Positions 1-41,126 of a stretch of DNA of 41,126 bases are shown here, one piece after another. Each line of letters starts with the position of its first letter. Position 1 is the first letter of the stretch. The notes beneath the pieces are model-generated. The model had not been told where the DNA came from and did no database searches. It saw only the letters and a program-made list of their open reading frames with translations. The DNA comes from Basidioascus undulatus (lineage: Eukaryota): positions 1-41,126 of the forward strand of contig JTLS01000030.1 of assembly GCA_000826855.1 (NCBI GenBank), in the 5' to 3' direction. The translations under genes and the position numbers were made by a program.

Positions 1-855
1 TTTGGGGGCCCCCCCACCCCCCCCCGCGTCATTCTGCCGTCAGCGCTCGACCCGAACTGCAAGGAGCATACAATCCAGGAGTCGTAGCTGAATGTGACCC
101 GGGGTTGATGTCAGCGGTAACAAGCAAGTCTGCCGGGGACACGTAGTGTGAAAATTGGAAAGAAGCACATACGCACAGCTTTGTGCACATCAGCACGGCC
201 AGCACGAGGAATGAGGATCGCGGCGCAGGCTTTATCGAACGCCGCTGAGGTGTTGGGGCGCCGCTTGAGGCCATACTAAACCCTGGCTGCATGGGTGATC
301 CACGATACACGTTGCTCGAAATTGTACCTACATTCCTCAAATGTTGTGCAATAATTAACCTTGATTTTTAAGCAAGTGTGGTCGCCTGGTCAGTGCCTGT
401 ATATTGTTCCCCTGCAATGATCGTTGAACACAGTGGAGCTGCGCGGCTGCCCGGACGCCAACGGGATTGTCCTTTACTCTCAGCCTAAACTGAGTCAATT
501 TATTTGATGGACAAGTTATGAAAATTCCGGGTTAGTAATCGAGCGCTAGTTGAAAGTGGGTGAATCGCCAACGACTGTTTTGTTGGGCATCGAAGCTTGA
601 GGTACCGCTTGACCTTTCAGACATAACGTTGCGATCTTAAATTGTAACAATTTCTCCCAGTATCTTTCTGGGATTATACTAGGATTTTGGGCTGCGCTGC
701 ATGCGCTGGCGAGATGCGTACAGTTGTGGGCCAGAATTGGCCAGAAGCTGATGCTGTCTGCACTGCTTCCGACGCACCAGCTCCCCCTGAGTTTTGCCTT
801 CTCGCCCTCAAAGTGTTGGCGACTGGTCTCACGGTGCCATCGACCCACCGCAACG

Positions 856-1524
856 CTACAAAACGGGCGTCGAGAACATTTGTACCTCGCAACAACGTCC
901 AAGCGCTAAACACGCATCACCCAAAATATGAGAGCGCAAGAAGACAGAGACTCCCCCTCTCTCCCAAATGCTGCCCTCGACTGCCAGGCCCATCATCATA
1001 GAGGGATCAGCCCGGGACGAAACAATGGTCTCAATCTCCGGTGGCACGATCATTCCCAAACTCGTCCACCGAGAGGTCGCCAAGTGTTTCAAATGAGAGA
1101 GCATGCTCAAATCCAGCATGACGAACGCGACGTTGAAGCAGACTGATTCGGCGAGTCCCTTCAGGCTGCCAATGGCTGTCGAGAGCCGCGAGTGAATCGA
1201 CAGGTGGTATTTACGGGAGAACTAGAGAGCAAGACGCTTCAAATTCGGCTCGAAAAGGGTCAAGGCCGTGGCGAGCTGCATGTGTATCACGCCGACCCTG
1301 GCCGCAAGTGCATTGACGCTGAGGGAATGACAGAGAGCATACATCTGGTCTTCTCCGGAGATGACAATGGATTTGTAGAGGTGCTTGCCAGTTGATGGGC
1401 AGAAGCGAGCGTGAGACGAGGCAAAGCGTCACGAGGGTCGCCGAATCGCGGCGGTACGCAAATGGGTGCGACGGCTCTGCAGCCAGCTCACAGTGTGCGC
1501 CAGAACCTCGAAAGGTAGGCGAGG
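856..1524 (-). pseudogene. Degenerate F-box-like protein gene (basidiomycete expanded family)
   Basis: Stitching frames gives PRLPFEVLAH / ELAAEPSHPFAYRRDSATLVTLCLVSRSL / GKHLYKSIVI, the typical LPxE...LCLVSR...LY F-box-like pattern. It needs at least two frame changes and has an in-frame TAG at 1222-1224. Confidence 0.55.
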
Positions 1525-2408
1525 TGAGTTGATTTGGGCCGCTTCTTTGCAAGGTGGGTGATGGAGACGGTAGGCGCTGGAGGAGGCGGAAGTTGAAGCG
1601 GGGGAATGATGATGCTACGAGGCCAAGGCAGGCCTTTGTCACGCTCTCCCCACGCTCTCCACGCATATGACCACTCCAGGTCGGCGCTTACATTTCGCAA
1701 GGCTTACAGTAGGTAACTCTTTGTCAGCTTCCGAATCCTTTGGCCTTGTAGACATCTCCCACGCTCAACTTGTCATCGGGCGGTTGTTACAAGTTGCAAG
1801 GTCCTCAGAGACCAGAAATCATAGTAATATTGCAGTTAAACTTGAGATTGGATAAGCACCTCTGCCTCCCAGTATTGCCCTAGACTTGCAATTCCTCCAC
1901 TGTCATTCCTCCCTGCCTCCGCGCCTGCCTCCGCGCATGGCAGGGGTCATGAGTACTGGCGCTCGCTCCCTTACACAGCCGCCGTGTTCCACTCTGAGCT
2001 ACGGTCAGCTGGAGCGCGCGTCGTTTCTGCATGCTCGGGGAGCCCCTGACGATCCGCGCCGCTGGAGCGATTGCTCGAACCCGACCTTTGTTCCATGTGC
2101 GTTTGCAGACCCCGCCGACGGACACGCTTCTGGCCGTCTCTTGGACAATGTTCAGCTGAGAATCTTCAAAAGTAAAGCCTCCGCTGTTAATGGTACTCTA
2201 CTCTCAGCTTCAGGCTGCGCTTCAGAAGCTCGACGGAATTGGCGGTTCCGCGAAGCGCCTTGCATGCTAGAACATCCTCGTTCGAAAGGACGGTTTGAAG
2301 TGATAGAGAAGAGGACTGAAAGGCTGGATTGGATGTTGTGTCCAGACGATTCTCTGGGACACCCCCCCAGTATCTCTTGCGCTTCTCGAGGCACGATATG
2401 TATCTCAG

Positions 2409-2861
2409 CCCCACCTCCAACTGCGGCGCCGCGCTCTCGTACTTCTACGACCGCCTCGCGCCCCTCGGCGTCCCCACCCCCTTCACCCGCGGCGACCTGC
2501 AGAAGCTCGCGGCGGACGTGTGCGCGGGGCCGAAGCGCTGGGAGGCGCGCTGGGGCGATCGCAAGGAGGCGATGAAGGAGCTCAAGGACCGGCCCGAGTT
2601 CTGCTTGGACGTTACTTTCATGGCGCGTTTCCTCCGCCCTTCTATTCCCCTCTCCTGGCCGGCCCCACTTACCACGACCTCGAAATCTGATAACTGACCT
2701 GGCTATGGCGCAAGCAGAACGCCCTGCTTGGATTGGGGTACGAGCTCGGCCCGCAGCGCGAGCTGGGCGTGGGAAAGAAGATCGAGGGCGTCGAGCTCGG
2801 GTGGTGCCTGGGCGCGGGCATCGCGCTGATGGACTCTGCGCAGCTGACATGTGTCGCTTAG
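2409..2861 (+). pseudogene. Orphan 3' fragment of a GDA1/CD39 nucleoside diphosphatase gene
   Basis: Exon encoding ALSYFYDRLAPLG...DVCAG...DRPEFCLDVTFM, then intron 2623-2717 (GC-AG), then exon NALLGLGYELG...KKIEGVELGWCLGAGIALM...CVA* (TAG 2859-2861). This matches the C-terminus (ACR5, GWxLG) of fungal Golgi GDPases. No upstream apyrase regions ACR1-4 are visible. Confidence 0.75.
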
Positions 2862-3877
2862 AGCGCTCTCTTTCTTGTCCTCCCCTTTCCTTATGCCCGG
2901 TCGCATGTCCACGCTGTATTCCTACTTTCCCTTTCTTTCGAGTTACATCGCACGGTTCCCGTCCCTTTTTACTTAACATACAACCCATATAGATGGAGAT
3001 GCTCTGGAGACGCGTGCGCCGTGCCGTAGCTTCGTCATGCAGCACGCCGTTGCTCGGACATAGACTTTTGCTGTCTCTTCTTGCCTCTTCAACCCTGGCT
3101 TAAGAAGCGACGCGTAGCGGGTATGACGACGCCCCGTCAGAACGTATGGGTGCGACCGTGTGCCTACGCAGAGAGGTGCGTTTGGGTGCAGTTCGGGCAA
3201 GGGGTGCGCGGGAAAGCAAGATCGCACACGAACTACCCCCGAGCTTCTACTGTAATTGCGGGTAGGCTGAGTCCTCCACACGGACTCGTCTCGCTTTTGG
3301 ACCCTAGTCATACCTCCAACCGATAGCTTAAAGTGCGGGGAATAGTTCGCTGCGAAATCGCCGTTTTGCCTACCCCTTGGTTTGGGTGCGGATCTTCTCC
3401 GGAGAGTTCGGACTCAGACGCGTGGAGCGAGGAGACTCTCAGCGCTGCATATGACCGTCGCCGATGATAAAAACTACGAAGGTGCTGCAGGCTTTCTGGG
3501 GGCCGAACTGATCGTCGAAGCTAGGAGTACCCGGGCCGGACGCAGGCTCCAGCTGTGTAACGTTTTCGCCGAAGTTGCACCGAATGTGAGCCAAGGTGCT
3601 AAAGAAGGGCGATGAAGCCGATGAAGCTCACGAGACCTCTCTCTTCGATAAATCGTTGAGGTGAAATCCATTGCTTGATAGTGACGCTGTAAATATTAAT
3701 GCGAAGTTGAAGCCAGCGGCAACTTATCTTTCCCCGAGGACACTCCGCCGGGCGTCCGAGAGAGCACCCGGCGAAGGTTCTCGAGGAACGACGCTAGGAA
3801 AGACCACCACTCCCATAAAAGCCGGCAGAGATTGAAAGAGTTGCCCTTTTTTCCCTGAAACCCATCGCGTCCGTGCC

Positions 3878-6800
3878 ATGCGGACATTCAAGAACCTCAC
3901 TCATACCGCCGCGGGCGCCCTCACGCTCGCCGCAGTCTCCGTTGCGGCCACGCCTCTGAGCCGTGACGATGGCGGCGAGACCTGGGCACTGAACGACCCG
4001 ACACTGGCTTCCTGCCCGGGCTACCGCGCTCAGAACGTCAAGACCTGGGACTCGGGCTTGGAGGCTACGCTCAAGCTTGCTGGGAAACCGTGCAATGTGT
4101 ATGGGACGGACTACGACAAGTTGCGGCTGACTGTTGAGTATGAGAAGGGTGCGTTTTATTTCGCTTGGATACAGATGTATACGACAGGTATTTCAAAACT
4201 GAACACGTTGTCCCGTTCTGGCAGAGAATCGACTCCACGTCAAGTTGACGGACGCAGACGGCTACGCGCATACCGTCCCGCCCGAGGTCTTCCTCCGCCC
4301 TCAGAACAGCAACACCCCTTCGGCCCAGGCCAAGCTCACCTTCAAGCATGTCGACGAGCCGTTCTCATTCTCGGTTCATCGAGGAGACGAGGTTATCTTC
4401 GACACCGCGGGGTCTCCGCTCGTCTTCGAAGACCAGTACATTCGTCTCGCCACGAACCTGCCGGACAACCCCAACATCTACGGCCTCGGTACGTTTGAAA
4501 TGCCTACGTTCATAGAAAAAAGGGAGACTGACTAGGTATTCCAGGCGAGCACAATGATCCCTTCCGTCTGCCTTCTTCCAACGTGCGTATCGATCCATTT
4601 GTAACACATTCTCCCTTCCGATAGCAAAAGTTAACCTGTTCTCATTTCAGTTCTCTCGCACTCTGTGGGCTCGCGATTCCCCTGGGATTCCTATGGGGAC
4701 GAATCTTGTGAGTGAATTTCTCTTCTCCCTGCAGTTTTCATTTTCTAACCCCCTGTCAATCCCCAGTACGGCACTCACCCCGTATACTACGAGCACCGGG
4801 TGACTGCTGAAGGTCCCCAGACTCACGGCGTATTCCTCTTGAACTCGAATGGTGGGGTTTGTATCGCTTCAGACTCCACAAAGATTCCTTATGCAACTAC
4901 GTCTCCGCAGGCATGGACGTTAAGTTAAACGACACGAACGGCCACACTCTCGAATACAACGCTCTGGGGGGTGTGGCAGTCCCTTTTATTCCGCTTTCTG
5001 AATTATATTGACACGCTGCGACTGCAGGCGAATTCGACTTCTACTTTTTTGCCGGACCGTCCCCTATTGAGGTGACGAAGCAGTATGCGGAAGTGGCTGG
5101 ACTGCCTGCGGGCGTTTCGTATTGGAACTTCGGTCTGCACCAGGTTCGTCTGAACGGTCGGAAGCATCATTCTTCGTGGTACTGACGCGCATCTTGTCAT
5201 CAGTGCCGCTGGGGCTACAGGTACGCTGAGTGTTAAGCGCCATATGGCAGACCGCAGTATTGACGGTGTTCTGTGCAGGGACTGGATCGAGCTTAGTGAA
5301 GTGGTTGCCAACTACTCCGCGGCTGGTATCCCTCTCGAGACAATGTGGGTGCGTAGAATGTTTCAGATTCCCCGTTAAGCAGCAACGACGTGCGGCTTTC
5401 TGACATATTGCGGCACAACAGGCCGACATTGACTACATGCACGAGTGAGTAACCCAGGCTTGTTCTTAGCAATGCAGGGCAGATGTAACGAAAATCTTTT
5501 ATTTCAGTCGCTGGATCATGACTCTCGACCAGGAACGCTTCCCGACCGACCGTATGCGCCAACTGGTTTCCAACCTTCACGATGCGAATCAACACTTCAT
5601 CGTCATGGTGAGACGCCCAATTACCGAGATCGATATTGTGTTTTGCTGATGCTCTTTGCGTTTTGTGCAGGTCGACCCGGCGGTCGTGCGTATCTCTAGG
5701 TCGCAAACTCTAGTGCTCTATTGACGCGCGAAGATCACTCTTCAGGCCGTCCAAGACTACCCCACGTACAACCGGGGCGTTGAGCAGGACATCTTCCTGA
5801 AAAATGCGGACGGCTCGGTTTACATGGGCGTGGTGTGGCCCGGCCCCACTGCCTGGCCTGACTGGTTCCACCCAGCGGCTGAGGATGTAAGTTCGTCCAT
5901 TCGAAGTGAGAGACTGTATTTTCGGACTGAACTCTTATTTCAACAGTACTGGATAAACGAGTTCAAGCTTTTCTTCAACCCTGAAGATGGTATTGACATT
6001 GATGCGCTCTGTAAGCCTGTCTTTTCAGCTCATACATCAGATTGCGTTCTCTTACCGATGATTTTTCGTAGGGATCGACATGAACGAGCCTGTAAATCTC
6101 TGGAAGAATCGCATCTTTCATTAGTTACTTATCCTCTTTCAATCTGCTCTAGGCAAACTTCCAGTCGTCGCCGGACTCGGACGTCTACGAGGTCGCCGAA
6201 GAGCAGCAGGTGCCGCCTGTGCCGCCGCCCGTTCGCGACCCGCCTCGCCCCATTCCTGGGTTCCCCGACACCTACTCGGACAAGTTCAAGAGGGATAGCA
6301 ACAACAGCCCTGGTAATGGCAACGGCAAGGGCCCTGGGAAGAACTACCTGTACCCCAAGTATGAAATTAACAACGCGCTCAAGGTTTGTCGCATCCACTC
6401 GCCTTGTCCTTGCAAGCCGAAAACTGACCGTCTGTGGACATTAGTCGGGCGATCCGGGCCGCATGCAGATCTCTAACTACACTGCGCGTACCGAGTAAGC
6501 CACCCGCTCATTGTGCGTTCTTCTCTCTGGACCTGACCCATCAACGCTTGTCGGCAGCATCGTGCATTACGGCGGGGAAGTCGAGTATGATGTTCACAAC
6601 ATCTACGGTGCGCTCAAACGGCATTACAGTTACGGGGCTACACAGGCTTAAAATTTCTTCTCTTCGGAAGGCGCGATGATGTCGACGGCCTCCCGAAACG
6701 CATTGCTTGCTCGTCGTCCGAACATCAAGCCCCTCATTCTTACTCGCTCCACTTTTAGCGGCTCAGGAAAACATGTCGGTGAGCTCTACCTTTTCAGTAC

Positions 6801-8407
6801 TTTTTCTGCCAACCCTTTCCTGACCATTCTACGTCTTCGCTTTCAGGGAAATGGTATGTTCCGCTGCTACCGTTTGCGGCCCAGAACACATCAACTGAGA
6901 GACTCATGCTTACTCTTTCTTGGTATCTTCAGGCTCGGAGACAACTTATCCACATGGGACCAGTACATTCAAACTATTCGGATGATGCTCGGCTTCGCAT
7001 CTATATACCAGATGCCGATGGTCGGGGCGGACACCTGCGGCTGTACATTTCTGCGATTCGGTCCACACAGCCAGATCGCTAATGTGCGTGTCTCTGCCAG
7101 TCAGCCATAACACGACCGAGACTCTTTGCGCTCGTTGGGCAACTCTCGGTATGCATGTCTCCCTTTTGACCGGACTTGCTGTGTTGCTGAATGTTTTTTG
7201 ACACCGTGGTTCAGGTGCATTTGGACCGTTCTTTAGGTGTGGATTAGTTGCATCCCTTGCACGACCTTCGGCTGACCCCACGGACAGGAACCACAACGCC
7301 GAGGGCTTCCGTCCTCAGGAATTCTACAGGTGGAACCTCACCACCGAGGCTGCCAAAAACGCTCTCGACATACGGTACCGCCTGTACGTCCTTGAATCAC
7401 ATTCGAGTTCAGTGCTACAAATGCCCACTGCCGAGTCTACCCGTTCCGATAGGCTCGACTACCTCTACACTCGCTTCCACCACTCTGAGATTGATGGCAC
7501 GCCGGTCCTTGAGCCTCTCTTCTACGAGTATCCGGCCGATGAGAACACCTTCGGCATCGAAAACCAATTCCTATTCGGCGACCGCATTCTCGTCTCGCCT
7601 GTAGTGGAGGAGAACTCAACTTCGGTCGAGATCTACGTACGTCGAGGTTCTTGAGACACGTTTGAAGCCCAGCACTGATGCCGTCGTGCTCCAGCTCCCG
7701 GACGACGTCTTCTATGACTTCAAAACCTATGCTCCTGTGCGCGGCGCTGGCGCCAACATTACCCTTAACGTAGGTTTCACCCTCTTGACAAATTAGTGTC
7801 TTCGCAACATGCCTTACTGACTGCGCATTTTTCACTACAGGACATTGCGTTCACGGAGATTCCTGTGCACATTCGTGGCGGCTCGATTCTGTCCGTTCCA
7901 AGACCATTTTTCCCTATCCTATCCTGTCCTACCCTAACACTCTCCTCTACTGCAGTCCTCTTCGCTCCGAGAGCGCGATGACGACCACCGAAGTTCGCAC
8001 TAAGTCGTTCACCATTGCCGTCGCAGTCGGCCTCGACGGGACCGCAACTGGCGACTTGGTGATCGACGATGGTGTTTCAATCGAGCAGGCCGTACGGATG
8101 CCTTTCCGCACTTGTTGCCGGCCCTTCGTACTGACGGATCTTCTTTGGCATGCAGGCGACGACCCAGGTCAACTTCAGCTACGCGGCGAAGCGTTTGGAC
8201 GTTTCTGGCCAATTCGACTACACCGCGGAAGAAGCGCGGGTCGACACCGTCGTGTTTATGGGCGTCCCGAGCGCCCCGACGGAGGTCAGCGTCAATCAGC
8301 AGGCTGTCGATGCGTCTCAGATCGCCTACGATGCCGACTCCCAGTCCGTCGTGGTTAAAGGCTTGGACATTCCGCTTACCGGACCGTTTGTTATCATCCA
8401 CAACTGA
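3878..8407 (+). CDS. Secreted glycoside hydrolase family 31 alpha-glucosidase (multi-exon)
   Basis: Signal-peptide-like N-terminus followed by CPGY...G.PCNVYG.D. Spliced motifs: [29 protein letters not shown]...WPDWFHP, DALWIDMNEPANF (nucleophile), [21 protein letters not shown] (acid/base), [24 protein letters not shown]. Stop TGA at 8405-8407. Confidence 0.93.
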
Positions 8408-9173
8408 GCTCTCGGAATAGGAATGGAGGTTGGATTGTGATATGACTGTCATTTGAAGTTCTCTCAGGTTTGCCTGAAAGCGAACAAACACCCCAAGTCA
8501 CGGTCACTGCTCTTCAATTCGGTCCTACGAGACGGAATCTGGAAGATCAAAGCATTTCGTGGTATAAAATTGACATCTGCCCCTGCCTGACCCCCACCCG
8601 GTCCGCTGGAACAGAATCCCATGCCCTGCCAATGCCCGGTAGGAACTGTACAGCGTCTGCCAGACAAAGTGTTGTGCAATTTGCGAAGGGAATGCGGCCA
8701 ATTCTGACAGGTGTTCGTGCCACTCAATCGCATGCTGATCCCCCTCATTGCAGTCATGGCTCACGCACACTCCACTGTTCACAAGAGCCCATGTTCATCT
8801 GTACACTCTCAACCAGTCGCCCATGATGCTCCCGCCAAGACAGCGAGCTTCACCGACAATCGCCATTCCCAAACTTAAAAATCTCTACATCTGGCCGACG
8901 AGCTCTCCAAGAGGTGCCATGCCTCGCCACCATCGACATCTGGTTCCACAAGTGGGGTGGAGTGGTAGCCGACTCCCTAGACCGCTCCTTCCGCGACACC
9001 TACCTGAAGGCTGTCGTCCCCGGAGAGTGTAAGTCCGAGGTGTGGTTCCTCCTGTGCCTGGTCAGGGGTGGACTTCTCTGCCTCAAGTGGTCGCAGTGCT
9101 CCGATTTCGGTGGCGCGGAGAACCAGATAACACCCAGCGGTGCGACTCTCTGGGTTGGCTAGCCAACAGTCCC

Positions 9174-10097
9174 TCAGCCACTCCACCCACCCACCAACTC
9201 ACCAACTGAACCCGCACAGCACCGCTCCTCGTAGCCCCTAACATTCAGAACGGCATACCGCCTTCCCAAAAACCCAACCACCCACCACGCGTGCCTCAAC
9301 ACACACCGAATCCCGCAGCGAGCTTGCGAGCGGAGCGGTGAGGTTGTTGGGATGGAGCAGATGGTCCTGCACACGGCCTTCGGGTGCCGAACGTGCTTTC
9401 GGTGATACATACTCCTCAATGCGGCGCAGGTTCGGATTTCGAGGGACCCAAACACATCGGTGTTGTACTGGAAGGGACGGTAGAAGCGCACTGTCTGAAC
9501 ATTGCGCGAGGCGCAGGGAGTGTCCGAGGGCATAACTCGAGCGAGCTCCCGGAGAGCTCGCGTGCCGCCCCACGCTCAAGGATGTCGTTCAGATCTCGAA
9601 CCAGCTGAGCAGGACCCTCTGAATAGCCTTTTTGGGCTTGAAAAATCGAGGTAGTTCAGAAGGTCCAGCGTCCAAAGATTCAGAGCAACCTCAGTCGTGC
9701 GCAGATGCCTCAAGGCGTCCAAGACCTCGGGCCCGATGGCATACGTGTCCTCCCCCACGGTCATGTTGAGCTCGGTGCGGAAGATGTTGGGGCATGCCTT
9801 GAGGATACTAGCGATATATTTGCTCTCGATAGCGGTTGTTCGAATTGTGAGGTGTCGGCACGAAGGGAAACCGCCGACGTGGGCCGCCAAGGCGTGCTTG
9901 AGGAACGAATGGCAAGATGCGAAGTTGTGCCAGTATATTGCGCGATAGAGTATAGGCTTGGCGAGACGATGAGGCTCCTTGCAAACTAGAAGCGGCGAGT
10001 AGCGGCTGAAGGTGTATGACCATACCCGTTGCTGGAAGCTGGCATCCACGTCATTCACGAAGAACCCGAGCTTGTGATGTTCTTTCCCCAAGGACAC
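9174..10097 (-). pseudogene. F-box-like/LRR-like hypothetical protein fragment, probably degenerate
   Basis: ORF contains LLVCKEPHRLAKPILYRAI followed by LRR-like ILKACPNI. There is no ATG start, and the coding-like signal continues in another frame downstream. Confidence 0.4.
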
Positions 10098-10452
10098 ACA
10101 TAATTAAGTTAATAGACAATTACTTTTTGCTAGTCAAGTGTCGAAAGAAAATTGAAAGAAAATCGCTGGGCGCTGGGCAGCCTAGTTGGCAGGAATATGC
10201 CCCCTCAGTATTTTCCACTGGTAAGAACAAAGAAGCTGGATTCGGAACAGAGGTAGGAAAACACGAATATTACAGCGCGATGGTAAGGACGGCCAAGTCC
10301 ATTCGGGCCAGGGTCAATGTGGAAGACAAGAAGCAACACCACGGCATACCCAGTACGATCGTCGTCCTTGTCGTTTGACCAACCATCATAGTATACAACA
10401 CGCCATATCGAGAAGACGATACTGCAACGACGAGACACATGTCACAGCCAGT

Positions 10453-13370
<2,918 letters not shown>

Positions 13371-14072
13371 GGCGGCGGCTGAAGAGAGAAGACGTTCACA
13401 AGCGGGGAGGTTATCGAATCACAGCTTGCCTGGGAAAAGATGAGTCAACAGAAATGCCTCCGAGCGAATGCGACAGTTGCAACGAGCAGGGAAACCTTCT
13501 GCAAATTGAGTGCAATGCGAACAGAAGGTTTTGGCTGTCAATTATGACAATGCACAAAATTGAACGCCAGAGTTATTGGGCAGGAGCAGTGGAGCACTGT
13601 TGGCGAGGGTGTTGACGGCCCATTGGCAGGCTTGTTGGAAGGTGTATTCGGGAATAGCGGATGGGAGAAGACCTGATATTGCCCAGAAACCGATGCTATA
13701 GGGTGTGTAGATAATTAAGGGAAAGTGTGTACGACTCGATGGGGTAGAGTGATCAGCCGCGTGAGTGCGCCGGCTGTCGGCCGAGAACGGGTCGCGATGT
13801 AAAACACGATTCGAGGGACTTTGCTCTGCACGATGTCCATTACGAAGCCGAAAAACGATGCGATGGGTTCTGAGGACGAGACCGTTTCGTAGGCGGCAGA
13901 GCAAGAAGAGCATACGGCGGAGATGGTCAGGTGTGTCGGGACTTCCCAATCGCTGAGCCATGCCCCTTCGTTCCACCCCAACCTCTCCTGCCGCAGCTAC
14001 CATTCTTGAAAACCTTTCTTTCCATATTTTACCAGCACCCTAATCTTCACCTCCCGCTCTGTGCAACCGATC

Positions 14073-14659
14073 ATGTCTAGCGCCAATGGTACTCCAGTGT
14101 TCCTCGACGAAAGCAGGGCACAGGGTGCGTTGGTGCGTTGAAGCCCACCAGTTGGACTCCTCTGTTTACATATGGTGTTCTAACTCACTTTGGCTGGCTT
14201 TGTTAAGGGCTTGCCAACTACCCCCATGCGAGATTAGTCGGGAAGACGGTCTACGTATCAGGGACGTCCTCTCGTCAGGCGACGGGACTCACGAGGGGGT
14301 GAGTTTCTCCCTTTTTCCCTCTCTTTTCTCCCCATTCACCCACACCCAGCCCCCCTCCTAAACAGGTAACTCTCCACGACGACGGAACCTTCACCACCTA
14401 TGTCTTCGCGCAGATCGCGCAGTCCTGACTAACATTGCCTCGATCTTGGAGCTCGTGACGCCGCCACTCACGCACGCCCATGTCGTCGACGCCACGGTCT
14501 TCCTGGTTGACATGGACCACTATGCAGGGATGTAACAGCGCTTGGAACGAATTCTTCCCGGACCCCGCTGGGGCGCCCGCGAGAACGATGATCGCGGTGC
14601 ATCAGCTTCCCAATCCGAGATTGAGGGTCGAGATCAAGGTCACGGCTGTCGTTAGGTAG
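14073..14659 (+). pseudogene. RidA/YjgF/UK114 family (2-aminomuconate deaminase-like) pseudogene
   Basis: Reconstructs as MSSANGTPVFLDESRAQG|LANYPHARLVGKTVYVSGTSSR..DGTHEG|VT...AVLTNIASIL...VVDATVFLVDMDHYAGM-NSAWNEFF...APARTMIAVHQLPNPRLRVEIKVTA. It needs three frameshifts (about 14280, 14418 and 14533). Confidence 0.85.
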
Positions 14660-15364
14660 CTGTTATATTTTCGGAGGGTTATATATGGGAGGTCTGTGTG
14701 GAGAAACTAACTTTGGGAGCGAAACCTTGCATATGCATCGCGTTCATGACGAGGTAGTGTTGCGGTGCCATTTAGATCAATGCTCATGTTTGGCGTTCCC
14801 AGACGGATGCGTCTCAGATCCACAATTTTTTTACATTAAATCTTTAGGAGACTCAGGCTAATATCCAAGTACTGGATGGACTGGAACGCTCAACTACTTC
14901 ACTCCCAACGTCGCAGAAGGTGCACTTGCGCTGGCTGCTTAGCCAGCTACTTTCCTCGGCGACGACTGCAGCTTAAACTCTTCTTAAATATGGATAACAT
15001 GGAAAATGCCGAAATTGGTTCGTACCGCCGATTCCGGGCTTTTCTGTCTCAACCCAACACCTTGTCCGTCATGCTTCTCAACGCCGTGACGGTCCGCGTC
15101 GGCGTTCCGACGAGGCCGGACGAGTGGGGCTGAATTCGAGAGCCGGGATCGTGCCACTGGAGCAATTATTTGAGGTGATGTTTTCAACATCAAAAACTGT
15201 CAAATAGGTCGTCCGCATTAAGACTGGGCGCACAGCAGAGCGGGAGGCGAAAACATTGCGCAGCCTCCTCGCACATTTGGTCCGCCCGCCTCCTCGTTCG
15301 TTCGCACAAAGACCTTGCGCCTTCTGGACGTTTCCGTCAATCTCTTCCTCCATTGACCATCACC

Positions 15365-16289
15365 ATGGCAGTCGCAACAGCTCCAGTCCAAACGCGCACG
15401 CTCACCGTCGTTTATCCCACTTCAAACGATGATCCATCGCATCTCTGCGACATCGTCGATGCCTCTGTCGTCGATCCATCTCCGCTCTACAGCGTTTTCC
15501 TCGTCCCCAATCCTTTGAACGTGCCATCTGCCCGTGTCCGCGCGACGGTGACCATTCGGAGGTTCATCGCCGAAGTCGATGAGATTGCGAGGATGAGCAT
15601 TGGGTGGGAGGGGCTGGGAAAGTCGTGGCTGGAGGGTCGGGGAGATGTCGAGAGCGGGGACTTCTGGGTCCGGGAGAAGCGCAAAGGGGTCCTCGAGTAC
15701 GTTCAAGTGTTATATGTCCAGAGAAACACGATTCAAAGACCAAGCTGATGTGCGTTCATGCGGAGCAGGTCAGATCAACTCTTTCAGTGCGCCCAAGGGC
15801 GAGAGCTACTCTGGCGCCTATCCGACGACGAGGCTTCCCTCAAGGTACTTTTTGATTTTCTAGTCAGCTCCGAACTGATTTGCAGTAGGCTGAATATGTT
15901 TCCTTTTGCGATATTGTACCACGCAGTGCTACCTTTTCAGCTCCCCGCTGCCCGCCTATCCTTCCGCCATCTACACTCTTCCATGTCGCGCTCGGCCACG
16001 CTCGCCGGTCTGCCTGTTCCCGAGCCGCCGTCGGACCAGCCGCGAGCGTGTCATTCCGGGCAAGCTCGAAATCTTCTTCGACGCCCCGTCGCTGGACGAG
16101 ATCATCACCAGTCTCGTTCGGGCGACCGTGCATAGCCAAAGGGCGGGTTGGTGGATGCGCCCTCGGACAGAGTGGAGCGTGCTGCGCGATGCCTGGGTTG
16201 AGCTGCGTCAGGAGCGCGCAGCCGAGAAGGCGAGGGAGGAAAGGGCGACAAAAGCGAAGGGCAAAGAGAAGGAGCTGGATCGGGCTTAA
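15365..16289 (+). CDS. Hypothetical protein (3 exons)
   Basis: ATG in CACC context. Two GT-AG introns join MAVATAP...KGVLE|SDQLFQ...ASLK|CYLFSS...KLEIFFDAPSLDEIITSL...ELDRA* in frame. Confidence 0.6.
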
Positions 16290-16879
16290 GGGAACGGTGG
16301 TAGGAGTTGGTAGGAGCTGAGTGTTGTGAGAGAGTGGAGCCGAGCTTGGAGTATCTGCGAATGAATGTAGTCGACAATGATGCCTTGGCGGGTGCGTAGG
16401 GAGTCTTTTAGCTACCGTCCTTGCTGTGCATTGACGCCTCACTACTTGGAATGGCGAACTGCATTCGGATATGAGTGTGCGTGAGGAAGGGATATAAACT
16501 CTGTACTCGATGAACACCTACTCGCAGTCACGTTTTTTGGAATTGTCGTTTTACTGGGCTTCAGTCTGTCAAAAGAGATCGCTTTGACAGCGATGTTGAC
16601 GGGAAGCGGCAATGCCGGCGTTCTGTAGGTTGTAAGTTTCACTTCGAGGCTGCAACGCTCTACGGTGAGTTATAACGCAAAGAGAGCAACGGCTCAAAGA
16701 GACAACGTAGCCGGTAACTCCCGGGCTGTGCATCACGTACACGTTCAAAAAAGCTTGACACGAGCGTGGAGTGCACTCAGTGGGTTCCACCAAGTTCCAC
16801 TTCCCGCAAGACTCTTACAGGCCCTCCGGAAATGTTTACAAACCTCAAGACAGCTTCACGAGTAGGCGTAAAATGCGAT

Positions 16880-19800
16880 TCATGCCTCAGTCTCGATCTC
16901 ACCGCCAGCCCCTCGATTGTGCAAGCTGACCCGGCCGCGAGCCTTCCGAATAGATCTGCGCAGACTGCTTGCTACCTGATCAGGCCCAACAAGGGCGTTA
17001 GAAAACGCCCCTGGGCTTGTCGCAGAGTGGACTCACCCAGCGTGCGCTGCGGGCAGGTTTGAACTGGTAGATACCCCGTTGCTCTTGATGGAGCGCCTGT
17101 TTGTCCCAGCCATCGGTATACGTGTGCCCCAAAGATAGCATGAATAAAAGTCACCTTGCGTTTCTCTTGGCGGCTTATGGGCTGAGAACGGGAGCGAGAT
17201 TCGTCCGCTGCTCCAGAGTCATCCGGCTCGTCCCCATAGTCTGAATCACGATCTGATTCCCCGTCCACATCCCTCGACGATGAGGACTCATCATCGTCGT
17301 CTTGGCATACTTGCTTCCGGCGATACGCGAGCGGATCTGGAGCATTGCCGGTTAGACGAATCGGCAGTCTCGAGAGTCGCGCTTGCCCGTCAGGCGTACC
17401 TCGATTACGGTCCACGTCCGTGTACTAGCAGCAGTAGAAGGTGAGAATCAGCTCCATAAAATCATGGGGAGGACAATCTTACCTCGTTGATGAAGTCCCC
17501 GACAGTCGAACGCAGCCCAGATGTCACCGCGCACTCCCACGCCTCCATGACCTCCTCTGCGTCCTTGTCGTCCGAAAACTCGCCGTGCGTCTTACCCAGT
17601 CCGCTCTTAAACCGCAAGTCGCTGGTTATTCGGGTCGTAAGATTCGCCTCAAAGTGTTTTGAAACATCAGAACACGCACATCTCAAGGTAGCCAACGAGC
17701 TTAAGTCCGAGCTTTCGTACGTCCTCTTCGCCTGAAGTGTACTCCTGCTGGACGCGGTGAAACCTGAGAGCAAGTCAGACGCATGCGGCAAGGCGCGAAG
17801 TAATCAACGTACTGTTCCTTATCGCCAGTCCAGATCGGCAGGCGCAGGTTCCGGTACATTTCATTCTAGTGTTCACTCCCCGTTAGCGGAGGAAAAGCAT
17901 GACCGAGCCACCGCGAACGAACGCACATCGCTGAGGTCCCGAAGCCAGATGACAGCGATTGCTCGAGCAGTCCCGCTGAACGTGTGACTATCGACGTGCT
18001 ATTAGCACGGAACTGCGCTTCAGGAAGGACTCGGCGTACGTGTGGAACTCAATGGAGAAAGCGCTGGCATACCGCCGCTTCACGGGCAGACTGAAACGTT
18101 TCCTAGGTCAAATCTTTGCCGTGCTATTTTCTGCTTAGAGGACGCACCGAAGCGGAGGTTCCTTCACGGCAACTTTCCATCGGACTTCGGTGAGATCCTC
18201 GGAGTACGTAGCCGAACGAGCCTTCAGCTTGCGCGTGCTCGAGATTGTCTGCATTGGAAGCGGCGTGTCCAGAACTGAGCAAAGACCAAACAGGCAAAGC
18301 AAAAAATGGGCTTACCCGCAAATACAGCCTATTCCAGCCGAACGTCTCAACCGAGAATCTGTCCTCAGTCTGGAAGTCTTTGGCGATGATCTGCTCGGAG
18401 TGGATCTGCAGCGTGCCGACCTGTTTCGCGAATTTCGGCACCGTAAGCCAAAATTTCTTCCAGAAGCTGATGCGCGATGGATACCGTACATCCCAACCCA
18501 GAAGAGGCCTCTCGAGCTTGAGGTCGACAGAGCGGAACAAGATGGACAGGCGGATGCGACCGGTACCGACGCCTGGAAGTCCGCGTATAAGCTGGCACGC
18601 AGGGACACTAGCGCTGAGTGAGCCGACATACCTCCGGTTAAGGGATAGGAATTCGTGAGCTGTGAGCTGTTCTTGAAGATCTCCGACAGCTTGAGCGGAA
18701 CAACGCCTAGACTGCACCCGTGCCGCCCCACTGTCTCAGTATGCATCTTTTAGAAGGTAGTCGGTTGTTTGCGGCCAGCACGGACATGGGGTCTGACTTT
18801 ATGCGATGAAGAAAGGGAGACACTTGTCAACTCAGTTGGACCAAAAGCAGCCGCCGCGGTAATGGACTTACCTCTCGAAGGCGTGAATCACGAGCGACGA
18901 CCATGACTGCCCCGCAAAGTGCTCGTTAGCCTGTGCGATTATCCTGGTCTGACTGCAGCTGCGCTCACCCATTGTGGTGCGCCAGTCCGTGATGAAGCGC
19001 TCGGTGCCGGCATTGAAGAACTGCAGTTATCCATCAGCAGGTTGCCAGTGCGCAGCACCGCAGTCGAGACTTACAGGAGCATGAGAGAAAGGTTTCGAAC
19101 TGGAAGAAGATGTATCAGGTCTAAGAACCCTTTTGTGAAACAAGTGAAGACCTACCGTGTGCGGTAGATGGTCTATATAATTTAAGGGAGCAGGTCAGCA
19201 CGATTGCCTCCGGAGTATGGGCGTCGAGGAATCTGACCTGGTCGTTGAGCAGGATGTCGCCTGCAGATCAAAAAGAAGGTTTGTGATACTTTCTCTCGAT
19301 CTATGGAAGGTAACAATGATACTCACAGTACGCGCTTGGCGCCTTGTCCTCCTCCTCAGTCTCCTTGTCACAGGGGTCCTGTCCCCTCGAGCCGGACCTG
19401 CTTTGGCTGGTCCCGTACGACCTTTCAGTATCTCGGAGCTTTCAGATCAATGCCGTCCATTAGCGCGCTGCGCTTCGACAAGCCAAAAGACGTCAAAGGA
19501 GATGGAGGACCAACCTCGAGCTGTGCGATCGAGTGGACTTGGATCGAAAGAATGCCTGGCGAGTCGACGATGAGAGGCGTCAGACATGCAGAGATCCAAT
19601 GCGGCATATGAAAAAAACGTACCGCTCGGGTGTTCAGGATCCGGTCTTGTCCGCTGCACAGCGCCGCCGTCCTCTATCTCCTTCTTGTGCCCCTCGTCCA
19701 TCTCGAACTCGCGCTCGTACTTCTTCCTCACATCGGGGTCGACGAACCTGTCCTCATGATTTCATCAGCATCCCGGGTCTCGTATTCTGTCTCTCCGGAA

Positions 19801-21404
19801 GGGGCAAGTTGGTCCGCTCACGGGTCCCTCCCGTCCGTGTGAAGCTCGCTTCGGAGGTCGGCCTTGGGGTGGAACGAGACGGTCCAGTTGAGATGGCCCT
19901 CGCGCGACGTGCCTGCTTTGACGCCCTCCAGCGGCGTGCGGTTCCGGTAAATCTTGCCCGGCTTGCGCAGGAGCGTTTCGAGCGAGAAGCAGGCTTTGCC
20001 GAGGCTGTGCGGGGTGCGACCGGAGCACATCAGCAAACGGGTTTCGGCTGCACTGGGGAAGCGGAATAGATAGAGAGACGAGGATACACCGATCATCGGC
20101 AGTGTACCGATCCGAGTCCCATACCGTGACCTGGACGTCCTCCTGCGAGCGCACAAGCTGCGGTCCCCAACACCATCGTTATCAGCCGCTGGAAGACCCT
20201 CAATCGGTACAGCATGCCCTCCTTACCTCCGGGCGGATGATGATCGCGGCGGACTCTTCCCAGAGCGGGTTGAGGTCGTCGACGATCACACGCGTGCTGT
20301 ACAGCGGCTTGCCCTGCTTGCTCCACTCGATCGTGCAGTACGGATCGGAGCTCCCGCGCATGTCGCTCTTCTCAAGACTGCGCATACAGGTCTCATTAGC
20401 CTCATACATCGCGTCGTCCTGCTCCACTTTCAGGGGATTAAGCGAGGGACATACTTCTCTGCACCGTGGATGCGCAGGAGGATGACACCCAGCGCAGTCG
20501 TCTCCCGCTGCAATAACGTCCATGCCCACCGTCAGCCACCAGCACATCCCTGTAAAGCAGACCGCACATCCTGCAAACGCACCTTAATATCGTCGTCGAG
20601 CAGCATCTTCTGCACATCAACCGTGTAAGCTGCCCACCAACCAATCCTCGTCAGCTTCCACTTAGCCGCTGCCCGGAACTGCACGCATCCTCACATGAGG
20701 GCGCGCAATACTGCGCCATCGCAGCGCATATCGACGAGTCTATAAACCCGGAAATGACTGGGACCCGCGCACGATCCCACATCAGCACTCGATGACTCCC
20801 CTTTCGTTCTCCCCACCCTCACGAAGACGCACCAGGCAGCCGCATAACGTTGACGAGGTGCTGGTTAAGGGGAACAGCCGAGAAGTCCACCTTTTTCAAC
20901 CCCAACCTAGTTTCAGCCTACAAGCAGGAACAAAAGCGAGCAAGAGGCGAATAGAAAAGACCCACCCGGGGAAGACCCATAAACGACAGCGTCGCGTGCT
21001 TCACGAACGGCGGGTCCGAGATGATCTGCAGTCGGACGCGCGCCGTCCCGACCAGCCCGCGGAGCTCGACATAGACAGGCAGGTCGATGTCGAGCAGCTT
21101 CTTGACACCCAGGTAGAAGTGGATTAGGAGGTGCGCGTTCCGCGCTTTGGTCGACGCCTGAGCGCCGGAGGGGCGCGCACGGTAGGCGAAGGAGACTTCC
21201 ATGTTCTGCCGCCGCGGACAGGAACAGTGCAGTGTCAGATTGTCCAGCGGACAGGACTACAAGTGGAATAGGAGAGAAGACGAGAAAGGAAAGGCAGACG
21301 CACCACATACTCGCCCCCCTGCTCCTCCTCGATGCGTGCCCCGTTCCTGTGCGCCTCCCCATCCTGGGACTCGCCCTCGTCAATCTCACGCAGGATCCGG
21401 ACAC
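16880..21404 (-). CDS. Mug190-like SMP + tandem C2 domain membrane-contact protein; 5' part not found (possibly truncated)
   Basis: Spliced: GVRIL...EYVNMEVSFAYRA...NAHLLIHFYLG...LPVYVELRGLVGTARVRLQIISDPPF (SMP). C2A: SSDPY...KPLYSTRVIVDDLNPLWEE...VWDSDRYTADD. C2B: PSAYC..LLNDQ..YRTR..PFFNAGTERFITDWR...DPILGVVPLKL...GTGRIRLSILFRSV...LGWD. Ends ...EIETEA* (TGA 16880-16882). First recognisable exon starts at acceptor 21405. Confidence 0.8.
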
Positions 21405-22479
21405 CTGAAATGTAGATGTCAGGGAAGGATGAGCGGAAGGTGGCTTGAGTGAAATGGGGAGGCTGGTTGGTTGAGGATCGGGAGAGGAGGGCGGATCTGG
21501 CATGCTGGGTTGGGGAATGGGAAGCCGGTTGATGGTGGTGGTGATGGTCAACAGCAAGGTGGTCTCCCGAAATTAGTGATTGTATGAGGACCTGGGGCAG
21601 CGTCACTCCACAGGCTCCGGTGCCGACGGTACGTCAGGTACAGGAGTGAGCGGAGGATGCCGAGCGGTTTGAGGCTCATCTCTAAACCTGGCTTGTACGC
21701 TTTTAAAAGACTGCCAATTGCGCAGGTGGTCATGTGTGCGATGTCAACACCCAAGAAAAGCTGAGAACTCCGGCGGAGACCTTCACGGAGACGAGGATCT
21801 GCGAGTTGCCTCGCTCGCTCAATCCGTCTTGGCTCAGCGAGCGTTGTCAGTCGAAACTTTCCAACATATCCTCATTCTCTACATCCCCCATATCCAGCTT
21901 TGTCGTCTACATTATTTCCATACCGTCTATGACTCCTGCCCACAAACACACCAAGGCACACGACCATGTCTTATAGGTCTTCTTGAGCAAGCAAAAATGA
22001 CGTCACCTTTCAAGCGCTGTTCAAGCGGTTTCAAGCAGCTTCATCTGAGAGTCACTCAAGACCTCTAGATCTATGAGACCTCCTCTGGGTGATGATGAAG
22101 ACCTGTTTTGAACTGAGTAGACTTGAGGGGATCAAGAGTTGCCGATGGGTAGTTCCCGACGCTGCAAGGCGCAAGTACTTACCATAAGATGTTTGCCCGC
22201 AACAGTTACTCTGCACTGCAACACCCCCCTCACCCTAGTCAGCGGAGAATGAAGGTCTGGTTTTCTTACCCTACAACTGATGGAATGAAATGATGCATAC
22301 AGTGTGTGAAGTAAAAAGAAGCAAATGCGAGAGTTGGCGGGTGCCGTCTGGCCTGTATGGACAGTCCGCGGACATCCGCCCTCCTTCTCGCACGCCTCGA
22401 CGACGCGTCGTCCCCTCCCTGCCTCTCTCCTTCCTCACCACCCCTTCGTCTTCCTTCTACGCTCATCCGCCCCGCCACC

Positions 22480-23070
22480 ATGTCCAACAACAACGCCAAC
22501 GACGCATCTTCCTCCACATCCGCGGCGAACAACAACAACAAGTCCGCGGACAAGCAGCCGGTGGACAAGGCTGCCGCGGAGGACGAGAACAAGAAGGACC
22601 TCCAGCAGCTGGGCGCACTCGAGGAGGACGACGAGTTTGAGGAGTTTGAGATTGAGGGTAGGTGGCTTCGCTGTTGAAGATGGAATATGGGAGGCGGCTG
22701 CTGATGAGTGGTACAAACAGACTGGAAGGACGAGGACACGGACCTGGCGCAGATTGGGGCGAGCAAGGACAAGCTCTGGGAGGACTCGTGGGATGATGAC
22801 GAGTGCGTGGTTCCTTCCACCCCTCCTGAACAAGCCTGTGCTTCGAGACTGACCGCAGAGCCGGTGCTGGGAGCAGCCAGGACGACGACTTCAGCCATCA
22901 GCTGCGGTAAGTGCTCCTCAGCAGGGGTGGCGGGCCAGCTCGTCGTCACTTCCTCCTGCTGCCCGTGAGTGTGGGGTAAACGAAGGATGTGTGCTGATAT
23001 TCTTCTTGGATCTGAATGCAGGGCGGAGCTGGAGAAGCAGAAGAACGCGGGGACCGCGATGGTGCAATGA
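22480..23070 (+). CDS. SEM1: 26S proteasome subunit Sem1/Dss1
   Basis: Four exons give ...LGALEEDDEFEEFEIE|DW...KLWEDSWDDDD|QDDDFSHQLR|AELEK...VQ*, the DSS1/SEM1 signature. Confidence 0.93.
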
Positions 23071-24562
23071 GCCGGTCGGCCGCGCCTGAGGAGGAGGATG
23101 ATCGAGGTGCATGGACGAACCTGACAAGGCGCAGCGCGCGGCGTGCCGTACTTGACGTCGATCGCTTTACCCGCACCGCTAACGTCCCGCCCGCCCTCCG
23201 CGTTTACCGTTGCGAGACTTCGATCGTCTCATCCTCGCTTCGCTCGATCCTCTTCGAACCCACGCTCGTTATCCCCACAGCGTTGCGCGTATCTAAATTG
23301 ACCGTCCGCGTGCAGACCACGTCGCTGCTGATTGTCCGCCGCACCGCCGCAAGCGTGCTTCGAGCGCTAACGGTATCGCAGGTCGACTTTGCGCATCCGT
23401 GCCACCCCGTTTTCCCTCAGCCAACGTCTCCACTGAGCGTGGGAGCCTTCTCGACTGAGGCGTGCTCAGCTGACTAGGAGGTATCGCGACGAGTTTCAAA
23501 CCAGCGCATACGGTTCACGTCGCAAATCATGCGAAGCGCGCCCGTCTACACCCGCAGGCGTACTGGCTAGGGGATGGTTTCCATTCGTGCCTAGTCGCGG
23601 TCCGTATCCGACCAACCTTTGGTCGACGAGCTTCACAGGCAACGTCCCATCGTGCATCTTGTACTTCTCATCATCATGGCATCGTGGACTCTTCCTTCTG
23701 TCTTACGCTCAGCGATCCTCCCCCTTCTCAACCCTTCATCCTCGCGCTCTCGCCAAAACTGCTCGTCCATGCGCGCGCCACCGAAGTGTGCCCGGAGCGG
23801 GACAGCTGCGACCTGCTGGCATGACCCAATACGTGTCTGGGCTTTGAGTGCCTCGAGGAAGCGACCATCAGGACTCACCTCGACTGGTTCGCATATGCGA
23901 ACTAGCCTGTTACGGAACTCTTTCAGGCTGGCGATGATTATACAAAGTACCCCTGTACGGTATGATAATGGGGTGTTTGCCATCCTTGTCTTGGTTCCCA
24001 ACGTTACAACTACAACAGAAGAGGTTGGTAAAGCCGCCTGTCACTCTCAGAATTCCCAATGCTTAGACCGCTGGCGGTGCAAAAGTAGGGTACCGACAAA
24101 CATGTTCGTCGGCCGGGGGCGTACAGACCCACAGCACCCTGCAACATGCTCGGCATAGACACTTCTCCCTTACTCATACCCAATTTTGCAGGCACACGCA
24201 CAGGAATGTCTTGCACCCATCTTTTTATATCCAGAAAATATATAGTCTGTATAGACTCCCTCTCGCAGTAAGCTTTACATAGATAAACTAGCGGAACGTC
24301 CCGCTGCTCAGTGTTCCGCCATCAATATCCAAGGCGAAGTCCCTGGAGAGGTCCCGCTTCCGTGGCCCCCTATAGCAGATCTATATAGACGCATCGGACG
24401 CATCTCTTTGCCTTCCACGTTCCCTCCCTCTTGTTCTCTCGCCTTCCCTTGTGCCTTTTTCTCTCAACAGCGTGCCGGTGAGCAATCGAGCGTAGCTTGG
24501 GCTTTGTGCCGTTTCTCACTGCCGTACGTTGACGGTGATCCGTACAACGCTGCATTTCCAGG

Positions 24563-25362
24563 TCATACTTCTTTCTTTTCGTCTCCTCCCCGCCGCATTC
24601 GCTCTCTTTCGCTGTCCACCTCGGTCCATGCGGACAGCCGCACCTCCCCGCTCAGCGGTGCGCTGACCGTGTCGACGAGCTCCGAACTAAAGCGCCACCT
24701 ACTATACATCGAAGGTGCTGTCGACTTCGTACGTAAACTTTTCAGTCTGGACAGCGGTTGTACCCCCCAGCTGATGAATGCTTTGCTGTCCTTGCATTTA
24801 AACCCGTAGATCTTCGGCCAAACCCCCGCCGCCTAGTTCCACGACTGTGTCCTCGCCATCACCGCCTCGGGGCGCTCGTCGGACGACAGCGGTGTCTACG
24901 TGATCGACTCAAGCTCGATCGAACTCGCATCTTCCCCCGCGAGCGGAACCTCGGAAATGTCTAAAGCTATGATTTGGCAGCGAATACTCTTCCAAAGCAG
25001 AGCCAACCCGGAAGTAGAGGAATTGGAAGTCGTTGAAGAATCGCTTGATCCCAGTAAGATTTTTCTATATCAGCTTGCTTCGCCGGTTGGCGGGACGATA
25101 ATGCGCGTTGAATGGAGCGAATTGAGTGTCCAATCGAGGAGCTGCGGGTTCGTTTCCGTCGTGCGCGCCAGCTTCTCTGTCTGCCGCTGCAATTTGAGCG
25201 TGATTGAACCGTAGAGGAGAGGGGTTTCTGCTTCGTTGAACGAGCGCGAAACGAGGCAGAGTACGCCAGCGTGGGCGAGTCCCTCGGGTAAGAGAGCGGG
25301 TGCAACGGCACGCCGACTTCCTCAATGATGAGCCTGTGAATTTCGATGGGGAATTCCGGGAC
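24563..25362 (-). pseudogene. Degenerate F-box-like protein gene, paralogous to 856-1524
   Basis: PEFPIEIHRLIIEEV..PLHPLSYPRDSPTL / VLCLVSRSFNEAETPLLYGSITL, joined by a frameshift, with stops downstream. Confidence 0.55.
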
Positions 25363-26317
25363 AGTGATTCGGAGGGCGAAGCGGTGCGTGGTTCGAAAGG
25401 AAGCAGAGCAAGAGGCGTGGTCAGAAAGAGCTATAGCCGTGGTGCGGGGATGGTGATGCTGAGGTGGCAACGGGCTGGGCGGCGAACGCTCATCCTAGTC
25501 ACATGCCGGATGCCGGGTCAACTATACACGTATGGCCAGGCGACTTCGGTAGATAAAATCAGAGCCTTTAAACCAAAGTATTTTTGGTACACCTTAAGGA
25601 TAGCAACCTCAGACGTACCACGCCCGTACAAGTCGATGGGAGAGTAGAATAGGTTGCCAGCGGCTCTGCGGTTCTGGGTGTTGTTAGAGTGTTTACAGTC
25701 AAAATGTCTAGTAATCTACCAACCAGGACAATTCCCCTGCAGATCTAACTGGTTCTGCATCTTGATAGAGCACACAAACAGGGGAACGGCGATTCATGAA
25801 CAGGGCTGAAAGCATCGTCGTTGCCATTCCCCCCCTTCAGAGCTCCTACTCCCGGTCCCCCCAGCGTCCCATTGGATATTAGAAAAGTAAAAGACCAGCT
25901 GGATGACCTTCCAGCATATGATCTATGCATGCCATCATAGCTGGCTAGCTGCAGCGCTGCCCTCTTGCAATTGCAGAGCCGCCTGCGCTAGTCTCGCAGC
26001 TCGGCTCTCATTTCTAGCTTCTTGTGACTTGTGATTTGCGCCTGTACCACTCATTTCCAACTAACTTGCTGAGATACTCAGGCCCCGCTGTGAAGTGTTA
26101 GTCAGAAGTCGCGCCCGGCTCGCCGAGCACTCGCCATTCTTCGTTTCAAGCTCCACGCATAGGCACGTCCTCGTGGTCTGCGTCCTGTCTTGTCTTGTCC
26201 AGTCTCATTATGGTTATGGTACGTGATAGACTTGACAAAACCACGTGGCACGCTCGATTGCAGTCCTCACTGTGGCTAGATGAGCTCTGGTCTGTTATAC
26301 CACAATATTTTGGGCGG

Positions 26318-26323
26318 TATAAG
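26318..26323 (+). promoter_or_regulatory. Candidate upstream TATA-like element for the permuted tRNA
   Basis: TATAAG inside an AT-rich patch about 50-65 nt upstream of the tRNA 3' half. Function is inferred only. Confidence 0.3.
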
Positions 26324-26383
26324 GTTTATGTATTTCGTAGCGTAATTTACCGTCACCACAATCATAAGCGAGTGGGAGTCGAG

Positions 26384-26456
26384 ATCAGGGGGTTGCAGGT
26401 TCGATCCCTGCGTCGGTCACGGCCGGCTGGCTCAATGGTAGAGTATCTGACTACGA
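26384..26456 (+). tRNA. Circularly permuted tRNA-Arg(ACG): 3' half (nt 38-73) at 26384-26419, 1-nt spacer, 5' half (nt 1-37) at 26421-26456
   Basis: Acceptor stem GGCCGGC (26421-27)/GTCGGTC (26412-18) plus discriminator A. D arm GCTC-AATGGTA-GAGT. Anticodon stem TCTGA (26446-50)/TCAGG (26385-89) with loop CT-ACG-A|A. Variable loop GGGTT. T arm GCAGG-TTCGATC-CCTGC. All four stems pair fully (with G-U pairs) once the halves are swapped. Confidence 0.88.
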
Positions 26457-26457
26457 C

Positions 26458-26463
26458 TTTTTT
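26458..26463 (+). terminator. RNA polymerase III oligo-T terminator
   Basis: T6 run two nt after the tRNA 5'-half anticodon loop. A longer T-run follows at about 26507-26516. Confidence 0.65.
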
Positions 26464-26656
26464 GCTCCTTGTTGCTCTTGCATTTTCATGTCCGAGATGT
26501 TGTTCCTTTTTTTTTTCTTTTGATCCTGGCCGAACCTACGGTCAGAAGCGCGCCCACAGTGTTAAGCTGCTGCTCAAGCACCGTGCGACAATGGAACGTT
26601 AGATGAACAACCCCCAGGCGCAAGAAGTGCGACAAGAGAATCGCAACGCCGAACGC

Positions 26657-27859
26657 CTACAGCTCCAACCTAGCCCTCTTCGCCTCGGCCCCATCACCTC
26701 CGCCTAGAGCTTCCTCCTCGAGCTTCCTCCTCCCCCGCCCAACCTCGGGCGAAGCGCTGGGCGCCGGCGAGGGGAGGTGAGTGTGAGTTCCCCGTCCCAC
26801 TTCCGCCTCTCCCTCTCCGTCTCGCCGCCCATTTTCCTCCACCCCTGCGTCTGCATCCTCTTCCTCCTCATCCTCCCCACCAAACCGCCGCAGCACCCTC
26901 TCCCAAGCATCGACGACCTCCCTACGCCCCTCCTCCCTCGCCAGCCGCACCGCTTCCTCCCGCCCCGCCCGCTCCGCCTCCAGAGCGGCCACAGCGCCCC
27001 GCGCTGCCTCTGCGCTCGAGAGAGCCGCGGCGAGCTGGGCTTCTAGCTCGGCGATGCGCGTGCGCTGCGCGTGGGAGAGCGCGTCGAGCGCGGCGCGCGT
27101 GAATGGGTCGGAGTAGAGGTTCGCGAGCACGGTTAGGGCGGAGGGATCGACGTTGGCGGGAAGATCTGGAGGTGCGGTGATGAAACGTGAGGAGAAGCTG
27201 GGAGGAGCGCTGGGCGGGGGTGGCTGCTGAGGCTGGGCGAACTGCTGGTTGCTGGTGCTGCCCGCCTTGGGCACGGAAGATGAGGTCGATGCCTGGGTGT
27301 AGGATCGGGGATTTGATGAGTTTAAAATGAAGATGATTTCGTGCGCGAATGAAGCTCACCTCCAATCCGGTATCTTCCTGCGTCTGTACGGGCGCAGCAG
27401 GCCTCGTCCCCAGCGCCGGCCGGACCTGACGCCCGCATCCCACCCATCTCTCTCAGTCGCCACATTCCGACTCTCCGCCGCTAAGTATCACTCACGTTTA
27501 TCCTCGCATCAGTCCCCAGCATAGCGATGATCCGCATCCTCTCATCCGGGGGCGCCCACTGCCCGTCCAGCTTACCCGCACGCCTGATGGGCCTCCTCAG
27601 GCGTACGGAACTTCAGCCGCGCGTAGGGGAAGCCGTGGCTCGACAGCTTGACGTCAATGGAGAGCCTAGAAACCCGTGTGTGCCAGTATATAAAAGAAGA
27701 AAAGAGAAAGTAGGCCGCAGCGCACGGGACGGGTATGGACGAGTCCCCCGCCAGGAGGTCTTCGATGTGCTGGGTCGTGCAGGATGTGGAGATCTCCGTG
27801 AGGAACACCGTGCGCGCCGCTGCGGATGTCTTGGGGGCCGATTCTGTGCTCGTCGCCAT
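26657..27859 (-). CDS. RRM-like domain protein with C-terminal coiled-coil/low-complexity region; one apparent frameshift
   Basis: MATST...RTVFLTEISTSCTTQHIEDLL...|...FPYARLKFRTPEEAHQAC (RNP2/RNP1-like) continues as GKLDGQW only if one C of CCC at 27575-27577 is removed. The last exon is ORF 26657-27274. Confidence 0.5.
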
Positions 27860-28617
27860 GGTCTGTGTCGTCGTCGCTGTTTGTGGTGTTATGGAAGACG
27901 GTGGGAGTGGAGTGAGCGAGCTACTTTCCGAAGCACGCGTCCGGTTCGCGTCGCGTGGCAATGACCGCACGTCCGTGGAAGCCAACGCGGGTATTCCGTG
28001 GTTTTTTGTGGCTCTACAGCGTTTTGCAATTTTCAGCGACTCGCCACGACTTTGTGCGCATTGGAATCGCATACTGGATTACACTGGATAGTTCTCTAAA
28101 TATGCGAGACATATTAAATGGGGTGCTGCGTTCCTGTTGGGTAAGTAGTCAGCCCTCACTGCACGTCGTCCATTGACACTGACAGCCACACCGACGGCTC
28201 AGCGAGTCCATAAGAGTCGAGACGTCAAATTGAATCCAGCTTGCGTGCCTCGTTTGTTTCTTTGCTCCCCCTCTTGCGTCCTCCCTCCCATCACCTCGAC
28301 CATCCCGATGATGGCCTTCTTCCGCGGCACCCCATCCCCAGCGCCAGCGCCAGCGGTGGGGCCTCTCCTCCTTTTCCTCAACCTGACGTCGGCCCTCGCA
28401 CAACATGTACGGCTCAGCTCGAGCCCGCTACGCTGCTCAGCTTGCGGGATGGCGGGTGGTCCACCCAGCCTGCTCTTGACTACCAGTCGGATTTTCGTAT
28501 TCGGGCCCTTCGGCGCGGCCGCTCGGATTCATCGTCGCGTGCGACGTTTTGTTCAGATTCTCGACAAAAGGAGCGTCGATACTGAATCGTCCCCCGCTCC
28601 GTGGTGGATACTAGCAC

Positions 28618-29660
28618 TGGAACGTCTGGTTCGATAAGCACCTTCAACACATCCGCTACCCCACGCTCGTCGGAGCTCCTCGCCTCCTCGGCCGACATTA
28701 TCTGCCTGCAAGAGTGCACAGCGCCTTGCATCGATCAGCACCTGCTCCTGCACCCTCAGATCCAGGCTGTAAGCGCCTCATATTCGTAACTCCCTTAGAT
28801 TTTCTGACGACAAAGCACATGTTTTTACTTTACTCCCAGAACTTCGCCCTCACCCAGCTGAGCGAGCAGCTCCAGCGCTGCCGGACCTGGTACGGCACTG
28901 TCGTCCGCGTCCGGCGCGCCCTGGTCGCCGAGCACAGCTGCCAGCTCCGCGCGTGGTTCCTGCGCTTCCCCGATTCAACAGGGGCGGGGCTCAACATAGT
29001 CGAGCTGACTAGAGATTCTCAAGTCATTGTGCGCCGCTGTTTTCGCTGTTTTCATGAAGTCTCTACCCGCTGAACGTCTCTCCCTAACAGTTCCCCGGCT
29101 CCGCACCGCCACGTCCCACTTCGAATCCATGGAGATGGGACGCCGCCGAGCGATCCATCCAGTTCGGGTTCGCCCATCCATCTCCATTCACGATCCCCTT
29201 TACCCTCCCCGTCCCACCTCCACCGCCACCGATCCTCAACATCGCCCCGCCGTCCCCCACCATCCTCTGCGGGGACACGAACATCTACACGCCATCCGAG
29301 TTGTCCGCGCTGCTCTCCCCCGCGCACGGCTTCGCGGACGCCACGCGCGGCGCGGGTGGGCCGACGTTCTTCACGACGTACACGGACGTGCCGAACATGG
29401 CACAGGTTGGGGCGCCGAGGACGCTCGACTACGTCACACGTTATGGGGAAGGGGTGGAGGTGGAGAGCTGGAGGCTGTTGGGAGAGAGGGAGGTGCGTAC
29501 AGTCGAGGCTTCGGGGGCGGTCGCGACTAGCGAGGGGGGAAAGGACGGGAAGGTGTGCTTCAGCGACCACTTGGGGACCGTTGTGAAGTGTTGCTGTTCC
29601 ACCACATTATATTTTTTATGTGGTCAAATGGATGGAGCGACGAAGGTCTGCATAGGTTGA
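28618..29660 (+). pseudogene. Endonuclease/exonuclease/phosphatase (TDP2-like) gene with frameshifts
   Basis: EEP motifs appear in order: WNVWF, DIICLQE, TSHFES, ILCGDTN, LDYV, SDHLG. There are +1 frameshifts at about 28672 and 29138. Confidence 0.7.
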
Positions 29661-30756
29661 GGCGGTGCAAAACTTCCAGCTTGAAGCGACCACTGCAGCG
29701 CGGCGTCAGTTTCTCAGAAGCCAGTACTTCCCGGCAATGTGTTGCGAGGCAAATGAACGAGAGAATCCCTCTGATCCTCCCTTTTCAGATAGCCTCAGCA
29801 TGAATGTTGTTCAACACCCGAAAGTACTGCCGACATTGCACCACAACACTCTCACGCCTGTGGGCAGCTCGCAAGACGTTCCTTCCGCCCTCCACTCCAA
29901 CAAGCTCAAGAACGTACCTCTTCCTTCTTTGACTGAATATTCGTAAACCCTCCGGTACCTAAACTGGCACAATGCGTTCCTGTGTTGCCCTTCCTGGCGA
30001 AACCAATCTCCACGGTCGCGGCTGCCATTGGTCAGGTTCCCTCTGCTCCCACCAAGGCCTCAGGAGGTGCCTTCCAACGTTTGGGAGCTGCTTCGGAAAG
30101 ATGCGAAAAGCCTTCTCTTCGAGGTCATGTCAACACCTGTGCGTGCAACCTGGTGTGCAGGCAGGTGCGCATGACCCTGCAATTCGCTCAGGGCTCACAG
30201 CTCGCTGTCATCGCAGAAAGGCGACCTGGTCTTGAAGCCATAATGCGAATGGTCCCACGGAGATTTTAATGACTACTATCAATCGCTCATGTTCGCACGT
30301 CAAGCAACTGTCGAGTTCATTGTGAACGATCAGTGAGTCCAGGTCATCGTGTGTCACACTGTTTGCGCCGTTTCTTGGCGAATTTTAAACCTGGTTGTGC
30401 CTGTGCTTGGCACTTTCTCAGGGAACAACGGAGACGTTCTGCCTCTCTTTTTGACGATGTTGAGTCCGTGAACGTGTACCGCCGCCGCTGGGCCCCATTC
30501 GCTCCGTCTGCAGAACGCTTTCACACAGTGTCCAGAGCGGGATGCGGCGCTGCGCGGATCCATCACTGGGACCTCACGCGCCGGCGAACAAGGGACACCC
30601 TGTCGCGGATGGGAGGGCATATAAATTAGTACAAAGCGCGTTCCGACTTAGCTCGTCTTTTCCCGTTTGCTGTACCTCGTCCGTTAGCACTCTGCACTAC
30701 CCCGGCCATTCACCCCAAGTCGAGTCCTCGCCACTCGAACAAGTGCACGCGTCAAC

Positions 30757-33700
30757 ATGGGCCGCATGACCTTCAAGGAAATTTGGCAGTGTGCGTTCAT
30801 ATTAGCATCCTTGGTTGTTCAGACATGCTGATTGTCGAGTCGCGGCGCGTCTTGCAGCATACAATGCTTCTGAGAAGAGGAGCATGTGCGCGGCTGTGTC
30901 GTTTCAAGACTGCGCCCTAGGAACATACTAAGCCCGAATTGATCACCAGTGCTCTCTACATTGGAGGTATCATGATGTACAGTGAGTGGCGCCCGTTCTT
31001 CGCCATTGAGCGGCGTTGATCATGGGACGATTGGCTTTCAGAACTCGGCCTCGAGGTATGTCTTCCTAGCCCGGCTGCCGTCTAGAGCATGCACTGCTCG
31101 AGGTTGAACTTGTTGCACCCGGGTAGTTCTTCAACGGTGAGCAGCATATATGCCGAGTTCAAACGTGAGCCCCGCTGATGAACACGTCCCTGATAAAGGC
31201 TCGATCACGACTCTGGCTAGTAAGGGTCGATGTTTGAAAGGGCAGTCAGCAGACGCTGATGGTGACCTTATCCCCCACAGCTGATCGATTCAAGTCCACG
31301 AACACGTTCACCAAGCTTGGAGCTGCCCAGGGCATCAACCAGGCAGCTCAGTGTCTCGGTGCTATTCTCATCGCGCCGCTCATCAAGAAATGGCCGACCC
31401 GGACTGTTCTTTCGGGCGCCATCGTCATGTTCGCCCTCATGACAACCGTCCTCCTCATCACCGATGCAGCAACCGGTACGTACCTCACATCCGGTGTATG
31501 TAGCTGGAGCATGTGCTCAAACCCTGTGTGATCGTTAGGTGGAAAGGTCAAGCCCAAGGCAGCCTCCGCGCCTGTTTACGGCAGCTGGAACCCGAATGCT
31601 GCACGGGTTTTTGTGACACCTTTCGTCGTGTCAGCGAGAATGACTGAAACGGGGAGGGCAACAGATCTTTGTTATCTGGACTATCAGTGGTATCGCGTAC
31701 GGTATGGTCGAGCTGATCCGTCGCGTCATTCCCGCGGACATTGTCGTGAGTTTTGCCTTTTTGAGGCCGGAGATTTGATTCCAGGCTGACAGAACATTCC
31801 ACTATGAAAGGGCGGCGACGTCCAGAAGCTGCGGCGCATGGACGCGACTGTCGTGAGTGGCTCGTCTCGCCGCAACACTCTGCGCGATCACGATACTGAT
31901 CCAAACCGAGCACAGCACGTCTTTTACGGTCAGCATAAAAACCTATCACTGTAATTGCTTGTGTGCTGATGAAGCTATACGGCATACAGAGGTCGCCGGA
32001 ACTGCCGGAGCTTTCGCCTCTTCGTCTGCCATATCCAGATTCGGCAACAACACCAGTTTCTTCCTCACTCCTGGTAAGTGGCCCAACTCAATACACTCAT
32101 AGTTTCTTTACTGACGCCTCTACGCAGTGTTCTTTGTGATCGCCGCTGTAGGTCCCTGTTGCAGTGAAGACACCCGGGGAACGCATAGCTCATTCTACCT
32201 TTGACCAGATTATCTGGGCGTTCATCGGGCAGCTCAACTTCAAGAAGGCGGGAGATGATGCCGAAGAGGGTGGTGCCAAGCTGAGCGCGGTCGAACGCAA
32301 GCGCCCCAACTATCTCGCACAGGTCTGGCATGGTGTCGTGCTGTTTGGCGAGTCGGTTTGGGTGGGCGCCAAACTCGTTCTAGGTCACCGGCGCTTTGTC
32401 TGTACGTAATTTCCATAACACCTTCAGCTGGAACATTTGGATCATGATGCGCGGTTGGCAAATTTCTACAGGGCTTTTCACGAGCTAGTGCGTACTGTCT
32501 GAGCATCATTCCAGGGTTCGTTACTGAAACTTCGTCTTCCCCGCAGCGCGTTTGCGCTTTACCTTCACCGGTACGCTACCTAGCGACTCTATTTGCACAC
32601 CGATATACTGACAGACCTTCAACTATAGCTTCTTGGAGAGCTCTCTCGCTCCGGCTTACGCCAAGCGCTCCCTGGGGACATCAGCATGGAGTCAGATCAT
32701 TGTCGGAGGTGAGCCTGTCCCTGAGCTTTAAAAAAGGCCCGCTTTTAATAACCTCCATCCGACACAGGATCCAACTTCGGAGAAGTAGGTTGTCACCAAA
32801 TGTAGGCCCGTTGAACTAGAACTAACGTGCATGTCCACAGCTCCTCGGTGCCGCATCGGTCTTCCTTCTGTCGGACTACATTCCTACCCCGGTGAGCCCT
32901 ACCGGCTTTGTTTATAAATGCCTTGCGCTGACTGGGGGTCTTTACAGATGCCATGGCTTCGCTTAGATGCCCTGATGGTATGCTGCTCGAAGCGTCCCCG
33001 CCTTCCTGAAACCAGCTCCTTACCGTTTACCTCGACAGTTGAACATTGTTTGGGTTCTCCCCCACTTCTCGACCATCGCAAAGAAGGATGTGAGCTGGGC
33101 GTGGAGGGTGGCCGGATGTTTTATCCCCATCTCTTTCGTATGTCTCTTCTTTCGCCCCGTTTGTTTGTCCTGTCAAGTGCCCTTACAGTCCATGCTACAG
33201 GGTTGGGCTGCTGGCGACGTCTCGTTGGCTGCGTACATCCAGGTATGTCCTTCGAGACCATTTTTTGAGAATGACCATTAACGCAAGGCTCCTCAGGCTA
33301 CCCTCTCCCGCATGGACCTCGGTAAGCGCTTGACGACACAACGAACATGACGAGCCTAGGTATTGACCATCCCAACGCAGGCACGGGAAGCGTCTCGACA
33401 CTCGGTGCTGTCATGGTGCGCCCTGGATCGGCGTGTCAACACGAGCGGGTCGACGTTGAATTTTTTAATCTCTAGGCCTTCCTCTACTCGACCTATATCG
33501 TCCTCAACGCTGTGCTCAGCTCGGTCCTCGGCAATGTCATTGACCACGACTGGACGGCGAACAAGAGCATCGAGAGTGCACTCAGCCGCGTCGGCGGGTA
33601 AGTGAACCTGCCTCCCAGTCTTCCGGGCGTGAGCGCTAACGTTGCCGATTGGACAAACAGCATCCAGTTCTCCATCGGCTGCGGCATCATCCTCCTTTCG

Positions 33701-33886
33701 ACGTTCATCCCCCGCGGCGCCTTCGCGTTCAACCCCAAGATCATCAACGACGACGACCGCCTGCAAGACGTCCGGGACGGCGCCGTCTTCAAGCATACCG
33801 GCGAGCTCGAGAACGACAGCACGGTTGCCAAGCATTCCGAGGAGGCGCCAGTTAAGGAGAAGGCGGACGTTCCACTCCCGATCTAG
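30757..33886 (+). CDS. MFS-like multi-pass membrane protein (many short exons)
   Basis: Spliced ALYIGGIMMYKLGLEFFNGSI...GINQAAQCLGAILIAPLIKKWPTRTVL...YGMVELIRRVIPADIVGGDVQKLRRMDATVHVFYEVAGTAGAF...GWAAGDVSLAAYIQ...FIPRGAFAFNPK. Several hydrophobic helices. Stop TAG at 33884-33886. Confidence 0.8.
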
Positions 33887-34689
33887 TTACGTCGGGGGCT
33901 AAGTAAGCACCTGTAGTCGGTTGGATGCTTTCTCTTTCTGTGGTGTCTTTGGGTCATAGTTCTAGGAATACGACAGTCGTGTTTGTTGCCAAATTTTTAA
34001 CGATACCACGAGAACATTACGGTTCTACAGCGACCAGCGAGCTACTCAACTGCATATTGTGCCGCTCTCTGCTTTGCCCTTTCCGCATGCCCGCAAGCCT
34101 CTGACCTCTTGAAAGCCGGGACAAGTTCGGATCTCTTGGCTGGCTTATGAAAAGGCGCGATATCACGACTGGATTTCACGCTATTTCATCGAGAAAGCAG
34201 GGGTAGCGAGGAGCGAAGAGATATCAGTTTGGTGGAAATTGCTCTGCAGTGAGCAGTACCCTCGCCGTCCCAGCTGTGACTTGCAGTGAGGAGATTGCTT
34301 GTACAACAGTAACAGGGAACGTCAAGGGCATGCGGAGTTCCTTACACCAGCCGCGACCACCACATTACGGGCGAGTCCCGCAACATTGAACCTGAAGACT
34401 CAAACCCTCTCCGGATGTCTGCGCCTTCAAGCAATCACAACCCTAGACCCGAGCTTACCTCTCAACAAGCGTAATTCGCCTTCCAAGACCTGACAGACAC
34501 CTCCGCGATACAGGCATGGCGTCGAGAATCCCGGGTCCGCGCGAACCGCCGTTCAAACTGATGCACTTGCACTCAGGAAATCTGGTCGTGACGATGTATT
34601 GTGTTCGCGAAAAGAGAAGGAAGAGAAAGCATCGAAAGGAATGAAGGATGTCCCGTGGAAAGTAAGCCAGTAAGCCGAATGGTCCCAAA

Positions 34690-37095
<2,406 letters not shown>

Positions 37096-38159
37096 TATGT
37101 ATTGGTATGGAAAGCGAGGACGAAGGTTGGAAAGAGACTGGATTAAAGTGGGTACTGGAGGCGAAGAGAGAGAGGCAGCGGGGAAGATGGCGGTCAGTTG
37201 CGAAGGGGGAATGCCAGCGCCAGCAGCACCCTCGCGGGGGAACGCCTGAGGTGACGTCGATCATCGCTCGGGTAAGAAACCGCCCGGAGAGCCCAGATCG
37301 CACGCGTGCATATTGACTGCTTCGCACCGCCTGCGAGAAGCACTCACATGGATTCAAGAAATTATTAGTGGAAGACTGCTGCTGAAAATGCGGATGGGGA
37401 TGATGGAGGCAGAGAGCCAAGAGGCGGGCAGGTTCCCGGTATATCTCGACTTCTGCGACGTTTCAAGTCGAGGCACAGGGGTTGAATCGGTCGTACTCAA
37501 TTGTTGCCAGCTCAATTGCGCTCAGATCTCCAGCGTCCGCGTTGCCTGTTATACCAGATGCGCTGCGGGGAAGCGCCGGCCCCCATCCCCTTGCGGAGGC
37601 ACGTCCACTCAGAGGCTCGCACAGCCGCAGCATGTGTAGCCTGGTGTCAGTGCGGCTGGTAACACAGCAACGTGGACAGAAGGGTAAAGGTCTGCTCTCA
37701 TGGCACTGCACTGCTTGTCTTTTCCATGTAAGTCCAAGTTATAATGGTCGTTCAACACTGCCCGATATGGCCCTGAGCGAGAGTCCAAGAAGTGTGTGCC
37801 GGACTCGGAGCGTGGCCAGTCAGGCACCGGAAAAGCGACGCCGGCCAGACCCCGACAGTTCGAAAGATCTCCAAGGTTGGGTGCGTACGACGAGCGCTTG
37901 CCGTAATACCTATAAGGGGATTGCTAATGCGGATTTACAGTCCAGATTCGAAGGAAAGCCCTGTACTTCATTGAGGAGGGTGTCCGAGACGCTAGCTCTT
38001 CTGGACTGGATACGCGACCAAATAAGTAATCCCCGCTCAATATCAGGAATTCGGCCTCAGAAGCGTCGCGGCGGCCAGCGCAGGACATGCGAGGCCCTGG
38101 ACCTCATTGCCCCTCTGCATCTCATCTCTCCTCCCAGGCAATAGTTGCCTTGCTGAAAA

Positions 38160-40598
38160 ATGTCGTCCCGTGCGGCGAACGTCGCGACTTCGACGCATGG
38201 TCAAATCGCCAGCAGCAGCAAGCGCGAGGCGGACAAGTGGCAGTTCCGCGAACACCAAGGGTGCGCTCCGGCTCGTGTTACTCCAAAGCGCCCAGAACCA
38301 TTGAACCGATACGAGTTGCGGCCCATGGGGAGCCACGGGCATGATCTTTGGGTTTCCGCTGATGACGTGAGCCCTTTTACTCCCCGGAAGCGAAATGCAC
38401 TGAACCTCTCGACTTCTTGCAGGTATGACTACTTCTGGATCTGCGTGCAATTCTACGACGGGCACTTTGCGCTCCCCGCGAAGGGCGAGGGCTTTGTCGC
38501 CTTCCTGGGGCGGATGGTCGAGCACGTCAAGCAGGTGCTTCGCCTTCCCTTCACTTCCCGCCTAGCACCTCACCAAGTTGACCTTCTCCCCCCTTCCGCG
38601 AGCAGGATGCCTCCCCCACCCCACGCGCAGCAGTGATCTACCTCTCGCTCATGTCGCTCGAGCTGGTCCTGGCGCTTGTTATGTCCGGGCACGTGCAGGA
38701 GGGTCTGCCGATCTCGTCGCTCGACTACAAGACGCTCAGCTACCAGTGCAGCGCGCTCTCGTCGTACTACACGACGATCGCGATCTTCGCTGCCCTCCAG
38801 TTCACGGGGCTCTTCCGCATCCAGGAGGTTATAGAGCAGTACGGGCACCTCATGACCATCGCCACTTTCGCTAGCTTTGGGATCAGCCTGTGGACGTACG
38901 TCGCGGCGATCTTGAACGGAAGCCAGATCCGCATGAGCGGCAACTTCTTCTGTGAGTTCTGTTTGCTCAGAAGAAGAACGCCCATAAATCTGGAAGCTTA
39001 CAGTTGCGGCACTCGCCTCCGGTTGACAGATGACTTCTTCATGGGTGCCGGGTGAGCTCAATCTCGCGACATTCCCATGCGGTGAGAGAAATCTTTGCTG
39101 AAGCCGTTTTCCAGCCTCAAGCCGCGCATCGGCCGCGTCGACCTCAAAGTCTGGGCGCTCGTCCGGTGCGCCTGTCCTTCGCAGTGCTTCAGTTACAGAT
39201 TCGACATGCTCACATGCTGATCACACATCACAGCGTCCCTTGAATCCTCCACACCATGATCGCGCTGTCAGCCGCGTTCAAGCAGTATGAGCAATACGGC
39301 TACCTGTCTCCGTGAGCTTGTTAATTGACATGCTCCTTCGTTTTAACCCTGGCCATTCTGATCGCTCACGCCCTCAGAACATGCTTTCATGATGCTCGCC
39401 AGTGCGCTGTACAGCAACGCTTGCGCGAAAGGCGAGGAGTGCGTTACTCAGACTTGGGACGTTAAGTATGTACAGGCTGTTTTCCGTTGTCGTCTAGTCC
39501 TCTGACGCAGTTGCCATGCTGTTAGGTACGAGAAGTGGGACTTCATGGTCATCTTCTGGTATGTACCCGCCAGACAAAACTTTCCCTCGAACACCACGCT
39601 GCGCATGATCACGCTTCCACGTGCTGATGCCGAGCTGCGTTGCAGGAACTTCGCCGCTGCGCCGTTCACCTACTCGTACTGATCCTCTTCATGGCAACAC
39701 ACGACTAGGCCAGGTACCGTTTCTCGGCGCCGGTTTACATCGCGCACTACTCTGCGTCACTGCTCGCTTATTACATGTCCGTCTTATCCCCATCGCTCTC
39801 TTTCTCACTTCATCCCGATAAGACCCTCACCACTCTGACCAGCCGCCGCGCTGGCTGCAGTTTCGACACGCCCAACTCGCAGAAGAGCCGGTTCCGCATG
39901 CAGATGCAGGGCGTCTACGTGCCGCGGTGGAACTTCCCACAGCTGCCCTGGGGCACGATCCACAACCCGAGATACATCAGCACCGAGCAGGGCAACAAGC
40001 TGCTCACCAGCGGCTGGTGGGGCATCGTGCGCAAGCCCGTGAGTCTTCTGTTCAGGAGCCGCTCGCTTCCCGACAACCATCCCACTTAATATGATTGGGG
40101 CTTGCGGCGACCGAAACAGAACTACACGGCGGACTGGACGCAGTCGGTGCTGTGGGGCATCCCTGCTGGCTTTACTGCACCCCTGCCGCACTGGTACGGC
40201 ATCTGGTTCTTCATCGTGTTGGTCCACGTAGGTCAAATGTGTAGCCTCTCGCTCATGAGGCCGCTAACGCTGGTCCTCACGTTCTAACAGCGCTGCGAGC
40301 GTGACAATGAGCGGCAAGTCGGTTTCTTCTGTCGCTGCCCTTGGCGACCACGCTTCACATTCATCCCTCACTTTGCTCGCTCTTCAAGACACCGCGACAT
40401 CTAACTCGAGCTCTGACCGCTGATGTTGATGCCGCGTCAACAGGTGCAGTGCCTGCTACGGAGCCGACTGGAAGCGGTACTGCTCGATTGTCAAGCACCG
40501 CTTCATTCCATTCGGTAAGCAGCGGCATGGCAAGGCGGATCTCAGTCTCAGGGACACTGCAGCGTTGATCAATCCGCTTTGTCAATGCAGTGTACTAG
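38160..40598 (+). pseudogene. ERG4: Sterol C-24(28) reductase (ERG4/ERG24 family, ERG4-like) with inactivating lesions
   Basis: Motifs GPWGATGMIFGFP, RMSGNF..DFFMG..LKPRIG.VDLK, NACAKGEEC..QTWD...EKW.FM.IFWN, SQKSRFR, FPQLPWG, LLTSGWWG..RKP|NYTADW, HRCERD, DWKRYC..V..RFIPFVY*. Lesions: TGA at 39241-39243 replacing W of RVPW, a frameshift at about 39680, TAG at 39706-39708, and a probable frameshift at about 38316. Confidence 0.88.
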
Positions 40599-41126
40599 AC
40601 GTAGCGATGGGTTTGGTCTGTCGGACGAAGGCATGGTTAGGCGGATTCAGAATTCGTATCGTTCATTCACCTTTGTTCGAGCTTCGCGAGTCAACCAAAA
40701 AAGCGATGCGTGAAAACGGATACAATGCGCCGCGGCGGCGAGAATAAGTAGATGGTTAGATACAACGAAATGCCAATGGCGCAATGGAAATGAGGGAAGT
40801 GGGTGGGTGACGAACAAAATGCGTCGGATATCATGCAAGACAAGCAACTGTGACGAACATTGAACAGCAATACGGCAGAGAAAAACAAGCAAGCCAATAC
40901 CAAGGTCCGGGAAGGGAAAACGAATGTAAAGGGACTGGGAAAATCAGATGTAGTTCCCCGTCGGCCGAGGCGGCGCCATCACCCGCCCGGCTGCGCGTCC
41001 GATGGTGCGCGGTTGAGGCAGCCCAGACGCCTGCATCGCCGCCGACGACCGCAGGTCCGGCGCGGAGGGCTGTCTCTGCATCGTGCGCGTCGGTATTGGA
41101 GGGGACGGCTTGACGGGCTCGGAGGG

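Follow-up and report, generated by a model that had tools for sequence, protein, structure and literature searches.

Permuted tRNA genes, in which the tRNA's 3' half is placed ahead of its 5' half, have been regarded as an oddity of some unicellular algae, a single nucleomorph and a single archaeon, and are often discussed as ancient relics or tied to unusual endonucleases. The closest described systems are the type II genes of the Mamiellophyceae (Ostreococcus and Micromonas) and of the Bigelowiella natans nucleomorph; the locus considered here is like them in its 3'-half-first order on one strand, its 37/38 junction and its lack of an intron (Maruyama et al. 2010, as summarised in the Soma review, PMC3978253). 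It also has in common with them the potential for a relaxed hBH motif of the kind suited to the eukaryal endonuclease, an AT-rich upstream region and a downstream T-stretch, as these are described in that review (PMC3978253). The hosts of those genes are algae, whereas the present host is a heterotrophic basidiomycete; the Arg(ACG) isoacceptor is absent from Table 1 of the review, and the linker of 5-64 bp in the Mamiellophyceae and B. natans compares with 1 nt here and 8 nt in the relatives of this gene (PMC3978253). A further difference from these genes lies in the central helix of the motif, which here contains a U33xC mismatch and is disfavoured in folding.

C. merolae offers a second comparison; its permuted genes resemble the present one in layout, in the TATA-like element upstream and in the T-stretch downstream (PMC3978253). 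In C. merolae the circular intermediate, its opening by RNase P and tRNase Z, and CCA addition have been shown experimentally, whereas the gene here is known from DNA alone; C. merolae also uses junctions at 20/21, 37/38, 50/51 and 59/60, against the one junction type found here, and its BHB motifs are strict or relaxed and its linkers 7-74 nt long (PMC3978253). The permuted tRNA-Tyr(GTA) gene of Thermofilum pendens likewise has a 1-nt intervening sequence (Chan et al. 2011, via Table 1 of PMC3978253), and the Soma review raises the question of how an acceptor loop this small is taken out; this gene differs in being archaeal, in its 59/60 junction, in its encoded CCA, which effectively makes the loop longer, and in having an intron at 37/38 (PMC3978253).

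Ordinary intron-containing pre-tRNAs of fungi and other eukaryotes are cut at the same places (after 37 and before 38), with the same potential pair between C32 and the third nucleotide ahead of the 3' splice site, closing a 3-nt bulge, and the same exon ends for endonuclease and ligase (PMC10485636). Unlike in such a pre-tRNA, the "intron" here is open, consisting of the transcript's own 5' and 3' ends; ligation would therefore close a circle that must be opened at the acceptor end. A 2026 review, in the parts available, confines the eukaryotic permuted tRNA cases to unicellular algae (PMC13578239), and the openly accessible full-text literature on permuted tRNA and fungi or basidiomycetes yielded no fungal permuted tRNA gene. 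We read the two transcript ends as those of a working circularly permuted type II tRNA-Arg(ACG) gene in a basidiomycete fungus, processed along the pathway proposed below; we place this reading about level between right and wrong.

A tRNA-Arg(ACG) gene in permuted order

The window (the whole stretch of DNA that was analysed, 41,126 nt) is positions 1-41,126 of contig JTLS01000030.1 of the Basidioascus undulatus assembly GCA_000826855.1, forward strand. The second half of the tRNA comes first on this strand, with positions 38-73 at 26384-26419, followed by C26420 and then by positions 1-37 at 26421-26456. When 26421-26456 is joined by script to 26384-26419, ARAGORN returns a 72-nt tRNA-Arg(ACG) cloverleaf with acceptor, D, anticodon and T stems of 7, 4, 5 and 5 bp; of the G-U pairs, the acceptor stem has two and the D and anticodon stems one each. 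The halves meet at 37/38, the 5' half ending in CTACGA with A37 at 26456 and the 3' half opening with A38 at 26384; the 37/38 cut alone, with no other cut, gives the 7-nt anticodon loop CUACGAA. The features of the locus are listed below, the promoter elements and the back-up terminator being candidates read from the sequence.

26318-26324, + strand: TATAAGG, TATA-like, candidate upstream promoter element for Pol III, some 54 nt ahead of 26372
26343-26349, + strand: TAATTTA, second candidate TATA-like element, 23-29 nt before 26372
26372-26383, + strand: leader GTGGGAGTCGAG, the part of the 5' flank common to a second locus (contig X3)
26378-26381, + strand: GTCG, leader positions -6 to -3; A26382 and G26383 are the bulge nucleotides
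26384-26419, + strand: 3' half of tRNA-Arg(ACG), positions 38-73 (anticodon-stem 3' strand, variable loop, T arm, acceptor 3' strand, discriminator A26419; ARAGORN cloverleaf)
26398-26408, + strand: B box GGTTCGATCCC, the sole exact B-box match in the window
26420, + strand: intervening C (1 nt) between discriminator A73 and G1
26421-26456, + strand: 5' half of tRNA-Arg(ACG), positions 1-37 (acceptor 5' strand, D arm, anticodon-stem 5' strand; ARAGORN cloverleaf)
26428-26438, + strand: A-box region, in the D arm of the 5' half
26451-26456, + strand: C32 (26451), then U33; anticodon ACG (26453-26455); A37 (26456)
26457-26463, + strand: trailer, C26457 and T6 (26458-26463), likely Pol III terminator, one base past position 37
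26464-26467, + strand: GCTC, past T6, complementary to GAGT at 26370-26373
26507-26516, + strand: T10 run, possible back-up terminator

Plain ARAGORN reports 0 tRNA genes in the window, whether introns are allowed or not, and Rfam at gathering thresholds reports no family there; since both miss the locus, fungal tRNA sets made with standard tools may miss such genes. A scan for permuted genes passed self-concatenated slices of 84, 100 and 120 nt, taken every 8 nt across the whole 41-kb window, to ARAGORN; all 20 hits lie inside 26321-26512, with 0 elsewhere in the window. The original prediction had taken a permuted tRNA as its premise, and this premise is borne out by the rejoined cloverleaf and by its being the single such locus in the scan. 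The locus belongs to a known class, the type II (37/38) circularly permuted tRNA genes, as a tRNA-Arg(ACG) member with a fungal host.

The A and B boxes stand in reversed order at the locus; a start directed by the A box would lie within the 3' half, and the RNA made from it would be of no use, which means that function would require an upstream start. Algal permuted tRNA genes carry a TATA-like or AT-rich element upstream and a T-stretch downstream (Soma review, PMC3978253), and candidates for both are present here. TAATTTA sits at the spacing expected for a start near 26372, which is suggestive only. The upstream sequence of contig X3 is unlike that of the window and is likewise AT-rich about 18-27 nt before the equivalent of 26372. 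Similarity between X3 and the window begins abruptly at 26372, 12 nt ahead of the 3' half; this sharp edge could mark a transcription start or the duplication boundary of a gene unit. The T-run one base past position 37 is retained in the relatives. The T10 run is followed by C and T4 (26507-26521 in all, about 45 nt past T6), and the downstream flank of a relative consists of repeated T5-T7 runs.

Relatives in soil metagenomes

A read-archive index was queried with six words sampled from the locus; besides two data sets that are probably from the source itself, one soil metagenome held five of the six, and 16 metagenome runs, mostly from soil or rhizosphere, held two. No RNA run was among those returned for these six words. 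Four runs from four studies were then compared at 80% likeness, three of them two-word runs among the 16. All four gave contigs, and the five pieces obtained contain three further versions of the permuted gene; four pieces bridge the 3' half into the 5' half in permuted order, and the fifth aligns from G1.

The version nearest to the window is X3, a single 151-nt contig whose gap-free match to 26372-26461 contains one other letter. Its 12-nt leader and 1-nt linker are those of the window, whereas its 54 nt ahead of 26372 do not resemble it. X3 appears to be a second locus, from the same organism or one very close to it, although it may be a chimeric low-depth contig or a recent duplication. 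The second version was recovered as identical sequence from three studies (X10, X15 record 2 and X17) and matches 26384-26463 with two other letters; behind 26420 it has AAATATT inserted (in three of the four bridging contigs), giving the 8-nt linker CAAATATT. Its leader is unlike that of the window except near the end, where the last 12 nt read GGGTCTGTCGTA against GTGGGAGTCGAG, and its downstream flank is a T-rich tract. The third version, X15 record 3, matches 26421-26464 with four other letters; its loose end carries a T arm and an acceptor 3' strand, both different from those of the window, then A and the 8 nt CTTGACAT before G1. It represents a third permuted gene, further removed and with a linker of 8 nt, and its four differences presumably make up for the change in its 3' acceptor strand. 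Alignment of the X10, X15 (both records) and X17 contigs extends as far as 26463 or 26464.

In the bridging contigs the body of the gene differs by one or two letters in 80-90 nt and the flanks are unlike; the sole indel among the variants (7 nt) falls exactly in the acceptor linker, and no linker variant contains a T-run of four or more. The recurrent permuted order, the conserved body, the free flanks and the confinement of the indel to the linker together argue for a maintained gene rather than a one-off rearrangement, and as a pattern of variation this reads as purifying selection on the permuted gene. Pattern scans for a permuted tRNA-Arg gene in JGI metagenome contigs and in prokaryote genome contigs returned 0 loci.

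Leader-trailer pairing and its two registers

The original prediction had the leader pair with the trailer, and its letters and coordinates are right: 26370-26383 (GAGTGGGAGTCGAG) is complementary to 26454-26467 (CGACTTTTTTGCTC). RNAduplex gives -11.6 kcal/mol for 12 pairs, 26370-26381 with 26454-26461 and 26464-26467, interrupted by a U bulge of 2 nt. The core of this duplex is an 8-bp run, GGGAGTCG/CGACTTTT, of 26374-26381 with 26454-26461, made up of three G-C, two A-U and three G-U pairs. GCTC at 26464-26467 is probably outside the transcript unless T6 is read through; when the trailer is ended at the T-run (26451-26462) the 8 pairs are left at -8.4 kcal/mol, as had been claimed for a transcript ending inside the T-run. 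Minimum free energy folds of 26350-26465, the segment singled out for folding in the prediction, and of 26370-26461 both contain the 8-bp helix; the whole-molecule z-scores of -0.17 and -0.93 respectively are not significant. Against the same shortened trailer, 161 of the 11748 14-mers of the window (0.014) reach the 8-bp run and 92 (0.008) reach the duplex energy; among 2000 composition-preserving shuffles of the leader the corresponding fractions are 0.064 and 0.044. The complementarity is real and modestly above chance; part of it (half) comes from a purine-rich leader lying opposite a T-run that is already there as the Pol III terminator.

A hand alignment from the junction, with two independent leaders, shows which part of the pairing is kept in relatives. 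The leaders share GTCG at -6 to -3 and agree at two of the remaining ten positions between -14 and -1; where the leader is GGGTCTGTCGTA, in the relative, a GGG run stands 2 nt further out, and the helix of 8-12 bp is reduced to 4 bp (GUCG with C35-G36-A37-C+1). The idea that the leader-trailer pairing persists in relatives thus holds for the 4 bp of GTCG and fails for the long helix. Positions -2 and -1 differ, being AG in the window and TA in the relative. G-3 is retained in the independent leader, so that a C32:G-3 pair is possible there too. There is no covariation within GTCG, the motif being invariant in both independent leaders, and hence none to choose between its two possible partners.

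The first of these partners gives the anticodon-intron register, whose coordinates the prediction had right. G26381, the third nucleotide before 26383|26384, can pair with C32 (26451), which leaves A26382, G26383 and A26384 (A-2, G-1 and A38) as a 3-nt bulge; in this register -1 and -2 lie in the bulge with A38 and are free to vary. A relaxed hBH motif can be drawn, with the anticodon stem as h, A-2/G-1/A38 as B, and 32-35 against -3 to -6, paired in three of four positions, as H; the central helix has one U33xC mismatch, and P(C32:G-3) is 0.00. A strict hBHBh' motif was considered and rejected; its outer helix would be one A-U and three G-U pairs to the U-tail, is missing in the relative and is energetically unfavourable. 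The second partner of GUCG is C35-G36-A37-C+1, to which it is perfectly complementary.

Energies were computed by nearest-neighbour folding for the predicted transcript 26372-26462. The rod, which is the minimum free energy structure, has -31.7 kcal/mol, the 8-bp helix with a 3x3 internal loop -29.9, and the GUCG/CGAC helix alone -26.5, against -21.3 for the cloverleaf alone; the anticodon-intron helix alone (C32:G-3, A34:U-5, C35:G-6) has -19.9, and together with the outer A-U/G-U helix -17.1 kcal/mol. In the ensemble P(G-3:C35) is 0.98, P(G-6:C+1) 0.99 and P(G-3:C32) 0.00, from which the free RNA should take the register with the 37|+1 cut inside a helix. The favoured rod is predicted to bury both cut sites, and in the rod of the window copy -1 and -2 pair with C32 and U33, a pairing lost in the relative. 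The bases for a TSEN-like anticodon-intron geometry are available both here and in the independent relative, while folding disfavours that geometry (-17.1 against -31.7 kcal/mol, with a probability of 0.00); the textbook register would need to be imposed by the enzyme, or by La on the U-tail. The cloverleaf stems stay intact in the predicted precursor fold, and the acceptor is closed as 6 bp with a 4-nt loop, leaving the mature domain available.

The dominance of the second register in the ensemble and its lower energies, for the rod and even for GUCG/CGAC by itself, speak for an alternative in which the gene is functional and the leader-trailer pairing is an end clamp or anticodon mask, not a splice-site motif. 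GUCG with C35-G36-A37-C+1, extended in this copy by purines and the U-tail, would hold the ends together and shield them from exonucleases; the helix would be melted or remodelled before cleavage, by La on the U-tail or by the enzyme, or else RNase P would act first and the pieces would then be handled as a split tRNA. The perfect 4-bp match is kept in the independent relative, which suits such a role, as does the statement of a 2023 TSEN review that the 5' splice site, seen in none of the structures, needs substantial local remodelling (PMC10485636). The extension past 4 bp, however, is not conserved, the 37|+1 cut would fall within the helix, and C32 would be unpaired or paired to G-1, so that the anticodon-intron pair, critical in eukaryotes (PMC10485636), would be missing. 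We hold the clamp to be unlikely, though far from negligible.

For the reading of the ends as a splice substrate, the poor energetics of the anticodon-intron register temper the argument and do not defeat it, since in eukaryotic TSEN, as that review describes it, the proximal anticodon-intron pair alone is conserved and the enzyme measures the mature body (PMC10485636). The proposal that the two ends act as a split intron for TSEN and Trl1 finds partial support in the type II layout, which is the topological equivalent of a split intron, in the availability of the C32:G-3 geometry and in the algal precedent; it is weakened by a long helix that is not conserved and by a register that is not favoured.

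Proposed processing and the acceptor linker

In the pathway we propose, every RNA step is one that we infer, with cleavage, ligation and circle opening taken by analogy. Pol III would start upstream of the 3' half, possibly near 26372, by means of an upstream AT-rich element, and would end in the T6 run at 26458-26463. The body would fold as a tRNA with the A73-C linker closing the acceptor stem, and GUCG (-6 to -3) would pair with the anticodon loop to form the C32:G-3 pair, A-2, G-1 and A38 bulging out in a relaxed hBH with its one U33xC mismatch. The fungal splicing endonuclease, placed mainly by the mature domain, would cut at 26456|26457 and 26383|26384, and a Trl1-type tRNA ligase would join A37 to A38 into a circle; for the enzymes this would be an ordinary exon ligation, and joining of the ends by endonuclease and tRNA ligase is the route demonstrated for algal permuted tRNAs in the Soma 2014 review (PMC3978253). 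RNase P would then open the acceptor loop 5' of G1, leaving this copy with an A73-C74 end that the CCA-adding enzyme could complete.

The step at the acceptor end turns on the linker, which is a single C in the window and in X3 and C plus 7 nt in the other two variants (CAAATATT and CTTGACAT); all three forms begin with C. In the folds the 4-nt loop is made at the expense of the G1:C72 pair. Eukaryotic intervening sequences range over 5-74 bp in Table 1 of the Soma review, where 1 bp occurs only in the archaeal T. pendens tRNA-Tyr (PMC3978253); the 2-nt connection A73-C is thus shorter than any eukaryotic case in that table (minimum 5 bp), and RNase P may fail to open it. Cutting the short form 5' of G1 would yield an A73-C74 end needing CA only. 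If RNase P cannot cut, the window and X3 copies may be disabled descendants of a gene whose linker had 8 nt. How RNase P acts on a nearly closed acceptor end is the sharp question that the 1-nt linker raises.

An unlikely alternative is that the window copy is dead or dying, having suffered a 7-nt deletion from a longer-linker gene, with a 1-nt linker that cannot be opened or with no upstream transcription, and with the pairing as inherited baggage, even should the relatives with 8-nt linkers be functional. Such a history would agree with the C plus 7 nt that both other variants have between A73 and G1, with a 1-nt linker below every eukaryotic value in Table 1 (PMC3978253), with the need to open G1:C72 for a 4-nt loop, and with the reversed box order. 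The body is intact in all its stems, however, and X3, whose upstream flank differs, agrees with it in the 1-nt linker and the 12-nt leader and shows one other letter, which argues against free decay; the T. pendens tRNA-Tyr, too, is listed with an intervening sequence of 1 nt (PMC3978253). A last alternative, that there is no gene but chance or a rearrangement relic (left, for example, by a tandem pair of tRNA genes or by a tRNA-derived repeat) whose ends are complementary by accident, could appeal to a complementarity modestly above chance (0.044-0.064 against leader shuffles) and to the non-significant fold z-scores, but is very improbable given the perfect cloverleaf and the recurrence of permuted order, near-identical body, linker-confined indel and T-run with unlike flanks in four runs from four studies.

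If the permuted gene is maintained in a basidiomycete, as the preferred reading has it, standard opisthokont machinery (a four-subunit ruler TSEN, a Trl1-type ligase and RNase P) can support the permuted layout, and that layout arises independently. A bolder extension, which we regard as speculative and rather improbable, is that some lineage of soil-dwelling basidiomycetes draws its tRNA-Arg(ICG) from a whole family of such back-to-front genes, which would be the first permuted tRNAs of opisthokonts; short-linker circles, having exactly A73-C74 ahead of G1, would then need a single RNase P cut and CA addition and would have a tRNase Z-independent 3' end. Were this so, the C74-only linker would also be in keeping with an origin in which a circularised pre-tRNA with processed ends was reverse-transcribed (model C of the Soma review), in place of tandem duplication.

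The window, which its protein hits assign to a basidiomycete nuclear genome, has few long open reading frames and is intron-dense, its genes lying in short exons. An aminodeoxychorismate (PABA) synthase gene of several exons occupies 10590-12784 on the - strand; the best named hits of its exon are Pucciniomycotina and other Basidiomycota at no more than 38% identity, which leaves the source fungus without a near relative in the protein database. Exon fragments of a UDP-glucose pyrophosphorylase lie at 35720-36190 (- strand); Basidiomycota lead the hits, with identities reaching 86%, and the best of these are scattered over Dacrymycetes, Cantharellales, Ustilaginomycotina and Tremellomycetes. 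Exon fragments of a GH31 glycosidase are found at 5725-7651 and of an ERG4/ERG24 sterol reductase at 39709-40086, both on the + strand.

Follow-up and report, generated by a model that had tools for sequence, protein, structure and literature searches.

A candidate family of circularly permuted tRNA-Arg(ACG) genes in a likely basidiomycete

The window analysed here, a stretch of 41,126 nucleotides, carries a tRNA-like element whose two halves lie in back-to-front order, along with exon stretches of several protein-coding genes (Table 1). Both halves lie on one strand, the 3' half immediately ahead of the 5' half, and the acceptor ends are joined by 1 nt, which is the arrangement of a type II permuted tRNA gene. 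The break falls in the anticodon loop, between positions 37 and 38, and CCA is not encoded. A run of six T (26458-26463) begins one base after A37.

Table 1. Coordinates of the permuted element, its flanking features, neighbouring genes, and comparable units on metagenome contigs
Feature	Position	Strand	Content or basis
GH31 glycosidase exon stretch	5725-6441	+	Pfam
Aminodeoxychorismate synthase exon stretch	11180-12784	-	Pfam
TATA-like TAATTTA, candidate upstream promoter element	26343..26349	+	35-41 nt upstream of position 38; inferred only
Leader	26365..26383	+	Other genomic copies alike up to 26365-26371
Outer helix, 5' strand (predicted)	26374-26377	+	Pairing table
Central helix, 5' strand GUCG (predicted)	26378-26381	+	Pairing table
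3-nt bulge with predicted cut before position 38	26382-26383 plus A38	+	Pairing table
tRNA 3' half, positions 38-73	26384..26419	+	36 nt; read from sequence, ARAGORN, 6-unit alignment
Content of 3' half	26384-26419		Anticodon stem 3' strand, 5-nt variable loop, T arm, acceptor 3' strand, A73
B box	26398-26407	+	Within 3' half
Single-base intervening sequence C, between A73 and G1	26420	+	Crossed by core contigs 26390-26442 and 26390-26445
tRNA 5' half, positions 1-37	26421..26456	+	36 nt; read from sequence, ARAGORN, 6-unit alignment
Content of 5' half	26421-26456		Acceptor 5' strand, U8, D arm, anticodon stem 5' strand, loop CUACGA
A box	26428-26438	+	Within 5' half
Anticodon ACG	26453-26455	+	Within loop CUACGA
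Trailer, C(+1) then T6	26457..26463	+	T run: likely RNA polymerase III terminator and outer-helix 3' strand
Neighbouring gene with two short introns, 27292-27358 and 27424-27493 (GT..AG)	26955-27888	-	X3 contig joins across both
UDP-glucose pyrophosphorylase exon stretch	35720-36190	-	Pfam
Permuted units on metagenome contigs	L002:1-293, L005:581-827, L006:241-358		Metagenome eukaryotes

When the halves were joined in silico, 5' followed by 3', ARAGORN called a tRNA-Arg(acg). The stems of the re-ordered cloverleaf (7, 4, 5, and 5 bp) are fully paired, with G-U at 3 of the 21 pairs, and the anticodon loop has 7 nt. Reading the sequence directly, we found all of the conserved bases U8, A14, G18, G19, A21, U33, G53, U54, U55, C56, A58, and C61. 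A canonical cloverleaf with the conserved bases of a eukaryotic elongator tRNA is therefore restored on re-ordering, which is a second feature of the type II layout. The initial annotation of this DNA had described a circularly permuted gene that gives a complete cloverleaf with a 7-nt loop once its halves are swapped, broken at 37/38; the letters and coordinates it gave for the halves are present exactly, and both the ARAGORN call and the arrangement of the halves bear out the layout.

The same annotation had expected standard scanners to miss the gene or call it a pseudogene. In the 41 kb of DNA as it stands, ARAGORN reported no tRNA genes, and no Rfam match in the window reached its gathering score. 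It had also reported no 5' half upstream and no 3' half downstream, in agreement with a blastn-short search of the 41 kb in which neither half had a second copy (self match, then a next best match of 13 nt). We also ran ARAGORN on self-concatenated 140-nt chunks of the window, and this locus alone was detected, in four overlapping chunks. The chunk scan fires at least once in 4 of 20 dinucleotide shuffles and is not specific by itself, so we place the weight on the perfect cloverleaf and on the multicopy data described below. A chance origin is excluded by the 21 paired positions and 12 invariant bases, taken together with the many further genomic copies. To look for other copies that had been translated as spurious ORFs, 34 aa of the open frame over the element were compared with 1.84 billion proteins; the single match was judged by eye to be an unrelated repeat protein, matched through its repeats.

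The open stretches in the window are short, as is typical of an intron-rich eukaryote. Pfam families were found in 3 of the 43 ORFs of at least 150 aa, namely a GH31 piece, an aminodeoxychorismate synthase, and a UDP-glucose pyrophosphorylase. For the synthase stretch, the closest named matches are Pucciniomycotina yeasts and smuts at 35–38% identity. The best named matches of the pyrophosphorylase exon reach 83% identity and are spread across Basidiomycota. An Atlas look-up had pointed to Ascomycota, which the named matches do not bear out. A fungal host had been claimed for this DNA, and the named protein matches support it, pointing to Basidiomycota; to judge from these sequences, the host is most likely a basidiomycete. 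No Pfam family was found for the ORF pieces of the neighbouring gene downstream of the element. It contains gaps of 67 and 70 nt which, having GT..AG ends, fit fungal introns.

To describe the leader and trailer, we numbered outward from the junction, so that leader position -1 is 26383 and trailer position +1 is 26457. In the pairing table, three of the four pairs of a central helix can form (G(-3)-C32, U(-5)-A34, and G(-6)-C35), and the fourth is a C(-4)/U33 mismatch. On its two sides are 3-nt bulges with one predicted cut each, the first made of A, G, and A38 (AG|A38) and the second of G36, A37, and C(+1). The outer helix consists of A(-7)-U(+2) and then three G-U pairs with the T run. On this model, it is possible that leader and trailer form a relaxed bulge-helix-bulge (BHB) motif, with the order helix-bulge-helix-bulge-helix. 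A competing register pairs GUCG with C35-G36-A37-C(+1), giving a continuous helix and a 3x3 internal loop. The minimum-free-energy fold prefers this register, which would bury the cut after A37 in a helix. For the eukaryotic endonuclease, an anticodon-intron pair marks the 3' cut, and we take G(-3)-C32 to be the equivalent of that pair in this element.

The arrangement of promoter elements is unusual. Transcription by fungal RNA polymerase III depends on TFIIIC and on an A box that precedes the B box, and the host has TFIIIC-type promoters, unlike the algal type II systems. In the element, the order of the boxes is reversed, with the B box before the A box. Upstream, TAATTTA is the sole TATA-like candidate and is weak, and downstream the T6 run is clear. 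A second T-rich run (C, T10, C, TT) was observed at 26506-26519, 49 nt after the first, and could be a back-up terminator. We also noticed that the leader at 26365-26378 resembles an A box (consensus TRGCNNAGTGG) with one base missing; if real, this would put an A-like box upstream of the B box, which is the usual order. An alignment of the flanks gave no statistical support for this stretch as a decayed A box, a reading that is at most speculative.

Logan contigs of four sequencing runs (X1 to X4) were compared with positions 25000-28000 of the window. X1 and X2 are DNA assemblies of ~35 Mb; either may be the source of the window, and they are not independent of one another. In X1, a 53-nt contig covers 26390-26442 with no differences at a depth of 298, and a 56-nt contig covers 26390-26445 with one difference at a depth of 175, where the unique flanks have depths of 19.8 and 18.3. 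In X2, a 56-nt contig over 26390-26445 has a depth of 472.7, compared with 48.8 and 40.7 in the unique flanks. Across the contigs of the two DNA runs, the A73-C-G1 junction stands at ~15 and ~9 times single-copy depth and has many different flanks. The permuted element is probably present in about two dozen genomic copies or more, a figure estimated from these depth ratios (~15 plus ~9), as summed depth is not itself a copy number. If Logan contigs are built of 31-letter words, as we assume, the single difference between the two major core contigs would lie within 26415-26420, that is, in the acceptor 3' strand, A73, or the linker.

In both X1 and X2, approximately 80 contigs per run align to the element. 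Those of X1 fall into likeness classes of 40, 22, 14, and 5 contigs, running from at least 99% down to less than 90%. The diverged copies have 4–6 differences over 54–83 nt, for example 6 over 26381-26463. The unique contigs of X1 and X2 break off within the element, those of the left flank at 26394 and those of the right flank covering it only from 26437 onward. No Logan contig was found that spans the whole element plus both unique flanks. Unlike flanks begin before 26359, 26365 (four contigs), and 26371, and downstream behind 26461-26469. The 5' ends of the similarity are ragged, falling at 26359, 26365, 26371, 26372, and 26381. What the copies share is a unit of ~90–105 nt, made up of the permuted tRNA, 12–19 nt of leader, and the T run, without any extra body. 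In X4, a soil metagenome from a different study, a 151-nt record matches 26372-26461 with one difference and has unlike flanks, which indicates that the element occurs outside the source sample. The matching span in this record equals exactly the span of the proposed outer helix.

Misassembly and a decayed tandem tRNA pair had both been named in the initial annotation as ways in which the permuted gene could prove false. The first is contradicted by the junction words, which are multicopy in two DNA runs; a junction at multicopy depth with varied flanks is neither a misassembly nor a lone relic. As for the second, the flanks hold no vestige of the missing halves that rises above shuffled sequence (their scores are equalled or exceeded in 1463 of 2000 and 1036 of 2000 shuffles). 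A dispersed multicopy family makes a stronger case for a gene than for a relic. Many copies would also be expected of a tRNA-Arg(ICG) family in this host, given that, over three coding stretches of the window, 48 of the 87 codons for arginine are CGT, CGC, or CGA.

We then asked whether comparable units exist in environmental and prokaryotic sequence. A strict pattern with the T loop and D arm of this gene found no metagenome loci and none in prokaryote genomes. A relaxed pattern for permuted Arg(ACG), consisting of the T loop, 22–29 nt, the D arm, 7 nt, and CUACGA, identified six metagenome loci and none in viral contigs or prokaryote genomes. Three of the six (L001, L003, and L004; GC 0.21–0.23) turned out to be ordinary closely spaced tRNA pairs and were dropped. 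The other three are permuted tRNA-Arg(ACG) with the junction at 37/38, present as two units in L002, two in L005, and one in L006; no missing tRNA half was found near these units. They share with the fungal element the isotype, the junction, the loop CUACGA|A, and a T run after A37, and they differ from it in the D arm, variable loop, and acceptor stem, as well as in the linker, which has 6–7 nt in place of 1 nt. L002 and L005 hold tandem pairs (two of the three loci), and the GC of the three loci is 0.46–0.50. These units come from metagenome eukaryotes and carry no information on fungi.

An alignment of six units, the element and the five from the metagenome loci, was used to evaluate the pairing. 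In this alignment, 87.9% of cells pair, a value attained in none of 500 shuffles, and pairing falls to 36–48% when the partners are slid. The acceptor, T, and anticodon stems are paired in 100% of cells, and pair 2:71 takes four forms. Two of the leader pairs, G(-3)-C32 and A(-7)-U(+2), occur in all six units, and the leader reads G-U-N-G in five of them. The leader of this element thus obeys a local rule that also holds in independent permuted genes of its isotype. Among the metagenome units themselves, pair 2:71 was seen to covary (U:A, C:G, A:U).

Considering sequence and copies together, we think it slightly more likely than not that the element is one member of a functioning family of permuted tRNA-Arg(ACG) genes, with a presumed decoding role in a basidiomycete. 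It would be the first such family that we could find for fungi. To function, a back-to-front layout would require that its RNA be cut and re-joined. In the route we propose, an RNA polymerase III transcript would begin ~10–35 nt upstream of position 38, run through the leader, the 3' half, the C, the 5' half, and the trailer, and end in T6. In the folded RNA, the loop C72-A73-C-G1 would close the acceptor stem of a tRNA body, and the two ends would meet at the anticodon stem, where leader and trailer may form the relaxed BHB. The tRNA splicing endonuclease would cleave after A37 and before A38, and the fungal tRNA ligase would join A37 to A38, restoring the 7-nt loop CUACGAA. RNase P would open the acceptor end 5' of G1, acting on the circle or earlier on the linear RNA; were this cut to come first, base pairing would hold the two pieces together, and they would be joined in the manner of split tRNAs. 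The lone C after A73 could be trimmed or kept as C74, after which CCA would be completed. Deamination of A34 to inosine would allow the tRNA to read CGU, CGC, and CGA. The weak point of this route is transcription, with the boxes reversed and TAATTTA the only upstream candidate.

The remaining run may offer a view from the RNA side. None of the runs is on record as RNA; X3 shares its sample with X2 and carries the label 'DNA?'. One of its contigs joins across the 67- and 70-nt gaps in the neighbouring gene, where the gaps have CT..AC ends (GT..AG on the minus strand), and from this spliced contig X3 is inferred to hold RNA-derived sequence. A 93-nt contig of this run has 65 nt on 26377-26441 with one difference and 28 unlike letters upstream; it is another copy and may be read-through or DNA-derived. 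A further contig of 45 nt lies on 26412-26456 with no differences and ends exactly at A37. Both contigs include or abut A73-C-G1, as a precursor or a circle would, which is suggestive. A joint going back from 26456 to 26384, the 37|38 join, was found in the contigs of none of the runs, in a data type that cannot show absence, and neither a circular form nor a CCA end was seen among these contigs. The X3 contigs give no cover over 25505-26312, and this gap was not counted as evidence.

Two further observations weigh against a working gene. The divergence of 4–6 bases in some copies exceeds what is usual for one tRNA gene family, and the leader is identical over as many as 19 nt in some copies, which could mean a mobile unit. 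The element could alternatively be read as a dispersed tRNA-derived repeat, either resembling a SINE or having spread as retro-copies of a single RNA polymerase III transcript. Such a repeat would have originated once from a permuted or circularised tRNA-Arg and would not decode, with ordinary tRNA-Arg(ACG) genes located elsewhere. High copy number is what this explanation predicts, as are copies that stay alike beyond the tRNA body (the leader to 26365 and the trailer to 26466-26469) and copies that have diverged by 5–7%; the reversed box order makes normal tRNA-type transcription doubtful as well, a point that draws in part on general knowledge of TFIIIC. Yet the unit is just ~90–105 nt long and lacks a body unrelated to tRNA, its tail is a T run and not A-rich, and the 5' similarity ends raggedly in place of one sharp boundary. 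At the window copy, the reversed boxes, the want of a body beyond the tRNA and T run, and the absence of flanking direct repeats all depart from a tRNA-derived SINE, in which the A box comes before the B box and a body unrelated to tRNA, an A-rich or LINE-like tail, and target-site duplications are expected; a search around that copy found no direct repeats of the target-site duplication kind. Nor does a repeat need a perfect split anticodon stem, an exact break at 37/38, the G(-3)-C32 pair, or the full set of invariant bases. We consider this explanation unlikely, and the strongest of the alternatives to a working gene.

A different non-decoding role would be that of a tRNA mimic comparable to bacterial YrlA, in which the permuted order is kept, the closed acceptor is never opened, and the RNA binds a tRNA-handling or Ro60-like protein. 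The sole Rfam match at permissive settings is indeed YrlA (RF02553), over 26365-26471 with 39.2 bits and an E-value of 3e-07, a score that is far under the gathering score of 69 for this family. The YrlA model has a T arm, a closed acceptor-like stem, and a D arm in the same permuted order inside a long closing stem, and the minimum-free-energy fold of 26340-26480 likewise has a long closing stem. YrlA is bacterial, however, occurs in one or few copies compared with about two dozen here, and is without intact anticodon loop halves. The element keeps the exact letters of the tRNA-Arg anticodon loop on both sides of the break, which a mimic would not need. No TROVE/Ro60 protein was found by Pfam among the 43 ORFs of at least 150 aa, 3 of which have any family, in a search where intron-split genes could be missed. 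We judge a mimic of this kind improbable. A one-off relic, left by the decay of a tandem tRNA pair or by a local rearrangement, or else an artefact of assembly, would account for the single copy in the 41-kb window and for the failure of any Logan contig to span the element with both unique flanks, but it can hardly be credited when the junction contigs stand at 9–15 times single-copy depth with many flanks in two DNA runs, the flanks are no closer to the missing halves than shuffled sequence is, and the cloverleaf is undamaged at every base.

Returning to a working family of permuted genes, we can ask how it compares with known cases. Earlier discussion has treated permuted tRNA genes as remnants of an ancient state or as curiosities of algae. 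The accessible text of a 2014 review lists one red alga, four green algae, one nucleomorph, and one archaeon as hosts (PMC3978253). Type II genes, with the junction at 37/38, are described there from Cyanidioschyzon merolae, Ostreococcus, Micromonas, and the Bigelowiella nucleomorph (Soma et al. 2007; Maruyama et al. 2010; reviewed in PMC3978253). Like the element, these algal and nucleomorph genes have the 3' half upstream on the same strand, the 37/38 junction, no encoded CCA, the potential for a BHB-like leader and trailer, and a T stretch after the 5' half; TATA-like elements are also reported upstream of the C. merolae genes (PMC3978253). The element is set apart by its fungal host, its isotype, its many dispersed copies, and an intervening sequence of 1 nt, in contrast to 5–74 nt in algae, 5 nt being the shortest eukaryotic linker given in the review (PMC3978253). 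Arg(ACG) does not appear in Table 1 of that review. The permuted tRNA-Tyr(GTA) of Thermofilum pendens is more distant, being archaeal, with its junction at 59/60, an encoded CCA, and an additional intron (Chan, Cozen and Lowe 2011, as cited in PMC3978253).

The claim that no fungal example was known agrees with these sources: fungi are not among the permuted-tRNA hosts in the accessible portions of the 2014 review (PMC3978253) or of a 2026 review (PMC13578239), and the corresponding text of the tRNAscan-SE 2.0 paper (PMC8450103) adds no fungus. A search of full-text literature found no fungal nuclear permuted tRNA among the matches listed, subscription journals and supplements lying outside its scope, and a 22-letter stretch of the gene had no match in full-text literature. 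A multicopy permuted tRNA with a one-base linker in a fungus would be the first of its kind in fungi.

A permuted gene family in a basidiomycete, if true, would mean that this layout can arise and spread under standard eukaryotic tRNA machinery. It would also mean that a major tRNA family can escape standard scanners, as ARAGORN and Rfam found nothing here, and that fungal genomes annotated without tRNA-Arg(ACG) merit re-inspection. A culturable fungus would become available for studying how RNA polymerase III, RNase P, the splicing endonuclease, and the ligase act on such genes. A bolder version, which we hold more tentatively and at somewhat under an even chance, is that all tRNA-Arg(ICG) in this basidiomycete, its main arginine decoder, is made from the approximately two dozen back-to-front genes. 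In that case, a fungal (opisthokont) endonuclease and ligase would routinely re-join or circularise pre-tRNA, RNase P would open a one-base acceptor loop, and RNA polymerase III would transcribe genes with the B box ahead of the A box. The layout would then have had an independent, recent origin outside algae and archaea and have spread through a whole gene family.

Finally, the DNA contigs point to one further feature near the locus. Extra contigs of X1 and X2 over 25268-25345 show 13 differences in 78 nt, including A>G at 25304 and 25310, which suggests that another short repeat lies ~1.1 kb upstream of the tRNA element.
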